Virus genome (UHGV): UHGV-0211472
Origin: a virus
Length of the DNA: 64,000 nt
Direction: 5' to 3' (one strand)
Shown here: positions 1 through 64,000 of the stretch, in pieces
How the letters are laid out: every line of letters begins with the position of its first letter
Numbering within the stretch: position 1 is the stretch's first letter
Notes under the pieces: model-generated
Told to the model about the DNA's origin: nothing
Seen by the model: the letters and a program-made list of their open reading frames with translations, nothing else
Databases searched by the model: none
Translations under genes and position numbers: made by a program

Positions 1-492
1 ATGGATAACGTCGCATTGCCACCTGTACATTTAAACTTAAGCCCAGCTGGAATGGAATTCATCATGAAGCATGAGGGTATGAGAACTAAGGCTTATAAGG
101 ATTCCGCAGGTATCTGGACGATATGTGTAGGGGCTACGCGCGATATGAATGGTTATCCGGTTAGGCAAGGATTAACATATTCTATAGAGGATTGTCTAGC
201 TCTGCTAGATAGAGACACACAAGACTCTGTTCGTGCTACTCAGAAAAACATAAAGGTTCCTTTGCTTGTTCATGAGTTCGATGCACTCACCTCTTTCAAC
301 TTCAATGTTGGCAGTGGGGCTTTGAGCACATCTAAGCTGAGGAAGGTTATCAATGGAGAAGTCAAAGGTGATATTTATTCCGAATTTCTTCGTTGGGATA
401 AAATCACGGTTAAAGGAGAGAAACGGAGAAGTCCGGGTCTTCATAACAGAAGGGTTGCAGAAGCTGATCTTTATACAGAAGCTAAATATTAA
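1..492 (+). CDS. Lysozyme (GH24 muramidase, T4 E / lambda R-like)
   Basis: 163 aa ORF; catalytic-type arrangement E-x8-D-x5-T (HEGmrtkaYKDsagiWT) near N-terminus as in phage GH24 lysozymes. Confidence 0.7.
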   Translation: MDNVALPPVHLNLSPAGMEFIMKHEGMRTKAYKDSAGIWTICVGATRDMNGYPVRQGLTYSIEDCLALLDRDTQDSVRATQKNIKVPLLVHEFDALTSFNFNVGSGALSTSKLRKVINGEVKGDIYSEFLRWDKITVKGEKRRSPGLHNRRVAEADLYTEAKY

Positions 493-504
493 TGGAGGTG
501 CCTC

Positions 505-1308
505 TTGGCTATTGAAACTAATGCGGTAGTAGTTACCGACTTAAACCCTCTCTATCCTCGTGATAGAGATTATATCTATGAAGGTGCAGCCCAGCTGCGC
601 CTAGTTAAACAGGTATTACAGAACACGTTCCCTAATTTGACAGAACCTATGACTGTTAATTCTGATACGCTAGCCGCTATCTCTGATAAGATTTCTTTTG
701 CTGGAGATTATATGGACGTTGGTGGTCTAATGATTAAGAATGGTACAGCAGGTACTGGAAATAATGATTTTACAACCAAAGCTCAAATGGAAGCTTTTAT
801 GCTTAACTGGATGCAAAACAAGATTTACAGGGTTGGGTCTTATTATATCACTGAGGAAGATATCAATCCGGGAGATTCTACATCTCTAGGGTTTGGTATC
901 TGGACAGCTGTTACTGGTGTTATTATGGGTGCCGGGGTTGTGAATCCTGATGGGACAGTCCCTAATGCTCAGCGTGTGGAGTTTACTGCTGGTGCTACTG
1001 GTGGTCGTGTCTACAACACGATTAAGACGGAGAATCTGCCATTGACCACAATCTCTGGTTCTAGTTTCTCTCTTTCTAATTATACACACACCCATACAAC
1101 AACGTTTGGACGAGGTGATGCCAGTGGTCACAACAGCTCTCCTAACTGGTACAGTCCGGGAAGCGGTTATTCTGCTGTAACAAGCTCTGATACCCACACC
1201 CACTCTATTACGGGCGAAGCAACATTTGGTTATGATGACGTATCTCGTCAACCCATAAATACGTTACCACCTTTCCGTGCAGCATATATTTGGAGACGTA
1301 TCAGCTAA
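505..1308 (+). CDS. Tail fibre protein (C-terminal His-x-His repeats)
   Basis: 267 aa; Thr/Ser/Gly-rich with repeated HTHTTTF / THTHSITG motifs typical of phage fibre tips; follows lysozyme in late block. Confidence 0.45.
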   Translation: MAIETNAVVVTDLNPLYPRDRDYIYEGAAQLRLVKQVLQNTFPNLTEPMTVNSDTLAAISDKISFAGDYMDVGGLMIKNGTAGTGNNDFTTKAQMEAFMLNWMQNKIYRVGSYYITEEDINPGDSTSLGFGIWTAVTGVIMGAGVVNPDGTVPNAQRVEFTAGATGGRVYNTIKTENLPLTTISGSSFSLSNYTHTHTTTFGRGDASGHNSSPNWYSPGSGYSAVTSSDTHTHSITGEATFGYDDVSRQPINTLPPFRAAYIWRRIS

Positions 1309-1317
1309 GGAGGAAGT

Positions 1318-4275
1318 ATGGCTCTCTACCCAATAAAATCTTTGGGTGCGGTTGGTGTTATTGCCGACCAATCTCCTACAGATCTGGCTCCTAATGCATT
1401 CACTAATGCAATCAATGCTCGGTTTGTAGAACAGCGTGTGTTTAAGACGGGGGGCTCTGCCCCTCTTTCTTACGTTGAGAGTGATAAAGGAATAAAACCA
1501 TTATCATTCACTTCAATGCCTTTTGACTACTTCAGTGCTAACAACAGTTTCTTGCTGGTAGGTACAGATAAGAGTATTTTTAGGCTAAATAATGAATCTA
1601 TGATTGATGTTAGTCGAAGAGTGGCCACAGTCACCAAAAAGGCTGTGTCTTACATTAAGATAAACCCTGTGCTAACAGAGATTGTCCCCAAAGAAACATC
1701 TGTCATTATGAGTTTTAATGAAAGCAAAGTTCTCGAGGTATCTCTTCTTCCAGAGGGTGTTACTACTCCATCTCTTGTGTGGGAAGTTAGCAATCCTTCT
1801 TATGGTTCAATACTAGTTGACCCTGACGATAACAAGAAGGCTACATTGAGCGTCTTGTCTAATGAGGGAAGCTTCACTGTCACCATCTCTAATGAAGAGG
1901 AATCTGTTACTGCCAGTATTTCCGTAAAAGTTGTTGATTCGGATTCTGGTATATTTCTTAACCGAGACTCTGTCCAACTCCGGAAAGGTGGGACAACTAC
2001 CCTTACAGCAACAACAAGTAAGACCCCTCTAACATGGACTTCTTCTAACCCAGCCATTATCTCTGTAGCGCCTAATGGTGACACTACTACCGCAGTGTTA
2101 ACCGCTCAAGGAGTAGGTAATGCACTGATAACTGTAAGCAACGGGTCTAAGACCTCAGAATGTTCTGTTAGCGTTATTAATCAGATTGACAGTATATCTT
2201 TGAGTCAAACAGACTTACAAATTAACCGTGGGACGTCTTATGTCTTATATGCTAGCTTGACCCCATCAAATGCTGCAAATCAGAAAATAACTTGGACCTC
2301 CTCTAATCCAAATGTTGCCACTGTTTCAGGAACTAGCCTTCAAGGAACTATCTCTGGACTCACAGCTGGGTTTACAGTTATAACAGCAACTACGGAAGAA
2401 GGCGAGAGGACAGCCACCTGTAATGTCAGGGTTGAGTTATCAAGCAGGACTCTTTTTGCTGCTGCATCGGCTCCTCCTGAAGAGTCTAGTTCTACGGATT
2501 CAGATATTGACACCTCAGCTATGTCAGAGGGGAACTCTTTTTATGACTACTCTATGGTTGATGGCGTTGAAGCCTATTCAATAAATGAAGTCATGTCTAG
2601 ATCAACTCAGCTTGAATCCTTAACTCTTGATATTGTGGATACTGAAATTGATGTTGGGGATGAGTTAGTAATAACTGCAACGGCAGCCCCTGAAGGGGAG
2701 TATCTTTATAGTTGGGTGGTAGACCAGCCGGGGTACATATCCTCTACTTCCACTACCGAGCCTTCCTTTACTTTAACTGCAATTAAGACTGGCAAAGTGA
2801 AGATAACCTGTACTGCTAGTCAAGTAGCTCGTAGAGATTATGAAGCGTTTGAAGAATACCCTTGGTATAATACCATCATCTCTAACTGTGCAGTGTTCAC
2901 TACTCACTATGAAACACCTCAAGTAAAAGAGTTTGCCTCTGAATACTTCACAGATCTTCCGGGGTGGGGAGAGCAGACGATAGTTGATGCTAATGGGAAC
3001 CCTTCTGTTGTAAAATATAACTGGAAGTGCGAAAGGATTCGTGCATTCAATAATCGCCTATTTGCTCTTAATATGCGAGAGTCTAATGCATCAGGGGTTA
3101 CTACTCACTACCCTCTTCGACTTCGCTGGTCTAACTATGCTAATGAGAACAAGGCACCTACCTTGTGGGATGACTTTGCTTATGACAGATATGTGACTTC
3201 AGATTTAGCAGCAAATGTTGTAGGTCAAACTGAGGCTCTAGAAAATGGATATGCCGGATACATAGATTTAGCTGACTCAAACGGTAGCTTAGTTGAGATT
3301 CTTCCTCTTAAGGATTATCTATTTATCTATACGGAGTTTGAGACTTACATTGGATCCCCAACTAACAACACATATCAACCTCTAATGTTCAAGAAGCTCT
3401 TCAATGATTCTGGAATCTTAGCACCTGAGTGTGTGGTTGAAGTTGAGAGTGGTCACTTTGTTGTTACTCAGAATGATGTTATTCTACACAATGGTGCAAC
3501 TAAGAAGTCTATTGCATCCAACAGGGTCAAGAATATGCTTATCAACGAGGTGTGTTTAGTAAACCCTTTAGCCACTAAGGTTCACCTACATCAAGATAAG
3601 AAGGAAGTGTGGATTCTCTATGTTGGACCCGGAGAACCCGCTGGGAGTTTTGCTTGTACAAAAGCTGCCGTATGGAACTACGAGTTTGATACATGGTCTT
3701 TCCGTACAATCCCATTCTCTCATTGCATTGGTTTGGTGGATCCTCCGACTTTAGAAAAAGGTCCTACTTGGGTTGATTTCCAAGAGTACACTTGGGATGA
3801 TCCCTCAATCAATGAACTTGTGTGGAGAAAGGATTCTACTAACTTCCGTCAGAGAGTCACTGTAGTAGGTTCTTGGATGAAAGGCTTTTACCAAGTAGAT
3901 GTAGGTCCTTATGACTACTCATATGATAGGTTGAATGACGTTGTTGTCAAGAAGCCATTAGAGATGAGATTGGAGAGAACTGGTATAGACTTTGACAATG
4001 TAACTAACGAGTGGAATCAGAAGCACATAAACAGGTTCCGCCCACAAGTAACAGGGTCAGGTACATACATATTCCAAGCGGGTGGTAGTCAGTATTCTGA
4101 CCAAGAAGATAGACACATTCATAGTGAAAAGTCTTATACGATCGGTGTTGACAGACATATAGGTGTCCGACTGAACCATCCGTATCTATTCTATAATGTT
4201 ATAGATAATGATGTTAACAGTAATGCAGCTATCAATGGACTAACTATTGAGTTTGCTGTTGGCGGGCGAAGATAA
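1318..4275 (+). CDS. Large structural protein with tandem Ig-like (Big_2-type) domains, putative tail fibre/spike
   Basis: 985 aa; repeated ~80 aa units of the form V..SP..V.L..G.T..L.AT..P..A..Q.ITWTSSNP..ATV; position in tail module. Confidence 0.45.
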   Translation: MALYPIKSLGAVGVIADQSPTDLAPNAFTNAINARFVEQRVFKTGGSAPLSYVESDKGIKPLSFTSMPFDYFSANNSFLLVGTDKSIFRLNNESMIDVSRRVATVTKKAVSYIKINPVLTEIVPKETSVIMSFNESKVLEVSLLPEGVTTPSLVWEVSNPSYGSILVDPDDNKKATLSVLSNEGSFTVTISNEEESVTASISVKVVDSDSGIFLNRDSVQLRKGGTTTLTATTSKTPLTWTSSNPAIISVAPNGDTTTAVLTAQGVGNALITVSNGSKTSECSVSVINQIDSISLSQTDLQINRGTSYVLYASLTPSNAANQKITWTSSNPNVATVSGTSLQGTISGLTAGFTVITATTEEGERTATCNVRVELSSRTLFAAASAPPEESSSTDSDIDTSAMSEGNSFYDYSMVDGVEAYSINEVMSRSTQLESLTLDIVDTEIDVGDELVITATAAPEGEYLYSWVVDQPGYISSTSTTEPSFTLTAIKTGKVKITCTASQVARRDYEAFEEYPWYNTIISNCAVFTTHYETPQVKEFASEYFTDLPGWGEQTIVDANGNPSVVKYNWKCERIRAFNNRLFALNMRESNASGVTTHYPLRLRWSNYANENKAPTLWDDFAYDRYVTSDLAANVVGQTEALENGYAGYIDLADSNGSLVEILPLKDYLFIYTEFETYIGSPTNNTYQPLMFKKLFNDSGILAPECVVEVESGHFVVTQNDVILHNGATKKSIASNRVKNMLINEVCLVNPLATKVHLHQDKKEVWILYVGPGEPAGSFACTKAAVWNYEFDTWSFRTIPFSHCIGLVDPPTLEKGPTWVDFQEYTWDDPSINELVWRKDSTNFRQRVTVVGSWMKGFYQVDVGPYDYSYDRLNDVVVKKPLEMRLERTGIDFDNVTNEWNQKHINRFRPQVTGSGTYIFQAGGSQYSDQEDRHIHSEKSYTIGVDRHIGVRLNHPYLFYNVIDNDVNSNAAINGLTIEFAVGGRR

Positions 4276-4280
4276 TAACA

Positions 4281-4310
4281 AGGGAGCTTCGTGCTCCCTT
4301 TTCTTGTTTA
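4281..4310 (+). terminator. Rho-independent terminator (intra-operon)
   Basis: AGGGAGC-ttcgt-GCTCCCT stem-loop followed by TTTCTTGTTT, directly after stop of 1318..4275. Confidence 0.4.
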
Positions 4311-4325
4311 TTATAAGGAGGGTCT

Positions 4326-5294
4326 ATGGGTGCTGGTGGCTTTCGTAAGAATACCGGAAGAAACAACACAACACAACCTTACAGTGTGGGCTTTCTAAAC
4401 ACCTCTGAGAGTGTAGAAACTAACAACGTTGCAATATATGATGAACTACAGAACATTAGCACTGCAACTAACCAAATGTTCCAAGCTATAGATGAAATCC
4501 ATGAGGAGATTGATGTTCGTATTAAAGCTCTTCATGCTATGAATTTACAATTTGATGAATTAGAGAATCGTGTTACGACAGAGATTGAGACTGCCATCGC
4601 AGATATTATAACACAAATGGGTAACCTATCCACCGATGATATTTGGGATAATTCAGTTAGTCCTCCTGTTAAGTTAGATTCAACTATGTCTGGTATTAAG
4701 ACTTCTATAGAAGGTAACACAGCATCTATACAGACTGTTGAAGGGATTGTTAATGATCAAGGACAAGAGATTGCCCTTATCCAATCTGACCTGACGAACG
4801 GAACAGGTAGTGCATCTCAGTATATGAAGCTCACTGAGTACGAGGCTACTTGGGGCGTTAACTCCACGGTGAATGGTAAGACAGCAGGGGTAAAACTGAC
4901 AAATAATGGTTCTACAAGCCAATTCCAAGTCACTGCTGATAAATTCCTTGTTTCCGATGGCACATCAGGGAGTACTCCTTTTAAAGTAGTTGGTGGAAGG
5001 GCAGTTATGGAGTTTGCTGATATTACTAACGTTGTGATAACAACTGCTCAGATAGCAACAGCTAGGATTCAGTGGGCACAAATTGATAACGTTAGCATAA
5101 CAAATGCACAGATTACAAGTTTGTCCGCTGATAAGATAACAGCTGGGTCAATGTCAGGAACTAATTGGCGTCTTACGGTTGGTGGTGATTTTGTTTTGGG
5201 TAGGACTTCTAGTTCTCAGCTTTGGATGAATGGTAGTCGTATCGACTTCTATGATGCAAGTGGTACTCTTCGTATTAGAATAGGGAGTTGGTAA
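4326..5294 (+). CDS. Tail fibre-like structural protein
   Basis: 322 aa; N-terminal coiled-coil-like region, C-terminal repeated ITxAQI/T motifs; tail module context. Confidence 0.35.
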   Translation: MGAGGFRKNTGRNNTTQPYSVGFLNTSESVETNNVAIYDELQNISTATNQMFQAIDEIHEEIDVRIKALHAMNLQFDELENRVTTEIETAIADIITQMGNLSTDDIWDNSVSPPVKLDSTMSGIKTSIEGNTASIQTVEGIVNDQGQEIALIQSDLTNGTGSASQYMKLTEYEATWGVNSTVNGKTAGVKLTNNGSTSQFQVTADKFLVSDGTSGSTPFKVVGGRAVMEFADITNVVITTAQIATARIQWAQIDNVSITNAQITSLSADKITAGSMSGTNWRLTVGGDFVLGRTSSSQLWMNGSRIDFYDASGTLRIRIGSW

Positions 5295-5295
5295 T

Positions 5296-6330
5296 ATGGC
5301 GTATGGAATATGGACAACGCCAGTCGGACCGGGACCAGCTTCTCCGGCTGAGCTTTTTATTGATAGTGATTCTACTTTCCCTCAATTCAAGAACAGGGTT
5401 AGTGGTAATTACAACTTTAATGGGGGTAGTAGAGATTTCCCTATTTCTGGATGGGATGGCTCAGGCCAAATCGTTGTAGTCCCCACCGGCTCTTTGTGTT
5501 GGCAATGGGAAGTCCCTCCTAATCTTGTCCCTGATGTGTATGTTGTAAACAATATCAGTATTGTAAATAACTCAACTTTCAGGGTTAGTATAAACATGAA
5601 TCCCGGAAGTAATCCACTGTTTGACGTGGCTTTCAATGTATACCAAATATGGCCTAGAGCCAATAGAAACTATGGTATAACCTTTTCAAACACAGCTGAT
5701 TACTTCTCTATATCAGATGCTGGAGTTGTTGGTCAATGTATTTGGGCTTGGGAAGGAAACATTAATGGCTCTATGCAAATACCAGCAATCAGTGGTTTTG
5801 ATATGTCTAGAGCTTCAGTGTTTGCTAACTGGTCTGGAGGACAAGGTTTACTCTATGATGCTGGGAGTCGTAATATCAGGGTTTACCAAAACAGAACCTA
5901 TGATAACGGAAACAACAACCAAACAGGAACAATTAATAATGTGAGAGTTGCAGTGTTCTGTAACGGGGCTGGTGTTCCTACTCACAATGGTGGATTAAAC
6001 ATATATTCACCTAATGGTTCTCAGTGTGTATTTTCTACTTACAGAACACCTTTTATGGTTGATCGTTTTATGGCTATGAGTGGAGGGAATACTGGACTTA
6101 CATATCCTATGATACCTCTGACGAACGGGGCAGGTTCTATTAGGGGTCAGGCGGGGAGTTGGTATTTCCAACATGCTAGATCTCATACGATGAACGGCTC
6201 TTCTTTTGGTACAGGGTATGGTCGATATATGTTCCAGTGGGATAGAAACTACGATATGGGTGGTGGTGGGGCTATCTCCCTTCAGATTCCAGTCCTAGAT
6301 GCTAGGAAGATTTTTAGAAGCATACAATAA
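5296..6330 (+). CDS. Hypothetical structural protein
   Basis: 344 aa ORF tightly packed (2 nt gap) in late operon; Gly/Asn-rich. Confidence 0.35.
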   Translation: MAYGIWTTPVGPGPASPAELFIDSDSTFPQFKNRVSGNYNFNGGSRDFPISGWDGSGQIVVVPTGSLCWQWEVPPNLVPDVYVVNNISIVNNSTFRVSINMNPGSNPLFDVAFNVYQIWPRANRNYGITFSNTADYFSISDAGVVGQCIWAWEGNINGSMQIPAISGFDMSRASVFANWSGGQGLLYDAGSRNIRVYQNRTYDNGNNNQTGTINNVRVAVFCNGAGVPTHNGGLNIYSPNGSQCVFSTYRTPFMVDRFMAMSGGNTGLTYPMIPLTNGAGSIRGQAGSWYFQHARSHTMNGSSFGTGYGRYMFQWDRNYDMGGGGAISLQIPVLDARKIFRSIQ

Positions 6331-6339
6331 GGAGAACTT

Positions 6340-7122
6340 ATGGCAATTAGAATGGGTATAGAAGAATTAGACCCGATGGTTCAACAGGCTTCAAAGAAGT
6401 ATGGTATACCAGCTGCTTTGATTCATGCTGTAATTCAAAGGGAGTCTAGTGGTCGTCCTAAGGTGGCTTCCGGAACTGGTCCTGTTGGTTTGATGCAGAT
6501 CAGTAAAGGGTTAGCTAAAGATTACGGTTATAAACTAGAAGATAGGCTTGACCCAGCTAAGAATATCGACATGGGTGCTCGCTATATCAGAGATAACCTT
6601 AAAGCTTTTAATGGTGATGTTAAGAAAGCAATGGTTGGTTATTCAGAAGGTATTGGTGGAGCTAAGCAGATGTTCGCTGGTAAAAGAGGGTTTACTCCTC
6701 AGGCTCTCGACTCTATGAATAATAAGCACTTCCTTCCTTTCTACGGTGATGCAGCTTCTCAGATTGCTAACCCTATTGGAGCTTTACAAGCTATCCAACC
6801 AGTCAACCAGTTTAATCCTGACTTACTAGACAGAGAGAAAGCTGCACAAGCTCCAACTCAGGCGGAGATTGCTGCTTCTAAGACAGGAGCTTTAGGAGGT
6901 AATCCGGTAGAGTTTTACTCTGATGAAGTGCAGGAAGGGGAAGATCAGAAGCCTCAACAGAACTTTGGTAATGCAGTATTAGGAGTAGCTGCTATGCTTG
7001 CTGGTAAACCTCCTACTTCTCAAACAGTTCAGAGGGCAAGTGCACCACATGCAGCAGGTTCTCAGTACAGTCCACAAACACAAGCAGTGCTTAGACGTTT
7101 GGCTAGCATTGGTGTAAAGTAA
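6340..7122 (+). CDS. Lytic transglycosylase (SLT domain), likely virion-associated
   Basis: SLT signature ...AVIQRESSGRP....GLMQIS... (catalytic Glu-Ser, GLMQ motif). Confidence 0.65.
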   Translation: MAIRMGIEELDPMVQQASKKYGIPAALIHAVIQRESSGRPKVASGTGPVGLMQISKGLAKDYGYKLEDRLDPAKNIDMGARYIRDNLKAFNGDVKKAMVGYSEGIGGAKQMFAGKRGFTPQALDSMNNKHFLPFYGDAASQIANPIGALQAIQPVNQFNPDLLDREKAAQAPTQAEIAASKTGALGGNPVEFYSDEVQEGEDQKPQQNFGNAVLGVAAMLAGKPPTSQTVQRASAPHAAGSQYSPQTQAVLRRLASIGVK

Positions 7123-7141
7123 TAATCTTTAAGGAGGACTT

Positions 7142-8194
7142 ATGTCTTTATTTGGAAAATCAGCTTCTAGCAAAACCACAGTGGCCCCTTCCTCTCAGGT
7201 TGATGCCCTGCTGAAGCAGATTGTTGCTAATGCTCAGAAGATGCAGAACAACGATCAGGGATTCATCTCCCAACAGCTGGCTGGGTTTAATAACAATCAA
7301 CAAGGTGCTCTGAACAACTTATCAGCTTCTACAACTCAGAAGCAACTGGCTGACATGTACACACCTCGTACACAGCAAGGGCTGGACCAACTTAACTCTC
7401 TTGCTCAACAGTATCAGAATATTGTCAATGGTGGTGGAGTGACAGCCGAGGGGGTTAATAACTTTAGTAAAGGGTTAAATAATTCTGCTCTTGCTCAAGC
7501 AACTAGTAAAGCAGCTTCTAATGTATCTCTCGGAAATGGTTCTGACTCAGGTTCTCTCCGTAGAGCTGCTGCTCAGGGTGCTGCTCTGAACGGTGCTAAT
7601 ACAAACTTAGCTCGTACTATCAGTGGTAAGAATATGGGAATCAGTGCCCTGCAACAAGACCAGAACTTCCAGAGAGGTTTGCTTGGTGCTCAGTCTGGTC
7701 TAGCTGGACAGAATCTCAATCTTGGTGCTCAAGGTGTTCAGGCAACTCAACAAGCTATTCAGAATCAACTTATGGCTGGCAATCTACAACAGCAACAGGC
7801 TCAAGCACAAGCTGATATCAATTGGCAGAACGCTATTGGTTCTCAGCAGTACGGATGGAATCAGCTTAACAACCAACTTAATGTATTAAATAGTGTAAGC
7901 CCAATGGCTGGATATACAATTAAGAATGCCGCTCCGGGCGTTAACGTAGGACAACAGCTCCTAGGTGCTGGTATCACTGGTTTAGGTATTGCGGGTCGTA
8001 TGGGTGCTTTCTCTCCTAACCAACAGACTCAGAATGCTTGGAGTTCATATAACAACTCGGGTGGGCAATCTGGAATGGCTGGTCCTATGATTGGAGGTTC
8101 TAATCTTTCTCAACAGAGGGGTCAGTCTAACTGGTTATCCACGGCAGGGAGTAATATCTTAGGTGGGGTCTTGGGGGCATTTGGAGCAAACTAA
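7142..8194 (+). CDS. Gln/Asn/Gly-rich internal virion protein
   Basis: 350 aa low-complexity Q/N/G/A-rich; begins MSLFG like the next gene (tandem paralogue). Confidence 0.4.
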   Translation: MSLFGKSASSKTTVAPSSQVDALLKQIVANAQKMQNNDQGFISQQLAGFNNNQQGALNNLSASTTQKQLADMYTPRTQQGLDQLNSLAQQYQNIVNGGGVTAEGVNNFSKGLNNSALAQATSKAASNVSLGNGSDSGSLRRAAAQGAALNGANTNLARTISGKNMGISALQQDQNFQRGLLGAQSGLAGQNLNLGAQGVQATQQAIQNQLMAGNLQQQQAQAQADINWQNAIGSQQYGWNQLNNQLNVLNSVSPMAGYTIKNAAPGVNVGQQLLGAGITGLGIAGRMGAFSPNQQTQNAWSSYNNSGGQSGMAGPMIGGSNLSQQRGQSNWLSTAGSNILGGVLGAFGAN

Positions 8195-8206
8195 AGGAGA
8201 ATATCT

Positions 8207-9175
8207 ATGTCACTTTTTGGTGGAGGCGGAAGTAAAACTACTTCCCAAATGATTCGCCCTGAATACATTCAACAGTATATTGACCAGCTTAATAAGCAGA
8301 TTGGTAATACTAGTTCAGGGGATTATGTTTATCGAGATAATGTAGGGTTTAATAACAATCAGACAGAGGCACTTAATAACCTAGCACAATCTGGCGCTTT
8401 AGGCACTCTCTCACAGCAATATATGGATGCAGCAGGTCAAGGCTTGGGTTATCTAGATAATGCCTATAAAGGCTATCAGAGCCTCTCTGGACAAGGTGGG
8501 ATTACTGGAGAACAAATTGGTGCTCTCGCTGGTCAACTGTATGATGATGATGCTGTGCAAGCAGCTATTACAGCTAATAACGAGCAGGTTCAACAGAACT
8601 TGGCACGTAATGCTCTTCCTCAATTAGCTCAACAGTATGCTGGTCAGCAAGGCTCAGGTGCTCGTATGGCTAAATCTTTTGCCCAAGGTGATGCTCTGAA
8701 TCAGATGCAAGGGCAAGCAACAGATATTACCAACAGTGCCTATAACTCTGCTATCAACCAAGCTGAAAGCATTCTCTCTGGTAATAGACAGAATCAGGCA
8801 GCTGCTCTCTCTGGTCTTTCTACTATTGGTTCTAACCTTTCTAACCTAGGTCAGCAGGGTGCTAATTTGTCTCAACAGCAAATAATGAATCAATGGAATG
8901 CAGGGTTGCAGCAACAACAGCAACAACAGAATGAATATGATAATGCCTACCAGAACGCTCAGAACGCAGCTAATTGGGGATGGCAAGATATCAACAACCA
9001 ACTCGGTGCAGCAGGTGTACTTAACGGTGCTCTCGGACAAACTACAACTACTAAAACATCTGGTGGTAGTGGTGGCTTCTTAGGTGGGGCCATGAGCGGT
9101 GCAGCAGCAGGCTCTGCGTTTGGGCCTTGGGGTGCATTAGCTGGGGGTGTAATCGGTGGGTTGGCTAGTACTTAA
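8207..9175 (+). CDS. Gln/Asn/Gly-rich internal virion protein (paralogue of 7142..8194)
   Basis: 322 aa; same MSLFG start, FNNNQ..ALNNL motif shared with preceding gene. Confidence 0.4.
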   Translation: MSLFGGGGSKTTSQMIRPEYIQQYIDQLNKQIGNTSSGDYVYRDNVGFNNNQTEALNNLAQSGALGTLSQQYMDAAGQGLGYLDNAYKGYQSLSGQGGITGEQIGALAGQLYDDDAVQAAITANNEQVQQNLARNALPQLAQQYAGQQGSGARMAKSFAQGDALNQMQGQATDITNSAYNSAINQAESILSGNRQNQAAALSGLSTIGSNLSNLGQQGANLSQQQIMNQWNAGLQQQQQQQNEYDNAYQNAQNAANWGWQDINNQLGAAGVLNGALGQTTTTKTSGGSGGFLGGAMSGAAAGSAFGPWGALAGGVIGGLAST

Positions 9176-9188
9176 TTAGGAGATAAAT

Positions 9189-10838
9189 ATGCAACAGACA
9201 ACTTACGCTCAGGTCAGAAGTCGTGACCCGAGAAATACTTTCTATGGTGTTAATCCGGGAGCGGCTTCGGCCTCTCCTTATATGGCTAGACCCGTTCAGA
9301 CAGCAGATATTTCTATGTATCAACGACCTGCTGTACCTGCTGGGTTATCTGCTCTAGTAGGTCAGGCTTCAGTTGATCATCAGAATATGTTAAATCCTGT
9401 TCAGAGTAATGGTCTTCCTTCTGACATTCCGAATGATGTACAACCTCAAGCACAACAGGCTGTAACTCTTCCTGAGTTTGAGAATCAAGAAACCATGCAA
9501 GCTGCTGGGCTTTCTCCTTCTTCTATTCCTCCAGAATCAGAACCTCTTCCGGTAACACCTCCTACTAAACCGTTAGAAGCTGGTCCTATGGAGTTTACTC
9601 CTTCTCAGGTGGAACAGGCACAAGGTGTGGTTAACACTCTTGCTCAAGGACAAGACACTGGTGATGGGATGGCTGCTGCTACTCGCGCTAAAGATCAAGA
9701 GCGTGTTAACAATGATATCTTGCAAGTTGCTAAAGCTAAAGACCCTTCAGAAGCTTGGAACAAGCTACAGAAAGAGCCATTCTATCAGAACTCTAGTTTC
9801 TATACAGGTTTGATGGGTGTAGGTCTTTCCATTATGTCAGGTAAATCCCCTATCGAAGCTTTCCAAATTGGTCAGGGAATGGCTAATCAAGATGAGACTA
9901 AGAAGCAATTGGAAGCTAACCGTGATGCATTGGTTGAGCAAGGTTTCTCTCAAGACTCTATTGCTGCTGCTATTGCAAGCGGTGACCCTTCTCTTCTGAA
10001 GATGAAAACTAAAGACCCACTCCAACAGGAGGCTCTGTATGCTGCTCGTGAAGAACGACAGAATGCTGAATGGGATAGACGTCAACGGATTCAAGAGCAG
10101 ACTATGCGTGAGCGTGCTGATGAGACTCGTCGTGCCGCTGAAGAAAGGGCTAACCTGAACTTTGAACGTCAGAAAGAGTTGATTGGCTTCCGTGATAAGG
10201 TTAAGGCTGAACGTGCTGAACAAGCTGCTCAGAGTTTTAACTTTAACCCGAAAGAAGTTCGTCTTGCTCAGAACACAGCTGAAGGTACAGTTGCTAAGCA
10301 GTGGGCGGAGAAAGGTGGTCTATTTAATCAATCCAACAAAGACTTGGATTTGGCTGACAAAGCAGTTAAAGATAAAGATTATCAGACAGCTCGTTCTGCT
10401 TACATGCAGGCTATCATGAACTCCGCAAGGGCTGAAATCGGTGCTACTCGTTCACTTACTGAAGAGGACTTGGGACACTTCGCAGAAGACCCGTCGGTCT
10501 TTGTTCGTGTTGGCAACAAGTTTGCACTGAAGTCTGGATGGCGTCCTACTGATGCTGCTCTTTCTTATGCTCGTAAGCAAGCTAACGTTGGTCACACCTC
10601 TGCAATGAAAGGTGTTGCTGATGCTAAGAAAGCGACAATTGAAGCTTACATCGGTTCTGGTATGGATAAGAAGAGAGCTACTGCATTGGTTAACCGTGCA
10701 ATTCCTTCTGGTGGTTTCTATGACCCTCTAGGTGTTTTCTCTGAGCAAGCGGAAGAATCTGTTGGGGGTGCAGCAACCAACCCTAAGCTTAATGGTGCTT
10801 TATCAGCTGTCGAAGACACTAGCTGGTTCACTCAATAA
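9189..10838 (+). CDS. Internal virion protein
   Basis: 549 aa; Pro/Gln-rich N-terminus, charged coiled-coil centre; position between internal proteins. Confidence 0.35.
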   Translation: MQQTTYAQVRSRDPRNTFYGVNPGAASASPYMARPVQTADISMYQRPAVPAGLSALVGQASVDHQNMLNPVQSNGLPSDIPNDVQPQAQQAVTLPEFENQETMQAAGLSPSSIPPESEPLPVTPPTKPLEAGPMEFTPSQVEQAQGVVNTLAQGQDTGDGMAAATRAKDQERVNNDILQVAKAKDPSEAWNKLQKEPFYQNSSFYTGLMGVGLSIMSGKSPIEAFQIGQGMANQDETKKQLEANRDALVEQGFSQDSIAAAIASGDPSLLKMKTKDPLQQEALYAAREERQNAEWDRRQRIQEQTMRERADETRRAAEERANLNFERQKELIGFRDKVKAERAEQAAQSFNFNPKEVRLAQNTAEGTVAKQWAEKGGLFNQSNKDLDLADKAVKDKDYQTARSAYMQAIMNSARAEIGATRSLTEEDLGHFAEDPSVFVRVGNKFALKSGWRPTDAALSYARKQANVGHTSAMKGVADAKKATIEAYIGSGMDKKRATALVNRAIPSGGFYDPLGVFSEQAEESVGGAATNPKLNGALSAVEDTSWFTQ

Positions 10839-10905
10839 GACCTAAGTCCTGCCTTCTATAATGTATATAGGGGGTAGGACATTTTTATTTATAAAAGGAG
10901 ACGTT

Positions 10906-13900
10906 ATGGCTAACATTAAACCGTGGGAAGAAGCTTCCAAAGCTCCTGCGTATCTGAATGCCTCTCCGGAGCAACAAGCTCAAATGAGAGAACAATATAA
11001 GGCAGCAGGTGGCTCTATTCCTGAGGAACAACCAGTAGCACAACCACAACAAGAAGAACGTGGTGCTATAGGTGAGTTTGCTCAAGGTGTGTCAAATGCT
11101 CTTCAGTCCGGCAGTGCTAACATCTCTGCTAATCTTGCTAGGGGTATTGGAGGCTTAGTTGAGATTGGTGAAGATCTAACTGGAGCACAAACCGGTTACG
11201 GGAAGCGTATGCAAGAGAACGCTCAAAATCTCTTGAAAGAACGTATGGATAAGATTGAGGATGGGATTGGTAAATCTGCTGGTCAGTATGCTGGGGTGGT
11301 TGCCGACATTGGTCTGACAGTTGCTAACCCATTAGTTGCCGCTGCTATCATCGCAGGTCGTGAGACAGGTCGTGCATATGCAGACCAAACCCCTGAAGAG
11401 GGGGAAGATAAGTCTGTTCTAGATGCAGCCCTAGTTGGTGGTGCTAACTATGCAGCTCAAAGAATCCTTCCGGGTGCTGTTGGGACAGCTGAATCAGCTC
11501 TTGGTCGTATCGGTCAGAACGTTGCTAGTAACGCAGTGGCTGGTGCTAAAGGTGGTGCTCTTGTTGGTGCTGCTGAGGTTCAGAACAAGTATGGTGATGA
11601 CAATGATCTAGCTAAGACATTGGAAGGTGTTATCGAAGAAGGTGCTATGGGTGCTGCATTCGGTGGTGCAGTTGGTGGGGTTCATGGTTTGATTAGCCGT
11701 CCGGATTCTGCTGTCTTCAGGAATACTCCAGAGTATGCGAAGACTGATATTGCTGCTGATGACGAACTGATTCGTAGTGCTAAGAATGTTGATGAATTGA
11801 AAGAGGCTTACTCTAAAGCTGAAACTGCTAACGCTGCTTCTGCTCTGAACCTTCTCGATGAGAATGGATTCCGTATTACAGATGCTGTTGCTGTAGATTC
11901 TCCTGCTGCTCAGCGTATTCTTAATACTGACCAAGCTCGTGCTGAGAAAGCTGCTTCCGTTCAGAAAGAGCATTCCAACATTCCGGGCCTTAATCCTTTA
12001 GCTTCTCCTGCTAAGACTCGTGGTAAAGCATTCGCTGATAATGAGCACAACCAGAAGCAGGCTGTTGCTATGAAGGATGCAATGGCTGACTACACCAAAG
12101 ACAACACGAAAGCTCTTACAGATGTTCTGGATAACCTAGATCGTGAATTAACTTCTCTCCGAGCTTCTGGTGATTTTACTGGTAGTCCGATTGATATTAA
12201 GAACCGTACACAAGCCGACCGTGATTTCATTGATGCTTACAAGACTTTCTACAATGAAGCAAATCGATTCAAAGCTCGTGATGGTGAAGACTTTAATAAC
12301 TTTGTAGAGAAAGCTGCTGAACTACAGAAGATGGCTGATAATGTTTCTCCAGAGATGAAGAAAGCTATTGGTGGGTTGAAGAAACTGAAAGGTATGCCTG
12401 AAGGTTTTAATCCTATCCAAGATGCTTACACTCTGAACAATACAGCTAAGTTCATGAGCAATCAAGATCGTGGTTGGACTTCCCTGACTGATGATGGCTT
12501 CCGTGAGGCTTCTTCACCTAGTCTGGTAATGAACACTCTTGGTGCTGCTAAGTATGCTCTGAATCGCTTCTCTTCTCAGCGTGCTCGTTCTCAGCGTGTT
12601 AAGCAACAAGAGTCTAACAGCGAAGCTATCCGCTCTCTGGCTCGTGGTGATTTGGAAGTTGCTCGTGCTAAATCTACTGCTGATGAAGCTCGCGCTAAGA
12701 TGGAAGAAGAACCAGTTGTTGATGACATTAAATTTAAGATGCAAAATGATGTAGAAACCGAACCGGTTCGGGAGCCTTCTTCTAGTACTGTGACGGAAGA
12801 AAATCTTCCTTCTTCTGTTCCTCAAGAAGCCCCTCTTACGGCTCGTGATTTAGTTGCTCAAAGACGTGCAGTTAAGCAGGTGGAACAGCGTCGTGCGCAA
12901 GAAGAGGCCGCACAGGCTCCAGAATCGACCGTAGAGGAACCAACCATCAAAGCTGAGCCATTACCTGCCCGTGCCCCTAAAGCTCCTAAGGAAGCTGTAC
13001 AGGATGTTAAACCATCAATTGGTGTAGAACGTTTAGCTGCCATGTCCAGTGCTGCTCGTCAAGCTACTAAAGATCGTGCAGAACGTTTTGCTCGTTCTCT
13101 GTACTCTAAGGCTGCTAAGGCTAAAGCAACTGCTGAGAACTTCTTATCTTACAAGGGTGATCCTAAGGAGTTGATGCGTCGTATTCGTCAGGAAGATAAT
13201 GCTATCAACACTGAACGTCATGAAGAAATGGCTCGTAACCAGCTGGCTTCTCAGCAAGGCATTGCTACTGCTAAGAACAACACGGTACGAACTAATTTTG
13301 CTGAATGGGTTAAGGAACGTGGTCTTCCAGAAGACATTGCTACTAAGGCATTACGTGCTGAAGAGAAAGGTTTAGGTGGGAACGTAACTAACTTGGATAG
13401 CCTGAAACGTCGTGCAGAAAGGTTATATCAGAAGCAGCGTGAGGATGAGTTTGATAGGCTGTATCAACAAGCTCTTGAAGAGAACAAAGCTTTCGATAAT
13501 AAGAATGCTCCTAAGCTGGTTGACCAGAAGAAAGAGCTTCAGTCTGAGATTGATGCTTTAATTGATTCAGAACCTTTACGTCCTGCTCAGAAAGATGCTA
13601 TGCGTAAGCTGATGAATGACTTTGTAGATGGGAAGTTTAAATCTTCAGAGAAGGCTGGTAGGGAAGAGGCTTTGGAAGTTGGTCAGATGAAGGATATTTG
13701 GGATGGGTTTATCAACACCTATAACAGAGAAGTGAATGCCTTCAACAGAGCTAATAAGAACTCTCAGTATGAAGCTTTTGCTAAACACATACAGGCTCGT
13801 GAAGAACGTCTTGCTACTCTGAAAAATAAAGCTCAGGCTCGTTCAGATGCCAAGGCTGCTGTTGAGAATGAACGTAAAACTCTAGAAGCTATTGCAGCTC

Positions 13901-15213
13901 AAAAGAGTGAGATTGAGAAGATGATGGAAGGTTTACCTAAACCTGTTCGTGAGGCTCAGGAATCTCGTACATTGAAACAGTTGGCTGCTCACCACGACAA
14001 GAACTCTCCAGTTCCTCCAGAGAAGTTCCGTAGTTACATTGAACGTATCCATAACGCCGAGTCAGATTACCTTGATCGTCAGCGTCGTTTAACTGATGCA
14101 GAGGAAGATGCTCGTCAGGCTAAATGGAATAGGATGTATGAGCAAGCGGAAGAGATGAATCGTAAGTTTGATGTGGACAAGAGAGTTAAGCGCAGTGAAG
14201 AGCTTAAAGCGGCCCAAGAGCGTGAGAATGACCTTATGGCAGTACAACGTCAACGTGATGACATCCATCGCCGCCTGATGCGTACTATGGAAGATAAGGG
14301 CATATCTAGAGAGGATGCTGAAGCATTTGCTGGTTCCTACATGGACAACCGTTATGCACTTCTTGAGAAGCCTATGACTCCTACTGAACATCAGAATGCT
14401 CGTTCTCGTATCGAAGCTGATGTTGAGAAATTCGCTAAGAAGTACGAATCAATGACTCCTATCGAGAAAGAGATTGTTAAGGTTACTGGAGATACTGAAG
14501 GTAAGCTTGATAACTTGGATGCGGATACTAGGAAGGCTATTGAGGAGGCTCAGAAGGTTGACTCCGATATTAAGAAACTGCAAGAGGAAGAATTGGAGAT
14601 GGAGAAGATTCGTTCTGCTCTGCCTGATGATGAAAAATCTCAAGCAAATTCTGATATCTTGGAAAGCATTAAACAGCAGGAAGAAGCCTTTGCTGATAAA
14701 GCAGAGAAAGCTTTCTTGAATGGGAAGAGCTTGGACGAATTAGTCAGTGTGGCTGAAGTTTTAGACAGAGTGCATGGTGCAGACAAGGCTGGTAACAACC
14801 GTCGCTTTGTACGTGCATTGCAGACTGCTGCTGAAAACAAGAAGAAGTATGGAGATAATCCGGTAGCTTGGTTTAGTGCTGATGATTATTCTGCCATTGC
14901 TAAACTTGGTGCTTCTTCCGCAGGTGGTAACAAATCCAGAGCACTGGAGAAGATTTTTGGTTCTACAGCTGAACAGGCTAAGAGTAAGTTGCTTGGTAGG
15001 GATGATGTAGCGAAGATGAGACGTGTGATTGAAGAGAACCCTGATATTAAGATTCCTTCTTACAAGACAACGAATCGTACTGAGTACTTGCAGTTCTTGG
15101 AGAAGTTTAATGACGAAGGGAAGCCGAAGATTAAACGTGGCTCATTGTCAGAGAAGCTTGAACGCAGTAAGCGTCAATCGAGACTCCGTGTAAGAGTTCG
15201 ACCTAAGGAGTGA
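10906..15213 (+). CDS. Large internal virion / DNA-ejection protein
   Basis: Track ORF 10861..15213; start moved to ATG at 10906 (MANIKPW) which has AAGGAG 6 nt upstream; ~1435 aa, long charged coiled-coil regions. Confidence 0.45.
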   Translation: MANIKPWEEASKAPAYLNASPEQQAQMREQYKAAGGSIPEEQPVAQPQQEERGAIGEFAQGVSNALQSGSANISANLARGIGGLVEIGEDLTGAQTGYGKRMQENAQNLLKERMDKIEDGIGKSAGQYAGVVADIGLTVANPLVAAAIIAGRETGRAYADQTPEEGEDKSVLDAALVGGANYAAQRILPGAVGTAESALGRIGQNVASNAVAGAKGGALVGAAEVQNKYGDDNDLAKTLEGVIEEGAMGAAFGGAVGGVHGLISRPDSAVFRNTPEYAKTDIAADDELIRSAKNVDELKEAYSKAETANAASALNLLDENGFRITDAVAVDSPAAQRILNTDQARAEKAASVQKEHSNIPGLNPLASPAKTRGKAFADNEHNQKQAVAMKDAMADYTKDNTKALTDVLDNLDRELTSLRASGDFTGSPIDIKNRTQADRDFIDAYKTFYNEANRFKARDGEDFNNFVEKAAELQKMADNVSPEMKKAIGGLKKLKGMPEGFNPIQDAYTLNNTAKFMSNQDRGWTSLTDDGFREASSPSLVMNTLGAAKYALNRFSSQRARSQRVKQQESNSEAIRSLARGDLEVARAKSTADEARAKMEEEPVVDDIKFKMQNDVETEPVREPSSSTVTEENLPSSVPQEAPLTARDLVAQRRAVKQVEQRRAQEEAAQAPESTVEEPTIKAEPLPARAPKAPKEAVQDVKPSIGVERLAAMSSAARQATKDRAERFARSLYSKAAKAKATAENFLSYKGDPKELMRRIRQEDNAINTERHEEMARNQLASQQGIATAKNNTVRTNFAEWVKERGLPEDIATKALRAEEKGLGGNVTNLDSLKRRAERLYQKQREDEFDRLYQQALEENKAFDNKNAPKLVDQKKELQSEIDALIDSEPLRPAQKDAMRKLMNDFVDGKFKSSEKAGREEALEVGQMKDIWDGFINTYNREVNAFNRANKNSQYEAFAKHIQAREERLATLKNKAQARSDAKAAVENERKTLEAIAAQKSEIEKMMEGLPKPVREAQESRTLKQLAAHHDKNSPVPPEKFRSYIERIHNAESDYLDRQRRLTDAEEDARQAKWNRMYEQAEEMNRKFDVDKRVKRSEELKAAQERENDLMAVQRQRDDIHRRLMRTMEDKGISREDAEAFAGSYMDNRYALLEKPMTPTEHQNARSRIEADVEKFAKKYESMTPIEKEIVKVTGDTEGKLDNLDADTRKAIEEAQKVDSDIKKLQEEELEMEKIRSALPDDEKSQANSDILESIKQQEEAFADKAEKAFLNGKSLDELVSVAEVLDRVHGADKAGNNRRFVRALQTAAENKKKYGDNPVAWFSADDYSAIAKLGASSAGGNKSRALEKIFGSTAEQAKSKLLGRDDVAKMRRVIEENPDIKIPSYKTTNRTEYLQFLEKFNDEGKPKIKRGSLSEKLERSKRQSRLRVRVRPKE

Positions 15214-15217
15214 TAAA

Positions 15218-15260
15218 AGAAAAGCCCTCAAGGTGAAATCCAAGAGGGCTTTATTTATTT
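15218..15260. terminator. Bidirectional rho-independent terminator between convergent blocks
   Basis: AGCCCTC ... GAGGGCT stem flanked by AAAAGAAAA on one side and TTTATTTATTT on the other; lies where plus and minus gene blocks converge. Confidence 0.5.
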
Positions 15261-15499
15261 CTAGATCTTCTTGTAGGTGATAGTTCCTTCTTTAACAGCT
15301 TTATCATAAGCTGCTTTGAATTTTTCTATCATAGCGATTTTACTCTGTTTTATCTTTTCAAAATCCATCAAATTCATCCTCATACATCCCAATTTTCCTC
15401 AGAAGTCTGGGTGTTCATCTTCAAAGCACCCTGAGACACCGCCATAGAACCAATCGGATTTACTGCCAAGAATAACAACTTCTTCATTCATATTTCCTC

Positions 15500-15727
15500 C
15501 TAGATCAAATCATAATATTGAATAATATCTGAGAGCTTGAACTCTCGAATCTCATCTTTCTCTATATCAATTGCTGTCATAATCCAACAAGGTTTGCCAC
15601 CGTTATGAAAACGGGAGCTAGCAACGGAGGTTCGGAGTGGAATAACGGACCGGTCAGCAACCTCGCCTCTCCAATTGCGATAGCGAAAGCGAAGCACTTG
15701 TTGCGTAGATTTTTGATCATTACTCAT
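15500..15727 (-). CDS. Hypothetical protein
   Basis: Track ORF 15500..15868 shortened to internal ATG (MSNDQK) that overlaps stop of upstream HNH gene (ATGAGTAA). Confidence 0.3.
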   Translation of the reverse strand: MSNDQKSTQQVLRFRYRNWRGEVADRSVIPLRTSVASSRFHNGGKPCWIMTAIDIEKDEIREFKLSDIIQYYDLI

Positions 15728-16121
15728 TTCCTTTTTTGAATTGTTTTCTTGCATCATTCTCTTCTTTTGTTTTAATCTTATGACAAGGGTCTTTACACAG
15801 AACCTGAAAACCTTCTTTCTCACACAGAGCACGAGAGATGATCTCATCCCAAGTTGCTTCATGGTCAAGAGGGACTATAGGCTCTATGTGGTCAATAGCC
15901 ATATCCTTTACAGGGTGGTCAGAACCACACATGGCACACTTAAAGTGCATTGCCAGTCTACCTGTCTTCGGGTTAATCTTCTGCTCTGTCTTGGAGTCTG
16001 CTAGTGCATCAAACATGGGCTTCCACTTTCTAGTCAGAGAACGAATCCCTGACTTGATGAATGAGTTGTAACGAGCTTCAGTCCACGTTCCACTACAGCG
16101 TGTCTTCTCAGACTTCGCCAT
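15720..16121 (-). CDS. HNH endonuclease-like protein
   Basis: CxxC ... DHIxP ... CxxCH arrangement (CAMCGSDHPVKDMAIDHIEP...CKDPCH). Confidence 0.45.
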   Translation of the reverse strand: MAKSEKTRCSGTWTEARYNSFIKSGIRSLTRKWKPMFDALADSKTEQKINPKTGRLAMHFKCAMCGSDHPVKDMAIDHIEPIVPLDHEATWDEIISRALCEKEGFQVLCKDPCHKIKTKEENDARKQFKKGNE

Positions 16122-16297
16122 AATCAGCTTCTTCCCAAACTCGTTTGTTTACACGATGACTTACTTTACCCTCACGAGGAATACGACCAGTCCGCTGATC
16201 AAATAGTTGATGTTTAATTTTTTGGTCTTTACGGGATTCACGATTGGAGGAGTTTTCATCATATGAACGATAATCAAATTTACCCATTATAATATCC

Positions 16298-17119
16298 TTA
16301 TTTCCAAGTTTTTTCGAGCCATGACCAATCAAATAGGTCTTCCGGAGTCTGACCAACAAATAGAAGCCGAGCATTCTCAAGCATCTTCTCTTCATCTTCA
16401 GTATCGAACTTCTTATAATATTCCATTCGTACTATATGATACATGGTCCACTTATCTGTAACATCAGCCAGTAATTTAGCTGCTGCCCTCTTCCCTATGC
16501 CTTGACGTCGAAGCTGAAGCTTACCACCCCACATAACCTCTTTACGTTCCCCACATCCGGGAATATTATCCGTACCATCCCCAATCAACATTTGATAGAA
16601 GAAGTTTTGCCATGAGACTAAATCAGATACGTAGTGAGGGGGTACCTCTTTCTGCCTTTCTCCACAAGCCCAGCGATAGTGCCATCCGGGGGTTATTAAT
16701 AAATCTTTGTCTCTAGTACAAATGATAGTGTTCTTGTCTCTACGTTGCCTTTCAGCTAGTGCATCATCAGCCTCTCTCCCAAATACATCTATGTATTCAT
16801 ATTTACCTTTAATATAATCACCAACATTTTGCCAGTGAAAAGGTCTTTCTCCGGGAGGTCTATTTGCTTTGTAGTCTTGCTGCTTAGCGACATCGAAACG
16901 GAAGTTACCACCTTCGCTGAAGTAGAACACAACCTTACTACAACCTGAGCGAGCAATGATAGTATCTATCTTGTACTGAAGTCGTTCAATCATGAAATTA
17001 TAGTCAACTGGAACACGTCCTGTGTCAAGAAAGGGATGCTCCTGAGTAAGAGCACCTACTTCATAACGAAGAACATCCGCGTCCACAATTGCTACTTCAG
17101 GGAGCTTAACATCTCCCAT
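16298..17119 (-). CDS. 5'-3' exonuclease / flap endonuclease (T7 gene 6 / T5 D15-like)
   Basis: PIN-like acidic clusters (FGREADDA, TRDKDLL) and H3TH motif IGDGTDNIPG. Confidence 0.7.
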   Translation of the reverse strand: MGDVKLPEVAIVDADVLRYEVGALTQEHPFLDTGRVPVDYNFMIERLQYKIDTIIARSGCSKVVFYFSEGGNFRFDVAKQQDYKANRPPGERPFHWQNVGDYIKGKYEYIDVFGREADDALAERQRRDKNTIICTRDKDLLITPGWHYRWACGERQKEVPPHYVSDLVSWQNFFYQMLIGDGTDNIPGCGERKEVMWGGKLQLRRQGIGKRAAAKLLADVTDKWTMYHIVRMEYYKKFDTEDEEKMLENARLLFVGQTPEDLFDWSWLEKTWK

Positions 17120-17120
17120 A

Positions 17121-18291
<1,171 letters not shown>

Positions 18292-18535
18292 AATGCATCT
18301 CTTTATAAACCGTTTCTGTATTCTTCTTCCAGTCGGATAAACCGGTAAGAACTCTCTGAGCAACTTCATCAGCTGCCTTACTTCTTTCAATCTCTAACTC
18401 TTGTTGATGCTTCTCTCTATCAAGATTGTTACTATCTGTTCGGTATTCATTGAACTTCATACCTCCAAAGAACACGAGAGCAGAGAAGATGATAAAACCT
18501 ACATTATCACTTAATGTACTTTTCATATTGTCTCC

Positions 18536-18562
18536 AACGAAAAAAGCCACCCGAAGATGGCT
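18536..18562 (-). terminator. Rho-independent terminator
   Basis: Minus-strand AGCCA-tcttcggg-TGGCT followed by TTTTTT, just downstream of SSB stop. Confidence 0.4.
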
Positions 18563-18583
18563 AAGCTATAACAAGGAGAGTTA

Positions 18584-19330
18584 TTAGAATGGGCTATCGT
18601 TGTCGTCTTCGTAAGTAGAAGCAGGTTCTTTATCAATCGTAGGGATTGAAGGAGTAGCTTCTTTCTGTTCTGTTTCAGAAGCACGAGTAATTTCACGACC
18701 AGCCAGAGGCATGTTCTTAGCGTCAATAGCTTGGGTAAGCAGGTTGCGCTGGAACGGGAACATCAGTTGATAGGATGCTACGTTCTCATCGGTTTCAGCA
18801 TACGGTTCGAAGAATACCAGAGGACTACGAGCTTCACCAACTGCTGCACGATATTTGGTTGGGATTGGAGAAATGGTCTTGATGGAGTTTTTAACTTCAC
18901 CAGCTTTGTTAGTGTAAGAATTAACCAGAATGTTAACAGGCTGACCTAACAACACATCCTTAAACCAAGACAGATCACCTTTCAGTGCTTGGATGCTTGG
19001 GTCAATCATCTTGCAGAGATCAAGGATACCAGAGTTCTTGGCTCGTGGGTTTACATCATAGCTCTTGAACTGGCAAGCCGGACGCGGTTCTAATGCCTTA
19101 CCATCGGAATCTTTACCAGTAGCATCAACACCAATCAGCTCGAAAGCCAAATCCATACGGAAAGCCGGATTCTTAGGGGTTACTGCTTTGGTCTTCGGGT
19201 CAATCCAAGGGTCACGATTGTGAACACCCAAACCTACTACACGAACGATACGTGCTTCGTATTCACCATCAGGGATTACATCGTAGTTGGATTTACGGGA
19301 AGCAGTTGCGATAGTTGGGATCATGCTCAT
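18584..19330 (-). CDS. Single-stranded DNA-binding protein (T7 gp2.5-like)
   Basis: 248 aa with acidic C-terminal tail ending in aromatic residue (...YEDDNDSPF), hallmark of gp2.5-type SSBs; replication module context. Confidence 0.5.
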   Translation of the reverse strand: MSMIPTIATASRKSNYDVIPDGEYEARIVRVVGLGVHNRDPWIDPKTKAVTPKNPAFRMDLAFELIGVDATGKDSDGKALEPRPACQFKSYDVNPRAKNSGILDLCKMIDPSIQALKGDLSWFKDVLLGQPVNILVNSYTNKAGEVKNSIKTISPIPTKYRAAVGEARSPLVFFEPYAETDENVASYQLMFPFQRNLLTQAIDAKNMPLAGREITRASETEQKEATPSIPTIDKEPASTYEDDNDSPF

Positions 19331-19896
19331 TATTAATTTCCTTATTTAATTTGAAAGATTGTTGCTCTCTTTGAGCGGTTATGTATAATATACATTACAT
19401 ATATAGTGTAGGAACTACCGGAAGGTAGTAGGTTTTGTCCAAACAAAAGTCTCTTTAGAGTTATTTGTTGGGGACTGTCTCTTATAAACCCGAGACTGTC
19501 TAGCAGTTACATAAGCTCTAGCTTTTTCTGTAGCTGCATACTTATGATTAAATTTCATGGTAGTATATCTCTAAGTGCTATAATATATATAAGTTATAGC
19601 TGATAAAGTTATTGCACGGGACTGACGACGATAAGGCGCAGACGACAACCTCTCATAAGTTTGTAAGAAATTGAGAGACTACCGGAAGGGCAGGAGCCAC
19701 CTGCGAGATAAAAATAGAGAATTAAGGAATCCTTGATTTAGGTTGTAGGGACTCCTAGGGACTTTGATTCTCTATTTAAAAGAATAAATAATTATTACAT
19801 CTAACACTAAACAAACTGAAACAAAGATAAGAAACTTCTTATAAATACTCATTACTTATCACTTAAACAGTTAACTAGCCTCTGATATAAAGAAGT

Positions 19897-20085
19897 TTAA
19901 ATCAAGCATCCATCACAAACATAATCTCCACTAAGAGATTCTTGTAGCAAGCGATTTTGTTCCTCTGAATATAGAGAATCTACTAATTCTTTTAACTCTG
20001 AAAGAGTAATGAAATCAATAGTATTTCCATTATCTAAAATAGAAGAGTTGAGTATATATTCATTATCTTTAATTTTATTGATCAT
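19897..20085 (-). CDS. Hypothetical protein
   Basis: 62 aa ORF. Confidence 0.3.
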   Translation of the reverse strand: MINKIKDNEYILNSSILDNGNTIDFITLSELKELVDSLYSEEQNRLLQESLSGDYVCDGCLI

Positions 20086-20643
20086 TTTTCTATTCCTTTT
20101 ACTTCAGCGTATACTTTAACTTCTCCCTTAAGGATTACCTTGGAAGCATTAGCGCTTTCTTCGGAGTGGTGTACAACGGTCATCTCTTTCTTTCCAATCT
20201 TATATGTGTGAATCCAAATCATTATTTCTTAATCCTTTTAGACAAGAAAAGCCGCCCTAAGGCAGCTTCTTATTTAACTGTTCACTTTAGCTTCAAGTGT
20301 TTCGTTTTCAATACTCAAGTCAATCACTACACCAGTAAGCTCAACGACTGCTTGGCGAAGGGCATCTTTACCCATAGAGTGTACTTGAGATAAGAAGAAA
20401 GCTTTCCCTTCTTCAGTGGATAGGGTTTCTTTCAGTTCAGTTGCAGTCATTCTTTTCCTCTCTCTCTTTCCATAGTTCAGCTAATTCTAAATAGTATTGT
20501 GCTTCATCAGCACGTCCTTGTTCATTACAGATGGCGCTTTGACGATAACACCAATCCGATGGCATCTCTTCCACTTCAATCTCCTTATGATGAACTAATC
20601 AATAAGACTAGTTCATTTGTGTTCCTGTCTTTCAGTTCTGCCT

Positions 20644-22488
20644 TTAGTGCGTATGCATCCAATTTAATCCAATCTGACAATCAGAAGCCAGAGGACATTC
20701 CATGTTCAAGTACTCACCAGCCTTCTTAACACAAAGCTCAGTGTGCTCTTTGAGTTTCTGTACATCATTACGATTTACTGAGAATTGGCCCTCATCGTGC
20801 ATATCAATTACCTTAGCACAACGAACCCCATCCTTCTCAATCCACTTGTTAAGGAACATCATAGCATATTTCATAACAACAGCACCAGCACATTGCAGGA
20901 GTGTGTTAAGGGCTTTATGAACCATAACTTTACCAGTGGCATCTCTTCTCATTGTAATCTTACGACCATCAACTCCAATCAAGTATCCTTGAGCAGCTTT
21001 CTCTGTCATACGATCAATGAGGATTGCAATACACGGGTTCTCTGCTAAGAAACGCGCTCGCATCACTGAACCTTCGTCAGCCCCACCACCTACAATTGAA
21101 CCAAGCTTAGCATCACCAGCACCGTAGTTGAATGCATAGATAAATGTCTTAGCGTTGTCACGAGTAGGAAGACCAGCAAGTTTCTGGTTGTGGGAGTGGA
21201 TATCACCTTCAAGGAGAATATCACGATACATAACAGCAGAAGCTAAACCGCGTTCTGCCAGAGCTTTCTTAGCTGGGTTATTCTCTTCGATTGCTTCAGC
21301 AAGCATATCTCTACACTCTTTGATGAGGTAGTGAGCGAGCATACGAAGTTCAAGTCCAGAACCATCATACCCTAAGAATATTTCTTTACCAGCGGGTATG
21401 TAATATTTGTAAGCACCTACAGGTTTGTCTTTCTTCCCCGGCTTACCTTTCTCGTAAATTACGTTAGTACCTTTTCGTATATAACAATCATCAGGAACAA
21501 CGTTAGTAATAACGAAAGGACGAGAGTGATCACTGTCTGAGTTATAGTCAGACTCAAACAAACTGCGACACTCATGACCAAACAAACCACGGGAGGGAAT
21601 ATTAACCACGATACGATGTTTGAATCGAAAAGTCGGCGTAGCACAGCTGTTAGCTTCTGCCGAAAGTTTACCATCTTTGCGTTCCTTTGCTATGAGTCCG
21701 CTGATAAGGCCTAGCCTGTGAGCCGCTACAACACGTCTCTTAAGCAAACTTCCGACACTCCCTAGCTCACCCCCTAATCCTTCTTCAAGGGTCTCCTCGA
21801 GGTTTGTAGGAGCTGTAGGCCACTTGTTTGAGGTAGCTAGTGCTATCTTAATCTCGTCAAAAGTGATAGGCCTACGTCGGTTAGGATTTAAACCTAAACC
21901 AAATACATAAGCCTTCATGTAGTTCTTAGTCTTAAACCTAAAATGCTTCTCTAAGAACTTCCTGATATCAGCGTCAACCATCTCGGCTGTCTGCTTCTGT
22001 TTAGCATTACCTCGCATCCAAGCTGAATACCATGCTTGGTATGTTCCATACTTTCTCATATCTTTCTTAATTTCAAAAGTATTCCAAGGCTTCTTAGATA
22101 CGTTAAACTCTGGAGGAAGAAAGCCCTCATCCATAAGAGCTTCTTTAACTCGTGCATCCTTCGATGGGTCAAAGTCTACGTATTCGACACAGGTAAAAGC
22201 TCCACCAATGTCTTCTCTCTTCAGCCCAACCCTATCGCAATAAGCTTGAGGCCACTTCTGCAAAGCCCCAGACTTCTTAAATGGCTTCATATAAGTAGAG
22301 CCATCTAATCTCATCTTAGGTAAGAGAGGAATTAGTTCTTTATCAATATTAACAATAATCTCTTTAAGGAGGTGAACATACCACCGAGCATTTCTTCGGT
22401 TGAAACTCACTCCGTGCTTTGCTTGCTTAGAGATTATATCAGCGACAGTCATCTCTGTCAAAAATGGGAGAGCGTCCGGGTTGCTCAC
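20644..22488 (-). CDS. DNA polymerase, family A, polymerase domain only
   Basis: Motif A LGYDGSGLELRMLAHY (DxSxxExR); colinear with T7 gp5 from the thumb onward; no exonuclease motifs in this ORF. Confidence 0.85.
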   Translation of the reverse strand: MSNPDALPFLTEMTVADIISKQAKHGVSFNRRNARWYVHLLKEIIVNIDKELIPLLPKMRLDGSTYMKPFKKSGALQKWPQAYCDRVGLKREDIGGAFTCVEYVDFDPSKDARVKEALMDEGFLPPEFNVSKKPWNTFEIKKDMRKYGTYQAWYSAWMRGNAKQKQTAEMVDADIRKFLEKHFRFKTKNYMKAYVFGLGLNPNRRRPITFDEIKIALATSNKWPTAPTNLEETLEEGLGGELGSVGSLLKRRVVAAHRLGLISGLIAKERKDGKLSAEANSCATPTFRFKHRIVVNIPSRGLFGHECRSLFESDYNSDSDHSRPFVITNVVPDDCYIRKGTNVIYEKGKPGKKDKPVGAYKYYIPAGKEIFLGYDGSGLELRMLAHYLIKECRDMLAEAIEENNPAKKALAERGLASAVMYRDILLEGDIHSHNQKLAGLPTRDNAKTFIYAFNYGAGDAKLGSIVGGGADEGSVMRARFLAENPCIAILIDRMTEKAAQGYLIGVDGRKITMRRDATGKVMVHKALNTLLQCAGAVVMKYAMMFLNKWIEKDGVRCAKVIDMHDEGQFSVNRNDVQKLKEHTELCVKKAGEYLNMECPLASDCQIGLNWMHTH

Positions 22489-22504
22489 TTTATACTCCTT
22501 TAAA

Positions 22505-22909
22505 TTATTGGTAAAGTAAATCTGTAAATGCTTGATTGTCAGCTATTGCATCTAGGTCATTAGGAGATACTCGGATAGTGTTACCTTCAACTCTCCACGG
22601 AGTTGGCGTAGGTGAAGACCTAACTTCAAGAGGCTGCTCTCTGACTAGATGGGCCATGACCTCCTGATCGGCAACTTCCTCTCTTTCTCGAATATCTCTC
22701 TGGATGTAGGCCAGCTTCATGCCCCAAGCTTCTTCAAACTCTTGAGGGTGTTTATCACTGATCACTACATATCGACGATTGACGGAAAACCTTCTTGCTT
22801 TCAAAATAAGATTGCAAAGATCTTCTACTTCATCTTCTTCTAGGTTGTTATAAATATCATCCCACTTCACTACACAGAAGCGGTTTTGGTGTCTAGTTGG
22901 TAGTGGCAT
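22505..22909 (-). CDS. Hypothetical protein
   Basis: 134 aa ORF. Confidence 0.4.
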   Translation of the reverse strand: MPLPTRHQNRFCVVKWDDIYNNLEEDEVEDLCNLILKARRFSVNRRYVVISDKHPQEFEEAWGMKLAYIQRDIREREEVADQEVMAHLVREQPLEVRSSPTPTPWRVEGNTIRVSPNDLDAIADNQAFTDLLYQ

Positions 22910-22912
22910 AGC

Positions 22913-23197
22913 TTAACCTTTCGGGAATGGCATTAAAGATTCCATAGCAGATTTAATTTCGCTATTGATTCGAGCATCACGATAAGAGATAAATTTACCT
23001 TTGCTATCACGTAACATTACATGGGTTCTGGCTGTTTCGTGAGGAAGCAGTGTGATACTGGTTGGGATAGTATCAATCCCTACAGGTAGTTTGTAAATAG
23101 TCTTACTCTCAGCTAGTAGGTAAGACCAAGTACATGGTTTCTTCTCCGGATGGTTAGGGTATGTATCTCTAATCTGAACCATAGCTAATTTATTCAT
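22913..23197 (-). CDS. Hypothetical small protein (tandem paralogue A)
   Basis: Shares TARTxVxLR..GKFISY....L.PFPKG with adjacent 23199..23450. Confidence 0.4.
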   Translation of the reverse strand: MNKLAMVQIRDTYPNHPEKKPCTWSYLLAESKTIYKLPVGIDTIPTSITLLPHETARTHVMLRDSKGKFISYRDARINSEIKSAMESLMPFPKG

Positions 23198-23198
23198 A

Positions 23199-23450
23199 TT
23201 AAACTCCTTTAGGAAATGGGATGAGGTTTTCTATTGCAACACGGAAAGGTTTTTCTACATTCTTATTTTTATAAGAGATGAACTTCCCATCAGCCCCACG
23301 AAGGATTACGTTAGTGCGAGCTGTATTGGGATCTAGATTGATCATAGAGGTGATGTTCTTTTTTGAGTTGTTGTAGTTGTTATCGAAAGTCCACTTATCC
23401 AGATGATTAGCTATTACATCAATAATAGTTACAGTTTTTACAATAGACAT
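23199..23450 (-). CDS. Hypothetical small protein (tandem paralogue B)
   Basis: See paralogue at 22913..23197. Confidence 0.4.
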   Translation of the reverse strand: MSIVKTVTIIDVIANHLDKWTFDNNYNNSKKNITSMINLDPNTARTNVILRGADGKFISYKNKNVEKPFRVAIENLIPFPKGV

Positions 23451-23487
23451 ATTTGTTACCTAAGAAATTTAATTTAGTTTATATAAA

Positions 23488-23514
23488 AGAAAAGGCCACC
23501 CGATTGGGTAGCCT
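23488..23514 (-). terminator. Rho-independent terminator (conserved GGCCACCCGATTGGG hairpin)
   Basis: AAAGGCCACCCGATTGGGTAGCC with flanking A/T runs; near-identical copy at 46162..46184. Confidence 0.4.
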
Positions 23515-23518
23515 CATA

Positions 23519-23836
23519 TTACGATGAGCTTAAAGCTCCTTTGCGAGATCCAGCTGCTTTTCCAGCTCGATCACCACTTTTGCCGCCGTTTGAACGGTTT
23601 GAGCTGACTGATTCAACACGTAAGTTGCTTGACGCATTAGAGCCTCCAGACTTGATAGCTCGTTTGTGTCCAACATCTTTACCTCTGACAGCAGCTTTTC
23701 CATCGCGCTTTTCAACGATGCGACGTGCACGGTGGCGCTGAGCATCTCCGCTCTTGCTCCCAATGCCTGTCTCACCACGGGCAATTGCGGTACGTCTTTC
23801 TTGTGCATAATCTCTCTTTCCTACATGGTCTGCCAT
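23519..23836 (-). CDS. Basic Gly/Ser/Arg/Lys-rich protein (KGG-repeat-like)
   Basis: 105 aa; alternative overlapping frame 23530..23808 encodes a helical 92 aa protein, so the frame choice is unresolved. Confidence 0.3.
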   Translation of the reverse strand: MADHVGKRDYAQERRTAIARGETGIGSKSGDAQRHRARRIVEKRDGKAAVRGKDVGHKRAIKSGGSNASSNLRVESVSSNRSNGGKSGDRAGKAAGSRKGALSSS

Positions 23837-23892
23837 TTAGAACTCCTTAATATATCAGTGTACACTAAGGAGTATACATTATAAGTTACTGT

Positions 23893-24630
23893 TTAAGCTT
23901 TCTTTTCCATTGCTTTAACAATCGCCTTACAGAAACCAGAACGAACAATGTCATCCGATTCGCCGTCTACAATCTCAGCAAACTCATACAGATCGTGTTC
24001 ATCAATAAAGTTAGTAGCCCAAGTTAGACCACTCTCGCGACCACGCATATCATGCTGGTTTGTATCACCCATGCAGAACAATTGAGAGGTTTCTCCCAAT
24101 CGAGTCATGATAGAGAAGGCTTCATCTTTAGTGGTGTTCTGGAACTCATCCACGATAACAATGGCATCATTGAAGGAACGACCACGGAGATATTCCAGAG
24201 GTACAAATTCAATGTTACCATTTCCGATCTGGCATTCATAGAATCCCTTACCATATCGCTGAGTGATAACATCAATGATAGGCATCAGGTAAGGTTCAAA
24301 TTTCTCACGCATTCCTCCCGGAAGTAATCCAAGAGAATTACCCATACCAACTGAAGGACGACTAAGAATGATCTTTTGAATCTTACCGCTCTTCAGTGCA
24401 TCGATAACTGTGGAGGTAATTACAAAGGTCTTACCACAGCCCGCAGGAGCGTCTGTGAACACAACTTGCTTAGTCTTGATAGCATTGAGTAGCTCAGACT
24501 GAAACTGGTTCTGAGGGACTACAGGCTTTGCTAAAACCACCTCTTCATACTCTCGCTTACCCTTACGAGTAACGAGTGCTTCCCGACGAAGGTCTTTCCG
24601 TGATTCTTTCCGTGATTGACGACGACTCAT
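23893..24630 (-). CDS. PhoH-like ATPase
   Basis: Walker A DAPAGCGKTF and PhoH-type downstream motifs. Confidence 0.75.
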   Translation of the reverse strand: MSRRQSRKESRKDLRREALVTRKGKREYEEVVLAKPVVPQNQFQSELLNAIKTKQVVFTDAPAGCGKTFVITSTVIDALKSGKIQKIILSRPSVGMGNSLGLLPGGMREKFEPYLMPIIDVITQRYGKGFYECQIGNGNIEFVPLEYLRGRSFNDAIVIVDEFQNTTKDEAFSIMTRLGETSQLFCMGDTNQHDMRGRESGLTWATNFIDEHDLYEFAEIVDGESDDIVRSGFCKAIVKAMEKKA

Positions 24631-24812
24631 TTACGCTCTCCAATTTCTTCGTAATGACACTCAGTAGTTAAGCAGTCTTTACAGATTGCTGTATAAACCC
24701 TGACGTTAGTAAATCGTTTGTTCTTCCCTTTGGTTGGAGAGTCTTTGGCAAGCTCTCTGATAACCTTGTTACTTAAATGAAGGTTTGTTCCTTCACATCT
24801 AGAGCACTTCAT
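24627..24812 (-). CDS. Small zinc-ribbon protein
   Basis: CxxC ... CxxC spacing (CSRC ... CKDC). Confidence 0.4.
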   Translation of the reverse strand: MKCSRCEGTNLHLSNKVIRELAKDSPTKGKNKRFTNVRVYTAICKDCLTTECHYEEIGERK

Positions 24813-25128
24813 GGTTCATATCTTTATGAATCCTGTAAACAGCTGTCGCCATACAAGCAACAGCCTCATTGTGTGGGAGGTGCATCCCTGTAGAACCATC
24901 CCAATCTTTGAACTCATTGTCAAAGACTCCAGTAGGTTCTGGATACAGAGCTTGCAGCTCAACCAAATCATTAGCAACTTGTTGCCATTTATCATCAGAC
25001 CAGATAGGGTCATCCAACCAGTAATACAAATAGGAATGGATGATCAATTGCCTTCTGTGCCGATTAATTATTTCAGCGGGACTTATCTCACTTCCGTTTG
25101 AAGTCCTAAATGTATTACTGTCAATCAT
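24799..25128 (-). CDS. Hypothetical protein
   Basis: 109 aa ORF. Confidence 0.4.
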   Translation of the reverse strand: MIDSNTFRTSNGSEISPAEIINRHRRQLIIHSYLYYWLDDPIWSDDKWQQVANDLVELQALYPEPTGVFDNEFKDWDGSTGMHLPHNEAVACMATAVYRIHKDMNHEVL

Positions 25129-25130
25129 GA

Positions 25131-25787
25131 TTACTTATTCCAAGTAGTTGATAAGGCTTTCCAAGAGATTGGATAGAGCTTCTTCATCTCTTCATCAATA
25201 GTTTGTGCAAATAGTCGGACCTCATACTGAGCGTGTTCTGACAGACGTTGACGGCATACTTCTGACCAGCCATATAAGGAGCCAGTCCAGATCCACTCCG
25301 TCGTCATTCCCTGAGGTAGGACAAACCGAGCTTGCTCAGGGGCAATCAGGTCAATCAGTTTTTCATAATTACTAACAGCTACTTCATATGCCTCGTTAAT
25401 CAGTGTGAGAGCTTCTGCACGGGCTTCGTCTTGTAATAGGATACCAGAACCTTTGTGAAGGTCTTCAGGTCGGGAGAAGATCTCTTGTGGAATGAATACA
25501 TCAACGTCTCCATCTTTATATCGACGGCTCATCTCATTCCAGCTAAACCCCGTCTGATGTTTTCCTAGCTGGCGAGCAATAGCAATAGGTGCTACACATC
25601 GGAAGGTTACTTGTGGGTGCCTAAAAGGAGTCACATGTTTTTCACGAGCGAGGAAGTTGATGAGACGTTCATCACGTTCATTTAAATCACCTTCACGGGT
25701 TACTCCAAAGGATACACGAGCTGCATTTACTACAGTTTTATCCGAGCCTAAAAACTCTACCAGTTCTGCTTTAAGCTGATCATTCAT
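25131..25787 (-). CDS. Flavin-dependent thymidylate synthase (ThyX)-like
   Basis: ThyX-like N-terminus (GSDKTVVNAARVSFGV) and ...SRRY core; canonical RHR triad appears as KHQ. Confidence 0.55.
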   Translation of the reverse strand: MNDQLKAELVEFLGSDKTVVNAARVSFGVTREGDLNERDERLINFLAREKHVTPFRHPQVTFRCVAPIAIARQLGKHQTGFSWNEMSRRYKDGDVDVFIPQEIFSRPEDLHKGSGILLQDEARAEALTLINEAYEVAVSNYEKLIDLIAPEQARFVLPQGMTTEWIWTGSLYGWSEVCRQRLSEHAQYEVRLFAQTIDEEMKKLYPISWKALSTTWNK

Positions 25788-25818
25788 TACTTTTTCTCTC
25801 CATCCATGAATTTCCTTA

Positions 25819-26028
25819 TTAATATTCTTTTACATAATAAACCACTAAGGTTCCCATCTCTGACAATGTTGATTTATGTAAGCTTACTTTACTATAAATC
25901 TTTGGAGACATCTTAAGAGCCTTCTTAAAACGGCGAGCGTCTTTACGAGTAGCAAAGTGCTCTGTAACAGGTATAGCCGGGTCTTGGTAGAGGTAGTATA
26001 CCACCGTCCAATATTTTTTCATAATCAA
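25819..26028 (-). CDS. Small protein (paralogue of 27504..27731)
   Basis: MKKYW... start and AR.FKK...S.HK pattern shared with 27504..27731. Confidence 0.35.
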   Translation of the reverse strand: MIMKKYWTVVYYLYQDPAIPVTEHFATRKDARRFKKALKMSPKIYSKVSLHKSTLSEMGTLVVYYVKEY

Positions 26029-26297
26029 ACACCTAGGGCAGTAGTTAAGAATGCTTTCAGGTTTGCTTCGGTTTGCATACCAGAGAGGCTGTAATGTGCA
26101 CCACTGTTACGGTCAGGTACAACGAAAGCAGGGATGCTACGAACTCCGTACTTAACAGCTTGTTCACGACCATCACCTTCAAGGATGTTAATCTCTTCCA
26201 CTTCTACATCGAACTCCTTAACAACCTTCTCAAAGATAGGAGCCATTGCTTTACATGGAGCACACTGATCACTATAAAACTTAATCACTTTAGACAT
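26025..26297 (-). CDS. Thioredoxin-like protein
   Basis: 90 aa with CAPC redox motif in Trx-like context (FYSDQCAPCKAM). Confidence 0.6.
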   Translation of the reverse strand: MSKVIKFYSDQCAPCKAMAPIFEKVVKEFDVEVEEINILEGDGREQAVKYGVRSIPAFVVPDRNSGAHYSLSGMQTEANLKAFLTTALGV

Positions 26298-26303
26298 GTA
26301 AAC

Positions 26304-26483
26304 CCTTATGCAGTCAGGAGGTGAAGCAGGAATGGGATAACAACAGCTACAATAACCATGATGGTTGATGCTGTTTGAAGCTCACCTTTCTTGTCAGGGG
26401 TTTCTTCAATAAGCTTACCAGAAGCCCAATAAACACCACCACCAATAAAGATAGCCCAAATACCCCATACGATTGCTGATAAC
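26304..26483 (-). CDS. Small two-helix membrane protein
   Basis: 59 aa ORF (MLSAIVWGIWAIFIGGGVYW...) with AAGGA upstream; below the track's 60 aa cutoff; competes with track ORF 26347..26646. Confidence 0.3.
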
Positions 26484-26545
26484 ATATATCTATATCCTTA
26501 TAAATAAGTTCGCCCCACCTCGGGTTAGGAGACAGGGCGTAGGTT

Positions 26546-27109
26546 TTAGTAAGACACATCACCACTTGAATGGGACATGTTGCTCTTGACAAAGTAACAA
26601 TACTTGCCAAGACCTTCATTAATTTCTTGAAGCATACTCTGATCAACTGGATAAGTAGCTAAATCGCCATCAAACTCATCCATCTTCTCAATAATACACA
26701 TCAAGGTCATGCACATATCAGAGAGCATACCATCCATGTCTAGATCAGCATTACCCTCTGAGAACCAAGCATGAGAGAGGTAGTTAGCTGCTGTAGCATC
26801 CACTTTAACACAGTGGTAGCGCATACGTTCAGCAATACGATCTCCTACTTGTCGTGCGTAATCTTCCAGCTCGTCAAACATACCATGAACACCCTGAAAC
26901 CCTGCACCAGAGACGTTCCAGTGGTAGTTCTTAGCTTTGATATGCAAGAGTTCCATGTTAGCTTGTAAGCAGCTCAGGATGTGTTCTAGGCTGTTTCCGC
27001 TAATCATGCCTTGCATCGTTTCAAGGCGAGAGATTGAAAGCTCAGACCGGTCTAACACACTATAGCTGTCACGACCAATCTCAGGTAAATCAAAAACATT
27101 CTTATGCAT
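26546..27109 (-). CDS. Dps/ferritin-like protein
   Basis: Dps-type motifs YHWNVSGAGFQGVHGMFDE and VGDRIAERM; start set to ATG (MHKNVF) with GGAGA upstream. Confidence 0.5.
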   Translation of the reverse strand: MHKNVFDLPEIGRDSYSVLDRSELSISRLETMQGMISGNSLEHILSCLQANMELLHIKAKNYHWNVSGAGFQGVHGMFDELEDYARQVGDRIAERMRYHCVKVDATAANYLSHAWFSEGNADLDMDGMLSDMCMTLMCIIEKMDEFDGDLATYPVDQSMLQEINEGLGKYCYFVKSNMSHSSGDVSY

Positions 27110-27431
27110 TTGGCTTTTCTCCATCAAGTTCAACTGAATTAGCAACGTTACGTTCCAGATTGTCAATTACCTGCTGGGTAATTACGATGCAGTTCTGTGG
27201 ATCTACTGACTTAGAACGCCCCATTTCAGGGTCATACACCTTAACACGCTTAGCAGTTGAACCTGTAACCTGAAGAACCTTCAACAGATATCCCTGATTA
27301 CCAATAGACCAAGCAACAACATCACGATTCTTGATAAAGCGACCAAGCATATCACGATGATAAAACTGTTGCATCACCTTGGATTTTGTAATCTCTTCAG
27401 TGGGCGGGGCCACTTTACTCAAATCTAACAT
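27102..27431 (-). CDS. Hypothetical protein
   Basis: 109 aa ORF. Confidence 0.4.
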   Translation of the reverse strand: MLDLSKVAPPTEEITKSKVMQQFYHRDMLGRFIKNRDVVAWSIGNQGYLLKVLQVTGSTAKRVKVYDPEMGRSKSVDPQNCIVITQQVIDNLERNVANSVELDGEKPNA

Positions 27432-27503
27432 AACTCTCTCCTGTAAAATACAAATTCTTATTGTACTCTATATACATTTGAGAGTTACCATATCTACTAC
27501 CAA

Positions 27504-27731
27504 TTAGTAGTGTACTTTTCCACTGAGATAAACACGACCAGAGGAATATTCTCTGGCCTTATGGATGCTAACGCTCTTAGTTAAGTCCCCATGAAACATA
27601 GACTTTTTAAAATCTCGAGCCCGTTGACGAGTAGGTAATGAGGTCATAGTCGTACAACCAGATGACCACTTAATCTTCACTAACCAGAACTTTTTCATAA
27701 TGATATCACACACCTTTAGACGCAACCACAC
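27504..27731 (-). CDS. Small protein (paralogue of 25819..26028)
   Basis: MKKFW... start; see 25819..26028. Confidence 0.35.
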   Translation of the reverse strand: MWLRLKVCDIIMKKFWLVKIKWSSGCTTMTSLPTRQRARDFKKSMFHGDLTKSVSIHKAREYSSGRVYLSGKVHY

Positions 27732-28239
27732 CTTCAGAGTTATTATAACGACCCTTCACTGCATAAGAATGCTCTCCTGCATGAGAGTGCTCAAACATAA
27801 CCATCTGACCAACACGCATACCAGAACGGATTCTTAAGCTGTGATGTTTGGTCACATTATGAAATTCAAACGTCAATTTACTGTTATTAAACCCCCCATC
27901 TGCCCACCCGGCGTGAAGATGGTTCAAACCACAACGAGCCATAGATGAACGAAGAACAAACAAGCTTGAGATGTTATCTGGAAGGTTAAACTCTTCCATA
28001 GAGTGAGCCAAGAAGAACTGACCCGGAGTAATAACCAAACCCTCTTCAGGAATCTTTACTTCCTTCCACTGAAGATTCTCTTTCGCATCAATATCAACGA
28101 TGCCATCAGCCTGTTCTTCAACAAGGATAGTATCACCAATACGGATATCCACACTAGCAGCGTTAACATACTTATGCTCCGCATCCAAATAGCCATTGTC
28201 AATTACATCGTGCAGTTCAACACTTCCTAGTAAACTCAT
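27706..28239 (-). CDS. dCTP deaminase / dUTPase-family protein
   Basis: 177 aa; Dcd-like core ...GWADGGFNNSKLTFEFHN... Confidence 0.7.
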   Translation of the reverse strand: MSLLGSVELHDVIDNGYLDAEHKYVNAASVDIRIGDTILVEEQADGIVDIDAKENLQWKEVKIPEEGLVITPGQFFLAHSMEEFNLPDNISSLFVLRSSMARCGLNHLHAGWADGGFNNSKLTFEFHNVTKHHSLRIRSGMRVGQMVMFEHSHAGEHSYAVKGRYNNSEGVVASKGV

Positions 28240-28260
28240 TCTTATTCCTTAGTTATTTGT

Positions 28261-29562
28261 TCACACTTCAAAAGAGAAACCGCGACCCGATTCATCGGCA
28301 AACCGAACTGTACGGGTTTGAGGTTCTAATACTTCAGGGTTGTTGGCAACAAATCTATCAGCGAGGCTATCTCCTAAATCCTCTATCACATCTTCATCAG
28401 TCCACACAGTCCTAACCGGTACATCAAAGTCACCAGCAACAAAACCCTGACCGGAGAATTGACGTGCGCTGACAGTAAAGTCATTTGACCGACCACGAGA
28501 AGAACCAGTCATCCACCGCTCTGTAGAACCGTTCGTAATACCAAGAGCCTCTTCAAAAGATGTTCTAGGATCGGGGCTTTCACTTCGTGACTCTTGTGCT
28601 CGACGCATTTCAGGGACTGCAAACACCCCTTCCATTGTGTTGTGATGATTAGTCTCATCTTCCCGACCAAGTAGATCTCCACTTGTATTGGTTGTTAAGT
28701 TTGTCAACCCTTCAGACCAATACGCACTAATCTGACTAGATCCATGAACACTTGACATTAACTGGATTTCTTCATAAGGGATTCCAAAGAATCGACTCAT
28801 GTCACGATTAACACAATACTGAGCACTTGTTGTATCCTCAACAAGAGCAACCTGACCCCATTCATTGATCAGATGACTGACCGGTTGAGGTGTGGGAAGA
28901 TATCGAGATTGTGCCATATATTGGTATGCAACAGATGGAGCGGAGAATCTTAATACCTGTGAATTAGGCCACTTCTTGTGAACATACTTGATTTCACGAC
29001 CAGAAACAACTACTGGACAGGGGGAGGTCATAGCCAAATATCCATGAGGGGTCATGAATAGATTGTCAAGAGTAATCGCACCACGGCACATCATAGGAAA
29101 GCTGTCCAACACCTCTTCAATAGAAGTAGGATAGTTAAACATGAATTGGATACGAACCCCACTCCACTGGAACTCAATAATATCGGTAAATGTTAACAGA
29201 GATCCTTCAGCGTAGGCTTCATTCGTAGCTTCAGCAAGAAGGGAAGAGTACTCAATATCTTGAGACTCGAGCCACTCTTTCACGTTACTTTCAACCTCTC
29301 GTCCGAGATCTTGCCACTGGTCATGGTGGATAAAGGTGTTTCGAGTTCTTGGGGCCTGTCCTCTGACAATAAAGATATCAATGTCATGAGGTGCTCTGTT
29401 ATTAAGAACAGCATCACGAACAGCCCCACCAGTGATGATGGGACAAATACAGTCTGGAATCAAGTTGTTGTTAATCAGCTGTTCAATGAAGTGACGACCA
29501 ACAGCGATATCAGGTTGTTGAGCAACCTTATCTGCAATTCGGTTAATCGGGATAACAATCAT
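28261..29562 (-). CDS. Nucleotidyltransferase (CCA-adding / poly(A) polymerase head-domain type)
   Basis: IITGGAVRDAVLN-x9-DIDIFI matches the GGxVRD...DxD head motif; start moved to ATG MIVIPINR to avoid 56 nt overlap. Confidence 0.5.
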   Translation of the reverse strand: MIVIPINRIADKVAQQPDIAVGRHFIEQLINNNLIPDCICPIITGGAVRDAVLNNRAPHDIDIFIVRGQAPRTRNTFIHHDQWQDLGREVESNVKEWLESQDIEYSSLLAEATNEAYAEGSLLTFTDIIEFQWSGVRIQFMFNYPTSIEEVLDSFPMMCRGAITLDNLFMTPHGYLAMTSPCPVVVSGREIKYVHKKWPNSQVLRFSAPSVAYQYMAQSRYLPTPQPVSHLINEWGQVALVEDTTSAQYCVNRDMSRFFGIPYEEIQLMSSVHGSSQISAYWSEGLTNLTTNTSGDLLGREDETNHHNTMEGVFAVPEMRRAQESRSESPDPRTSFEEALGITNGSTERWMTGSSRGRSNDFTVSARQFSGQGFVAGDFDVPVRTVWTDEDVIEDLGDSLADRFVANNPEVLEPQTRTVRFADESGRGFSFEV

Positions 29563-29563
29563 T

Positions 29564-30121
29564 TTACATTTTCCAATATAATGAAGGTGGGTCGTAAGGG
29601 TCAAATCCTGTGAGTTCACACAAGTATTTATAAACCTTAACAGTTAAATTAACGTCCTGTTCACAATAAGTAAACATATCCTCAGTGAAAGCATCCCATG
29701 CTTCCTCTTGCTCACCGTAATCACCTTTAAGTTCCCCTAAGAACTCACCCCATTGCTTCAAGCCATGACCTCTTGGGCCATGTCTAGGGTCGCCTTTCGG
29801 GTACTCAGGACTGTCACCAATACGGTCAGGTTTAAGATATCGACTAAGACATAAAGTGTCAAAGACGTTAAAACGATAGTTAATCAGATTGGGATACATC
29901 TTCTTCAGAGCACAAAGGTCGAAGTCAATAATATTGTGACCCACGAGCACATCTGCTTCTGTAAGTTTATGAATCCCATCTTCAATTTGGTGAGGCCGAT
30001 AGCCCCACCTTTCACCAGTTTCAACATCGAAAACATAAATACACCATACTTTGGTTATATCATCGTATAGTGCATTACTCTCAATATCGAATGCAAACAC
30101 TTTCTTCTTTTTCTTTACCAC
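29564..30121 (-). CDS. 3'-5' proofreading exonuclease (T7 gp5 N-terminal domain-like), stand-alone
   Basis: Exo I FDIES, Exo [11 protein letters not shown], Exo III YCEQDV; colinear with T7 DNA polymerase residues ~1-190. Confidence 0.75.
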
Positions 30122-30660
30122 GGTGAAGCTCCATCTGCTTGGCTGACGAGAGAAGCTGCATCCTCTCCGTTAGTTAAAACGAATGGATTATCTTCATCAA
30201 CTTCAAAGTCTTCCCTTTCTACAAGTCTACCGGTTTCACTGATATACTTAGTATAACAGACACCTGTCTGACCGTAGTTACGTTCTTTCAGTAATCGAAT
30301 GACTGAGAGGTTCTTAGCTAAGCCGTCAGCTTGCTTGTCACGCTCAAAGCCAATGATACACTGACACCAACGCATAAGAGAACGAGAGCCAGTGAACTGT
30401 ACTTCACGTACCTGTCCACCTTCTTCATGAGGAGCACCACCTGCCGGAGCATTAAGGTGAGATAGCACGAAAGCGGTAAAGTCTAACTCTTTACACATAC
30501 CAGCAAGCTCGGAAGCGATCTTACTGATTTCAGTGTTAATCTCTGAAGGTGTTAAATGAGATACCAGAGCGGTAATGTTATCAAGGATGATAAATTTACA
30601 CTGGTTTTCAACTACCCAGAAACGAATACACTGTTTAATGTCTTCCCATTCGTTTTGCAA
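30115..30660 (-). CDS. Primase-helicase, 3' exon (helicase motifs H2-H4)
   Basis: [10 protein letters not shown] and QFTGSRS helicase motifs; no Walker A; frame is open upstream to a TGA with no ATG/GTG; true exon start likely at 30675 or 30690. Confidence 0.7.
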
Positions 30661-30910
30661 TAATTCAATGAAGGACGCAACTCCTTCACCCGTAGCATTA
30701 TATCTACTGCCCGTGGTTTCCCACGGGATTGGACTATATCATCACTCCTATTAAGGAGGCTAGGCGCTTCCACTAGCATTAGCTTCTAGTGTACTCCTTT
30801 CGGATAGTCTCTGCACTTTCTAGGATGTATCCTAGCTTAGCTCAGGATTGGCATATCTTTCGACTTAGCTTTCCCTGAATTCACCTAGTTTTACTTCGGC
30901 CATTGTGTTA
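30661..30910 (-). ncRNA. Group I self-splicing intron (subgroup IA-like) in primase-helicase gene
   Basis: Minus-strand P/Q/R/S cores GAATTCAGGGAAAGC, CAATCCTGAGC, GCAGAGACTATCC, GATATAGTCCAA; P9 CCCGTGG-GAAA-CCACGGG; guide GGCCGAAG pairs with exon end ACTTCGGT; 3' boundary uncertain (30676 or 30691). Confidence 0.6.
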
Positions 30911-40204: not shown

Positions 40205-41168
40205 TGTAATACTCCACTAGTTCAGAAAAGAGAGATGAGATTGTGTTACCAACTTCTTCAAGAGTAAGACCAGAACTTGGGCCAGTACGCTGAATCAGTC
40301 GGGCTGTAAAGTTTTGTACTGTAATGCTTTCCAACTTATTGTCTATTGTTTCACGTTTGTGACCATGACAGTTGGACCAGAGTCTTAACCACCCTGACAT
40401 TGTTTCATACTCGTCTGGGTCTTGATCTTTATCAAGAGCAAATCCTCGTAAGGCCTCTGGGTTATGGTTACGAACATAACCATTCTCATTGTAACCAACA
40501 CCGAAGGGGTTTTGAACCCATACTTGCTTCGTGTACTCATCAGAGTCTACAACCAAAGGAAGGAATGCTGCTGCTGACATACCATTTTCGATAACAATGG
40601 CTGTGTTCTCACCACTCCCATTGGAGGTTCCTCGTTGAGACCATCTACCGAAGAAGTCACGGCCCAATCCAGCTAACACTAGAGCGATGCCGATGCGTTT
40701 ACGCTTCAGCCACTCTTCCCTGTCTTCAATTCCTTCTGCTAGGAAATCCATTCCACGATACTGCCCTTCCAGAATACTACGGAAGAGCATAAGTCCTGTG
40801 AAGATCTGATCTGCTGGATGCTCACGAAGGTTGACAGCAACACTATTCGCTGAAGTGATTGTAAATACGTCACGATAGCAAGACATGGAGTTCATAATGT
40901 CTGCTGTTTCAACCAAGTTCTTTTCAATCTCAGATGCAGGGTGATTGTGAAAAGAGTGAGTCCAGTAATTCAACATCTCCAATTGCAAGTTAATACCACG
41001 GTTGAAGCGTCTATAACGCCCATCTTCCGTGATAACTTCGCCATCAATATCATTTACGCATTGGCCTTGCATGTAGTTGTGGACACCGAAGCACCCACGA
41101 CCTAAGAACTTCTGTTCCCCTAAATCCTGTTGAAGATTCAGAGGTACGATCGTTGTGGAGATTGACAT
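40197..41168 (-). CDS. Hypothetical protein
   Basis: 323 aa ORF, overlapping operon arrangement. Confidence 0.4.
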   Translation of the reverse strand: MSISTTIVPLNLQQDLGEQKFLGRGCFGVHNYMQGQCVNDIDGEVITEDGRYRRFNRGINLQLEMLNYWTHSFHNHPASEIEKNLVETADIMNSMSCYRDVFTITSANSVAVNLREHPADQIFTGLMLFRSILEGQYRGMDFLAEGIEDREEWLKRKRIGIALVLAGLGRDFFGRWSQRGTSNGSGENTAIVIENGMSAAAFLPLVVDSDEYTKQVWVQNPFGVGYNENGYVRNHNPEALRGFALDKDQDPDEYETMSGWLRLWSNCHGHKRETIDNKLESITVQNFTARLIQRTGPSSGLTLEEVGNTISSLFSELVEYYND

Positions 41169-41170
41169 AA

Positions 41171-42376
41171 CTAACCTTTTATTTTCCTAAAAAATAATCC
41201 GCTCATAACACCATCCCATTCAGAAGATGGAACCACTGAATACTCCGAACTTCGGTCCAGAGTTCCACTACTAAATCGCTGAACAATGTTATAGATGTTG
41301 AACATATCTTTAGTCTCAATACGATTACCGTAGATTAACTTTTCAGCTGTTCTTTCATTTTTAGACACGCGACGGGTAAAGTTAACCAAAAGGTTATCAC
41401 CTTTAAGTATCTCTGACCCATCTTTTACTAGATCGGGATGCATCACTGGCAAGAACATTGAGTTGTTCACTCGTAATTCTGCTGTTTCATCATTCTCATA
41501 ATGAATCCACTTAAAATCTTCATCACGAAAGTGACCGCATCCATCTCTGTATGACTGTTGACGCCAAGGCACTTGAAATGCTTCAGCGTATTTATCAGCC
41601 ATACCAACTGTAAATAGCGACGCTGGGAAGATACAAGCATCCCAATCATTACCAACCAGAGTTGCTTTCGTTTCACCCAAGAGGTTAGTGTAAGTGCTAA
41701 CCATTCGTGAGTAAACATAAGCCTGAAGGATTGTCCAGCCTTCAACCAACCATTTATGGAGGAAGGTTTCAACTTGACTCTCTTCATCTTCACAATAGAA
41801 GGTTCGATCTAACATCAAATAGAACAGACAGCGATCAGCAGGAACATTTTCAGTTGCTACACCCATAAAACCTTTCTCGTGCCAGCGTAAACAGGAGGGA
41901 CGATCTTTGTCCACAAATGCTTCCATAGCTTCCAGTACAGCACGAGGTGTGGTTCGATGCTCAGGGTTTTTGTCATTCCAACGTTCAATGTTGTTTTTAA
42001 GCTCGCCTTCGTAATCAATAGCACCCCAACCCAAAGCTGCGGATACAGGTTTTTCATCACGCCAACGTATAAAACCTAACATCTTCATGTGAGTTCCGGA
42101 GTTCCAGATATGCTTAATTTTACACATATCCATTTCTTTACTTAACAGGAACTCTTCCCCATCAGAACTACGAACGTTATCTTTTTCATGCCACACTCGA
42201 ACGTGCATATTCCACCCATGAGTTGCCTCATACATGTTAAGGTCGAAGTAGTCACCATCTTCGTCATCGTTTTCATCAACGCCACCGTTATAGTTGCGAA
42301 GCTGAAGGAACCCATAACAAGGAGGGTTGACCGTTAAAACATTACCTTCAGTATCTTCTAATGTTACTGGAAACAT
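41171..42376 (-). CDS. Hypothetical protein
   Basis: 401 aa ORF. Confidence 0.4.
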   Translation of the reverse strand: MFPVTLEDTEGNVLTVNPPCYGFLQLRNYNGGVDENDDEDGDYFDLNMYEATHGWNMHVRVWHEKDNVRSSDGEEFLLSKEMDMCKIKHIWNSGTHMKMLGFIRWRDEKPVSAALGWGAIDYEGELKNNIERWNDKNPEHRTTPRAVLEAMEAFVDKDRPSCLRWHEKGFMGVATENVPADRCLFYLMLDRTFYCEDEESQVETFLHKWLVEGWTILQAYVYSRMVSTYTNLLGETKATLVGNDWDACIFPASLFTVGMADKYAEAFQVPWRQQSYRDGCGHFRDEDFKWIHYENDETAELRVNNSMFLPVMHPDLVKDGSEILKGDNLLVNFTRRVSKNERTAEKLIYGNRIETKDMFNIYNIVQRFSSGTLDRSSEYSVVPSSEWDGVMSGLFFRKIKG

Positions 42377-42387
42377 TATACCAACCT

Positions 42388-42750
42388 CTATTGGTTTTTA
42401 ATCAACTCAATCGACTTACGGATATAAAGAATATCTCGGAAGTTTCGATAGTTGTTCATAAATTGGTGCTTCTGGAAAGTAGCTTCTTCCAGAGCTTTCT
42501 TTGCTTCTTCGTAGTTTTTACGGGCAAGATGTACAACCCGCTCTGGTAACACATTTGCACGACGGATGATATACTTGTGAGCTTTCATGTTGCTTTGCTC
42601 ACGAGCAATCTTACTTTTAGCAACTTTGATACCATTTGCAATCCAAGCAAGTTCTTGCTCAAGCTCATCGTTGGACATACCACCGAGGTTTGATGCAACC
42701 TTGTTCAGAGTTTCAATATTAACGTTGCCCTTAATGGGACGTGTATTCAT
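42388..42750 (-). CDS. Hypothetical protein
   Basis: 120 aa ORF. Confidence 0.4.
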   Translation of the reverse strand: MNTRPIKGNVNIETLNKVASNLGGMSNDELEQELAWIANGIKVAKSKIAREQSNMKAHKYIIRRANVLPERVVHLARKNYEEAKKALEEATFQKHQFMNNYRNFRDILYIRKSIELIKNQ

Positions 42751-42752
42751 AC

Positions 42753-42905
42753 TTACTCCTGTTGTTTACACTCGTCAGTAACCCACTGATAAGTGGATTG
42801 CCCAGAAAAGAAACACTGAATAAATCCAGATGTTCTCTGCGTTACCAGTGCTAGTGCACAAATCACTACCGCTGCTGCTAGCAGTTTTAAACCTAATTTA
42901 GACAT
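42753..42905 (-). CDS. Small signal-peptide/membrane protein
   Basis: 50 aa (MSKLGLKLLAAAVVICALALVTQ...), below track cutoff. Confidence 0.25.
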   Translation of the reverse strand: MSKLGLKLLAAAVVICALALVTQRTSGFIQCFFSGQSTYQWVTDECKQQE

Positions 42906-43171
42906 ATTTCCTCTCATTGAATTTAAAAAAGGACTCTCCGAAAAGAGCCAAGCTTTAAATCCAAAAAAAAGATATTACCCAATATCTGTGGATAACCTGC
43001 TCTTAAAATATCTATCCGACGGATGTTTGAGGAACACTCCTCGCCCTAGCATCGGCCCCATACGGGAAATATATTAAGATTAGGTTAGTTGAGTTAGAAT
43101 AACTCACATAGCCCTCCGAAGAAGGCTATAGGCGTTACTACAACTAAAAATCACCTGATTTTACAAAATCA

Positions 43172-43405
43172 TCACTCGCCTTTCTTAGCACGATCTTTGG
43201 CAGTTTTGCCAGTGCGGATGCGATAGGAAACGTTAACCAGAGTGCCACCATCAACTACGGTAACGCTCTTGTTTTTAGCCAGATCAAATACAGTCTTCTC
43301 TGTGCCACCCAAGCGAATCTGCTTAGGCTCGCTGAAGGTTTGGGTTGATTTGGATTGGAACTGGAACGGTTGACGGATTGCATCGATTGCGCTTACTTTA
43401 GACAT
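43172..43405 (-). CDS. Hypothetical protein
   Basis: 77 aa ORF with AAGGAA upstream. Confidence 0.4.
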   Translation of the reverse strand: MSKVSAIDAIRQPFQFQSKSTQTFSEPKQIRLGGTEKTVFDLAKNKSVTVVDGGTLVNVSYRIRTGKTAKDRAKKGE

Positions 43406-43636
43406 AGGGGAAATTCCTTAAAAAGTTATGGCTGCGTAGAGGGAATTCCCTACGCAAATTGGGCCGCCTACAGAGAGGCGTCATAGTACTAAAAGGAGGA
43501 GAGAAGAAGGCTTATTTAGCTACCTTTTTCTGTCCATTTACGAACCAGATAATTGAACCGTCAGGCTGTCGTTGACCGAAGCCTTTCTGGGTAATCATAT
43601 CGTCATAAGAATATGCTTTACGTCTCATTTGTTTTC

Positions 43637-43885
43637 CTATGGAGTTAAGATAATTTCAGCCTTACTAAACTTCTCACCAACAACCATATCTCCAGAGATG
43701 ACACGTAGTTCTCCAGTACCCAAATTAACAGCTCCAGCAGGTTGGCAACCTCTGCTCTTAGCTGTCATCATGTAAATCTTTTTATTCTGGCACTCTTGAA
43801 GTGTGAACACATCAGACATGTTTAGATCTTTAACACGAAGAACTATCTTTTCTATGGAATCAACCTTGATACTGATAGTGCTCAT
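43637..43885 (-). CDS. Hypothetical protein
   Basis: 82 aa ORF. Confidence 0.35.
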   Translation of the reverse strand: MSTISIKVDSIEKIVLRVKDLNMSDVFTLQECQNKKIYMMTAKSRGCQPAGAVNLGTGELRVISGDMVVGEKFSKAEIILTP

Positions 43886-43890
43886 TGGTA

Positions 43891-44136
43891 TTACTCCTGA
43901 ACCACTGACATGCGAATCATTTCCACCTGAGTATCAGCACCTTTAGCACATAAGACCCCTGTGAGAAGATTTACCACAGTAATCCAACCGTTAACTACAC
44001 TAATATTGCTAGAAGTGTTTTCAACTCTCATGTAATATTGAGGAGATGCTGAGCCACGTTGAATTACGAATGGGTTTCCGGGAATGATAGTAGACAAGGA
44101 AACAGTATTATCTTTAATCTTGGGAATGATCTTCAC
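43891..44136 (-). CDS. Hypothetical protein
   Basis: 81 aa ORF. Confidence 0.35.
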   Translation of the reverse strand: MKIIPKIKDNTVSLSTIIPGNPFVIQRGSASPQYYMRVENTSSNISVVNGWITVVNLLTGVLCAKGADTQVEMIRMSVVQE

Positions 44137-44144
44137 ATTGATTC

Positions 44145-44456
44145 CTATTTAAGTTTGAGGCTAATATTAAGGTGCATACATGCCCTGTTCTGTACAGCAG
44201 CATAACTTCTACCGAGCATGTCAGCCATTCTCTGAATAGACATGAACCCGGCATTACGGATAACAAACTGATCTTCTTCTTCAGACCACTTTAATCGAGC
44301 TTTAGCGCGAGAGATTTTAAAACGAGAGCACGCAGCATTAATAATCTGTGCTGTTGTTCCCATCATCTCTGCTACTTCTTCAACTGTGTGATCTTTAATC
44401 AGAGTCTTTAGCAAATCAATTTGCCAAGGAGTCCATTGAATCTGTGCAGGTTTCAT
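44145..44456 (-). CDS. Helix-turn-helix DNA-binding protein
   Basis: HTH-like segment VEEVAEMMGTTAQIINAACSR and second MADMLGRSYAAVQNR. Confidence 0.35.
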   Translation of the reverse strand: MKPAQIQWTPWQIDLLKTLIKDHTVEEVAEMMGTTAQIINAACSRFKISRAKARLKWSEEEDQFVIRNAGFMSIQRMADMLGRSYAAVQNRACMHLNISLKLK

Positions 44457-44750
44457 ATACCCTCCAATTAAACATTTATATAAGACTTGCTTAGATAAAG
44501 ATTCAATAAATAGGGGGAGGGGACGAATCCTCCCTTATCCTATTAGTTACTATTGCATGTAAGATCTAACAATCGGTTGCCTTTGTAGGAATAAGCGTTA
44601 TGCTAATCCAGCACTAAACTCCCGCCCCCTTAGTGGGCTGGGTTATTAAAGGGTAACGCCCTTATGGGCTAGTTACATGAATGTTAGTTTGATAGGAGAT
44701 CTGAAGTCCTATCTCAAAGGACTCTCGTAAGAATCCTTCACGATAAGTTC

Positions 44751-44948
44751 TTAATACACTAAGCCGTGTAAAAGAAACACCCTCTTTGTAAGCTCTGCTT
44801 TAGCTCTGTAATAAGCCCTAGAACCTAACAGACGGCTCTTAACAAAGAACTTAATGTCATTGCTAACATCTTGTATTAAACGCTCCTGTACAGCTTCTGA
44901 GGAGCTATTAATCGAATCAATTAACACCTTTGTAGATGTGTAATTCAT
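44751..44948 (-). CDS. Hypothetical protein
   Basis: 65 aa ORF. Confidence 0.3.
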   Translation of the reverse strand: MNYTSTKVLIDSINSSSEAVQERLIQDVSNDIKFFVKSRLLGSRAYYRAKAELTKRVFLLHGLVY

Positions 44949-45047
44949 GTCACTACTCCCTACTAATTACAGCCTGTAAGGGCCACACAGACGATGAAGA
45001 TACAGATTAAGGATATTACACCACCCCAACTCATAACACACCTCATT

Positions 45048-45563
45048 CTATTTAGTTAACCAAAAACCTTTCGGCTTTTTAACAACACCAAGAATCCTAC
45101 ATCTCTTATGGACAGCCGAATCACTAACACTCAGTAACCTCCCTACTACGTACACGGGGTAAATGTCTATTAAAGACTGAAGAGATTCTTTTGTTATTTC
45201 AAACCGTCTGCTATCTAATTTGGCACAAAGCTGTGAGCAAAACCTTTGGTTGCTATTCTCTGAAACAAGGTAAATCTCTCCACAAAAAGAACATAATCTT
45301 TCTTCCATAACAGCCCCATGATGATGCCTGCTATGCTCCTCATAAGTCATGATTTCTAAATTAGATGGTTCGTTGTTTAACTTATTCTCATCCTTGTGAT
45401 GAACCACTAGGTCAGAGTTCAGTTCGACACCGTAGAAATTTTGAGCAACATACCTATGAACATACACCTTTCCAGCTTTATTGGCCATAGGGTGTGTTGG
45501 TTGGTACACATACAAATAACCAACACCTTTATCAACAACTGCTTTACTTAGATCTAGCTTCAT
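45048..45563 (-). CDS. HNH homing endonuclease
   Basis: HNH core VHHKDENKLNNEPSNLEIMTYEEHSRHHH plus C-terminal CxxC...C zinc motif. Confidence 0.6.
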   Translation of the reverse strand: MKLDLSKAVVDKGVGYLYVYQPTHPMANKAGKVYVHRYVAQNFYGVELNSDLVVHHKDENKLNNEPSNLEIMTYEEHSRHHHGAVMEERLCSFCGEIYLVSENSNQRFCSQLCAKLDSRRFEITKESLQSLIDIYPVYVVGRLLSVSDSAVHKRCRILGVVKKPKGFWLTK

Positions 45564-45583
45564 AATACCTCAAGAACTCTTAG

Positions 45584-45662
45584 CGAGGGTGACAGGACTC
45601 GAACCTGCATACTCCATTTACTTCTTTAACGACCACTTAGAAGGCGGGGAAGATACACCCTC
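45584..45662 (-). ncRNA. tRNA-like element (non-canonical, 79 nt)
   Basis: Minus strand has 7 bp acceptor-like stem GAGGGTG/CACCCTC and T-arm GCAGG-TTCGAGT-CCTGT, no encoded CCA; no canonical D-arm or 7 nt anticodon loop found by eye. Confidence 0.35.
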
Positions 45663-45683
45663 ACTAAGAGCTCTCGTTAATCC

Positions 45684-45935
45684 TCAAGCACAAGCAGGGA
45701 GTGTGATGATCTTATACTTACCTTCAAACTCTCCAAACAAACCCAAGAATGTAGGACTGTAGGTTCCAGTACAAACAAACTCATCAAACAATTCGTTATA
45801 GCTAGGCTTAATCTTCCAAGCCCATACATAACCCATCCTATCAATCGCAATGTAACGAGTGTTCAGAGGAACAGTCATCATCACACCATCAACTTCAATC
45901 ACTTTAGTTATTGGTGCAGCTTGAAAGTTTTTCAT
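45684..45935 (-). CDS. Hypothetical protein
   Basis: 83 aa ORF. Confidence 0.4.
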   Translation of the reverse strand: MKNFQAAPITKVIEVDGVMMTVPLNTRYIAIDRMGYVWAWKIKPSYNELFDEFVCTGTYSPTFLGLFGEFEGKYKIITLPACA

Positions 45936-46108
45936 ACTTTACCTTTGATAAAAATATCATTACCACAGACACAGCATGAACGAACAACAGTAGCGCCACG
46001 CTGAACGATACGAACCTCTTCCTTAACCAGATTAATACGAGCACCGCAGCAAGGAGAATTGACATAAGAGTAACCAGCTTGTGTATTCTTGATTGTTTGC
46101 TTAGACAT
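45932..46108 (-). CDS. Small zinc-ribbon protein
   Basis: 58 aa, below track cutoff; CC-x16-CC spacing; stop overlaps downstream start (ATGA). Confidence 0.3.
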   Translation of the reverse strand: MSKQTIKNTQAGYSYVNSPCCGARINLVKEEVRIVQRGATVVRSCCVCGNDIFIKGKV

Positions 46109-46157
46109 TTTTAGCTTCCTCTTGTTAGTTTAAGTAAGAGTTGTCCCTTAATTAAAA

Positions 46158-46194
46158 CAACAAAGGCCACCCGATTGGGCAGCCTTTTTATTTG
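46158..46194. terminator. Terminator hairpin (conserved GGCCACCCGATTGGG element)
   Basis: AAAGGCCACCCGATTGGGCAGCC followed by TTTTTATTT on plus strand and T-rich on minus; copy of 23490..23512. Confidence 0.4.
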
Positions 46195-46634
46195 TTAGCT
46201 GTTATAAGTCCAACCACCTTGCTTGTTACGAATGGCAGACATTGCATGAAGCCAGAAGTCTTCCAGTTTCAGAGCACCGTTAGCTACTGCATCCATACGT
46301 TCAGGGCGGTTCATACGTTTGGTTGATACTTTCATACCTATCTCTCTTTGTTAGTGGAGGCATTATTGCCAGTTGATATAGCGGATAGCTCTCACTATAG
46401 AGCCAACTACTCTACAAACTGGTGAAGACTCCCTACCCCTAGGAAGTCTCCTGAATCCCAAACCAATACGTACCCCTACATATCGGAAAGTCTTTCGAAA
46501 ATTAACAGGTTTTAGTCTAGCACCGGATGTTCGAGCAAGCTCTCCCTAGCGGTGTGGCATATGCCTGAATTAATAAGTTAATGAGGAACACCCTCACATA
46601 GCCCTCTGATGAATACAAGGGCTATAAGTCGGTG

Positions 46635-46931
46635 TTACTTATCAGCTTCAATCTCTTGATGCTTAGCAATAGCTACTCGCAAGTCTTCATTAGCACGAGC
46701 AAGGCGTAAGACTTCGTGGTTGAGATTCTGAAGACGGTTGTTTCTGTCTTCAACTTGCATAACAAGATCATTAAGAGTTACTTTAACTTTCTCGCTATAC
46801 ATTTCATCTACTTGAATCAGAGATTTATACTTTCTCTCCCAGCTTGCTGCTTTGTTTCTAAGAATAATAAATCCTATAACACTGATAGTTAAACAGCTTA
46901 CAAAAAGGAATTTATATACTTCTAAAGTCAT
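46635..46931 (-). CDS. Membrane-anchored coiled-coil protein (possible i-spanin)
   Basis: N-terminal TM FLFVSCLTISVIGFIIL then heptad-like charged helix; immediately downstream of a cell-wall hydrolase gene. Confidence 0.4.
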   Translation of the reverse strand: MTLEVYKFLFVSCLTISVIGFIILRNKAASWERKYKSLIQVDEMYSEKVKVTLNDLVMQVEDRNNRLQNLNHEVLRLARANEDLRVAIAKHQEIEADK

Positions 46932-47130
46932 ATTATTTACCCTTTATCAGAGATTAAAAGTAATATTATTTAAGTAAGTTATATTTAGTAAACTTATTTT
47001 CTAAGAAATTTTCAAAGGGTCTATATACAGAGCATTACTCATAGTCCCAGAATACTACCATCTTTTTCAATAAATTTACTAAGTGGTTGGTTTATAAAGG
47101 AATTTAGTTTGTCAAATCTGGCACTAGTGA

Positions 47131-47520
47131 TTATTCCCTAGAGCTATTATCGAATACTAAATCACCACAATACATAGGATTGGCATACCATTTTGGCACC
47201 CCTTCGCTCTTACTCTGAAAGTAAGTCCCACTGTACAGCGGAACATAATTCTTCTTAAGGGCACGTTTAGCTAGCTGCTCACTTTCTCCAATGGCTTGCT
47301 TAGTCATCGGATTTTTATCACGAATCAGCTTCACATAACGTTTATAAGGTTTCTCCTGTTTTAATAGTACCGGAATCCACTCAAACTGGTTCTTTTGTCT
47401 TATCACCTGTTCAGCGGTCAGTTTTCGTTGAGCCATTCTATTTATTACGGTATCCGCAACCATAGCTTTACATGCGGTTGGCTGATTCCCTGCCTCATAA
47501 TAAATAGTCAATGTCAACAT
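47131..47520 (-). CDS. Cell wall hydrolase (SleB / Hydrolase_2-like)
   Basis: IYYEAGNQP...AMVADTVINRM and QFEWIP motifs resemble SleB-type hydrolases. Confidence 0.5.
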   Translation of the reverse strand: MLTLTIYYEAGNQPTACKAMVADTVINRMAQRKLTAEQVIRQKNQFEWIPVLLKQEKPYKRYVKLIRDKNPMTKQAIGESEQLAKRALKKNYVPLYSGTYFQSKSEGVPKWYANPMYCGDLVFDNSSRE

Positions 47521-47594
47521 TAGCTGGGCCGTTGTTATCAGAACTTGCTACCTCCTTTGTTTATAGGCCCCCAATTGTGGGGGCCTTCAGTCTG

Positions 47595-48098
47595 TCATTC
47601 AATAACTTTGTAAGATATTACGTCGCCACCGTTTTTGTGTATGTTCCAGTTCACATCTTCGGACTTTATGACCTCTTTTCCGCCATCCCGATATATAACA
47701 CTAACAATTTTACCGGTGGCTGGGTTTTCTCCGCCTCCCCAATAGCTCCACCATTTAGAGGACTCTTCATTTTCATCGGTTGTGACAGACTCTATTGCTT
47801 TGTATTTTCCGACTGTGGACCCTGAAGAGTTCATAGCGTAGACTACGCTATACACTAAAGCGTCGCCTACTTCCTTTAAGTGTAAAGTGAACGGTCCATC
47901 AGAATCAACCGCATCTATTTTATTGCTTTTAGCGTGGTAGGAGAAAGTTTTAACCTCATATAGAGATTCTGACCCATCGTTACGCATAGCTTTTAATGTA
48001 AACATATTATTCTCCTTCTTCGTAGTTAAGAAATAATCTCGTTTTACAGGCATAAAAAAGCCCCAGCCGTAGCCGGGGCAAACCTGAAAGCAACACAT
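47595..48098 (-). CDS. Hypothetical protein
   Basis: 167 aa track ORF; likely starts at internal Met (MFTLKAMR). Confidence 0.35.
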   Translation of the reverse strand: MCCFQVCPGYGWGFFMPVKRDYFLTTKKENNMFTLKAMRNDGSESLYEVKTFSYHAKSNKIDAVDSDGPFTLHLKEVGDALVYSVVYAMNSSGSTVGKYKAIESVTTDENEESSKWWSYWGGGENPATGKIVSVIYRDGGKEVIKSEDVNWNIHKNGGDVISYKVIE

Positions 48099-48244
48099 GA
48101 CCGTTGCTATAAATACACTCGCAAATGCACTTACAGCAACGCAAAAAGCCGCTCAAAGGCGGCTATGCGGAAGCTTCAAATGGGGAGAGGGCACGACGCT
48201 ACAGAAAGAGCGTCACAGTACTAAAAGAGGGGGCTATATTCCTA

Positions 48245-48688
48245 CTACTTAACCCTTGCTTCTTTGATGGGGTCGATGTATTTCTCAACTCCCCACTTGT
48301 GTTTACTATCTGCGTAGAATACATCAGGTGCACACTGGCTAGTCTTAGGAAAAGCCTGCGGGTCTTTCGTGCTACCCTTAAACTTCTGTTTACCACGGGT
48401 GCGACCATTACAGAAGATTTCTAACTTCTTCTCCTCTTCTGTTTTAGCTCCCCCGCTCTGTAATAAAGAGCGTTTATGATCGGCTAACAATAACGCATCA
48501 GCACGATGGACACGATGGCCTACACGTTTTGTCACACTGGAAGGAACATGGGATTCAGCCTCAACCTTTGCAGCACGACGTTTTAAACTACGCTTACTAA
48601 CGTGATTGGTTGCCTTTGGTTTCTCTTTCTCCAGTTCAGAGATAGAAAAACAACGACCGCCCTTCATGCTGATTTTAGATTTAGCCAC
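48245..48688 (-). CDS. Hypothetical basic protein
   Basis: 147 aa Lys/Arg-rich ORF. Confidence 0.35.
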   Translation of the reverse strand: MAKSKISMKGGRCFSISELEKEKPKATNHVSKRSLKRRAAKVEAESHVPSSVTKRVGHRVHRADALLLADHKRSLLQSGGAKTEEEKKLEIFCNGRTRGKQKFKGSTKDPQAFPKTSQCAPDVFYADSKHKWGVEKYIDPIKEARVK

Positions 48689-48757
48689 AATCTTATTCCT
48701 TTTAGTGATAAGTTATATCGGGCAAGCCCATCAAGGCGATAGGCTTGAACAAACAAC

Positions 48758-48964
48758 TTAATTAAGTAAACCGAACGACTTCCAACTACGTGTTAAAACT
48801 GTACCATCATCCATCTTAACGGACATATTGAGAAATTTCTTTCCTTGTGTACTAATCGTTGCAACTACTCCCGTCATTGCCTTACCTTTATTTAAGTATC
48901 GGTATGAAACACGACGCCCAAGAAGGGCTATAGGAGTCTTACTAAAAGGTTTAATATTAATCAT
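48758..48964 (-). CDS. Hypothetical protein
   Basis: 68 aa ORF. Confidence 0.3.
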   Translation of the reverse strand: MINIKPFSKTPIALLGRRVSYRYLNKGKAMTGVVATISTQGKKFLNMSVKMDDGTVLTRSWKSFGLLN

Positions 48965-49185
48965 GCTGCTTGATACCTTTTCATATATTCGATGCGGTGG
49001 GAATGTGTGTATGACGCTTTAATTGCCATTGCTCTGACTTCTTCTAAGCGTTGGTTTTCGTAAACCTTCTTTGCTTCTTCATGGTTATGTCGTTTCTGGA
49101 GAATCTTACTACATTTACGATGGTTTCCCGTGCTGCGATGTTTCTCACAAATAGGACACTTACCAAAGCCTTCACTAATGATCAT
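48961..49185 (-). CDS. Small zinc-finger protein
   Basis: CPICEKH ... HRKC pattern. Confidence 0.35.
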   Translation of the reverse strand: MIISEGFGKCPICEKHRSTGNHRKCSKILQKRHNHEEAKKVYENQRLEEVRAMAIKASYTHSHRIEYMKRYQAA

Positions 49186-49445
49186 TTTCTCAATCCTACC
49201 TTACGTAGTACACGGCCTAACGTTGTTTCTTGCGTGATGGTATAACTAATCGCTTCACGTTCTAACGTCTCAATCTTCATTGGCGACGGATACCATTCAC
49301 CGGTAAGCATACATTTATATTCAATGCCATACTTCTTAGATAGGCGGTAATGTTGACCGTTTCGAAGGTTTCTGTAGATCGTGGTATGTGTAGTTAACAT
49401 AGTCATCACCTTTGATTGGATTCTTTGATTAATGCACTGAATCAA
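49182..49445 (-). CDS. Hypothetical protein
   Basis: 87 aa ORF. Confidence 0.35.
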   Translation of the reverse strand: MIQCINQRIQSKVMTMLTTHTTIYRNLRNGQHYRLSKKYGIEYKCMLTGEWYPSPMKIETLEREAISYTITQETTLGRVLRKVGLRK

Positions 49446-49454
49446 TGCACTGAT

Positions 49455-49500
49455 AAAAGAAAAGGCGCTACCCGTTAAGATAGCGCCTTATGTTTATTTA
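49455..49500. terminator. Rho-independent terminator
   Basis: AGGCGCTA-cccgttaaga-TAGCGCCT stem flanked by AAAAGAAAA and TATGTTTATTT, downstream of 49512..50420 stop. Confidence 0.45.
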
Positions 49501-49511
49501 AATTGTCTTAC

Positions 49512-50420
49512 TTATGCTGCCTGACGTGCTGCCATAATTTCAGCCGCTTTGCGCAGTACTTCTTCCTCTTCTGCTTTCGCAGCTTGCTCGGTACGAGTAG
49601 CAACCGTTGAAGAGATACGACCGCGCAGACTTTCTAACTTCTCCTGCATAGCTGCAACAGCCTTTTCCATTTCATCAGCGTATGAATCAAGTGATTCCAA
49701 TTCCTTGCTTGATGCGTTCATCAGGTAGTCATCAGAGATTGCTACCGTTGAGGCCGTGACTTTCTTGATGAGTGAATCAAAGGACTTTTTAACTTTGCCG
49801 ACTTCTTCGCTCAGGGCAATAGTGTTATCACTAGTTGCGCCGTTGCGCTCATCAGCTAGTAATTTAGCTTCAATACGGATTGCATTCAAGCGTTCAACCA
49901 AAGCGTAAATATCTTGGTTAAAATCTTCCTTGTTTTTCGCCGGGATTTGCAGGTGTGCCGCTACGTTGTCGTTGCAACCTTTGTAGAAGTTAGGATTATC
50001 AACTTCAATTTCACGACCTAAAGCAAAGTTTTCGAAAGCGTTTGACCAGCGAGCGCGGTTTTGTTCCATTTTGGTCTTAATCTGCGCTTCTTTCGCATCT
50101 TCTTTCGCTTTCGCTTCACCTTCCAGATTAATCCACTTTTTACGACCATTTGCCGCATCGGTGTTAAACTTGATAGGGGTTAAGAAAGTGATTGCGGTAG
50201 CAATAACATCCATATCGCGGAAGCGTTCAGTTAACAGGAAATCAACCGCCGTCTGTAATACGTCCAGTTTCTTACCGTTGCTGCGGAAGTGCTGCAAATG
50301 ACCTAACAGGAAGTTAGAAACATCTTGTTTGATCGCCGCGTTATTGCTACGAATGTTGTTAGCCAGAGCATTAAAACCGGATTCGTTAACCAGAGTAAAG
50401 ATTTTAGCCATGATATTCAC
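49512..50420 (-). CDS. Hypothetical early protein
   Basis: 302 aa; first ORF downstream of the 1.6 kb ORF-free region; Ala/Lys/Glu-rich helical C-terminus. Confidence 0.45.
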   Translation of the reverse strand: MNIMAKIFTLVNESGFNALANNIRSNNAAIKQDVSNFLLGHLQHFRSNGKKLDVLQTAVDFLLTERFRDMDVIATAITFLTPIKFNTDAANGRKKWINLEGEAKAKEDAKEAQIKTKMEQNRARWSNAFENFALGREIEVDNPNFYKGCNDNVAAHLQIPAKNKEDFNQDIYALVERLNAIRIEAKLLADERNGATSDNTIALSEEVGKVKKSFDSLIKKVTASTVAISDDYLMNASSKELESLDSYADEMEKAVAAMQEKLESLRGRISSTVATRTEQAAKAEEEEVLRKAAEIMAARQAA

Positions 50421-51227
50421 CTTTCAATTGTAAGGGCACTTTGCCCCGCTCTCTATGAGCTTGCTTAAGTCACTATTAACTTAACTCTAACCACTCACTA
50501 TTAAGTAGTTATAGGTAAGTGGAGCGGTCTTATCAGGAATTAACCTTGCCGCTCCCTTATCCGTGATGTTTCATCTGGTATCTTTAATTAGTCGCTATAA
50601 ACAAAGCCGACCTGATAGCGATGATCAATCATCACAATAAGGCAGTGCGTCCGACTCTAATTAGTTACGTTATTGTAACCGTCGGCAATATCGTCTACTT
50701 TGCTTTCGCTCTCGCCTATCCTTTTGTATCAACTCTCAATCGCTAGTCATCGCCCACTACGGGATACTATTGCGAAAGAGTCATTGACCGTCTAATATTC
50801 CGACGTTTTATATCTTTCAGCGAGTTTACTACATAAACCGACTATGTACTTTCATCATGAGATGAATCTCAAGCCGTTCACATTGTAAACGTTCACACTA
50901 AACCTTATTGTTAAATAGCAATTTGCCACTTTTTAACCACTCCCCGCCGCTCTCAATTGAGCGTTAATTCGTCGGACTTATCTACCCTGATTAACTTCTT
51001 TCACCGTAGCGCCTTGTTAGCGATGACCGCCGCTACCCTTAACCGTGGGCGATTAGCTTAAGTCGATGCGTGCACTCGATGAATCTGCTTATCAGTGGTG
51101 ATGTTTCCAGTAAGGGATTGTAAGGCTGTTTTCTCTGATAGTTTAGAGAGTCTTACACCGTTTTATCTGGTATGCTTTCCGATGGTTATTATCATCAAGC
51201 ATATTCAACCGATATAGGAGAACGTTT

Positions 51228-51610
51228 AAATTGTTAAAGAGCGGTAAATCTATCAGCGCGCTTTCTCACGCTATGCAACTGTTAGCCGTTGTTACGCTAT
51301 TCACTGAAGCGGTGATTTGCTTAAGTGATGCTCATTATGAATCATGTTGTTTTAGCTGTCAACCACTTTTTTAATCTTTTTCGTCGTTCCCGTTATTGGG
51401 AGGATATACCAATCAGCTTTATTCGATTGGAGATTAAGCGGTAAGGCTTAACTTATGATTCATATTTTTAAAGAGCGGTTACTACATTCACAGCTTAACA
51501 CATCGTGTTAGCTTGTCAACTCTTTTTATCATCTTCTTTGAATTCCTTTCCCTTATCTCGCGTGAATCTCTGCGAAAGGGCAAGATGATAAGTTTTTAAA
51601 GAGCAATTGC
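51228..51610. repeat. Three dispersed copies of TTTAAAGAGC(G/A) with nearby TTGTCAA and TTACTACAT motifs
   Basis: TTTAAAGAGC at ~51231, ~51468, ~51594; TTACTACAT at ~50826, ~51478, ~51641; TTGTCAA at ~51357, ~51514, ~51661. Confidence 0.35.
51334..51362 (-). promoter_or_regulatory. Candidate sigma70-type promoter (minus strand)
   Basis: Minus strand TTGACA - 17 nt - CATAAT. Confidence 0.3.
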
Positions 51611-51919
51611 AAGTTTCCTTGCTTTGTTTCTGATACCCATCTTACTACATTTGGGCATCTTGTCAATCTTTTTATTTCTTATCGATTACCTGTTTTTCGT
51701 ACGACTTATCAGGTTGTCTACTTGGCACTGCTTAACCGATGAATAGATAATAGTGGAAGTGAGGGAGGAAAGCAACACTTATTTTGATTATTTTCAGGGA
51801 AGGAAGATATAAAAGAACGCGCACGCGAATAACATACTAAAACAGGCTTGTAAAGCACTAGTTGACGCTCTCAGACGCATCACAACGAGCTAAAAGGAAG
51901 TAAGGCATACAATCACCTT

Positions 51920-51950
51920 ATAAAAGAGAAAAGCCTCACTAGGAGGCTTA
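51920..51950 (-). terminator. Rho-independent terminator
   Basis: Minus strand AAGCCTC-ctagt-GAGGCTT followed by TTCTCTTTTAT, downstream of 52025..52390 stop. Confidence 0.4.
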
Positions 51951-52024
51951 CAGGAAGGATTAGAGAATCAGATAGATTATGACCATAGGCATGACTACGG
52001 CACAATACAGGAGAAAGATTAAGC

Positions 52025-52390
52025 CTATGGATTTACACATTGACCGTTGCCGGATTTTATTTCGTTCATAGACTCGTCAAAGAGCGTCAACGACGAGCGC
52101 AACAAGTGATCGACCGTAATTTGTTTGCCAGTGGTTTCGTTAGTCATATAGATAGACTTGTCATAGACTACAACACTCTCAAAATCTTCTACATGTAAAA
52201 TAATAACTTTAGGTGACTGTTTACCAGTTTCATAATCTTCTATCAAATAGGTGCACTGTAGACCTTCGATAGTATCAGGTGTGAACGTTGCAGCCTTCAC
52301 ACTACCCATAGACGATAGCAGGACACCTAACAGGAGAACAACAAGGAAGAAGCCTACAACCGTTTTAACGACGAATTTAATAAACCACAT
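52025..52390 (-). CDS. Signal-peptide / membrane-anchored protein
   Basis: N-terminal hydrophobic segment VVGFFLVVLLLGVLLSSMGSVKAA. Confidence 0.4.
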   Translation of the reverse strand: MWFIKFVVKTVVGFFLVVLLLGVLLSSMGSVKAATFTPDTIEGLQCTYLIEDYETGKQSPKVIILHVEDFESVVVYDKSIYMTNETTGKQITVDHLLRSSLTLFDESMNEIKSGNGQCVNP

Positions 52391-52484
52391 AGCAGTAAAC
52401 CTTTTTAGTCAGAGAATGTAAGAATACAGCATATCAGCGACGAACAACGCTACCGTAACGACGAACAAGCAACGCCAAAAATAA

Positions 52485-52748
52485 TCATGAAGCATCATTG
52501 CTACCCTCGACAAAAAATACTATACTGATTTGTTCCACTTCTTCCAGCGACAGGAGAATCCCACGTTGAGCTAAATACTTCCCAATAGCGAGATAATCTT
52601 GCACTAAATAGACCGCAGGAAAGCTAACGGTTTTTATCTTACCCTTCGTAAGAAAAGACAAATAAGCATAGTCGATTGACTCATCAAAGGAGAGCGTAAC
52701 GCCACCGTAATTATGCGTATCAATCAGCGCAATAGTTTCATTACCCAT
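52485..52748 (-). CDS. Hypothetical protein
   Basis: Track ORF 52485..53015 overlaps lipoprotein gene by 160 nt; shortened to internal ATG; start uncertain. Confidence 0.25.
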   Translation of the reverse strand: MGNETIALIDTHNYGGVTLSFDESIDYAYLSFLTKGKIKTVSFPAVYLVQDYLAIGKYLAQRGILLSLEEVEQISIVFFVEGSNDAS

Positions 52749-52854
52749 TGGTATCACACTCCCAAAACAACTAACAGATAGTAAGCGATTGCAGTAGCAA
52801 TCACCGTGAAAATTAAAGATAAAATGGTTGAGCTGGTATTGCAAACCATTCTTT

Positions 52855-53184
52855 TTAAATGTCCCATTCTTTACCTTTAGTGGAAGTGTTGCCACCGCAA
52901 TGAGTTGCTCGGGAGATAAAGTCTGACTTCTTCCAATCAGCTTGTGTTTCCATATCACGCTCACGATAGGCTTTCTCATCAACAGATCCACCATTAGAGC
53001 AGCTAGCACCTTCATACTTCATATCAATTTCACCAGAAGGAACCTTAACCCCATCTTTCCAACGCATTACACAAGTACCCTCAACTCCCAGAGCACACCA
53101 ACCGTTGGGACGCGGAGAAGAAGAACATCCAACAGTTGAGAGAACAGCTACAGATAAAAGAGCAGATGCAATCAGAGTTTTCAT
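52855..53184 (-). CDS. Lipoprotein
   Basis: MKTLIASALLSVAVLSTVGCSS: signal peptide with lipobox L-S-T-V-G-C; start moved to this ATG. Confidence 0.45.
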   Translation of the reverse strand: MKTLIASALLSVAVLSTVGCSSSPRPNGWCALGVEGTCVMRWKDGVKVPSGEIDMKYEGASCSNGGSVDEKAYRERDMETQADWKKSDFISRATHCGGNTSTKGKEWDI

Positions 53185-53253
53185 TGTCTTGATTCCTTTA
53201 GTGTTGTCTTGATGAGGTAATAATACTGCCAATCAATAACCGTGTCAACAACT

Positions 53254-53730
53254 TTATTTTGCTTTAACACAATCACCCATCTGGAAGCGGAACGTCCAGA
53301 TACTATTATCAGCAGCATAGACGGAAGTGGCTAACATGGTTTCTTGCATTGTGCCATACGTTACCAGATTAGTCACAACTTTAGAGCCTTTGATAGTCTG
53401 CACATCGCCAAAGGTAATCAACTCAGGGTCATTGTCTTTGCGAGAAAGGAGAATATCCTCATTGTTCTGATTGTCAAGTGTATGAGTAGACAGCACCATA
53501 CCACGATTGGTTACGTTAGATAACTTAACCTTCATCAACGTAGTGACATTATCTGAATCCAACCCTTTACAAACCATCCAACCTTTAGGAGCGTTGCTAA
53601 CGAATGTATCAGCAGCATCATTCACAACTACAGCAGCTTGAGCAACTGGAGCACTAGCAATCTTGTCAGCGATAGCCATGCTACCGAAGGTTAATATCAG
53701 AGCACCGATTACAAAGTTTGACTTAGTCAT
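53254..53730 (-). CDS. Secreted protein
   Basis: N-terminal signal peptide MTKSNFVIGALILTFGSMAIA; first gene downstream of a strong promoter. Confidence 0.45.
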   Translation of the reverse strand: MTKSNFVIGALILTFGSMAIADKIASAPVAQAAVVVNDAADTFVSNAPKGWMVCKGLDSDNVTTLMKVKLSNVTNRGMVLSTHTLDNQNNEDILLSRKDNDPELITFGDVQTIKGSKVVTNLVTYGTMQETMLATSVYAADNSIWTFRFQMGDCVKAK

Positions 53731-53771
53731 GATTGATTCCTTTAGTTGGTATGCTTCGTTTCAATGAGATA

Positions 53772-53800
53772 ACTATACTTCTTACTACACAACAAGTCAA
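53772..53800 (-). promoter_or_regulatory. Sigma70-type early promoter (minus strand)
   Basis: Minus strand TTGACT - 17 nt - TATAGT, ~40 nt upstream of AAGGAA RBS and ATG at 53730. Confidence 0.45.
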
Positions 53801-54090
53801 CAACTAATTTTAATTCTTTTATGATTCACGATGTAGCCTGAGCAACCGCAGTTCTCAGAGAGCCATTACTCACTTGGCTTCTCCAGTGACCCGATAGTGT
53901 TCCAGCCTTAGCCAGTCAATCGCGGAGTCCTTACATCTAATCACTTTCCACTACTTAGGACGATTATCCTTCATGGAACCTACTACTATCTAGCTACTTG
54001 GTATCGCTACTTCGCTTCGATGAATACAATTTACTACTTCTTACTAAGGAAAGCAAGCGCTACGGGTAAAATATTTCTACTATCTATATA

Positions 54091-54539
54091 GGACGGGGAG
54101 ATAACAACCGCAGGACAGACCACGGGGAAGGGTAGCCAGATAGTGCGGTAATAATATACCACTTAAATAATTGTATAACTCAAACATCAAAGACCGTTCG
54201 TACTACGTACTCACCATTCGCTACGCTCATGTACGCTGAAAAAGAAAGTAATAAAAGAATATAATAAACATCAAACATAATCTTTCCACTTAATTAATAC
54301 ATACATCATTATTGCACTCATAATAACAACTATTGAAACTATTATCAACGTAACTATGGGGGCTTGTGACTGTTACTCATGGGCATTATATCGCCTTAAT
54401 CTATTGGTACAGTGGAAGACCATTATCAGTGCTAGCCTTTCATCCATTCAGTAAAGGGGAACTAAATAAACGGGTAGGTAATGAATAGGATGGTATACAC
54501 GGGGAAAGAATAACGGGGAGTAGGCACGGGGAAGGTTGG
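54091..54539. repeat. Dispersed ACGGGGA(A/G) repeats in divergent regulatory region
   Basis: GGACGGGGAGATAAC (~54091), CACGGGGAAGGGTAG (~54121), ACACGGGGAAAGAATAACGGGGAGTAGGCACGGGGAAGG (~54497-54535). Confidence 0.4.
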
Positions 54540-54962
54540 AACGTTGAAAGGGAAGGTAAAGGCATTCCCATATGAGCTTTTTTAAATGAGGACTCCCCTT
54601 TTTTAGGAAACGCGCGGAAGCTGCCTAGCCCCACTCGGTCAAATTGAAATTTTAAACTGTTATATATAAGCTTGATAACTTTATTACGGGGTTGGATACT
54701 ACACATGAAGTAGTTCACTACGTTCAAGTAGCCTTAACGTGACATAGCCTTTATGGGAGTGCCTTAATGTGAGGTCCCCTTTATGTCTTAACTTTATCAG
54801 AGGGATTTATGACTGAAGATGAATATGGTAGCTTCTCTGAAGAAGACTACGAAAATGAATACAGGTATGCTCACGGGTATTAATGTGAGGAGGCCTTTAC
54901 GGGTAGGTAGTCATCAGAGAAGATGATGTGCCCTTTATACTTTCTACTCAGAGGAAAATAAT

Positions 54963-55073
54963 ATGGGATGGTTCCTGTTGGGTTTAATTCTTTTTGCCAC
55001 TGTTCCTATTGTTGCTGTGTTTGGTTGCATAGCCGCTGACTTATTGGGAATAAAGAAAGGAGATGAATTATGA
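54963..55073 (+). CDS. Small hydrophobic membrane peptide
   Basis: 36 aa MGWFLLGLILFATVPIVAVFGCIAADLLGIKKGDEL; GAGGAAA upstream; stop overlaps next start (ATGA). Confidence 0.3.
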   Translation: MGWFLLGLILFATVPIVAVFGCIAADLLGIKKGDEL

Positions 55074-55426
55074 GATTGGATTTAAGAGGTTGTACTAGGT
55101 CAGTTATATTGTTCAGAGGTTATGCTATCAAGATTCCTACTTTTAAATCTTGGAAGCTTTTCTTAAAAGGGATTCTTGCTAACCTACAAGAGAGACATTT
55201 CTCTGAGATGAAAGACCCCAACCTTTGTCCTGTAGTCTTCTCTGATAAGTTTGGTTTCTTAGTAATAATGAAGAGGTGTAAGGTGGTTAAGCACAAAGGA
55301 TTGTGGATGGCAGAGCTTCACACCTTGAAAGGCTCCCTTCCTAAAGAATTTTACCTGTCAGACCTTAAGCCAGAAAATTATGGATACCTAGGCGGACGGT
55401 TGGTTAAATTAGATTATGGAGATTGA
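55070..55426 (+). CDS. Hypothetical protein
   Basis: 118 aa ORF, first substantial gene of the rightward block. Confidence 0.4.
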   Translation: MRLDLRGCTRSVILFRGYAIKIPTFKSWKLFLKGILANLQERHFSEMKDPNLCPVVFSDKFGFLVIMKRCKVVKHKGLWMAELHTLKGSLPKEFYLSDLKPENYGYLGGRLVKLDYGD

Positions 55427-55650
55427 TCATGAATTTAATACTAGACTTTTTATCAGAGGTGATTCCACGGTTCAGAACAGAGACTTGCGCCTTTGTTAAG
55501 ATATCCCCTGAAGAATTAGAATGCATCGGTCGTCTGGTTGACTTGGATGACGATGAAGAATTTGATGCAACGATGGAAGTTAGTAGCCTAGGATGGTTAT
55601 TCTTCCGAGCGTTCACCACTATCAAACCACACACTTATAAGGAATATTAA
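55423..55650 (+). CDS. Hypothetical protein
   Basis: 75 aa ORF overlapping by 4 nt. Confidence 0.35.
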   Translation: MIMNLILDFLSEVIPRFRTETCAFVKISPEELECIGRLVDLDDDEEFDATMEVSSLGWLFFRAFTTIKPHTYKEY

Positions 55651-55653
55651 TTT

Positions 55654-56055
55654 ATGCTAGACTTAATCCACACTACTCGCCCTGATTCTAAAACTAAAAC
55701 ACAACCATCTACTCTGGAAGTAGTTGAATACGAATCTACTAAATATGATCACCTCCCTGACTATGCTCGTGCAATGATTGAGATGATTGAAGAAGCTGAA
55801 TATGAAATGCTCCATGATTACATTACCTCCAAAGATGAATGGCATCGTGATGTTCGCATCGAAGAAGATGGTACAGAAACAATTACGTGGATTCACAAGA
55901 GTGAGTTAGTAGACGACGCACTGCGAGACTACGAAAAATTTTTGGTCGACGGCTCTATTCTTTTAGAGGAAGAGAAGGGTGCAGAACTTCCGTGGGAAGG
56001 CGAGACGATTGCTCTTGGTAAGATGTTTAACCTGTCCGTTGGTGATTGTAAGTAA
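55654..56055 (+). CDS. Hypothetical acidic protein
   Basis: 133 aa ORF. Confidence 0.4.
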   Translation: MLDLIHTTRPDSKTKTQPSTLEVVEYESTKYDHLPDYARAMIEMIEEAEYEMLHDYITSKDEWHRDVRIEEDGTETITWIHKSELVDDALRDYEKFLVDGSILLEEEKGAELPWEGETIALGKMFNLSVGDCK

Positions 56056-56111
56056 TGTTTGCCTCCTTTGGGAGGCTTTTTGTGTTGTTGATAATGTAGA
56101 AGGAGTATAAA

Positions 56112-56585
56112 ATGTTTGGAGAAAACGGAGAACTCACACCTGCACAGGTAGCTGAGATTACAGGAAGATTACCCGGAGTAACGGAAGAACTTGAAGTCCG
56201 TGGTATGAACCCAAGCAATGGGAAGTTTCAAAAGGGAAATAAATTCGGACGACCCAAAGGTAGTAGAGGTAAACTGACACAATTAATGTTGGACCGTGTT
56301 GCTGCAAGTCATTTGTCTCCTGATGAAGTGTTAATTCAAATTTACGAAGATCCTAATATTCCACCTGATCTTAGATTCAAGGCTGCATCAAAAGTTGCAG
56401 ATCTGGTATATCCTAAGGCGGCCTCTGTTGAAGTTAAGATTGAGGAAGAGAATGTAATCAACGAAGAATCATTGAATGCACAAATCAAGGACTTCTTGAC
56501 TGGAGCACTTGGTATCGATGTTATGCCTCCAGAAGAAGATAACTCTGAGGACGCTGAAAAGGGGGAGGAAGCGGACGAGAGTTAA
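56112..56585 (+). CDS. Putative terminase small subunit
   Basis: 157 aa immediately upstream of terminase large subunit; basic GRPKGSRGK segment and acidic C-terminus; positional inference. Confidence 0.3.
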   Translation: MFGENGELTPAQVAEITGRLPGVTEELEVRGMNPSNGKFQKGNKFGRPKGSRGKLTQLMLDRVAASHLSPDEVLIQIYEDPNIPPDLRFKAASKVADLVYPKAASVEVKIEEENVINEESLNAQIKDFLTGALGIDVMPPEEDNSEDAEKGEEADES

Positions 56586-56654
56586 GTAAAGGAAAGAAGG
56601 GGAGGTTCTTTGACGAAGGGACTTTCCCTTTTCTATTTTTAAACTGGAGGAAGT

Positions 56655-58196
56655 ATGTCATTAGATAAACAAATTTATGAAGCTCTAACTGGTAACAACC
56701 TTAGTGTAGATGAAAAGAAAGCACTATTGAATATGTTGAAAGAGCGTGACCAATGGAGGAAGTATAATAGGATTTTGTCTTTCAAGGCGTATGACTTCCA
56801 AAAGAAATTTTATGCAGCAGGATTGAAGCATCGCTTTAGATTCTTGTGTGCAGCGAACCGTGTTGGTAAATCTTATAGTGAGGCATACGAGTTTGCTTGT
56901 CATGTCACAGGTCGCTACCCAACTTGGTGGACAGGATATAAATTTAAAAGACCTATCTTAGCATGGGCAGTTGGTATTACAGGGGATTCCACAAGGAAAG
57001 TATTGCAAAAGGAATTGTTTGGTACACCTATCGGAAAGGATACAAATTTATTAGGGACAGGTGTCATTCCTCGTGATGCTATCGTCATTGATACGATAGA
57101 ACGAGATGGTAACAAACTTCAAATCGTACAAATCAAACATCAAAATGAGAGAGGAGAGTTTGACGGTTTAAGTACATTAGAATTCCGTTCAACCCAACAG
57201 GGTGAACATACATTGATGGGTGCAACAGTTGACTACATTTGGTTAGACGAAGAAGATCCATACGAGTCTATGGCTATATTCGCACAGTGTGTCACACGTA
57301 CACTCACAACTAAAGGTCTAGTTACAATTACAGCTACACCAGAGAACGGTTTAACTGAACTGGTAGATAAATTTATGAAAGGTGAAGGAGATGAGAACAC
57401 GGGTTCTCTATATTTCCAGAATGCTTCTTGGTGGGATGCTCATGCAGACCTAGGTGGACATATCACTGACCAAGATATAAAAGATATGACTGAAGGTATT
57501 CCAGCGTGGCAATTAGAGATGCGTTCAAAAGGTATGCCATTGTTAGGAAGTGGTTTGATTTATGATGTATCGGATGACACAATTAAATGTGAACCATTCG
57601 AAATTCCTGATACGTGGAAACGTGTCTGTGCAATTGATATTGGTATTGATCACCCAACTGCTGCTGTTTGGACAGCTTACGACGCAAACACGGATACTAT
57701 CTATGTTTACGACTCATATAAAGAAGGTGGCTTTACTCCAGTGTATCATGCTCCAGCTATTAATGGTCGTGGTCAGTGGATTCCTGTCATCCTACCGCAT
57801 GACGCGGACAATATTGAGAAAGGTAGTGGTTCATCTGTTGCTCAATTCTATAAGAATGCAGGAGTTAATGTACAGAGTGATACCTTCTACAACAAAATTG
57901 GAATGGATGGTAAAAAGAACTTCTTTGTAGAACCGGGAATCACAGATATCCGAGAAAGAATGATGAGTGGACGCTTTAAAATCTTTAACACAGCCGCTAA
58001 CGCTAAGCTATTCGAAGAGAAAGCTAGATATCACCGTAAGGTTGGTAAGATTATTAAAGAACATGATGACTTAATGGATGCAATGCGCTATTCAGCGTGC
58101 TCTGTTACACATCGTGGTCGCTCTAAGCATGATGTTAGCTACGGAAGCGCTTCTTTGTATGAGGCAAACGTAAGCAGATGGAATCAGAGTTACTAA
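56655..58196 (+). CDS. Terminase large subunit
   Basis: 513 aa; N-terminal ATPase with deviant Walker A LCAANRVGKS and Walker B-like DYIWLDEED; acidic C-terminal nuclease-like motifs; directly upstream of portal. Confidence 0.8.
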   Translation: MSLDKQIYEALTGNNLSVDEKKALLNMLKERDQWRKYNRILSFKAYDFQKKFYAAGLKHRFRFLCAANRVGKSYSEAYEFACHVTGRYPTWWTGYKFKRPILAWAVGITGDSTRKVLQKELFGTPIGKDTNLLGTGVIPRDAIVIDTIERDGNKLQIVQIKHQNERGEFDGLSTLEFRSTQQGEHTLMGATVDYIWLDEEDPYESMAIFAQCVTRTLTTKGLVTITATPENGLTELVDKFMKGEGDENTGSLYFQNASWWDAHADLGGHITDQDIKDMTEGIPAWQLEMRSKGMPLLGSGLIYDVSDDTIKCEPFEIPDTWKRVCAIDIGIDHPTAAVWTAYDANTDTIYVYDSYKEGGFTPVYHAPAINGRGQWIPVILPHDADNIEKGSGSSVAQFYKNAGVNVQSDTFYNKIGMDGKKNFFVEPGITDIRERMMSGRFKIFNTAANAKLFEEKARYHRKVGKIIKEHDDLMDAMRYSACSVTHRGRSKHDVSYGSASLYEANVSRWNQSY

Positions 58197-58257
58197 AGTA
58201 AGGGGGAGGTTTATCCTCCCTTCTTTTATTTAAGCTATCAACCGAGGGAGAGAATCG

Positions 58258-60501
58258 ATGGCTAAGCAAAAATATAGTGAAGAGGTGTTGGACGAGTTAC
58301 GTGTTGACCTTCAACGTCGTTTTAATTATGCTCAAGGCTACGTAGACACAGCTGTTAAGGGCTATGCTCGTGAAGCTTGGGAATATTTCTATGGTAACTT
58401 ACCTGCACCAGTAACTGCTGGCAGCTCTAGTTGGGTAGATCGTACTGTTTGGGAATCTGTTAACGGTACATTGCAAGATATTATTAACGTATTCTGTTCT
58501 GGTGACGAAGCGGTTACTTTCGTAGCTGACAACCAACAGGATTCTGATGCTGCTGATGTAGCAACTAAACTAGTTAACCAAATTCTTCTGCGTGATAATC
58601 CGGGATATAATATTATCTCTTCTGCTGCACAAGAATGTCTGGTTACTCGTAACTCTTTTATCAAATATTATTGGGATGAGCAAACTTCTACTCAAACTGA
58701 AGAGGCTGAAGGTGTACCACCGGAAGCATTGGCTGCATATGTTCAGGGATTAGAAGCTGGTGGACTCAAGAATCTGGAAATCTTCACTGAAGAAAATGAA
58801 GATGGTACAGTAGATGTTAAAGTTACTTACGAACAAACTGTTAAACGTGTGAAAGTTGAATATGTTCCTTCAGAGCAAATCTTTGTTGATGAACATGCTA
58901 CCTCTTTTGCAGATGCACAATACTTCTGTCATCGTGTACGTCGTTCTAAAGAAGATCTGGTTGCTATGGGCTTCCCTAAAGATGAGATTGAAGCATTCAA
59001 CGACTGGACAGATACGATGGATACCACTCAATCTACAGTTGCTTGGTCTCGTACTGACTGGCGTCAGGATATTGATGCTGATATTGGCACAGATACCGAA
59101 GATATTGCTTCTATGGTTTGGGTTTATGAGCACTACATTCGTACAGGTGTTCTAGATAAGAATAAAGAGTCTAAACTCTATCAGGTTATTCAAGCTGGTG
59201 AGCATATCCTTCACACTGAAGAAGTAACTCACATTCCGTTTGTAACCTTCTGCCCATATCCTATTCCGGGTTCCTTCTATGGTCAATCGGTCTATGACAT
59301 TACGAAAGATATTCAAGATTTACGTACCGCGTTAGTTCGTGGTTATATCGATAACGTCAACAATGCTAACTATGGTCGATACAAAGCTCTTGTTGGTGCA
59401 TATGATCGTCGCTCTCTGCTTGATAACCGTCCCGGTGGAGTGGTTGAAATGGAACGTCAGGACGCTATTGACCTGTTCCCATACCATAACCTACCTCAAG
59501 GTATTGATGGCCTCCTAGGTATGTCTGAGGAGCTTAAAGAGACACGTACAGGTGTAACCAAACTAGGTATGGGTATCAACCCTGATGTGTTTAAGAATGA
59601 TAACGCTTATGCAACCGTAGGCTTGATGATGAATGCTGCACAGAACCGTCTCCGTATGGTATGTCGTAACATTGCTCACAATGGTATGGTTGAATTGATG
59701 CGTGGTATTTACAGCCTTATCAGAGAAAATGGTGAAGTTCCTATCGAGGTACAAACCCCTCGTGGTATGGTTCAGGTTAATCCGAAACAATTACCAGCTC
59801 GTCACAATCTTCAAGTTGTTGTAGCTATCTCCCCTAATGAGAAAGCAGAACGTGCACAGAAACTGATTAGCTTGAAACAGCTGATTGCAGCAGATGCACA
59901 GTTAGCACCTCTCTTTGGTTTGGAGCAAGACCGTTACATGACTGCACAGATCTTTGAGTTGATGGGTATTAAAGATACACATAAATACCTTCTGCCTCTG
60001 GAACAATATCAGCCTCCAGAACCTTCTCCGATGGAAATCCTCCAGCTCGAGATGACTAAAGCACAGGTTGAGAACGTACAGGCTTCTTCTCAGAAGATGA
60101 TTGCTGATGCATTCGACCAACGTGAACGTACTACATTCGAACAGCAGAAAGCTGCGGATGAATTAAGTCTGCGTCAGGAAGAGTTGCAGTTCAAGCAAGA
60201 AAATGCAGCAGATGCAATGACTCTGGAAAACCGTAAAGAAGATAACAATGCTACTCTGGAACAAGCTAAGCACAAGTTAGCTCTTATGCAACAGCAGGTC
60301 CGTCAGTATGAATCTGTACTAAAAGAGTTGCAGATGGTTATGTCTCATCAGGTTGACCAAGAGAAGCTTAATGAACAATCACGCATTCAAAACAAGACTT
60401 TGGAACTCCAAAAGAAAGAAGCTAATGTAACTAAGAAAGAGCAACAAACTTCTCTCAAAGATTCACGGATTCAAGGCAAACGTCTTGGAAGTAAAAAGTA
60501 A
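58258..60501 (+). CDS. Portal protein
   Basis: 747 aa directly after terminase; long C-terminal coiled-coil region. Confidence 0.65.
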   Translation: MAKQKYSEEVLDELRVDLQRRFNYAQGYVDTAVKGYAREAWEYFYGNLPAPVTAGSSSWVDRTVWESVNGTLQDIINVFCSGDEAVTFVADNQQDSDAADVATKLVNQILLRDNPGYNIISSAAQECLVTRNSFIKYYWDEQTSTQTEEAEGVPPEALAAYVQGLEAGGLKNLEIFTEENEDGTVDVKVTYEQTVKRVKVEYVPSEQIFVDEHATSFADAQYFCHRVRRSKEDLVAMGFPKDEIEAFNDWTDTMDTTQSTVAWSRTDWRQDIDADIGTDTEDIASMVWVYEHYIRTGVLDKNKESKLYQVIQAGEHILHTEEVTHIPFVTFCPYPIPGSFYGQSVYDITKDIQDLRTALVRGYIDNVNNANYGRYKALVGAYDRRSLLDNRPGGVVEMERQDAIDLFPYHNLPQGIDGLLGMSEELKETRTGVTKLGMGINPDVFKNDNAYATVGLMMNAAQNRLRMVCRNIAHNGMVELMRGIYSLIRENGEVPIEVQTPRGMVQVNPKQLPARHNLQVVVAISPNEKAERAQKLISLKQLIAADAQLAPLFGLEQDRYMTAQIFELMGIKDTHKYLLPLEQYQPPEPSPMEILQLEMTKAQVENVQASSQKMIADAFDQRERTTFEQQKAADELSLRQEELQFKQENAADAMTLENRKEDNNATLEQAKHKLALMQQQVRQYESVLKELQMVMSHQVDQEKLNEQSRIQNKTLELQKKEANVTKKEQQTSLKDSRIQGKRLGSKK

Positions 60502-60510
60502 GGACGTCGA

Positions 60511-60747
60511 ATGAACATTAGGCATCAATTCAATAAAGAGCACGCCGCCGCTTTGGCGGCTCTCAATCTTAACGGCAGTCTTGACGCAGCATTAGAGGCA
60601 TTGAAAGAAAGACTCATGACCGAGATAGTTCAAACTGAACCTCATGAGAATAAGAAACGCGAAGATTGTTATCAAAAGTATAAAATGGTGGGTAGCTTAA
60701 AAGAGGTCATAAAAGCTGCTATCAATAGTGCAGGAGATGTTTCATAA
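60511..60747 (+). CDS. Hypothetical protein
   Basis: 78 aa ORF between portal and scaffold. Confidence 0.35.
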   Translation: MNIRHQFNKEHAAALAALNLNGSLDAALEALKERLMTEIVQTEPHENKKREDCYQKYKMVGSLKEVIKAAINSAGDVS

Positions 60748-61823
60748 TGCCACAAGATAATTATATTGACCCGAACGATTTTAAATCTTTCCTCCAACTG
60801 GATGACCTGAAAGGTTCTTTCAAAGAAGAACTCGGTCGATTAGAATCTGAACAAGAGCCAGAAGTGGACATTGACGATGAGTTCCCGGAAAAAGACGGTG
60901 ACGATTTCGACTTTGATACCGACCTTCTCGGTGAAAGCGATGAGCTTAAGTTCGAAGATGAAGATGGTTGGGAAGATCATGATGAGGAAGGCGAAGTCGA
61001 AGAAGATGAAGATGAATCCTCTGAAGCAGAAGAGCAAGAGGAAGAAGATTCAAGTGATGCAGGGTATGAAGATGATTCTGCTGACGGTGAAGGTGAAGTC
61101 TTTGATGTAGACTACGAAACCGTTATCACCCTTCCTGATGGACGTGAGATGACTATTGAAGAACTTTCTAATGGCTATCTTACTGGTGCTGATATGACAG
61201 AACGAGAATCAACTCTTCAGCGTCATATGGAAGCATTTGAGGAACGTGTAGTAGGTTTGAAGGATGTATTAGAATTAGCGTCTTTAGAAGCAGACCGAGT
61301 AATTGAAGATTACAATGGTTTTGATTGGGACAAGCTTGCAGTAGAAGATCCTCAAGCATATGTTGAAAACAAACGTTTCCTAGAGAAGTACACAGCTCGT
61401 CGTAACCAGCTTGAACAGGCTCAAGTCCGTATTAAGCAGGAAGCAGCAGCTAAAGAGCAGGAAGCTTTCCAAGCCAAGAGTGTTGAGTGCGTTAATATTC
61501 TGAAACGTGAGATTCCAAATTGGGATGAAAACTTATATCAAAACTTAATGCAATATGCAATTGACTTAGGTGCTACTGAAGAAGAAATATTGAAGGAAAA
61601 CCGTCCGTCTATTTTCCTAGCTCTCCACAAAGCATACCAATTTGATAAAGGTAAGCAGCAGGTGATGGCTAAGATTAAACGTCCCGGTGCTCCACGCAAG
61701 GTTGTGAAGTCTGATGCTGCAAAGTCTCGTACTTCCAATAAGCCCGACAACGCTAAGGTTGCCAAGGCATTCGCAGAGGGTCGCGTTAGTCACGAAGACG
61801 CATTCAAATTCCTCGTAGATTAA
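60747..61823 (+). CDS. Scaffolding protein
   Basis: 358 aa, highly acidic Glu/Asp-rich N-terminus and helical C-terminus; between portal and capsid genes. Confidence 0.5.
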   Translation: MPQDNYIDPNDFKSFLQLDDLKGSFKEELGRLESEQEPEVDIDDEFPEKDGDDFDFDTDLLGESDELKFEDEDGWEDHDEEGEVEEDEDESSEAEEQEEEDSSDAGYEDDSADGEGEVFDVDYETVITLPDGREMTIEELSNGYLTGADMTERESTLQRHMEAFEERVVGLKDVLELASLEADRVIEDYNGFDWDKLAVEDPQAYVENKRFLEKYTARRNQLEQAQVRIKQEAAAKEQEAFQAKSVECVNILKREIPNWDENLYQNLMQYAIDLGATEEEILKENRPSIFLALHKAYQFDKGKQQVMAKIKRPGAPRKVVKSDAAKSRTSNKPDNAKVAKAFAEGRVSHEDAFKFLVD

Positions 61824-61863
61824 TCGACAAATTAATTATTAATAGTATAGGAGCTAATATAAC

Positions 61864-62925
61864 ATGGCTAGTCCAACTTTATTTGTATCGTATGACCAGA
61901 ATGGTAAAAAACTTTCTTTTGCTAACTGGATTTCTGTTCTGTCCCCTCAGGATACCCCGTTCGTATCTATGACCGGTAAAGAGTCTATCAACCAGACTAT
62001 CTTTAGCTGGCAGACCGATGCACTGGCAAGCGTTGACGGTAATAACGCACACGTCGAAGGCTCTCGTGCTGAAGACGGCGAAATGAAACCGACTGTTATC
62101 AAATCTAACGTTACTCAGATTCTGCGTAAGGTTGTTCGTGTTTCTGATACTGCTAACACCACCGCTAACTACGGTCGTGGTCGTGAACTGATGTATCAGC
62201 TGGAGAAGAAAGGTAAAGAGATCAAGCGTGACCTCGAGAAAATCCTTCTGTCCGGTCAGGCTCGTACCGACGTTCTGGCTGACCAGTACCTGACTAACTC
62301 TGCAACTGATCCTGCTGTTGTTGGTCTGAATGACACCCATACAGCTCGTAAGACTGGTGCATTCCAGTTCCTGTGTGCTCACGGTGGTCTGGCTGGTGGT
62401 GTTGTTGACAAGACCAAGAATGGTCCTGCTGACCCGGATACTGGTGCAATCACTGTTAAAGTTGCACAGAATGCTTCTAACCCGACCACTAACATTGGTT
62501 TCGACGAAGCTGATATCTTTGATATGACTCTGCAACTGTATACCGCTGGTTCTGAAGCAGATATCATCATGATTAACCCGGCTCATGCTAAGATCTTCGC
62601 TGGTCTGCAAGAAAATACTCAGGGTTCACGTAAGCGTATCTTTGAGAACACCAAGCAGTTCATCTACGAAGTTAACAGCATCACTGACCCGCTGGGCCAG
62701 AGCTACAAAATCATCGTTAACCGTTGGATGCCTACCGATGCAGTTTACTTCTTCCGTAGCGCTGACTGGACTCAGATGGTTCTGCGTGCTCCGAAACGTA
62801 CTGAACTGGCTAAAGATGGTTCTTATGAGAAATGGATGATTGAAATGGAAGTTGGTCTGCGTCACCGCAACCCGTATGCTTCCGGCGTTCTGTTCACTGC
62901 TGCGGGAAAGGTAGCGGCGGCGTAA
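61864..62925 (+). CDS. Major capsid protein (frame-0 product)
   Basis: 353 aa; position after scaffold; strongly biased codon choice (cgt, ctg, ggt, act) suggesting high expression. Confidence 0.65.
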   Translation: MASPTLFVSYDQNGKKLSFANWISVLSPQDTPFVSMTGKESINQTIFSWQTDALASVDGNNAHVEGSRAEDGEMKPTVIKSNVTQILRKVVRVSDTANTTANYGRGRELMYQLEKKGKEIKRDLEKILLSGQARTDVLADQYLTNSATDPAVVGLNDTHTARKTGAFQFLCAHGGLAGGVVDKTKNGPADPDTGAITVKVAQNASNPTTNIGFDEADIFDMTLQLYTAGSEADIIMINPAHAKIFAGLQENTQGSRKRIFENTKQFIYEVNSITDPLGQSYKIIVNRWMPTDAVYFFRSADWTQMVLRAPKRTELAKDGSYEKWMIEMEVGLRHRNPYASGVLFTAAGKVAAA

Positions 62926-64000
62926 CAGTAGATTCCGTAACTGTTAGTCCTTCGTCGGTTGCAAGCCTTCCGACGGGGGCTACTCAGCAGTTTACAGCTA
63001 CAGCAGAAATGAGTGACGGCTCCACAAGCACAACTGGATTTAATTGGTCCGTTGAAGGCGGTGGGGCTATTTCTGTTTCTGGGCTATACACTGCACCGAG
63101 TGCGTCGCAAGAAACCCCAGCAATTATTACGGCAACGAAGTCATCCAAGAAAGGGACGGCTACTGTTAATTCTATCTACGAACCAGCGACTATTGTATCA
63201 AAAGGTCCTATTACTGGTAAGATTGGTGGCAGCACTACAGCATTCACCACAATGTTTACAGCAACCAACTCAGCATTCTCTGATTATGAGTTTGAAATCA
63301 CTCCTCCGTCAGCAGGTTCTTTTAACCTGTCGGGTGTATTTGGTTTAGATGACAATGCATCTGGAACAGTGACTGTAAAAGCAACGCATAAAACTCAAAC
63401 CTCAGTTACTGCAACAGGGACAATCAGTGGTGTAATTCCTAAAGCTACTATCACAGGTAAGTCTCTTACCGGTAAGGTTGGTGGTGATGTGATTCCTTTT
63501 ACTGACATGTTTACTAGTAACAAACCAGCATCGGAATTTACTTACGCACTGACTCCTGATGGTGAAGTTGGTTCAATCAACACTACTACTGGTGCACTGA
63601 CTTTAGCACTGGCTCCTACAGATGAACTTATGAGTGTTAAAGCAACCCATAAAACACAAACTTCTGTAACAGCTACTGCTACAATTACAGCAACACCGAA
63701 GTTGACAGGTCTTGTCCTTTCTTCTGTGACTAACACCACGGTTACTGGAAGCCCTGCGGTTCCGGCTGAATCTGATACAATTACTATCACTGATTCAGGT
63801 GTTGCAGGTGTTGCTCGTGTAGATGGGGTTCCTCAAGGAGCTTTAACTGGAGCTTTGGCCTATGATGTAGAAGGTACAGATTCTTCATTGATGACAGTGG
63901 ATTTAACCAGCAATGTGTTAACTATCACCCTGTCAGCACCGATTACCAGTGAAGATACAAAAATTACCATCCGAACTAATCCGGGTTCTGATGTTTTCCG
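62904..64000 (+). CDS. Capsid protein C-terminal extension with Ig-like (Big_2-type) domains, reached by -1 frameshift; partial at window end
   Basis: Slippery heptamer G_GGA_AAG at 62904..62910; the -1 frame is open from 62844 to 64000 with no start codon before 63008 and encodes repeated VTV..S...L..G.T..FTAT units. Confidence 0.55.

What the first reader, a model, noticed from the sequence alone, without database searches (positions are those of the whole stretch)
20644..30121. T7-type DNA polymerase encoded as two separate genes 7 kb apart
ORF 29564..30121 (185 aa) carries the Exo I/II/III motifs ([20 protein letters not shown]) and is colinear with the first ~190 residues of T7 gp5. ORF 20644..22488 (614 aa) carries polymerase motif A (DGSGLELRMLAHY) and aligns with gp5 from the thumb onward. 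About ten intact genes lie between them (nucleotidyltransferase, dCTP deaminase, Dps-like, thioredoxin-like, ThyX-like, PhoH-like and others), so this is not an intron or intein. Proofreading would then be supplied in trans. The phage also encodes its own thioredoxin-like protein (26025..26297); T7 gp5 uses host thioredoxin as processivity factor.
Basis: partly seen in the sequence, partly recalled or inferred. Interest (0 to 1): 0.6.

Follow-up and report, generated by a model that had tools for sequence, protein, structure and literature searches.

The report
Known split T7-like phage DNA polymerase
This phiEco32-like E. coli phage encodes its T7-type DNA polymerase as two genes, a proofreading exonuclease and a polymerase core about 7 kb apart; this is real, but it has been annotated and published for this phage group since 2008.

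Summary
ORF 29564..30121(-) is a complete, catalytically intact T7-gp5-type 3'-5' exonuclease domain. ORF 20644..22488(-) is a complete exonuclease-less T7-type family A polymerase. Placed end to end they align colinearly with single-chain gp5, and the break falls in the exo-pol linker near gp5 residue 209. Sixteen ORFs (7,075 nt) lie between them. Both genes are under purifying selection (dN/dS 0.05-0.13). The same gene order is found in more than 50 independently sequenced genomes and in the distant Salmonella phage 7-11, so it is neither an assembly artefact nor a pseudogene.

The window is a phiEco32-like podophage (Gordonclarkvirinae). The 2008 phiEco32 GenBank record already annotates both halves. 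Papers from 2012 and 2023 state that the separation is common to phiEco32-like and LUZ24-like phages. PHROGs has families named "DNA polymerase exonuclease subunit". The idea that the phage thioredoxin is a processivity factor was published in 2021. Proofreading in trans and the thioredoxin role are still untested inferences.

New minor points:
- Every exo-less polymerase sampled carries a 75-112 aa thumb insertion that every fused relative sampled lacks.
- The adjacent primase/helicase gene holds a 253-nt ORF-less group I intron.

Verdict: already known, low interest.

The parts
29564..30121 (-). 3'-5' proofreading exonuclease subunit (185 aa), orthologue of phiEco32 gp74. GTG start; the gene overlaps the end of the primase/helicase gene by 7 nt (GTGGTAA).
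   Evidence: Pfam PF01612. T7 gp5 residues 3-182, E=9e-12. AF2 pLDDT 93.6, and the top 27 PDB fold hits are all T7 gp5. Catalytic D12/E14/D68/D156 invariant. dN/dS 0.10-0.13. PHROG 'DNA polymerase exonuclease subunit', E=2.8e-77 and 2.6e-38.
20644..22488 (-). Exonuclease-less T7-type family A DNA polymerase core (614 aa: thumb, palm, fingers), orthologue of phiEco32 gp53. GTG start with an AAGGAG Shine-Dalgarno sequence upstream.
   Evidence: Pfam PF00476. T7 gp5, E=1.7e-32, colinear. AF2 pLDDT 91.1, top 27 PDB hits T7 gp5 at E~1e-25. Motifs A/B/C and the C-terminal His invariant in 64 homologues. dN/dS 0.045-0.076.
22174..22320 (-). Thumb insertion (pol residues 57-105) at the site of the T7 thioredoxin-binding domain. 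It is 49 aa here against about 76 aa in T7.
   Evidence: Alignment to T7 gp5. Its length is conserved at 46-57 aa in 64 homologues, both split and fused.
21769..22089 (-). Clade-specific helical insertion (pol residues 134-240). It is 74-112 aa in all 56 other exo-less polymerases sampled and 14-20 aa in all 7 fused relatives sampled.
   Evidence: AF2 secondary structure shows helices at 137-237. tblastn finds it only inside polymerase genes of phiEco32-, 7-11-, Privateer-, GAP52- and Aeromonas-type phages.
22505..29562 (-). Intervening block of 16 ORFs, all on the same strand. It includes PhoH, an Nlig-Ia ligase-like protein, ThyX, thioredoxin, a Dps-like protein, dCTP deaminase and a nucleotidyltransferase.
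   Evidence: The orthologous block is present in phiEco32, SU10, EK010 and 7-11.
26025..26297 (-). Phage thioredoxin (90 aa, CAPC active site, lacks the first ~20 residues of E. coli TrxA). Candidate processivity factor.
   Evidence: Pfam PF00085, E=4e-13. E. coli TrxA, E=3e-8, aligned to TrxA residues 24-105. Homologues are found mainly in the prolate podophage group that has the split polymerase, plus a few uncultured phages.
30115..32158 (-). T7 gp4-like primase/helicase gene lying immediately upstream of the exo gene. It is interrupted by a group I intron: exon 1 is 30911..32158 and exon 2 is 30115..30657.
   Evidence: Alignment with phiEco32 gp75. The spliced product is 596 aa and matches gp75 at 595 of 597 aligned positions, stop included.
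30658..30910 (-). Group I intron, 253 nt, with no ORF.
   Evidence: Rfam RF00028, 86.3 bits, E=1.4e-20. U.G pair at the 5' splice site and a terminal G.

Best explanation
The phage replicase is a T7-type family A DNA polymerase whose two domains are made as separate proteins.

Shown:
- The 185-aa product of 29564..30121 is a complete DEDDy 3'-5' exonuclease domain. The 614-aa product of 20644..22488 is a complete polymerase core.
- Together they are colinear with single-chain gp5 and nothing is missing. The cut lies in the exo-pol linker.
- Both genes are conserved and under purifying selection.
- The exo gene overlaps the stop codon of the primase/helicase gene, so it may be translationally coupled to it. 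[quoted passage not shown]

Inferred:
- The two proteins reassemble non-covalently into a gp5-like heterodimer, and the exo subunit edits misincorporated 3' ends in trans. This is analogous to the epsilon and alpha subunits of E. coli Pol III.
- The arrangement primase/helicase, then exo, then 10-20 genes, then pol is shared with 7-11-like and LUZ24-like phages. It therefore probably arose once in an old common ancestor, when nucleotide-metabolism genes were inserted or rearranged into a fused T7-like gene.
- The phage's own truncated thioredoxin may bind the shortened thumb insertion and act as processivity factor. This step is the weakest; I give it roughly 0.35.
For: - Sequence and fold homology of both halves to T7 gp5.
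- Colinear alignment with the break at gp5 residue ~209.
- The two halves hit adjacent parts of PHROG 17: 667-826 and 836-1233.
- Exo catalytic residues are invariant in 46 standalone homologues. Polymerase motifs are invariant in 64 homologues.
- dN/dS is 0.05-0.13.
- The same order occurs in phiEco32, SU10, EK010 and 7-11, and 57 records are colinear over the 11-kb region.
- Exo and pol homologues from metagenomes share identical longest-contig lengths (81643, 86560, 100903, 86289), which indicates they co-occur on the same contigs.
- Single-chain relatives exist: Vibrio phage JSF28, 678 aa, and Aeromonas phage 1233, 746 aa.
- For an independently split T7-like PolA (S-SBP1), an AlphaFold2 complex superposes on a fused relative (PMC10201439).
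- The polymerase and the thioredoxin were detected by mass spectrometry in SU10 (PMC4281155).
- The primase/helicase ends in an acidic tail with a terminal aromatic residue (...[16 protein letters not shown]). From my own knowledge, this resembles the T7 gp4 tail that binds gp5.
Against: - I found no biochemical or structural study of the phiEco32-type pair. Complex formation and exonuclease activity are untested.
- The exo product is not among the SU10 proteins listed in the passages I read.
- The thumb insertion is about 27 aa shorter than the T7 thioredoxin-binding domain. The same-length insertion also occurs in LUZ24-like polymerases, whose phages showed no homologue of this thioredoxin at E<1e-5.
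- The published AF2 attempt for S-SBP1 PolA failed to predict thioredoxin binding.
Confidence: 0.75

Rival explanations
1. The exo protein is a free-standing nuclease that works independently of the polymerase, for example in recombination, primer or end processing, or host DNA degradation. The polymerase would then replicate without proofreading.
For: The genes are 7 kb apart, and the exo gene is coupled to the primase/helicase gene rather than to pol. Standalone DEDD nucleases with other roles share the fold (lower-ranked hits such as RNase T, ExoI and diDNase).
Against: The best sequence and fold matches are specifically the gp5 exo domain, about 5 orders of magnitude better in E-value than any non-gp5 structure. 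Its C-terminus and the polymerase N-terminus together reconstitute the gp5 linker with no residues missing. Exo-less pol and standalone exo co-occur throughout the clade. PMC10201439 states that PolAs need the exo domain for stability.
Confidence: 0.17
2. The split is an artefact (misassembly or rearrangement), or the two ORFs are decaying fragments of a broken gene.
For: None found.
Against: The order is identical in 57 independent phage records and in the distant phage 7-11. Both ORFs are full length in every relative examined. dN/dS is 0.05-0.13 and the catalytic residues are invariant.
Confidence: 0.01
3. The two halves are joined after transcription or translation, by a trans-splicing intron or a split intein, to give a single chain.
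For: Group I introns are active in this phage group. One sits in the neighbouring primase/helicase gene, and relatives carry intron-like sequence in the pol gene.
Against: The one Rfam hit in the window lies in the primase/helicase gene, not at either polymerase gene end. Neither protein has an intein domain in Pfam. Each ORF has its own SD and start and a proper stop at the domain boundary. Sixteen conserved, expressed genes lie between them.
Confidence: 0.01

Closest known systems
phiEco32 gp53 (DNA polymerase-like, lacks exo domains) and gp74 (type I DNA polymerase, 3'-5' exo domain); Kuravirus / Gordonclarkvirinae
   Same: Orthologous. The polymerase is 98% and the exo 96% identical at the amino-acid level. 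Gene order is the same, and the overlap with the primase/helicase gene is the same.
   Different: Nothing that bears on the finding. This window differs by about 9% at the nucleotide level, by having fewer small ORFs between the two genes (16 against 20), and by the intron in the primase/helicase gene.
Salmonella phage 7-11 gp82 'DNA polymerase exonuclease subunit' and gp63 'DNA polymerase I'; also Privateer, Vp_R1, BUCT695 and the LUZ24/PaP3/tf group ('DNA polymerase part I/II')
   Same: The exo gene lies just downstream of the primase/helicase gene and an exo-less polymerase lies 6-7 kb or about 10 genes further on. The polymerase carries the same thumb insertions.
   Different: Identity is 47-51% for 7-11 and about 40% for the LUZ24 group. 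7-11 has an endonuclease VII gene between the helicase and exo genes. No homologue of this thioredoxin was found in the LUZ24 group.
S-SBP1-like cyanopodoviruses, split T7-like PolA (Czernecki et al. 2023, PMC10201439)
   Same: The exo and pol domains of a T7-like PolA are separate gene products. That paper predicts a complex that superposes on a fused relative, and reports a shortened thioredoxin-binding region.
   Different: There the two genes are adjacent and overlap, having arisen by a recent +1 frameshift. Here they are 7 kb apart and the split is old, shared across several phage families.
T7 gp5 / E. coli thioredoxin
   Same: Closest solved structure for both halves. Same exo and pol motifs, Tyr at the ddNTP-discrimination position, and a C-terminal His.
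   Different: T7 gp5 is a single 704-aa chain that uses host thioredoxin. Here there are two chains, a thumb insert 27 aa shorter, three extra insertions (107, 43 and 31 aa), and a phage-encoded truncated thioredoxin.
E. coli Pol III alpha/epsilon; archaeal PolD DP1/DP2
   Same: Functional analogy: the proofreading nuclease is a separate subunit.
   Different: These are unrelated polymerase families. The comparison rests on my own knowledge and on the discussion in PMC10201439.

Membership tests
Family A DNA polymerase, T7-like subfamily | Polymerase motifs A, B and C with catalytic Asp/Glu and the motif-B Arg/Lys/Tyr | tested here: met
   DGSGLELR, RDNAKTFIYAFNYGAG and HDE are present. D375, R443, K447, Y451, Y455, D565 and E566 are invariant in 64 homologues. 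Pfam PF00476, E=4e-23.
Family A DNA polymerase, T7-like subfamily | Closer to T7 gp5 than to Pol I or other PolA, in both sequence and fold | tested here: met
   Sequence: gp5 E=1.7e-32 against Klenow 4e-6. Fold: gp5 E~1e-25 against Bst Pol I ~1e-15.
Family A DNA polymerase, T7-like subfamily | Tyr at motif-B position B3 (T7 Y526) | tested here: met
   Y451 aligns with T7 Y526 and is invariant. PMC10201439 gives this criterion for cluster #5.
Family A DNA polymerase, T7-like subfamily | 3'-5' exonuclease domain on the same polypeptide as the polymerase | tested here: not met
   The polymerase ORF starts at the equivalent of gp5 residue ~210. The ORF upstream of it has no similarity to gp5 (E=0.31). 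The exo domain is encoded 7,075 nt away.
DEDDy 3'-5' exonuclease domain of PolA (PF01612) | Exo I (DxE), Exo II (Nx2-3D) and Exo III (Yx3D) motifs, and the RNase H-like fold | tested here: met
   D12, E14, N63, D68, Y152 and D156 are present. The AF2 model has pLDDT 93.6 and its best fold matches are the gp5 exo domain.
DEDDy 3'-5' exonuclease domain of PolA (PF01612) | Exonuclease activity on mismatched 3' ends | not testable with these tools
   Needs biochemistry.
Split exo/pol PolA of phiEco32-, 7-11- and LUZ24-type phages (PHROG 'DNA polymerase exonuclease subunit') | A standalone ~165-195 aa exo gene next to the primase/helicase gene, plus an exo-less polymerase gene further down the same strand | tested here: met
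   The literature describes the same arrangement.
Split exo/pol PolA of phiEco32-, 7-11- and LUZ24-type phages (PHROG 'DNA polymerase exonuclease subunit') | Physical association of the two gene products | not testable with these tools
Only the S-SBP1 prediction in the literature is available.
T7 gp5-thioredoxin processivity complex | A ~76-aa thioredoxin-binding loop inserted in the thumb | tested here: inconclusive
   An insertion is present at the homologous site but is only 49 aa long and is weakly similar, E=5 for that stretch alone.
T7 gp5-thioredoxin processivity complex | Thioredoxin binds the polymerase and raises its processivity | not testable with these tools
   The phage encodes a 90-aa CAPC thioredoxin. 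Binding has not been tested.
Group I intron (Rfam RF00028), in the neighbouring primase/helicase gene | Conserved core P3-P9, P1 with a U.G pair at the 5' splice site, a terminal G, and restoration of the reading frame on excision | tested here: met
   86.3 bits against a gathering score of 50, with a full-length model match. Excising 30658..30910 gives a protein that matches phiEco32 gp75 at 595 of 597 aligned positions, stop included. Splicing itself was not tested.

The most novel reading that the evidence does not exclude
The old exo-less clade (phiEco32-, 7-11- and LUZ24-type) may be more than a cut gp5. It could be a distinct multi-subunit PolA holoenzyme. In this reading, the clade-specific 75-112 aa thumb insertion, which is absent from every fused relative sampled, serves as the docking or clamping module that replaces the covalent exo link. 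The exo subunit is delivered stoichiometrically with the primase/helicase through translational coupling. In the prolate podophages, a phage-made truncated thioredoxin replaces host TrxA as processivity factor. Separate genes would also let the phage tune the ratio of proofreading to synthesis. None of this has been reconstituted.
Probability: 0.25. Interest if true: 0.45.

Novelty: already known. Interest (0 to 1): 0.15.

Why it matters
A PolA that works with a detachable proofreading subunit is a natural experiment on how the exo and pol domains communicate. It could also be a source of engineerable polymerase/exonuclease pairs. However, the split in this phage group is already in GenBank annotations, PHROGs and several papers, so this window adds only another member. 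What is still open is biochemical: whether the two proteins, and the phage thioredoxin, form a holoenzyme. The sequence alone cannot settle that.

Tried and rejected
1. I tried AlphaFold2 on a concatenated exo+pol chain with a block alignment, to see whether the halves dock as in gp5. The two proteins were modelled separately instead.
2. The original phiEco32 paper (Savalia 2008, PMC2587145) is not held. I relied on its GenBank annotation and on a paper that cites it for this point.
3. I checked whether the ORF just upstream of pol (22505..22909) is a degraded exo remnant. It has no similarity to gp5 (E=0.31) and belongs to a PHROG of unknown function. Rejected.
4. I looked for an intron or intein that might join the halves. 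Rfam gives a single hit in the window, in the primase/helicase gene and not at either polymerase gene end, and there are no intein domains. Rejected.
5. A perfect sigma-70 consensus (TTGACA-17-TATAAT with TG) lies inside the 5' end of the pol ORF. The -35 element is not conserved in EK010 or 7-11, and the -10 element is fixed by the codons for A-D-I-I. I treat it as probably fortuitous.
6. The phage-sigma promoter motif TAATGTAT has 5 matches against 2.9 expected, which is not significant. Only one match, at 23874-23881, lies between the two genes. This says nothing either way about co-transcription.
7. No tRNA genes are present.

Full report
**What the window is.** The 11-kb region around the finding is about 90-91% identical in nucleotide sequence to many Escherichia phages of the Gordonclarkvirinae, including phiEco32, SU10, 172-1, NJ01 and LAMP. 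In 57 records a single colinear match covers at least 80% of the region. The window is therefore a phiEco32-like prolate (C3-morphotype) podophage. The genes of interest lie in the leftward-transcribed cluster that is the experimentally determined middle expression class in phiEco32 (PMC8948821).

**Checking the observation.**
- The 185-aa ORF matches Pfam DNA_pol_A_exo1 and T7 gp5 residues 3-182 at E=9e-12.
- Its Exo I, II and III motifs are intact. D12, E14, H62, N63, D68 and D156 are invariant, and Y152 nearly so, in 46 standalone homologues that go down to 32% identity.
- An AlphaFold2 model of it is confident (pLDDT 93.6). Its 27 best PDB matches are all T7 gp5 chains (E~1e-10). The next best structure is about five orders of magnitude weaker in E-value.
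- The 614-aa ORF matches Pfam DNA_pol_A and T7 gp5 at E=1.7e-32, in four colinear stretches covering chain residues 289-698 of the 698-residue crystal construct, which is about 295-704 in full-length gp5 numbering.
- Its model has pLDDT 91.1. Again T7 gp5 is the best fold match (E~1e-25), against about 1e-15 for Bst or Mycobacterium Pol I.
- Motifs A, B (with Tyr at the T7 Y526 position) and C, and the C-terminal His, are invariant across 64 homologues.

**Where the break lies.** I joined the exo and pol sequences end to end and aligned them to T7 gp5 and to two single-chain relatives found by tblastn: Vibrio phage JSF28/ICP3 (678 aa) and Aeromonas phage 1233 (746 aa). The joined sequence is colinear with all three, and the junction falls at gp5 residue ~209, in the exo-pol linker. 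In the PHROG 17 profile the two ORFs occupy adjacent positions, 667-826 and 836-1233. No part of gp5 is missing and none is duplicated.

**The intervening genes.** The genes are separated by 7,075 nt holding 16 same-strand ORFs, not about ten. Their identities are confirmed: PhoH, ThyX, dCTP deaminase, Dps/ferritin-like, thioredoxin, nucleotidyltransferase, plus an Nlig-Ia ligase-like protein.

Neither holds.
- The same order is seen in phiEco32, SU10 and EK010 (a different genus), and in Salmonella phage 7-11, a different family with only about 50% protein identity.
- dN/dS against phiEco32 and SU10 is 0.10-0.13 for the exo gene and 0.045-0.05 for pol. Against EK010, pol gives 0.076.
- Each gene has its own Shine-Dalgarno sequence and GTG start.
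- The ORF just upstream of pol is not an exo remnant.
- Rfam finds no intron at either gene end, and there is no intein domain.
- In metagenomic data all 59 exo homologues are standalone proteins, mostly 160-250 aa, with a few shorter partial sequences.
- Most of the listed polymerase homologues are exo-less.

**How it most likely works.**
- Shown: there are two complete, conserved, complementary domains of a gp5-type enzyme.
- Shown: the exo gene overlaps the stop codon of the primase/helicase gene (GTGGTAA), so it may be translationally coupled to it.
- Inferred: the two proteins reassemble into a gp5-like heterodimer and the exo subunit proofreads in trans.
- Indirect support comes from a published AlphaFold2 complex of an independently split T7-like PolA (S-SBP1), which superposes on a fused relative. 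The same paper states that PolAs need the exo domain for stability (PMC10201439).
- The primase/helicase ends in an acidic tail with a terminal Trp. From my own knowledge, this resembles the gp4 tail that docks on gp5, and it is consistent with a T7-like replisome.

**The thioredoxin idea.**
- The phage thioredoxin is a 90-aa CAPC protein that lacks the first ~20 residues of E. coli TrxA.
- Its homologues occur mainly in the prolate podophage group.
- Thioredoxin and polymerase were both detected by mass spectrometry in SU10 (PMC4281155).
- The polymerase has an insertion at the site of the T7 thioredoxin-binding domain, but it is 49 aa long rather than about 76.
- LUZ24-like polymerases have a similar insertion, yet no homologue of this thioredoxin was found in those phages.
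- For S-SBP1, AF2 did not predict thioredoxin binding.
- I rate the processivity-factor role at roughly one in three.

**What is already known.**
- The 2008 phiEco32 GenBank record annotates gp53 as [quoted passage not shown] and gp74 as "type I DNA polymerase; contains 3'-5' exonuclease domain".
- The 7-11 record calls its orthologue "DNA polymerase exonuclease subunit".
- PMC3517423 (2012) says that polymerase and proofreading activities are encoded by separate genes in all LUZ24-group phages, and that a similar organisation was reported for phiEco32.
- PMC7881722 (2021) proposes that the phage thioredoxin couples with the polymerase.
- PHROGs has three families named "DNA polymerase exonuclease subunit".
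- PMC10201439 (2023) analyses exo/pol gene fission in T7-like PolAs in general.
- Both the observation and the interpretation are therefore already published. Only the biochemistry is missing.

**One small addition.** In an alignment of 64 polymerase homologues I compared the exo-less proteins with the fused ones.
- All 56 other exo-less proteins (no N-terminal extension) carry 74-112 residues at window positions 134-240, where the window protein has 107. They carry 11-46 residues at positions 329-371.
- All 7 fused relatives, which have a 149-166-aa N-terminal exo domain, have only 14-20 and 6 residues at those sites.
- The first insertion is helical in the model.
- By tblastn it occurs only inside polymerase genes of this phage supergroup.
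- The exo-less proteins probably form one clade, so this is effectively a single evolutionary event and not a statistical correlation. It still marks this lineage as more than a simple cut of gp5, and it is a candidate docking or DNA-clamping module.

**Noticed in passing: an intron.**
- The primase/helicase gene just upstream of the exo gene appears as two ORFs of 416 and 181 aa.
- Alignment with phiEco32 shows a clean 253-nt insertion.
- The insertion is a group I intron: RF00028, 86.3 bits, E=1.4e-20.
- Removing 30658..30910 restores a 596-aa protein that matches phiEco32 gp75 at 595 of 597 aligned positions, stop included.
- Only one record in the phage collection, VTCCBPA_211, has an intron at this site. 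There it contains a 176-aa ORF, and the two exons are annotated as separate genes, the first as "DNA directed DNA polymerase" and the second as "helicase".
- Related phages (LAMP, KBNP1711, Bas89, Bas93, Bas94) carry intron-like sequence inside the pol gene instead. About 450-aa truncated polymerase proteins in the protein search are consistent with this.

**Verdict.** The finding is already known, and its interest is low.

Noticed in passing
window 30658..30910 (-), within the primase/helicase gene 30115..32158: A 253-nt ORF-less group I intron (RF00028, 86.3 bits) splits the primase/helicase gene into ORFs of 416 and 181 aa. Excising it restores a 596-aa protein that matches phiEco32 gp75 at 595 of 597 aligned positions, stop included. 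Only Escherichia phage VTCCBPA_211 has an intron at this site. There it carries a 176-aa ORF, and the exons are annotated as separate genes ('DNA directed DNA polymerase' and 'helicase').
   Followed up: yes
relatives: LAMP 37155-37224, KBNP1711 40455-40524, Bas93 35729-35823, Bas94 34614-34708 (record coordinates); proteins P0073-P0076: Several Gordonclarkvirinae carry sequence similar to this intron inside their pol gene, in two cases next to an endonuclease VII-type ORF. Truncated polymerase products of about 450 aa appear in the protein database. In those phages the polymerase may therefore be encoded in three pieces (exo, pol exon 1, pol exon 2). The pol gene in this window is uninterrupted.
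   Followed up: partly
window 21769..22089 (-), pol residues 134-240: A helical thumb insertion of about 107 aa. It is 74-112 aa in all 56 other exo-less polymerase homologues sampled and is reduced to 14-20 aa in all 7 fused homologues sampled. Its function is unknown. I did not find it discussed in the papers I read.
   Followed up: partly
window 22433..22461 (-), inside the 5' end of the pol ORF: A perfect extended sigma-70 consensus (TTGACA, 17 nt, TG-n-TATAAT; 12 of 12). It is identical in phiEco32 and SU10, but the -35 element is lost in EK010 and 7-11. It is probably a by-product of the coding sequence.
   Followed up: partly
window 32787..33335 (-): A free-standing NUMOD4 + HNH_3 homing-endonuclease gene upstream of the gamma-glutamyl cyclotransferase gene. 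EK010 has an HNH gene at the same position and phiEco32 does not. This is consistent with mobile endonucleases shuffling through the replication module.
   Followed up: no
window 29562..29619 (-): The mechanically listed 452-aa nucleotidyltransferase ORF overlaps the exo gene by 56 nt. The likely true start is the ATG at 29562, one base after the exo stop (433 aa), as in phiEco32. That version matches PHROG 12715 over its full length.
   Followed up: yes
window 30115..30200 (-), C-terminus of the primase/helicase: The helicase ends in an acidic tail with a terminal aromatic residue (...[16 protein letters not shown]). This resembles the T7 gp4 C-terminal tail that binds gp5/thioredoxin. The resemblance is recalled from my own knowledge and was not tested.
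   Followed up: no

What the first reader, a model, noticed from the sequence alone, without database searches (positions are those of the whole stretch)
26546..27109. Dps/ferritin-like protein encoded by a phage
The ORF carries the two Dps-family signature regions (HWNVSGAGFQGVHGMFDE and VGDRIAERM) in a ~187 aa protein. Dps homologues are unusual in lytic phage genomes. Possible roles are iron or oxidative-stress buffering during infection or DNA compaction.
Basis: partly seen in the sequence, partly recalled or inferred. Interest (0 to 1): 0.45.

Follow-up and report, generated by a model that had tools for sequence, protein, structure and literature searches.

The report
Known Dps mini-ferritin of phiEco32-like phages
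The ORF is a genuine Dps-type mini-ferritin with an intact iron-oxidising site, but it is the already annotated, core "gp67" gene of phiEco32-like (Kuravirus) phages, so the finding is correct and largely ordinary.

Summary
Observation confirmed. A 187-aa ORF lies on the minus strand at 26546-27109, with both quoted motifs. Single-sequence searches, a phage-only profile and a predicted structure all place it in the Dps family. The ferroxidase ligands H63, H75, D79, D90 and E94, plus W64, match E. coli Dps H51/H63/D67/D78/E82/W52 and are invariant in the close homologues aligned. dN/dS against phiEco32 is 0.02.

It is not new. The window is a Kuravirus (phiEco32-like podophage). The protein is 98.9% identical to phiEco32 gp67, which RefSeq annotates as "member of the Dps family". 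Papers on phages SU10 (2014) and Privateer (2021) already name it as a Dps-domain core gene. No functional test turned up in the searchable literature.

What this check adds:
- The protein is strongly acidic (pI 4.7, net -15) and has no Lys/Arg-rich tail, so the usual label "DNA-binding protein" is unsupported. Many records call it "integrase", which the Dps evidence contradicts.
- It is the second gene of a translationally coupled pair with gp68, directly behind the conserved middle-promoter motif.
- In related phage groups it sits among thioredoxin, dCTP deaminase, ThyX and anaerobic RNR genes.

Most likely role: a dodecameric iron/peroxide detoxifier made during phage DNA replication. Interest is low.

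The parts
26546..27109 (-). Dps-family mini-ferritin CDS (187 aa plus stop), orthologue of phiEco32 gp67 / SU10 CDS67
   Evidence: ORF and translation. Pfam PF00210 31.1 bits. PHROG 3636 E = 2.6e-55. PDB Dps hits. AF2 model with Foldseek matches to Dps structures, TM-score by target 0.8-0.9. 98.9% identity to phiEco32 phi32_67, annotated 'member of the Dps family'.
26828..26923 (-). Codons for the ferroxidase-centre segment, residues 63-94: H63, W64, H75, D79, D90, E94
   Evidence: All six are invariant in 16 close homologues (A1). H63, W64, H75, D90 and E94 are invariant in the 15-sequence set (A3) that adds other phage lineages and E. coli Dps, where they align with E. coli H51/W52/H63/D78/E82. 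D79 aligns with E. coli D67 but is not invariant in A3. The spacing of 12/4/15/4 is read directly from the sequence.
27119..27122 (-). GGAG ribosome-binding site, 9 nt upstream of the Dps ATG, inside the end of the gp68 ORF
   Evidence: Sequence read.
27102..27431 (-). gp68-family small protein (109 aa, phrog_10984, unknown function). Its stop overlaps the Dps start by 8 nt.
   Evidence: ORF. PHROG 10984 E = 4.6e-64, the same family as the genes placed directly upstream of Dps in Privateer, GAP52, BUCT695 and LAh_9. Same phage distribution as Dps. The AF2 model has low confidence (pLDDT 60) and shows a small beta-barrel with no significant PDB match.
27469..27479 (-). AAATGTATATA, a match to the published phiEco32 middle/late (gp36 sigma) promoter motif tAATGTATAtA, 37 nt upstream of the gp68 ATG
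   Evidence: Sequence. Pattern hit at 27471-27478. The intergenic block is conserved in phiEco32, ECBP2 and Bas86 (A6). The motif, and a promoter upstream of CDS68 opening the middle genes, are described in PMC4281155.
26511..26539 (-). 11-bp G+C-rich hairpin starting 7 nt after the Dps stop, followed by a U-rich tract interrupted by A. Candidate weak terminator or mRNA-stabilising element.
   Evidence: Terminator-like scan. Fold of -15.5 kcal/mol, z only -1.6. The stem is identical in phiEco32, ECBP2 and Bas86, while the loop differs in ECBP2 (A5). Function not shown.
26025..26297 (-). Thioredoxin (90 aa), a context gene recurrently linked to gp68 and Dps in this phage clade
   Evidence: Pfam PF00085 E = 4.2e-13. 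The order thioredoxin-gp68-Dps is seen in Privateer and GAP52, and thioredoxin-gp68 in 7-11.
26306..26485 (-). 59-aa hydrophobic protein (phrog_9296, unknown function) between Dps and thioredoxin; context only
   Evidence: ORF. PHROG 9296 E = 2.4e-33.

Best explanation
The gene encodes a Dps-type mini-ferritin. By analogy with solved Dps proteins, twelve subunits should form a hollow shell. Each twofold interface should carry ferroxidase centres built from H63, H75 and D79 of one subunit and D90 and E94 of the other. These centres oxidise Fe2+, preferentially with H2O2, and the Fe3+ is stored inside the shell. This removes both reagents of the Fenton reaction. The phage makes the protein from its first middle promoter, as the second cistron of a translationally coupled gp68-Dps pair, when it starts DNA replication and nucleotide synthesis. 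The likely benefit is protection of replicating phage DNA and redox-sensitive nucleotide-metabolism enzymes. Host Dps is scarce in growing cells, and the phage redirects host transcription away from sigma-70 promoters. Direct DNA binding is unlikely.

Shown here: family membership, an intact catalytic site, purifying selection, operon position and synteny.
Shown by others: the protein is expressed (mass spectrometry).
Inferred: dodecamer formation, ferroxidase activity and the physiological benefit.
For: Family and fold:
- Pfam Ferritin scores above its gathering cut-off.
- The phage-only profile matches 50 PDB sequences at E <= 1e-5. All carry Dps, Dps-like, NAP or mini-ferritin type names except one entry labelled 'putative bacterioferritin'. 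The best is Dlp-2 at 6e-15 over profile positions 39-171.
- The AF2 model (pLDDT 79, pTM 0.72) has helices A, B, short BC, C and D.
- Foldseek's top hits are MsDps2, Dlp-2, MrgA and S. aureus Dps, with probability 1.0 and TM-score by target 0.8-0.9.

Catalytic site:
- H63, W64, H75, D79, D90 and E94 are invariant in the close homologues.
- They align with E. coli Dps H51, W52, H63, D67, D78 and E82.

Selection and expression:
- dN/dS is 0.019.
- SU10 CDS67 was detected by MS with 6 peptides and 35.8% coverage.
- The middle-promoter motif lies upstream of gp68, and gp68 and Dps overlap by 8 nt.

Context:
- The gene is embedded in the nucleotide-metabolism module (ThyX, thioredoxin, dCTP deaminase) here. 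It sits next to NrdD in Privateer-, GAP52-, BUCT695- and LAh-type phages.

Against DNA binding:
- pI is 4.72 and net charge -15. The N-terminal extension is net -2 and the C-tail net -1.
- E. coli K5/K8/K10 have no counterpart.

The low Dps level in exponential E. coli and the H2O2 preference of Dps are established knowledge, not tested here. Inhibition of sigma-70 transcription by phiEco32 gp79 is taken from the abstract of PMC12276001.
Against: No biochemical or genetic data exist for any phage member of this clade in the searchable literature. Oligomeric state could not be modelled. The single-sequence Pfam match covers only residues 55-108. Kuraviruses lack the oxygen-sensitive NrdD that neighbours Dps in related phages, so the 'protect nucleotide enzymes' part is not general. 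The conserved 40-residue N-terminal extension, the five cysteines and the partner gp68 are not explained by a plain mini-ferritin role. Detection of the Privateer orthologue in CsCl-purified virions hints at something beyond a cytoplasmic detoxifier.
Confidence: 0.7

Rival explanations
1. DNA-binding or nucleoid-compacting protein, as most database records label it. It would coat or condense phage or host DNA like E. coli Dps in stationary phase.
For: It is annotated 'DNA binding protein' in phiEco32, in PHROG 3636 and in many other records. E. coli Dps does bind DNA (established knowledge). The Privateer orthologue co-purifies with DNA-filled virions.
Against: pI is 4.72 and net charge -15 per subunit. 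The N-terminal extension and the C-tail are both net negative. The Lys5/8/10 tail of E. coli Dps is not matched. All 16 close homologues have pI 4.6-5.0. Acidic, tail-less Dps proteins such as Listeria innocua Dps do not bind DNA (established knowledge). The label appears to be inherited from the family name.
Confidence: 0.08
2. Part of a phage redox/iron module with gp68 and thioredoxin. It would supply or buffer iron and remove O2/H2O2 specifically for phage nucleotide-synthesis enzymes: the NrdD/NrdG glycyl-radical and Fe-S system in relatives, and flavin-dependent ThyX, which can leak H2O2. This refines the main explanation rather than replacing it.
For: The order thioredoxin-gp68-Dps-NrdD is conserved in Privateer and GAP52. 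The order gp68-Dps-NrdD holds in BUCT695, where no thioredoxin is annotated. NrdD/NrdG lie near gp68-Dps in LAh_9, and ThyX-Dps is the order in 7-11. In Kuravirus the order is gp68-Dps-gp66-thioredoxin-ThyX. The gp68 and Dps start/stop codons overlap in five lineages. gp68 and Dps have the same phage distribution.
Against: Co-distribution may reflect only shared ancestry of one phage clade. In 7-11 and PKM.Lu.22.1 the gp68 gene is separated from Dps. Kuraviruses keep Dps under strong selection without any RNR. gp68 has no recognisable domain and only a low-confidence model.
Confidence: 0.15
3. Virion-associated protein. Dps is packaged in, or bound to, the prolate capsid, either as an encapsulin-like ferritin cargo or as a protectant of packaged DNA.
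For: The Privateer orthologue was among about ten phage proteins detected by MS in CsCl-purified particles. UniProt names some viral proteins with a Dps-like fold 'Prohead protease'. Kuravirus versions carry conserved terminal extensions of unknown role.
Against: The SU10 MS sample was only PEG-precipitated, and many non-structural middle proteins were also seen in it. The SU10 cryo-EM and gel-band MS study lists gp20-24 as internal proteins and does not mention Dps. The gene is in the middle replication class, not the late structural class. A 9-nm dodecamer could not pass the tail channel. An iron-loaded Dps could simply co-band with phage in CsCl (inference).
Confidence: 0.05
4. Decaying or functionless captured host gene.
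For: None beyond the absence of experimental data.
Against: dN/dS is 0.019. All catalytic residues are invariant in the close homologues. The gene is core in all C3-morphotype relatives. It is only 18% identical to host Dps, and the nearest relatives come from phages and from unnamed metagenome contigs, some 60-90 kb long. The protein has been detected by MS.
Confidence: 0.02

Closest known systems
phiEco32 gp67 (phi32_67, YP_001671812.1) and SU10 CDS67
   Same: Orthologues with 98.9% and 96.8% amino-acid identity, the same length, and the same position between gp68 and gp66/thioredoxin. Already annotated 'member of the Dps family' or 'contains a DPS domain'.
   Different: Nothing of substance. 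The window phage is about 90% identical in nucleotides to these genomes over the 6-kb stretch compared.
Listeria innocua Dps / Bacillus anthracis Dlp-2 type mini-ferritins (tail-less, non-DNA-binding Dps)
   Same: Same fold and the same inter-subunit ferroxidase ligand set and spacing. Acidic, with no basic tail. Dlp-2 is the best PDB profile hit at 6e-15 and has TM-score by target 0.88.
   Different: Only 20-27% identity. The phage protein has an extra 40-residue acidic N-terminal extension with a predicted helix, a 10-residue C-tail, 5 Cys and 14 Met.
Escherichia coli Dps (host protein, b0812)
   Same: The ferroxidase residues H51, W52, H63, D67, D78 and E82 align one-to-one. K48 aligns with K60.
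   Different: 18% identity overall, with BLASTP aligning only 41 residues. There is no Lys-rich N-terminal DNA-binding tail. This is not a recent capture from the host.
Mycobacterium smegmatis Dps2 (2z90, 4m35)
   Same: Best single-sequence PDB hit at 2.6e-9 over residues 51-176, and the top Foldseek hit.
   Different: 24% identity.
Other phage-encoded Dps-like proteins (Grimontviridae such as Privateer, 7-11 and GAP52; Lahexavirus; Lactobacillus phages LP65 and Semele; 'Gratiaviridae' gut phages)
   Same: Same family. The Grimontviridae and Lahexavirus versions are 31-45% identical and share the gp68 / nucleotide-metabolism neighbourhood. Other phage lineages also carry Dps.
   Different: Non-Kuravirus versions lack the N- and C-terminal extensions. 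The Lactobacillus and gut-phage versions are only remote relatives, 16-24% identical in fold alignments.

Membership tests
Dps (DNA protection during starvation) mini-ferritins | Significant profile-level sequence match to the ferritin/Dps family | tested here: met
   PF00210 scores 31.1 bits against a cut-off of 24.5. The phage-only profile A1 matches 50 PDB sequences at E <= 1e-5. All have Dps-type names except one labelled 'putative bacterioferritin', and the best is 6.4e-15. The single sequence reaches 2.6e-9. The NCBIfam Dps equivalog models are hit but far below their cut-offs (34.5 against 114 bits), so this is a divergent member.
Dps (DNA protection during starvation) mini-ferritins | Four-helix bundle with a short extra helix in the long B-C loop | tested here: met
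   The AF2 model has helices at 41-65, 72-98, 107-112 (short BC), 125-150 and 154-176. Foldseek gives probability 1.0 and TM-score by target 0.8-0.9 to many Dps crystal structures.
Dps (DNA protection during starvation) mini-ferritins | Inter-subunit ferroxidase centre: His, His (+12), Asp (+4) on helices A/B and Asp (+15 from the second His), Glu (+4) on helix B, with Trp after the first His | tested here: met
   H63, W64, H75, D79, D90 and E94 are present at exactly this spacing. They are invariant in A1 and align with E. coli H51, W52, H63, D67, D78 and E82.
Dps (DNA protection during starvation) mini-ferritins | Assembly into a 12-subunit hollow shell with 23 symmetry | not testable with these tools
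   Only monomer prediction was available. Needs SEC-MALS, native MS, cryo-EM or multimer modelling.
Dps (DNA protection during starvation) mini-ferritins | Fe2+ oxidation (H2O2 preferred over O2) and iron-core formation | not testable with these tools
   This is a biochemical assay. No published data were found.
DNA-binding subset of Dps (E. coli Dps type) | Flexible Lys/Arg-rich N- or C-terminal tail, or a basic surface | tested here: not met
   Residues 1-40 are net -2, residues 176-187 are net -1, and the whole protein is net -15 with pI 4.72. E. coli K5/K8/K10 are unmatched.
Classical 24-mer ferritin / bacterioferritin | Closest relatives are 24-mer ferritins with an intra-subunit di-iron site | tested here: not met
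   None of the 50 PDB sequences matched by the phage-only profile at E <= 1e-5 is named as a classical 24-mer ferritin. The one entry labelled 'putative bacterioferritin' (3kwo, 152 aa) is Dps-sized; its oligomeric state was not checked here. The top 50 Foldseek hits are all Dps.
Kuravirus/Gordonclarkvirinae core gene gp67 | High identity and conserved position between gp68 and gp66/thioredoxin, in the middle gene block | tested here: met
   97-99.5% identity to Kuravirus orthologues and about 82-83.5% to the other Gordonclarkvirinae tested, such as ECBP2 (genus Suseptimavirus). Gene order is identical in phiEco32, ECBP2 and Bas86.
Integrase (label used in many GenBank records for this gene) | Any match to tyrosine or serine recombinase families | tested here: not met
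   Pfam, NCBIfam and PHROG searches return only ferritin/Dps families. The label seen is a propagated annotation error.

The most novel reading that the evidence does not exclude
The phage Dps is not only a cytoplasmic detoxifier but is physically associated with the virion. It would be loaded into or onto the prolate HK97-fold capsid as an encapsulin-like ferritin cargo, possibly through the Kuravirus-specific terminal extensions or gp68. There it would protect packaged DNA from iron-catalysed oxidative damage or carry iron with the particle. The evidence does not exclude this. The Privateer orthologue is one of about ten phage proteins found in CsCl-purified virions, and some viral Dps-fold proteins are named as prohead-protease proteins in UniProt.
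Probability: 0.06. Interest if true: 0.65.

Novelty: already known. Interest (0 to 1): 0.22.

Why it matters
As it stands, the result matters mainly for annotation. The gene should be called a Dps-family ferroxidase or mini-ferritin. "DNA-binding protein" is unsupported, and "integrase" is contradicted by the Dps evidence.

Biologically, this is a strictly conserved, strongly selected Dps placed at the head of the replication-phase operon of a whole clade of prolate podophages. That suggests control of iron and peroxide is a real constraint on lytic replication in enterobacteria. phiEco32, SU10 and the BASEL phages Bas86-94 are tractable systems for testing this by gene deletion. It would not change current concepts unless the virion-association or gp68-partner ideas prove true.

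Tried and rejected
- Literature: five full-text searches for experimental work on phage Dps found only genome-annotation remarks and the gut-phage survey PMC8008677.
- gp68 partner: Pfam and NCBIfam gave nothing. The AF2 model reached only pLDDT 60, and the best Foldseek hit was E = 0.018 to Tudor/SH3-like barrels. This is too weak to assign a function.
- Defence or anti-defence role: there are no PADLOC matches for Dps or gp68.
- Dps as guardian of anaerobic RNR: NrdD, NrdG and GrcA queries from relatives find nothing in the window. No RNR is annotated anywhere in phiEco32. The idea is rejected as a general explanation.
- Long Dps-domain fusion proteins: Pfam and PHROG see only the ferritin domain, plus phrog_16075 in one protein. 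The one genomic context retrieved was not a recognisable capsid module. Dropped.
- Profile A3 against the PDB is partly circular because A3 contains E. coli Dps. The phage-only profile A1 is used as evidence instead.
- The 206-aa TTG-started ORF was rejected in favour of the 187-aa ATG start, which has an RBS, overlaps the upstream stop, and matches orthologue lengths and the SU10 21.2-kDa mass.
- The hairpin after the stop codon is conserved, but its folding z-score is only -1.6, so it is reported only as a candidate element.
- Plus-strand ORFs across the region (42-65 aa) were dismissed on length alone; no search was run on them.

Full report
**1. The observation**

The ORF exists as described, on the minus strand. 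The ATG is at 27109, the stop codon at 26548-26546, and it encodes 187 residues. The two quoted motifs are residues 63-80 and 88-96. A GGAG sits 9 nt upstream of the ATG. The ATG overlaps the stop codon of the preceding ORF (27102-27431) in the sequence ATGCATAA, an 8-nt overlap typical of translational coupling. A longer TTG-initiated reading (206 aa) is possible on paper. It is not supported by the lengths of annotated orthologues or by the 21.2-kDa protein reported for SU10.

**2. Family assignment**

Sequence evidence:
- Pfam gives PF00210 (Ferritin-like) at 31.1 bits, above the 24.5-bit gathering score, although only over residues 55-108.
- PHROG 3636 matches residues 35-180 at E = 2.6e-55.
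- phmmer against PDB sequences finds 60 sequences at E <= 1, nearly all Dps proteins. The best is M. smegmatis Dps2 at 2.6e-9 over residues 51-176.
- A profile built only from close homologues of the phage protein (A1) matches 50 PDB sequences at E <= 1e-5. All carry Dps-type names except one labelled 'putative bacterioferritin'. The best is B. anthracis Dlp-2 at 6.4e-15 over nearly the whole core.
- A second profile (A3) scores much higher, but it contains E. coli Dps and is therefore partly circular.

Structural evidence:
- The AlphaFold2 model has mean pLDDT 79 and pTM 0.72. It shows the Dps architecture: helices A (41-65) and B (72-98), a short BC helix (107-112), then C (125-150) and D (154-176). 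A lower-confidence N-terminal helix (18-37) precedes them.
- Foldseek against the PDB returns only Dps structures in the top 50, with probability 1.0 and TM-score by target up to 0.9.

**3. The catalytic site**

Aligned with the host's own Dps, taken from E. coli K-12, the residues pair as follows:

| Phage | H63 | W64 | H75 | D79 | D90 | E94 |
|---|---|---|---|---|---|---|
| E. coli | H51 | W52 | H63 | D67 | D78 | E82 |

That these are the ferroxidase-centre ligands and the adjacent tryptophan of Dps is established knowledge of the family. All six are invariant in 16 close homologues that go down to 48% identity (A1). H63, W64, H75, D90 and E94 remain invariant when the Grimontviridae, Lahexavirus and more distant representatives are added (A3). 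Against phiEco32 the gene shows 22 synonymous and 2 non-synonymous differences, giving dN/dS of 0.019. The gene is under strong purifying selection with its active site intact.

**4. It probably does not bind DNA**

The protein has pI 4.72 and a net charge of -15. The 40-residue N-terminal extension is net -2 and the C-terminal tail is net -1. All 16 close homologues have pI 4.6-5.0. The Lys5/Lys8/Lys10 tail that E. coli Dps needs for DNA binding (established knowledge) has no counterpart. The common label "DNA-binding protein" therefore appears to be inherited from the family name. The label "integrase" in many GenBank records is contradicted by the evidence here, because only ferritin/Dps families are matched.

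**5. Whose gene it is**

The window is a phiEco32-like podophage of genus Kuravirus, subfamily Gordonclarkvirinae. The 6-kb stretch around the gene is about 90-91% identical in nucleotides to dozens of Kuravirus genomes. The protein is 98.9% identical to phiEco32 phi32_67 and 99.5% identical to the Bas92 and YF01 orthologues.

The gene is already described:
- The phiEco32 RefSeq record annotates phi32_67 as "DNA binding protein; member of the Dps family".
- The SU10 paper lists CDS67 as a DPS-domain protein, one of the few middle genes shared by all five C3-morphotype phages then known. It detected the protein by MS (PMC4281155).
- The Privateer paper reports the Dps-family homologue in CsCl-purified virions and notes that homologues occur in Kuravirus (PMC7881722).
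- Dps genes in other phages (Lactobacillus phages, "Gratiaviridae" and 36 further gut phage genomes) are discussed in PMC8008677. They also appear in the BFVD fold search.

The finding is therefore correct but already known as an annotation. No functional experiment was found.

**6. Distribution and origin**

tblastn with this query finds 137 of 50,697 phage records. These are Kuravirus and its relatives on Escherichia and Shigella, the Grimontviridae (Salmonella 7-11, Proteus Privateer, Cronobacter GAP52, Aeromonas BUCT695), the Aeromonas Lahexavirus group, and a few weak hits in Streptomyces and Synechococcus phages.

In a search of 1.84 billion representative proteins, only 13 clusters reach E <= 1e-10, while 618 reach 1e-3. 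Among the ten top clusters looked up, the only named protein is from a Salmonella phage. The rest are unnamed metagenome proteins, some on contigs of 60-90 kb. Identity to the host Dps is 18%. This is an old, divergent lineage of Dps whose identified members are all phage-encoded. It is not a recent host capture.

**7. Genomic setting**

*Promoter.* Upstream of gp68 lies a 72-nt intergenic region that is highly conserved in phiEco32, ECBP2 and Bas86 (A6). It contains AAATGTATATA at 27479-27469. This matches the published phiEco32 gp36-sigma promoter motif tAATGTATAtA. The SU10 paper places a promoter upstream of CDS68 and defines CDS25-68 as the middle genes. So gp68 and Dps are the first two genes of the middle (replication and nucleotide metabolism) class.

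*Hairpin.* Seven nucleotides after the Dps stop there is an 11-bp hairpin (26539-26511). Its stem is conserved, while its loop differs in ECBP2. Its folding z-score is modest at -1.6, so I list it only as a candidate terminator or stabiliser.

*gp68.* The upstream partner gp68 (phrog_10984) is found directly upstream of Dps, with overlapping stop and start codons, in Kuravirus, Privateer, GAP52, BUCT695 and LAh_9. In 7-11 it sits next to thioredoxin instead. Its phage distribution mirrors that of Dps. It has no Pfam or NCBIfam match, and only a low-confidence SH3/Tudor-like model without a significant structural match.

*Neighbours.* The neighbourhood recurrently includes thioredoxin, dCTP deaminase, ThyX and, outside Kuravirus, the anaerobic ribonucleotide reductase NrdD/NrdG. 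Kuraviruses have no RNR. None is found in the window by tblastn, and none is annotated in phiEco32.

**8. Mechanism**

The best-supported reading is a dodecameric mini-ferritin that consumes Fe2+ and H2O2 at inter-subunit ferroxidase centres and stores Fe3+. It would be made at the onset of phage DNA replication.

- Shown here: family membership, catalytic residues, selection, operon position and synteny.
- Shown by others: expression.
- Inferred: the dodecamer, the enzymatic activity and the benefit.

The rationale for the benefit rests on established knowledge, not on tests made here. Exponential-phase E. coli contains little Dps. phiEco32 redirects host RNA polymerase away from sigma-70 promoters through gp79 (abstract of PMC12276001). 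A replicating phage genome is a large target for Fenton damage.

Rivals are ranked as follows:
1. A more specific redox/iron module with gp68 and thioredoxin. This is possible but untested.
2. DNA binding or compaction. This is disfavoured by charge.
3. Virion association. The Privateer CsCl data support it. Against it, the SU10 MS sample was only PEG-precipitated, the SU10 cryo-EM study does not list Dps, and an iron-loaded shell might simply co-band with phage.
4. A decaying gene. This is excluded by selection.

**9. Unexplained details**

The Kuravirus-type proteins carry a conserved acidic N-terminal extension of about 40 residues, with the motifs MHNNxFDLP and SxxRLExM. R28 is invariant. 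They also carry a tail of about 10 residues that the Grimontviridae and Lahexavirus homologues lack. They are rich in Cys (5) and Met (14). None of this is accounted for by the plain mini-ferritin model.

**10. Verdict**

It is a divergent but complete member of the Dps family, and the orthologue of a gene already annotated as such in phiEco32-like phages. Novelty: already known. Interest is low (0.22). It would rise only if the virion-association or gp68-partner ideas were borne out experimentally.

Noticed in passing
window 26546-27109 (-) and orthologues in GenBank records such as IME267, VTCCBPA_211 and vB_EcoP_DE5: Many Kuravirus genome records label this Dps gene 'integrase', and one calls it 'ferric iron binding protein'. 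No recombinase family matches the protein, so 'integrase' is a propagated annotation error.
   Followed up: yes
window 27102-27431 (-): The gp68 family (phrog_10984, 109 aa) is conserved across the same phage clade as Dps. Its stop codon usually overlaps the Dps start. H25-R26-D27, W41, G44 and the N91/E93/N95-V96 positions are invariant (A2). Function is unknown, and only a low-confidence small beta-barrel model was obtained.
   Followed up: partly
BFVD hits A0A6J7XDU5, A0A6J7WPK9 and A0A6J7WIS1; proteins P0135, P0143 and P0149; locus L010 6001-7005: Some uncultured phages encode long proteins (about 290-780 aa) with one or two Dps-like domains, and UniProt names several of them 'Prohead protease'. 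Pfam and PHROG recognise only the ferritin part. The one genomic context examined was not obviously a capsid module.
   Followed up: partly
window 24799-25128 (-): This 109-aa ORF is the orthologue of phi32_62, annotated 'DNA ligase', but it is far too short for a ligase. By eye it resembles only the N-terminal Ia domain of NAD-dependent ligases. This was not tested.
   Followed up: no
window 26511-26539 (-) and 27536-27558 (-): Two hairpins bracket the gp68-Dps pair. The downstream one has a conserved stem and a variable loop across the four Gordonclarkvirinae phages aligned, which suggests a discrete, possibly more abundant, bicistronic transcript.
   Followed up: partly
whole window 1-64000: ARAGORN finds no tRNA gene in the window, whereas phiEco32 carries a tRNA-Arg at 66354-66427. 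That part of the genome probably lies outside the 64-kb window.
   Followed up: no
loci L002-L006 (Privateer, 7-11, GAP52, LAh_9, BUCT695): In the non-Kuravirus relatives, Dps lies directly next to anaerobic ribonucleotide reductase genes (NrdD, NrdG, a GrcA-like gene, an ATP-cone protein). Kuraviruses have lost or never had these genes but keep Dps.
   Followed up: yes

What the first reader, a model, noticed from the sequence alone, without database searches (positions are those of the whole stretch)
30661..30910. Group I intron splits the primase-helicase gene between Walker A and the remaining helicase motifs
The T7 gp4-like primase-helicase is carried by two minus-strand ORFs. ORF 30908..32158 has the zinc ribbon, TOPRIM (MDNDDAG) and Walker A (GGGVGSGKT) and ends ...LYDNFG-stop. 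ORF 30115..30660 has the later helicase motifs but no usable start; its frame is open upstream to a TGA. The ~235-250 nt between them carries, on the minus strand, the conserved group I core: P-like GAATTCAGGGAAAGC, Q-like CAATCCTGAGC, R-like GCAGAGACTATCC, S-like GATATAGTCCAA, a P7.1/7.2-like hairpin CACTAG..CTAGTG, P8-like TCCT-uaau-AGGA and P9 CCCGTGG-GAAA-CCACGGG. The guide GGCCGAAG pairs with the exon end ACTTCGGT (U.G at the splice site), so the intron starts with the TAA stop, as in T4 td. No ORF lies inside the intron. The 3' splice site (after GCG at 30676 or ACG at 30691) cannot be fixed by eye.
Basis: partly seen in the sequence, partly recalled or inferred. Interest (0 to 1): 0.8.

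Follow-up and report, generated by a model that had tools for sequence, protein, structure and literature searches.

The report
Group I intron in phage primase-helicase
A 253-base self-splicing (group I) intron with no gene of its own interrupts the essential primase-helicase gene of this SU10-like coliphage; it is a real but ordinary kind of phage mobile element, in a host gene where I found no earlier description.

Summary

- **Identity.** The Rfam group I intron model matches window 30920..30710 (minus strand) at 86.3 bits against a gathering score of 50, E 1.4e-20. It is the only Rfam hit in the 64 kb.
- **Boundaries.** The window is a Kuravirus (SU10/phiEco32-like coliphage). A 90-nt spliced-junction probe matches 97 annotated phage records contiguously, so they lack the insert. 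Base-level alignment with SU10 fixes the intron at 30910..30658, 253 nt. The 5' splice site follows U30911 and the 3' splice site follows G30658, not 30676 or 30691.
- **Product.** Removing the intron gives a 596-aa protein, 594/596 identical to SU10's uninterrupted primase/helicase and colinear with T7 gp4.
- **Structure.** P1, P3-P9.2 and IA-type P7.1/P7.2 are present and supported by covariation. P1 covaries with the exon in a relative.
- **Other copies.** The same site is occupied in other public contigs, usually by a 739-741-nt version carrying an I-HmuI-like HNH endonuclease gene in P6. One copy shows a relic of that gene.
- **Splice-site base.** Among eight alleles compared base by base, only position -1 separates intron-bearing (T) from intron-less (A/G) genes. 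It is the U of the splice-site U.G pair.

Novelty: a new member of a known kind. Splicing itself is inferred, not shown.

The parts
30911..32158 (-). Exon 1 of the primase-helicase gene (416 codons: zinc ribbon, TOPRIM, Walker A GGGVGSGKT). It ends ...LYDNFG with GGT.
   Evidence: It is colinear with SU10 gp076 and T7 gp4.
30658..30910 (-). Group I intron, 253 nt, with no ORF. It starts with an in-frame UAA and ends with the terminal G (omega-G) at 30658.
   Evidence: Rfam 86.3 bits. Boundaries come from the intron-less SU10 allele. An identical copy is in L029.
30115..30657 (-). Exon 2 (180 codons plus stop). It starts QNEWEDIK... and holds Walker B (FIILD) and the later helicase motifs.
   Evidence: It has 8-15 nt differences but only 1-2 aa differences from relatives.
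30893..30918 (-). P1: exon ACUUCGGU (30918..30911) pairs with the internal guide GCCGAAGU (30900..30893), with U30911.G30900 at the 5' splice site.
   Evidence: The L007 copy has exon AUUACGGU and guide GGCCGUAAU, two compensatory double changes.
30760..30888 (-). P3: CUAGGUG (30888..30882) pairs with CGCCUAG (30766..30760). It encloses P4-P6, the 5' strand of P7, P7.1 and P7.2.
   Evidence: 7/7 pairs in all 8 sequences; 4 pairs change on both sides.
30815..30878 (-). P4-P5-P5a-P6-P6a domain. P4 is 30878..30873 with 30847..30842. The P6a hairpin CUAGGA-UACA-UCCUAG is at 30835..30820, where sister copies carry the HNH gene.
30732..30809 (-). P7: GACUA (30809..30805) pairs with UAGUC (30736..30732). 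It crosses P3 as a pseudoknot. By analogy with known group I introns it holds the guanosine-binding site.
   Evidence: Invariant in 8/8 sequences. The function is inferred from knowledge of the family.
30771..30804 (-). P7.1 (UCC-GAAA-GGA, 30804..30795) and P7.2 (CACUAG...CUAGUG, 30791..30771), the extra hairpins typical of subgroup IA.
   Evidence: All 6 P7.2 pairs change on both sides.
30745..30758 (-). P8: CUCCU-UAAU-AGGAG.
30670..30727 (-). P9 (30727..30710, GAAA loop), P9.1 (30707..30692) and P9.2 (30687..30670), followed by AUUGAAUUAUUG and the 3' splice site.
   Evidence: The G-C to A-U change in P9.2 between the window and VTCCBPA_211 is.

Best explanation
Window 30910..30658 (minus strand) is a 253-nt, ORF-less group I intron of the phage IA (IA2-like) type. 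It is inserted in the T7 gp4-like primase-helicase gene between codons Gly416 and Gln417, after Walker A and before Walker B.

The inferred mechanism is the standard one. The transcript folds into P1 and P3-P9.2. An external guanosine bound in P7 attacks after U30911, which is held in a U.G pair by the guide GGCCGAAGU. The freed exon 1 then attacks after the terminal G30658, joining ...AACUUCGGU to CAAAACGAAUGG. That gives one mRNA for a 596-aa primase-helicase. Ribosomes on unspliced RNA stop at the UAA that forms the first intron codon.

The element belongs to a mobile family that usually carries an I-HmuI-like HNH homing endonuclease gene in the P6 loop. This copy lacks that gene, so it cannot drive its own homing. 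It persists by inheritance or recombination, or conceivably by an endonuclease supplied in trans.

Shown here: identity, exact boundaries, conserved structure, restoration of the reading frame, and presence/absence among relatives. Inferred: actual splicing and the mode of mobility.
For: - **Covariance model.** Rfam RF00028 scores 86.3 bits, E 1.4e-20, over the full model, and is the only hit in the window.
- **Folding.** The unconstrained MFE fold recovers P1, P3-P6a, P7.1, P7.2, P8, P9, P9.1 and P9.2, with z = -5.08.
- **Boundaries.** SU10 reads ...TTCGGA|CAGAAC... uninterrupted, where the window has ...TTCGGT[253 nt]CAAAAC.... A 90-nt spliced junction matches 97 phage records contiguously.
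- **Product.** The spliced product is 596 aa, 594/596 identical to SU10 gp076. It is colinear with T7 gp4 across the junction, E 1.5e-32.
- **Covariation.** On 8 related introns, 85.3% of cells pair, against 31-48% with slid partners. Thirty-one pairs change on both sides, against 18.0 +/- 2.3 in shuffles, and 0 of 500 shuffles reach that.
- **P1 covaries with the exon.** The window has ACUUCGGU/GGCCGAAGU and L007 has AUUACGGU/GGCCGUAAU.
- **Same-site homologues.** They occur in VTCCBPA_211, in L025-L032, and in hosts only about 55% identical (L004, L005, L015).
- **Position -1.** It is T in the window, VTCCBPA_211 and the eight further Kuravirus-type copies L025-L032, and A/G in all 6 intron-less alleles compared.
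- **Selection on exon 2.** Exon 2 differs from relatives at 8-15 nt but only 1-2 aa.
Against: No RNA or biochemical data exist for this element, so splicing is inferred. P10 is only 2 bp (C-G, A-U), read by eye. There is no P2. This copy has no endonuclease gene, so its present mobility is not shown. Most of the eight alignment sequences are related, so shuffle statistics overstate independence. The slid-partner control and the pair-type counts are the safer evidence.
Confidence: 0.92

Rival explanations
1. The insert is a splicing-dead intron relic. The gene is expressed as two separate polypeptides (416 aa plus about 180 aa starting at TTG 30660) that assemble into a split helicase, or the gene is a pseudogene.
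For: Automatic annotation of VTCCBPA_211 calls two separate genes. The ORF lister finds a TTG start at 30660. No expression data exist.
Against: - Every core helix, the U.G pair and the terminal G are intact, and the helices covary.
- The TTG is the conserved intron 3' end (UUUUG/AUUG in L004, L005 and L015).
- The nearest GGAG is 19 nt upstream and sits inside the P9.2 stem.
- The cut falls between Walker A and Walker B of one RecA-type fold.
- 97 relatives encode a single chain.
- Position -1 is T only in intron-bearing alleles, which matters only if P1 is used.
- The split allele recurs on 17 public contigs.
Confidence: 0.04
2. The intron is real and splices. Although it has no ORF, it is still actively mobile, because the free-standing NUMOD4/HNH endonuclease encoded 1.9 kb upstream (32787..33335) cuts intron-less primase-helicase alleles at the insertion site (collaborative, or trans, homing).
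For: - The window and L029 combine the ORF-less intron with this free-standing HNH. Copies that carry the intron-borne HNH mostly lack it at that locus.
- The two HNH proteins belong to the same family, 38% identical.
- Collaborative homing is documented for other phages (review PMC3984707).
Against: - Homologues 67-70% identical sit at the same GGCT-adjacent locus in Kuraviruses such as EK010, whose primase-helicase is uninterrupted.
- The gene is separated from the target gene by two ORFs.
- L031 has both an HNH ORF next to GGCT and the intron-borne HNH.
- No cleavage data exist.
Confidence: 0.1
3. The intron has been co-opted as a regulator. Because its first codon is UAA, unspliced RNA yields a 416-aa primase-only protein, and splicing efficiency sets the ratio of primase-only to full-length primase-helicase.
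For: The in-frame UAA lies directly at the 5' splice site in the Kuravirus copies. From memory, the T4 td intron gives a truncated exon-1 product, and T7 naturally makes two gp4 forms.
Against: About 97 close relatives do without the intron, so no such regulation is required. L004-type copies stop three codons into the intron instead. An early stop codon is a common feature of phage introns. A fragment carrying Walker A without Walker B is more likely inert or harmful.
Confidence: 0.03

Closest known systems
T4 td (thymidylate synthase) group I intron, subgroup IA2
   Same: A phage protein-coding host gene of DNA metabolism. IA-type core with P7.1/P7.2. The intron opens with an in-frame UAA (td feature from memory). 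In sister copies of the present intron the endonuclease ORF is looped out of P6, as in td. The L004, L005 and L015 copies have a td-like short P1 plus a P2.
   Different: The window copy has no ORF and no P2, and has a long 8-bp P1. The associated endonuclease family is HNH, whereas td carries the GIY-YIG enzyme I-TevI. The host gene is different.
SPO1/SP82 DNA polymerase introns encoding I-HmuI/I-HmuII (nicking HNH endonucleases)
   Same: The HNH ORF of the sister copies is about 35% identical to the SPO1-group intron endonucleases over 84% of its length. These are group I introns in a replication gene.
   Different: A Gram-positive phage host and a different target gene. The window copy lacks the endonuclease.
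DNA polymerase introns of T7-like and N4-like phages (Vi06, Bas93/94; Pf-WMP3 I-PfoP3I, PMC3428280)
   Same: The ribozyme core is 80-82% identical over about 90 nt to the Vi06 and Bas93/94 polymerase introns. An exact 28-mer of P7/P7.1 is shared with a polymerase intron on IMG/VR contig L003.
   Different: They are inserted in DNA polymerase rather than primase-helicase, and they carry other endonuclease ORFs (Endo VII-like in L003).
Group I introns in helicase genes of staphylococcal myoviruses (Romulus, Remus, K, G1)
   Same: Precedent for a phage helicase gene as intron host (PMC5526547).
   Different: An unrelated phage group and a different helicase gene, not a gp4-type bifunctional primase-helicase. 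No sequence comparison was made here.
Cyanophage S-PM2 psbA intron with free-standing F-CphI (collaborative homing)
   Same: An ORF-less intron with a free-standing endonuclease gene nearby in the same genome.
   Different: Here nothing shows that the free-standing HNH targets the insertion site, and its homologues occur in intron-less genomes.

Membership tests
Group I intron (Rfam RF00028) | Conserved core secondary structure (the P3-P8/P7 and P4-P6 domains), scored by sequence and structure together | tested here: met
   86.3 bits against a gathering score of 50, E 1.4e-20, model positions 1-253. The MFE fold recovers the helices.
Group I intron (Rfam RF00028) | Helices maintained by compensatory change among homologues | tested here: met
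   85.3% paired against 31-48% with slid partners. 31 pairs change on both sides against 18.0 +/- 2.3 in shuffles, 0/500. P3, P7.2 and P9 are rich in double changes.
Group I intron (Rfam RF00028) | P1 formed by the exon end and an internal guide sequence, with U.G at the 5' splice site | tested here: met
   ACUUCGGU pairs with GGCCGAAGU, with U30911.G. The guide covaries with the exon in L007. -1 is T only in intron-bearing alleles.
Group I intron (Rfam RF00028) | Terminal guanosine (omega-G) immediately before the 3' splice site | tested here: met
   G30658, fixed by the intron-less SU10 allele. The same ...UUG|CAAAA junction is seen in L004, L005, L015 and L025-L032.
Group I intron (Rfam RF00028) | Precise removal restores the host reading frame | tested here: met
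   253 nt removed gives 596 aa, 594/596 identical to SU10 gp076. This was tested in silico only.
Group I intron (Rfam RF00028) | Guanosine-dependent self-splicing of the RNA | not testable with these tools
   Needs in vitro transcription with GTP, or RT-PCR from infected cells.
Subgroup IA (IA2-like phage introns) | Extra hairpins P7.1 and P7.2 between the 5' strand of P7 and the 3' strand of P3 | tested here: met
   UCC-GAAA-GGA and CACUAG...CUAGUG at 30804..30771. P7.2 covaries. The assignment to IA rests on my knowledge of the Michel-Westhof scheme. No subgroup-specific models were run.
Subgroup IA (IA2-like phage introns) | P2 hairpin between P1 and P3 | tested here: not met
   Rfam aligns the P2 positions to gaps in the window copy. 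P2 is present in the L004, L005 and L015 copies. I treat P2 as a variable peripheral element, not as grounds for exclusion.
Mobile (homing) group I intron | Intron-encoded homing endonuclease | tested here: not met
   There is no ORF in the 253 nt, with stops in all three frames. Sister copies carry a 168/176-aa NUMOD4/HNH_3 ORF in P6.
Mobile (homing) group I intron | Presence/absence polymorphism at one exact site among close relatives, and the same site occupied in distant hosts | tested here: met
   97 records match the spliced junction contiguously against 1 intron-bearing annotated phage record. 17 contigs carry the split allele. The same codon boundary is used in hosts 55% identical.
Mobile (homing) group I intron | Co-conversion of flanking exon markers | tested here: inconclusive
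   Only -1 is linked to the intron, and no longer tract is visible among 8 alleles.

The most novel reading that the evidence does not exclude
The ORF-less intron and the free-standing NUMOD4/HNH gene 1.9 kb upstream (32787..33335) form a two-part homing system in which the endonuclease cuts intron-less primase-helicase alleles in trans. Together with the relic-bearing L015 copy and the ORF-bearing sister copies, that would capture the gain, loss and trans stages of the homing cycle in one gene that carries introns at four different sites.
Probability: 0.1. Interest if true: 0.5.

Novelty: new member of a known kind. Interest (0 to 1): 0.35.

Why it matters
The practical point is annotation. 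The essential primase-helicase of this phage, and of at least 17 public contigs, is one gene, not a truncated "polymerase" plus a "helicase" as GenBank record PP989838 has it. Gene callers and the Rfam gathering threshold both miss the ORF-bearing copies.

Biologically, it adds the gp4-type primase-helicase to the phage replication genes colonised by IA-type introns. Across relatives the gene is hit at four sites or more. Three of these were read against the T7 gp4 alignment: inside Walker A, at the AHEEG motif, and at a position I believe is next to the arginine finger (from memory). The set also gives a compact natural series of endonuclease-bearing, relic-bearing and ORF-less copies for studying the homing cycle.

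None of this changes how group I introns are understood.

Tried and rejected
Rejected. They would add 6 or 11 residues that are absent from SU10 and from the 97 phage records that match the spliced junction contiguously.
- **Rfam at gathering threshold on ORF-bearing copies (L002, L003, L004, L005, L010-L019).** It finds nothing, because the roughly 500-nt P6 insert breaks the model. I located those copies by motif and alignment instead.
- **MAFFT alignment of P1/P2.** It was out of register, so I tabulated P1 by hand and left it out of the formal count.
- **An extended co-conversion tract.** None found; only -1 is linked to the intron. +3 (A against G) is not intron-specific.
- **A second intron of this family in the window.** None; the core motifs occur only once.
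- **Simple deletion origin.** The window's P6a stem (CUAGGA/UCCUAG) differs from the ORF-bearing stem (CCCUUCUCC/GGAGAAGGG). By eye, the 3' half differs at roughly 15 positions while the 5' part is identical. So this is not a recent deletion of the VTCCBPA_211-type copy.
- **Literature.** Searches for a Kuravirus, phiEco32 or primase-helicase intron found nothing specific.
- **Intein or group II intron readings.** Not pursued. The insert has stops in all frames and matches the group I model.

Full report
**1. Observation**

On the minus strand, ORF 30908..32158 (416 aa) ends ...FFLYDNFG-TAA. A second frame, open from 30660 to 30115, carries Walker B and the later helicase motifs.

The Rfam group I intron model (RF00028) matches 30920..30710 (minus strand) end to end at 86.3 bits. 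The gathering score is 50 and the E-value is 1.4e-20. It is the only Rfam family found in the 64-kb window. An unconstrained MFE fold of 30920..30650 recovers P1, P3, P4, P5, P6/P6a, P7.1, P7.2, P8, P9, P9.1 and P9.2. It gives -87.2 kcal/mol with z = -5.08, and none of 200 shuffles folds as well.

**2. Exact boundaries**

The window is a Kuravirus (Gordonclarkvirinae; SU10/phiEco32-like coliphage), about 97% identical to many sequenced isolates. In 70 of 98 matching records the 2.3-kb query aligns in two pieces covering 89%, so the insert is missing.

SU10 reads ...GACAACTTCGGA|CAGAACGAATGG... without interruption. The window has ...GACAACTTCGGT, then 253 nt, then CAAAACGAATGG.... The flanking bases differ from the intron ends, so the placement is unambiguous. 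The intron is 30910..30658. The 5' splice site follows U30911 and the 3' splice site follows G30658.

Joining the exons gives 596 codons, 594/596 identical to SU10 gp076. The product aligns colinearly with T7 gp4 structures (5ikn_D, E 1.5e-32): LYDNFG|QNEWED matches T7 LYDSFA|EAETDR, about 20 residues before the Walker B IILD. A 90-nt spliced-junction probe matches 97 phage records contiguously. The best match is 97.8% and none reaches 100%.

**3. Structure and covariation**

- P1 pairs exon ACUUCGGU (30918..30911) with guide GCCGAAGU (30900..30893), with a U.G pair at the splice site.
- P7.1 and P7.2 lie between the 5' strand of P7 and the 3' strand of P3, the layout of subgroup IA, the class traditionally associated with phage introns.
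- There is no P2.
- P10 is only 2 bp, read by eye.

I aligned eight related introns with the variable P6a/ORF element removed: six from the same insertion site and two sisters. On that alignment 85.3% of cells form standard pairs, against 31-48% when the 3' partners are slid. Thirty-one of 56 pairs show changes on both sides, against 18.0 +/- 2.3 in shuffles, and 0 of 500 shuffles reach that number. P3, P7.2 and P9 vary most, and P7 is invariant.

P1 had to be read by hand, and it is the most telling helix. The L007 copy sits in an exon that reads AUUACGGU, and its guide reads GGCCGUAAU. Those are two compensatory double changes relative to the window. Other family members in other genes each match their own exon: L007 intron 1 has GGAGGU/GGCCUCC, and L009 has CUUUAACU/GGUUAAAG.

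**4. The same element elsewhere**

- **VTCCBPA_211 (PP989838).** It has a 739-nt insert at the same position: the same ribozyme plus a 176-aa NUMOD4/HNH_3/HTH ORF looped out of P6. The ORF's tail overlaps P7-P7.2-P3'. That protein is about 35% identical to the HNH endonucleases of the SPO1-group polymerase introns (I-HmuI family). GenBank labels the three pieces "DNA directed DNA polymerase", "hypothetical protein" and "helicase".
- **Public assemblies.** The exact 416-aa exon-1 product occurs on 17 contigs. Of the eight places shown, seven carry the 739-741-nt HNH-bearing intron. One, L029 (ENA ERZ27289133), has a 253-nt intron identical to the window's, with four more similar places not shown.
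- **Distant hosts.** Contigs whose host protein is only about 55% identical (L004, L005/L006, L015) have a homologous intron at the same codon boundary (...NFG|QN...). It has a td-like short P1, a P2 and a homologous HNH ORF.
- **Relic of the endonuclease gene.** L015 has lost the ORF but keeps a relic: the ribosome-binding site, ATG and two codons fused to the last codons of the ORF.

The window's P6a stem is not the stem of the ORF-bearing Kuravirus copies. Its 3' half also differs from theirs at several, largely compensatory, positions, while the 5' part up to P6 is identical. So it is not a fresh deletion of that version.

**5. Signature at the splice site**

I compared eight alleles base by base: two intron-bearing and six intron-less. 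The only position shared by both intron-bearing genes and absent from all intron-less ones is -1. It is T in GGT against A or G in GGA/GGG, all coding for Gly. The eight further Kuravirus-type copies, L025-L032, are also GGT. This is the base that must be U to form the U.G pair, so the exon is adapted to, or was co-converted with, the ribozyme. No longer co-conversion tract is visible.

Exon 2 differs from relatives at 8-15 nucleotides but only 1-2 amino acids. It is therefore still read in the frame that splicing restores.

**6. Mechanism**

Shown: a structurally complete group I ribozyme sits at a position whose precise removal restores an essential, conserved gene.

Inferred from the established chemistry of the family: guanosine attack after U30911, then exon ligation after G30658. 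Ribosomes on unspliced RNA stop at the UAA that opens the intron, as I recall for T4 td.

With no endonuclease gene, this copy cannot promote its own homing. The HNH-bearing sisters presumably spread by nicking or cutting intron-less alleles, and ORF loss follows, as L015 illustrates.

**7. Rivals**

- **Two separate polypeptides or a dead intron.** The apparent TTG start is the conserved intron 3' end. The nearest GGAG is 19 nt upstream and lies within P9.2. The cut would fall inside one RecA-type fold. The exon-guide covariation and the -1 signature make sense only if P1 is used. I give this about 4%.
- **Trans homing by the free-standing HNH at 32787..33335.** It is attractive because the window and L029 pair that gene with the ORF-less intron. 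However, homologues 67-70% identical occupy the same locus in genomes with an uninterrupted primase-helicase, such as EK010, and it is only 38% identical to the intron-borne enzyme. I give this about 10%. It is not exclusive of the main explanation.
- **A regulatory role for a 416-aa truncated product.** This is unsupported.

**8. Comparison with what is known, and novelty**

Group I introns in phage DNA polymerase, ribonucleotide reductase, thymidylate synthase and terminase genes are textbook (PMC3984707). Helicase genes of staphylococcal myoviruses are also reported hosts (PMC5526547). I found no description of an intron in a Kuravirus or in a gp4-type primase-helicase. The held library is limited, so that absence is weak evidence.

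The ribozyme core is 80-82% identical over about 90 nt to polymerase introns of Vi06 and Bas93/94, and shares an exact 28-mer with a polymerase intron on an IMG/VR contig.

Verdict: a new member of a known kind.

Noticed in passing
window 32787..33335 (-): A free-standing NUMOD4 + HNH_3 endonuclease gene (182 aa) overlaps the start of the gamma-glutamyl cyclotransferase gene (32378..32803). It is absent at that spot in SU10 and VTCCBPA_211. Homologues 67-70% identical sit at the same locus in EK010, E20-1 and EcoN5. It is 38% identical to the intron-borne HNH of sister copies.
   Followed up: partly
window about 45324..45545 (-): A third HNH-like stretch was detected by local tblastn with the two HNH proteins (37-59% identity over 27-73 aa).
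   Followed up: no
L007 5021..about 5277 (Logan SRR31860671, 35-kb contig): A second ORF-less group I intron (Rfam 74.4 bits) sits in the same primase-helicase gene, inserted inside the Walker A motif (GGGVGG|GKT). The same contig also has an ORF-less intron at the window's site.
   Followed up: partly
L004 from 2310 to the contig end; L025 about 5276..5897 (also L030): Further same-family introns lie in exon 2 of relatives. One follows ...APHEEG| (L004). One is at ...SLMR|WCQC... and carries a 111-aa HNH ORF (L025, L030). With the Walker A site and the window's site, the gene carries introns at four sites or more.
   Followed up: partly
L015 2457..2170 (-) (IMGVR_UViG_3300033120_000502): A same-site intron (Rfam 86.2 bits) has a P6 loop that keeps the ribosome-binding site, ATG and two codons fused to the ORF's last codons. 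This is a clear internal deletion of the homing endonuclease gene. A second Rfam hit (62.1 bits) lies just downstream at 1926..1612.
   Followed up: partly
L002 (GenBank PP989838, VTCCBPA_211) 1643..4172: The public annotation splits the gene into 'DNA directed DNA polymerase' (exon 1), 'hypothetical protein' (the intron HNH) and 'helicase' (exon 2). No intron is annotated.
   Followed up: yes
L002, L003, L004, L005, L010-L019: Rfam at its gathering threshold reports nothing for any copy with an endonuclease ORF in P6, so ORF-bearing phage introns of this family are systematically missed by that routine scan.
   Followed up: yes
phage records KBNP1711 (NC_023593 40455..40524), LAMP, Bas89: DNA polymerase I regions of other Kuravirus-like phages match intron nt 22-91 at 86% identity. 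This suggests a related, unannotated intron in their polymerase genes.
   Followed up: no
window 30763..30816 (-): The window's ORF-less intron still encodes, in one frame, 17 of 18 residues of the C-terminal tail of the sister copies' HNH protein, because that ORF tail overlaps the P7-P7.2 ribozyme core.
   Followed up: partly
window 28261..30121 (-): Downstream of the primase-helicase lie a separate 185-aa 3'-5' exonuclease subunit and a 452-aa nucleotidyltransferase-like ORF. The order is the same as in SU10, so this split of the polymerase functions is a lineage feature and not another insertion.
   Followed up: partly

What the first reader, a model, noticed from the sequence alone, without database searches (positions are those of the whole stretch)
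45584..45662. tRNA-like structured element lacking a canonical D-arm and anticodon loop, just upstream of an HNH endonuclease gene
The minus strand has a convincing tRNA 3' half: T-arm GCAGG-TTCGAGT-CCTGT, a 7 bp acceptor-like stem (GAGGGTG/CACCCTC), discriminator G and no encoded CCA. The 47 nt between the acceptor 5' strand and the T-arm fold only as a CTTCT...AGAAG stem with a 13 nt loop. The acceptor stem extends outward to ~15 bp with one mismatch (CTCTTAGTGAGGGTG / CACCCTCGCTAAGAG), suggesting a long processing stem. It could be a degenerate tRNA, a tRNA-like processing signal, or a target site for the adjacent HNH endonuclease (45048..45563). A CCA-adding-type nucleotidyltransferase is encoded at 28261..29562.
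Basis: seen in the sequence. Interest (0 to 1): 0.5.

Follow-up and report, generated by a model that had tools for sequence, protein, structure and literature searches.

The report
Segment-swapped arginine tRNA gene in phages
The flagged element is not a broken tRNA: it belongs to a widespread, almost never annotated phage family of arginine tRNA genes in which two internal segments are in swapped order, an arrangement I found no description of.

Summary
The sequence features are real (minus strand 45662..45584). The window is a Kuravirus-like coliphage.

I collected 109 distinct homologues from phage genomes, viral contigs and metagenomes. These include Felix O1, phi92, PBECO4-like jumbo phages, Klebsiella T5-like phages and Streptomyces phages. 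Only two turned up in 185,579 prokaryote genomes, both on MAG contigs.

All four helices covary. A 3-4 bp helix (CUUC/GAAG here) encloses the anticodon arm. A D-loop-like UAAnUGGAGUAU sits directly before the T arm. So the order is 1-9 | 22-44 | 10-21 | 48-76.

ARAGORN/109 native sequences. After a pure in-silico swap of the two segments it as tRNA-Arg.

Anticodons are UCU (101), ACG (5), CCU (2) and UCG (1), all arginine. The ArgRS identity elements are kept. The gene fills the slot of a canonical tRNA-Arg(UCU) in sister phages.

The window copy lacks CCA, sits in a covarying 21-bp leader-trailer/acceptor helix, and is followed by a mobile HNH gene.

Most likely it is a working tRNA-Arg with a rewired core. 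Expression, charging and 3D fold are untested.

The parts
45663..45676 (-). 5' leader strand (CGAGAGCUCUUAGU) of the leader-trailer helix that extends the acceptor stem
   Evidence: Pairs with 45584..45571: 14 bp including 3 G.U. The same helix has compensatory changes in Bas93, 1-6af, TH42, L031 and POP12. 45676 is also the edge of the cassette that differs from phage O18-011.
45656..45662 (-). Acceptor stem, 5' strand GAGGGUG (tRNA positions 1-7)
   Evidence: 7 bp with 45591..45585. Family-wide, 99% of cells are paired and all 7 pairs show changes on both sides.
45653..45655 (-). U8, A9 and one further U. U8 and A9 are identical in all 42 aligned sequences.
   Evidence: Invariant columns 8-9 in alignment A3. 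Column 10 is T in 102 and C in 7 of the 109 members.
45649..45652 (-). CUUC: the strand that plays the role of the D-stem 3' strand plus position 26 (canonical 23-26). Here it lies before the anticodon arm.
   Evidence: Pairs with GAAG at 45624..45621. Column pairs 12-41 (UA 32 / GC 8 / AU 2) and 13-40 (CG 37 / UA 4 / GC 1) are never unpaired. 308 of 309 cells are paired over 103 sequences, with 19 different strand combinations. Pair 14-39 covaries A.C / C.A / A-U / C-G.
45632..45648 (-). Anticodon arm: stem 45648..45644 with 45636..45632 (here C.U, C-G, C-G, G.U, C-G), loop CUUCUAA at 45643..45637, anticodon UCU at 45641..45639 (Arg, AGA/AGG)
   Evidence: All 5 stem pairs covary, 96% of cells paired. 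RNAalifold predicts the arm independently. The loop is conserved. Family anticodons are UCU 101, ACG 5, CCU 2, UCG 1.
45625..45631 (-). 7-nt connector CGUUAAA between the anticodon stem and the D-stem 5' strand. No counterpart exists in canonical tRNA.
   Evidence: Consensus C-R-U-U-A-A-N, nearly invariant. Its role is unknown; a tertiary contact is inferred.
45621..45624 (-). GAAG: plays the role of the D-stem 5' strand (canonical about 44/10-12). Here it lies after the anticodon arm.
   Evidence: Same covariation as 45649..45652. The alternative partner, the invariant GGAG, fails in 10 of 42 sequences.
45609..45620 (-). D-loop-like segment UAAAUGGAGUAU (A14, A15, G18, G19, A20, A21, then U48), running straight into the T stem
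   Evidence: TAAnTGGAGTAT in all 109 members; n is absent in 10. The mapping to D-loop positions is inferred from the swap test.
45592..45608 (-). T arm GCAGG-UUCGAGU-CCUGU
   Evidence: 99.5% of cells paired with covariation, G53-C61 invariant. The Rfam tRNA alignment covers it with high posterior probability.
45584..45591 (-). Acceptor 3' strand CACCCUC plus discriminator G (45584). No CCA is encoded (CUA follows).
   Evidence: Family discriminators (103 sequences): G 59, A 37, U 6, C 1. 66 of 109 members encode CCA.
45571..45584 (-). 3' trailer strand (GCUAAGAGUUCUUG) of the leader-trailer helix. It ends at the Shine-Dalgarno GAGG (45571..45568) of the HNH gene.
   Evidence: 16 of 43 CCA-less members have a 12-16 bp extension. 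None of the 66 CCA-encoding members exceeds 4 bp.
45048..45563 (-). Free-standing HNH endonuclease gene (171 aa) inserted directly 3' of the tRNA gene
   Evidence: PF13392 47 bits; phrog_15471. Absent at this exact place in Bas94. Homologues at 31-60% identity sit directly 3' of the same tRNA in L031, 7t3, L039, L057 and L060.
45045..45676 (-). The 632-bp cassette (helix + tRNA + HNH). It replaces a 1.4-kb cassette holding a canonical tRNA-Arg(UCU) and a different HNH in the sister phage O18-011.
   Evidence: blastn of the window against L001: flanks 94-96% identical, interior unrelated.

Best explanation
Window 45662..45584 (minus strand) is a gene for an arginine tRNA (anticodon UCU, codons AGA/AGG) of a phage-specific lineage whose core is wired in a different order from every tRNA described so far.

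Canonical order is acceptor-8/9 | D-stem 5' strand + D loop (10-21) | D-stem 3' strand + 26 + anticodon arm (22-44) | 48 + T arm + acceptor. Here the two middle segments are swapped. After U8-A9 comes the D-stem 3' strand, then the anticodon arm and a conserved 7-nt connector. Then comes the D-stem 5' strand and the D-loop sequence, which runs directly into the T arm.

Shown:
- The same four helices form: acceptor, 3-4 bp D-stem-like helix, anticodon stem, T stem.
- All universally conserved tertiary nucleotides (U8, A14, R15, G18, G19, A21, Y48, T54-Psi55-C56) and the ArgRS identity elements (A20, C35, U/G36, A/G73) sit where the swap model puts them.
- In this window the gene encodes no CCA and lies inside a 21-bp leader-trailer/acceptor helix.

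Inferred:
- The RNA folds into the usual L shape, is charged by host ArgRS and decodes AGA/AGG. These make up 25% of this phage's Arg codons.
- The precursor is cut out of a polycistronic transcript, possibly by RNase III acting on the long helix. It is then finished by RNase P and 3' trimming, and receives CCA from the host enzyme or possibly the phage nucleotidyltransferase.
- The HNH gene immediately downstream is a separate mobile homing-endonuclease gene. It travels next to this tRNA gene and probably helped move the cassette into this phage in place of a canonical tRNA-Arg(UCU).
For: (1) Family and structure.
- 109 distinct homologues.
- 94.7% of cells paired, 17 of 21 pairs with changes on both sides, 0/500 shuffles as good, and slid controls collapse to 34-44% paired.
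- The D-stem-like helix is never unpaired at its two variable pairs and shows 19 strand combinations.
- The mutual-information ranking is headed by helix pairs. The best non-helix signals involve columns 39, 41, 12 and 14, and include the pair 14-39.

(2) Swap test. ARAGORN/109 native sequences. After exchanging columns 10-39 with 40-53, with no base added or removed, it as tRNA-Arg. Random swaps give 5/109.

(3) Arginine identity.
- Anticodons are UCU 101, ACG 5, CCU 2, UCG 1, all arginine.
- GGA (A20) and C35 are invariant. 93% of discriminators are A or G. These match the E. coli ArgRS identity set (PMC9976931).

(4) Genomic role.
- The gene lies inside phage tRNA arrays.
- Among about 800 canonical tRNAs in 64 member loci, ARAGORN calls only two tRNA-Arg(tct): one canonical gene in L051 and the diverged 98-nt paralogue in L038. 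tRNA-Arg(acg) appears 17 times.
- It occupies exactly the slot of a canonical tRNA-Arg(UCU) in sister phages: window versus O18-011, and Felix O1 versus Mooglevirus Sf19.

(5) Selection within the window's own lineage.
- Compensatory acceptor change against Bas94.
- Compensatory changes in the leader-trailer helix.

(6) Demand. AGA plus AGG total 13.6 per 1000 codons in 54 window ORFs.

(7) 66 of 109 members encode CCA.

(8) HNH mobility.
Against: - No expression, end-mapping, aminoacylation or structural data exist for any member. Everything beyond secondary structure is inference.
- The window copy lacks CCA. Its anticodon stem has only 4 pairs (one G.U) plus a C.U mismatch. It is tied with Bas94 as the lowest-scoring full-length member (97.5 bits).
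- The D-stem-like helix is only 3-4 bp and is not predicted by energy-based folding.
- Whether 9 to 22, 21 to 48 and 43 to 10 can be joined without distorting the L shape was argued from general knowledge of tRNA structure, not modelled.
- A long leader-trailer helix is expected to hinder RNase P, so the processing route is uncertain.
- Failing to find prior literature does not prove none exists.
Confidence: 0.72

Rival explanations
1. It is a tRNA mimic, not a translation substrate. In this reading the RNA acts as a decoy or inhibitor for a host tRNA-targeting defence nuclease or toxin that attacks tRNA-Arg. Alternatively it is a replacement tRNA whose rewired core exists specifically to escape such a nuclease.
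For: - Phage tRNAs are known to counter tRNA-cleaving defences: PARIS, retron Eco7, P2 OLD (abstracts).
- The unusual, strongly conserved topology needs a selective reason.
- The family is phage-specific, with only two true hits in 185,579 genomes, both on MAG contigs.
- The anticodon loop is identical to the host type (CUUCUAA).
Against: - A pure decoy would not need an encoded CCA (66/109), A20 or an A/G73 discriminator.
- A decoy would not be expected to diversify only among arginine anticodons (UCU, CCU, ACG, UCG).
- A decoy would not be expected to be mutually exclusive with canonical tRNA-Arg(UCU) in tRNA arrays.
- No defence system known to target tRNA-Arg(UCU) turned up in the papers read.
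- The 'escape variant that still translates' version is compatible with the best explanation rather than a rival to it.
Confidence: 0.15
2. It is mainly a processing or regulatory RNA structure for the polycistronic transcript, or a DNA target for the neighbouring HNH. The long hairpin with a tRNA-like top would serve as an RNase III/RNase P entry site separating upstream and downstream mRNAs, and controlling the HNH ribosome-binding site.
For: - 21-bp helix with compensatory changes in several lineages.
- The helix ends at the HNH Shine-Dalgarno sequence.
- Homologous HNH genes sit directly 3' of the element in six loci counting the window.
Against: - The long helix occurs in only 16 of 109 members. 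The other 93 have none, and 66 encode CCA like ordinary tRNA genes.
- Conservation of the anticodon loop and of the arginine identity elements is not explained.
- Bas94, Felix O1, phi92 and most others have no adjacent homologous HNH.
Confidence: 0.08
3. It is a decaying tRNA pseudogene, or a chance tRNA-like sequence left by recombination at a tRNA gene. This includes a phage attachment-site remnant.
For: - No tRNA finder calls it and it falls below the Rfam threshold.
- No CCA is encoded.
- tRNAscan-SE users have labelled some tRNA calls in Felix-like phages 'pseudo-tRNA' (PMC4837284). Whether those calls include this element was not checked.
Against: - 109 distinct sequences from very different phages keep every helix through compensatory change.
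- The loops are nearly invariant.
- A compensatory change separates the window from its nearest relative.
- Nothing suggesting lysogeny or an integrase was seen in the parts of the window examined. This was not searched for systematically. Both acceptor strands are present.
Confidence: 0.02

Closest known systems
Canonical bacterial and phage tRNA-Arg(UCU), e.g. E. coli argU, or the tRNA-Arg of Kuravirus O18-011 and Mooglevirus Sf19
   Same: - 7-bp acceptor, 5-bp T stem with a TTCGA-type loop, and anticodon loop CUUCUAA.
- D-loop motif with GG followed by A20; A/G73.
- Same genomic slot in sister phages and same position in tRNA arrays.
   Different: - The order of the two inner segments is exchanged, so there is no D hairpin between positions 9 and 26.
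- The D loop abuts the T stem, and a conserved 7-nt connector is added.
- The family model gives canonical tRNAs 38 bits or less, against 97 bits or more for members.
D-arm-lacking mitochondrial tRNAs (e.g. metazoan/nematode mt-tRNA-Ser(UCU/GCU)), reviewed in PMC7609411
   Same: No D hairpin at the usual place. Standard tRNA finders miss or mislabel them.
   Different: - In those tRNAs the D arm is lost and replaced by a short flexible connector, and they need adapted partner proteins.
- Here both D-stem strands and a full D-loop sequence with G18 G19 are kept and merely relocated.
- The host is a bacterium with standard translation factors.
Circularly permuted and split tRNA genes (Cyanidioschyzon merolae; Archaea, PMC3218864)
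   Same: The gene order of tRNA segments differs from the canonical order.
   Different: - In those genes the 3' half precedes the 5' half, and processing through a circular or trans-spliced intermediate restores a canonical tRNA.
- Here the acceptor ends are terminal and the permutation is internal. No known bacterial machinery would restore the normal order, so the mature RNA itself is presumed permuted.
Free-standing homing endonucleases in phage tRNA gene clusters: T4 SegB, and the T5 HNH endonucleases F-TflI/II/IV. SegB is supported by the abstract of PMC13096335. The T5 case is from my own knowledge.
   Same: A small endonuclease gene sits next to tRNA genes, shows presence/absence polymorphism between close relatives, and is associated with replacement of the adjacent tRNA region.
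   Different: The HNH_3 family here (phrog_15471) is tied to one particular tRNA gene across unrelated phages. Its cleavage site is unknown.
CCA-less phage T4 tRNA precursors that need host RNase BN/Z and the CCA-adding enzyme (own knowledge)
   Same: A phage tRNA gene without encoded CCA in a host whose own tRNA genes all encode it.
   Different: Here the CCA-less state goes with a 12-16-bp leader-trailer helix. I know of no equivalent for T4.

Membership tests
tRNA (Rfam RF00005 / canonical cloverleaf) | 7-bp acceptor stem closing the molecule, with a discriminator base | tested here: met
   GAGGGUG/CACCCUC plus G73. 99% of cells paired, and all 7 pairs covary in the family.
tRNA (Rfam RF00005 / canonical cloverleaf) | T arm: 5-bp stem, 7-nt loop T54-Psi55-C56-R57-A58, G53-C61 | tested here: met
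   GCAGG-UUCGAGU-CCUGU. Invariant TTC..A and G-C.
tRNA (Rfam RF00005 / canonical cloverleaf) | Anticodon arm: 5-bp stem, 7-nt loop with U33 and a purine at 37 | tested here: met
   Loop C-U-UCU-A-A. The stem is 4 bp plus a C.U mismatch in the window and 5 bp in most members; all 5 pairs covary.
tRNA (Rfam RF00005 / canonical cloverleaf) | D arm as a hairpin between positions 9 and 26 | tested here: not met
   The two D-stem strands enclose the anticodon arm, and the D loop follows them. The Rfam alignment skips this region.
tRNA (Rfam RF00005 / canonical cloverleaf) | Score at or above the family threshold, or a call by a tRNA finder | tested here: not met
   Window 28.1 bits against a gathering score of 29. 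Other members score 31.7-38.6 bits, neighbouring tRNAs mostly 48-67. ARAGORN/109. tRNAscan-SE was not available.
tRNA (functional definition) | Aminoacylated and used on the ribosome | not testable with these tools
   Indirect evidence only: arginine-only anticodons, A20/C35/73 kept, and slot replacement of canonical tRNA-Arg.
Arginine tRNA (E. coli-type identity set) | A20 in the D loop, C35, U/G36, A/G73 (PMC9976931) | tested here: met
   GGA invariant in the D-loop-like segment. C35 is invariant and position 36 is U or G. Discriminator G in the window, and G/A in 96 of 103 members. One search gives the identity set. The position numbering relies on the swap model.
D-arm-lacking (mitochondrial-type) tRNA | D arm lost and replaced by a short unpaired connector | tested here: not met
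   A covarying D-stem-like helix and a complete D-loop motif are present.
Circularly permuted tRNA gene (algal/archaeal type) | 3' half encoded upstream of the 5' half, with the acceptor termini internal to the gene | tested here: not met
   The acceptor strands are at the two ends of the gene. Only the two inner segments are exchanged.
Free-standing HNH homing endonuclease (for 45563..45048) | HNH catalytic domain | tested here: met
   PF13392, 47.2 bits against a cut-off of 24.8.
Free-standing HNH homing endonuclease (for 45563..45048) | Presence/absence polymorphism at one site among close relatives, and recurrence next to the same target gene | tested here: met
   Absent in Bas94 at the same junction. 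Homologues lie directly 3' of the element in 5 other loci.
Free-standing HNH homing endonuclease (for 45563..45048) | Site-specific cleavage of the endonuclease-free allele | not testable with these tools
   Needs a cleavage assay on the Bas94-type locus.
RNase III processing stem (for the leader-trailer helix) | About two turns of double-stranded RNA, conserved by compensatory change | tested here: met
   14 + 7 = 21 bp in the window. The extension is 12-16 bp in 16 members, with covariation.
RNase III processing stem (for the leader-trailer helix) | Cleavage by RNase III in vivo | not testable with these tools
   Needs end mapping in rnc+ and rnc- hosts.

The most novel reading that the evidence does not exclude
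This is the first natural tRNA whose mature form has an internally permuted core (1-9 | 22-44 | 10-21 | 48-76) yet keeps the helices and tertiary nucleotides of the L shape. It is charged by the host ArgRS and works on the host ribosome. It is carried unnoticed by hundreds of sequenced phages, including classics such as Felix O1 and phi92. The topology would be maintained because it changes how the RNA is seen by host factors, for example by letting it escape tRNA-targeting immunity or toxins. It would spread between unrelated phages with the help of adjacent homing endonucleases.
Probability: 0.5. Interest if true: 0.92.

Novelty: new variant of a known kind. Interest (0 to 1): 0.85.

Why it matters
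If the RNA is a working tRNA, the cloverleaf connectivity is not required for tRNA function in an ordinary bacterial translation system. Only the helices and tertiary contacts would be needed. That bears on four areas:

- How tRNA folds, and how RNase P, ArgRS, EF-Tu, modification enzymes and the ribosome recognise it.
- tRNA engineering, for example orthogonal scaffolds.
- How new RNA topologies arise, for example by duplication followed by deletion.
- Why phages carry tRNAs, a question now tied to anti-defence.

Practically, a gene present in at least 240 sequenced phage genomes is missed or labelled 'tRNA-OTHER', 'Undet', 'TERM' or even 'tRNA-Val'. Phage tRNA inventories and codon-usage studies therefore under-count tRNA-Arg(UCU). 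The covariance model built here could fix that.

Several carriers are easy to work with (Felix O1, phi92, and the BASEL phages Bas93 and Bas94), so the question is directly testable.

Tried and rejected
- **ARAGORN** on the window and on 25 and then 64 member loci never calls the element.
- **Rfam at gathering threshold** finds only a group I intron elsewhere in the window.
- **Single-sequence MFE folding** gives inconsistent interiors and weak z-scores for the core alone. It is not informative.
- **Alternative partner for CUUC** (the invariant GGAG in the D-loop-like segment): 10 of 42 sequences are unpaired at 12-50 and there is no covariation. Rejected.
- **Alternative cloverleaf** implied by the GenBank label tRNA-Val(aac) in Streptomyces phage Yaboi, with the first hairpin as D arm and CG-TTAAC..-CG as anticodon arm. 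The 2-bp stem is not kept in the window, Bas94 or L012. Rejected.
- **Attachment-site remnant or pseudogene.** Rejected on covariation and on the presence of both acceptor strands.
- **Intrinsic terminator.** No U tract follows the helix, and the scan finds none at the element.
- **Other isotypes with the same topology.** The family model finds nothing between 38 and 53 bits in about 513 kb (49 sources) holding several hundred tRNAs, apart from one diverged Arg paralogue in L038.
- **Bacterial origin.** Only 2 true hits in 185,579 genomes, both on MAG contigs.
- **A special link to the phage nucleotidyltransferase** is not supported. I did not check that gene's distribution among relatives, and O18-011 encodes CCA in its canonical tRNA-Arg.
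- **Literature.** Eight full-text searches and several papers read gave no description of such a tRNA.
Full report
**What is in the window.** On the minus strand, 45662..45584 reads GAGGGUG-UAU-CUUC-CCCGC-CUUCUAA-GUGGU-CGUUAAA-GAAG-UAAAUGGAGUAU-GCAGG-UUCGAGU-CCUGU-CACCCUC-G, followed by CUAAGAG.

- ARAGORN finds no tRNA in the whole window.
- Rfam at curated thresholds finds only a group I intron elsewhere.
- A sensitive local search gives the tRNA model 28.1 bits (gathering score 29, E 7.5e-4). It aligns only the acceptor and T arm.
- The window is a Kuravirus-like E. coli phage, about 92% identical to O18-011 and relatives.

**The element has many homologues.**
- blastn against 50,697 phage records finds it in Kuravirus relatives (Bas93, Bas94, 1-6af, FH3, TH42), phi92-like phages, PBECO4-like jumbo phages and Salmonella jumbo phage 7t3.
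- It also finds it in Felixounavirus, Klebsiella T5-like and Mydo-like phages, Serratia and Pectobacterium phages, and Streptomyces phages. In all, 266 records matched and 240 covered at least 80% of a 101-nt query.
- It is almost always unannotated. Otherwise it is labelled tRNA-OTHER, tRNA-Undet, tRNA-TERM or, in Streptomyces phage Yaboi, tRNA-Val(aac).
- Pattern scans of IMG/VR and of metagenomes added more, giving 109 distinct sequences that pass simple pairing filters.
- One genome for each of 185,579 prokaryotic species yielded four pattern matches. Only two are true members, both on MAG contigs. The family is therefore essentially phage-borne.

**Secondary structure.** In a 42-sequence alignment (A3) the structure is acceptor (1-7/72-78), helix h (11-14/39-42), anticodon stem (15-19/27-31) and T stem (55-59/67-71).

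- 94.7% of cells are paired, and 17 of 21 pairs have changes on both sides.
- No shuffle out of 500 does as well. Sliding the partners by 1-3 columns drops pairing to 34-44%.
- RNAalifold independently predicts the acceptor, anticodon and T helices.
- Helix h is the critical one. Pair 12-41 is U-A 32, G-C 8, A-U 2, and pair 13-40 is C-G 37, U-A 4, G-C 1. Neither has any unpaired case.
- Over 103 sequences, 308 of 309 cells pair, with 19 different strand combinations: CTC/GAG, CTTC/GAAG (window), CGC/GCG, CAC/GTG, CATC/GATG, CGGT/ACCG and others.
- Pair 14-39 covaries as A.C, C.A, A-U, C-G.
- The alternative of pairing CUUC with the invariant GGAG fails in 10 of 42 sequences.

**What the structure means.** The 7-nt loop CUUCUAA is a standard anticodon loop with anticodon UCU. 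The segment after helix h, UAAnUGGAGUAU, reads like a D loop (A14, R15, two pyrimidines, G18 G19, A20, A21) followed by U48, and it runs straight into the T stem.

Helix h therefore corresponds to the D stem, but its 3' strand comes first and its 5' strand comes after the anticodon arm. The order is 1-9 | 22-44 | 10-21 | 48-76.

I tested this directly:
- ARAGORN calls none of the native sequences (0/42, then 0/109).
- After exchanging columns 10-39 and 40-53, a pure permutation, it calls all of them as tRNA-Arg: 101 tct, 5 acg, 2 cct, 1 tcg.
- Random internal swaps give 5/109, and shifting the boundaries by 3 nt abolishes most or all calls.

The element is therefore a segment-swapped arginine tRNA. 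That the RNA still forms an L shape is inference. The argument is that positions 9, 21, 22 and 44-48 all meet in the core of canonical tRNA, so the three rewired joints are short. This rests on general knowledge of tRNA structure and was not modelled.

**Is it a working tRNA-Arg?** The evidence is indirect, but the lines agree.

- *Anticodons.* All four types seen are arginine anticodons.
- *Identity set.* The E. coli-type set is A20, C35, U/G36 and A/G73 (PMC9976931). All are kept: GGA and C35 are invariant, and the discriminator is G or A in 96 of 103.
- *CCA.* 66 of 109 members encode it.
- *Context.* The gene lies within phage tRNA arrays. Among about 800 canonical tRNAs around 64 members, ARAGORN calls only two tRNA-Arg(tct): one canonical gene (L051) and the diverged paralogue in L038. 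tRNA-Arg(acg) appears 17 times, and Lys, Thr and Asn about 30 times each.
- *Slot replacement, Kuravirus.* Window 45045..45676 replaces a 1.4-kb cassette of O18-011 that contains a canonical tRNA-Arg(tct). The flanks are 94-96% identical.
- *Slot replacement, Ounavirinae.* Felix O1 carries the swapped gene after tRNA-Ile (AF320576.1 25951..26033, 104 bits, unannotated). Mooglevirus Sf19 has a canonical tRNA-Arg(TCT) in the same place.
- *Demand.* AGA and AGG make up 25% of arginine codons in 54 window ORFs, 13.6 per 1000 codons. From my own knowledge this is several-fold above E. coli usage.

A pure decoy or a pure processing signal would not need this combination. A version in which the rewired core helps a still-functional tRNA escape tRNA-targeting defences remains open and attractive (abstracts).

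**Features particular to the window copy.**
- It lacks CCA: G73 is followed by CUA.
- The leader 45676..45663 pairs with 45584..45571 (14 bp). Stacked on the acceptor stem this gives 21 bp. The 103-nt fold has z = -6.0.
- Bas93 has a perfect 13-bp version. 1-6af, TH42, L031 and Pectobacterium phage POP12 have versions with compensatory differences.
- Family-wide, 16 of 43 CCA-less members have a 12-16-bp extension, and none of the 66 CCA-encoding members exceeds 4 bp.
- I infer that this subclass is released from a polycistronic transcript through the long helix, with RNase III a candidate, and then trimmed and given CCA.
- The phage nucleotidyltransferase at 28261..29562 (minus strand) has the GGAVRD..DID head motif but is below the Pfam threshold. 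I did not check its distribution among relatives, and nothing ties it specifically to this element.
- The window's anticodon stem has a C.U mismatch and a G.U pair, while helix h has a fourth C-G pair. Bas94, Bas93 and 1-6af share this, so it is a lineage trait rather than decay.
- A compensatory acceptor change (G-C to A-U) separates the window from Bas94.

**The HNH gene.**
- 45563..45048 encodes an HNH_3 protein.
- It is absent from Bas94 at exactly this junction.
- Homologues at 31-60% identity lie directly 3' of the swapped tRNA, in the same orientation, in L031, 7t3, L039, L057 and L060.
- Bas93 and 1-6af instead carry a different HNH (phrog_14913) upstream. It is the same family that sits upstream of the canonical tRNA-Arg in O18-011.
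- This tRNA slot is thus a hot spot for free-standing endonuclease genes. That plausibly explains how the two tRNA-Arg versions replace each other. Cleavage specificity is untested.

**Comparison with what is known.**
- The element works like a tRNA-Arg(UCU) and shares most defining features of tRNA. It fails two tests: a D hairpin between positions 9 and 26, and detection thresholds.
- It is not a D-armless mitochondrial-type tRNA, because the D-stem strands and D loop are present.
- It is not a circularly permuted tRNA gene of the algal or archaeal kind, because the termini are normal and nothing is known that would restore the canonical order.
- Eight full-text searches, and reading of reviews on non-canonical tRNAs, found no description of it. 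One paper on a Felix-like phage lists some tRNAscan calls as possible 'pseudo-tRNA', which may or may not include it.
- I therefore rate it a new structural variant of a known kind. The caveat is that the literature held here is incomplete.

**Limits.** There are no expression, charging or structural data. The 3D argument is qualitative. tRNAscan-SE and RNA 3D modelling were not available. Family E-values come from a briefly calibrated model that was built from family members.

Noticed in passing
window 30710..30920 (-), with flanking ORFs 32158..30908 and 30498..30115 (-): A group I intron (Rfam RF00028, 86 bits) splits a DNA primase/helicase gene. The upstream ORF matches phrog_239 positions 37-449 and the downstream ORF positions 503-611.
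   Followed up: partly
window 28261..29562 (-): A 433-aa protein, phrog_12715 'nucleotidyltransferase', with a class II head motif GGAVRD...DIDIF. Pfam PolyA_pol scores only 19 bits (cut-off 23), and the C-terminal two thirds match nothing. Whether it adds CCA is unknown.
   Followed up: partly
L038 13348..13430 (IMG/VR contig 3300049893_000411): A second, diverged paralogue with a UCU loop lies about 270 nt downstream of a CCU member in the same tRNA array. It scores 53 bits with the family model, and its D-stem-like helix seems reduced to 2 bp. ARAGORN reports a 98-nt 'tRNA-Arg(tct)' there.
   Followed up: partly
L108, L137, L149, L160 (metagenome contigs): A divergent sub-lineage has the same D-loop-before-T-arm layout. 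Its connector is only 2-3 nt, and its anticodon loop is CCCCUAA (apparent anticodon CCU, with C rather than U at position 33). In L137 and L160 the strands CGGT/ACTG and CGG/CCG could form the helix.
   Followed up: no
L052 395..473 (Streptomyces phage Yaboi NC_048730.1 86686..86764): The gene annotated tRNA-Val(aac) is a member of this family with a UCU anticodon loop. The 'aac' comes from the conserved connector GUUAAC.
   Followed up: yes
L194 1601..1683 (Felix O1 AF320576.1 25951..26033): The type phage Felix O1 carries the swapped tRNA-Arg unannotated. A hypothetical ORF ('ORF100') is drawn across its 3' part.
   Followed up: yes
L071 452..901, L072 461..901, L001 3821..4237: A second HNH family (phrog_14913) sits immediately upstream of the tRNA-Arg slot in Kuraviruses, whether the tRNA there is the swapped form (Bas93, 1-6af) or the canonical one (O18-011).
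   Followed up: partly
window 45048..45563 (-): The HNH gene itself has 8 AGA/AGG codons in 171, about 4.7%. That is the highest density among the larger ORFs of the window, and the gene lies next to the tRNA that reads those codons.
   Followed up: no
window 46187..46162 (-): A terminator-like hairpin (11 bp, then GTTGTTTT) lies about 500 nt upstream of the element on the transcribed strand. The scan found no sigma-70-like promoter between it and the element on that strand.
   Followed up: no
L086 (metagenome contig ERZ1034739 NODE-23, 68,928 bp): This contig has a copy whose 16-nt 5' flank is identical to the window's and whose 3' flank differs at one base. It is probably a very close relative of the window's phage.
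   Followed up: no
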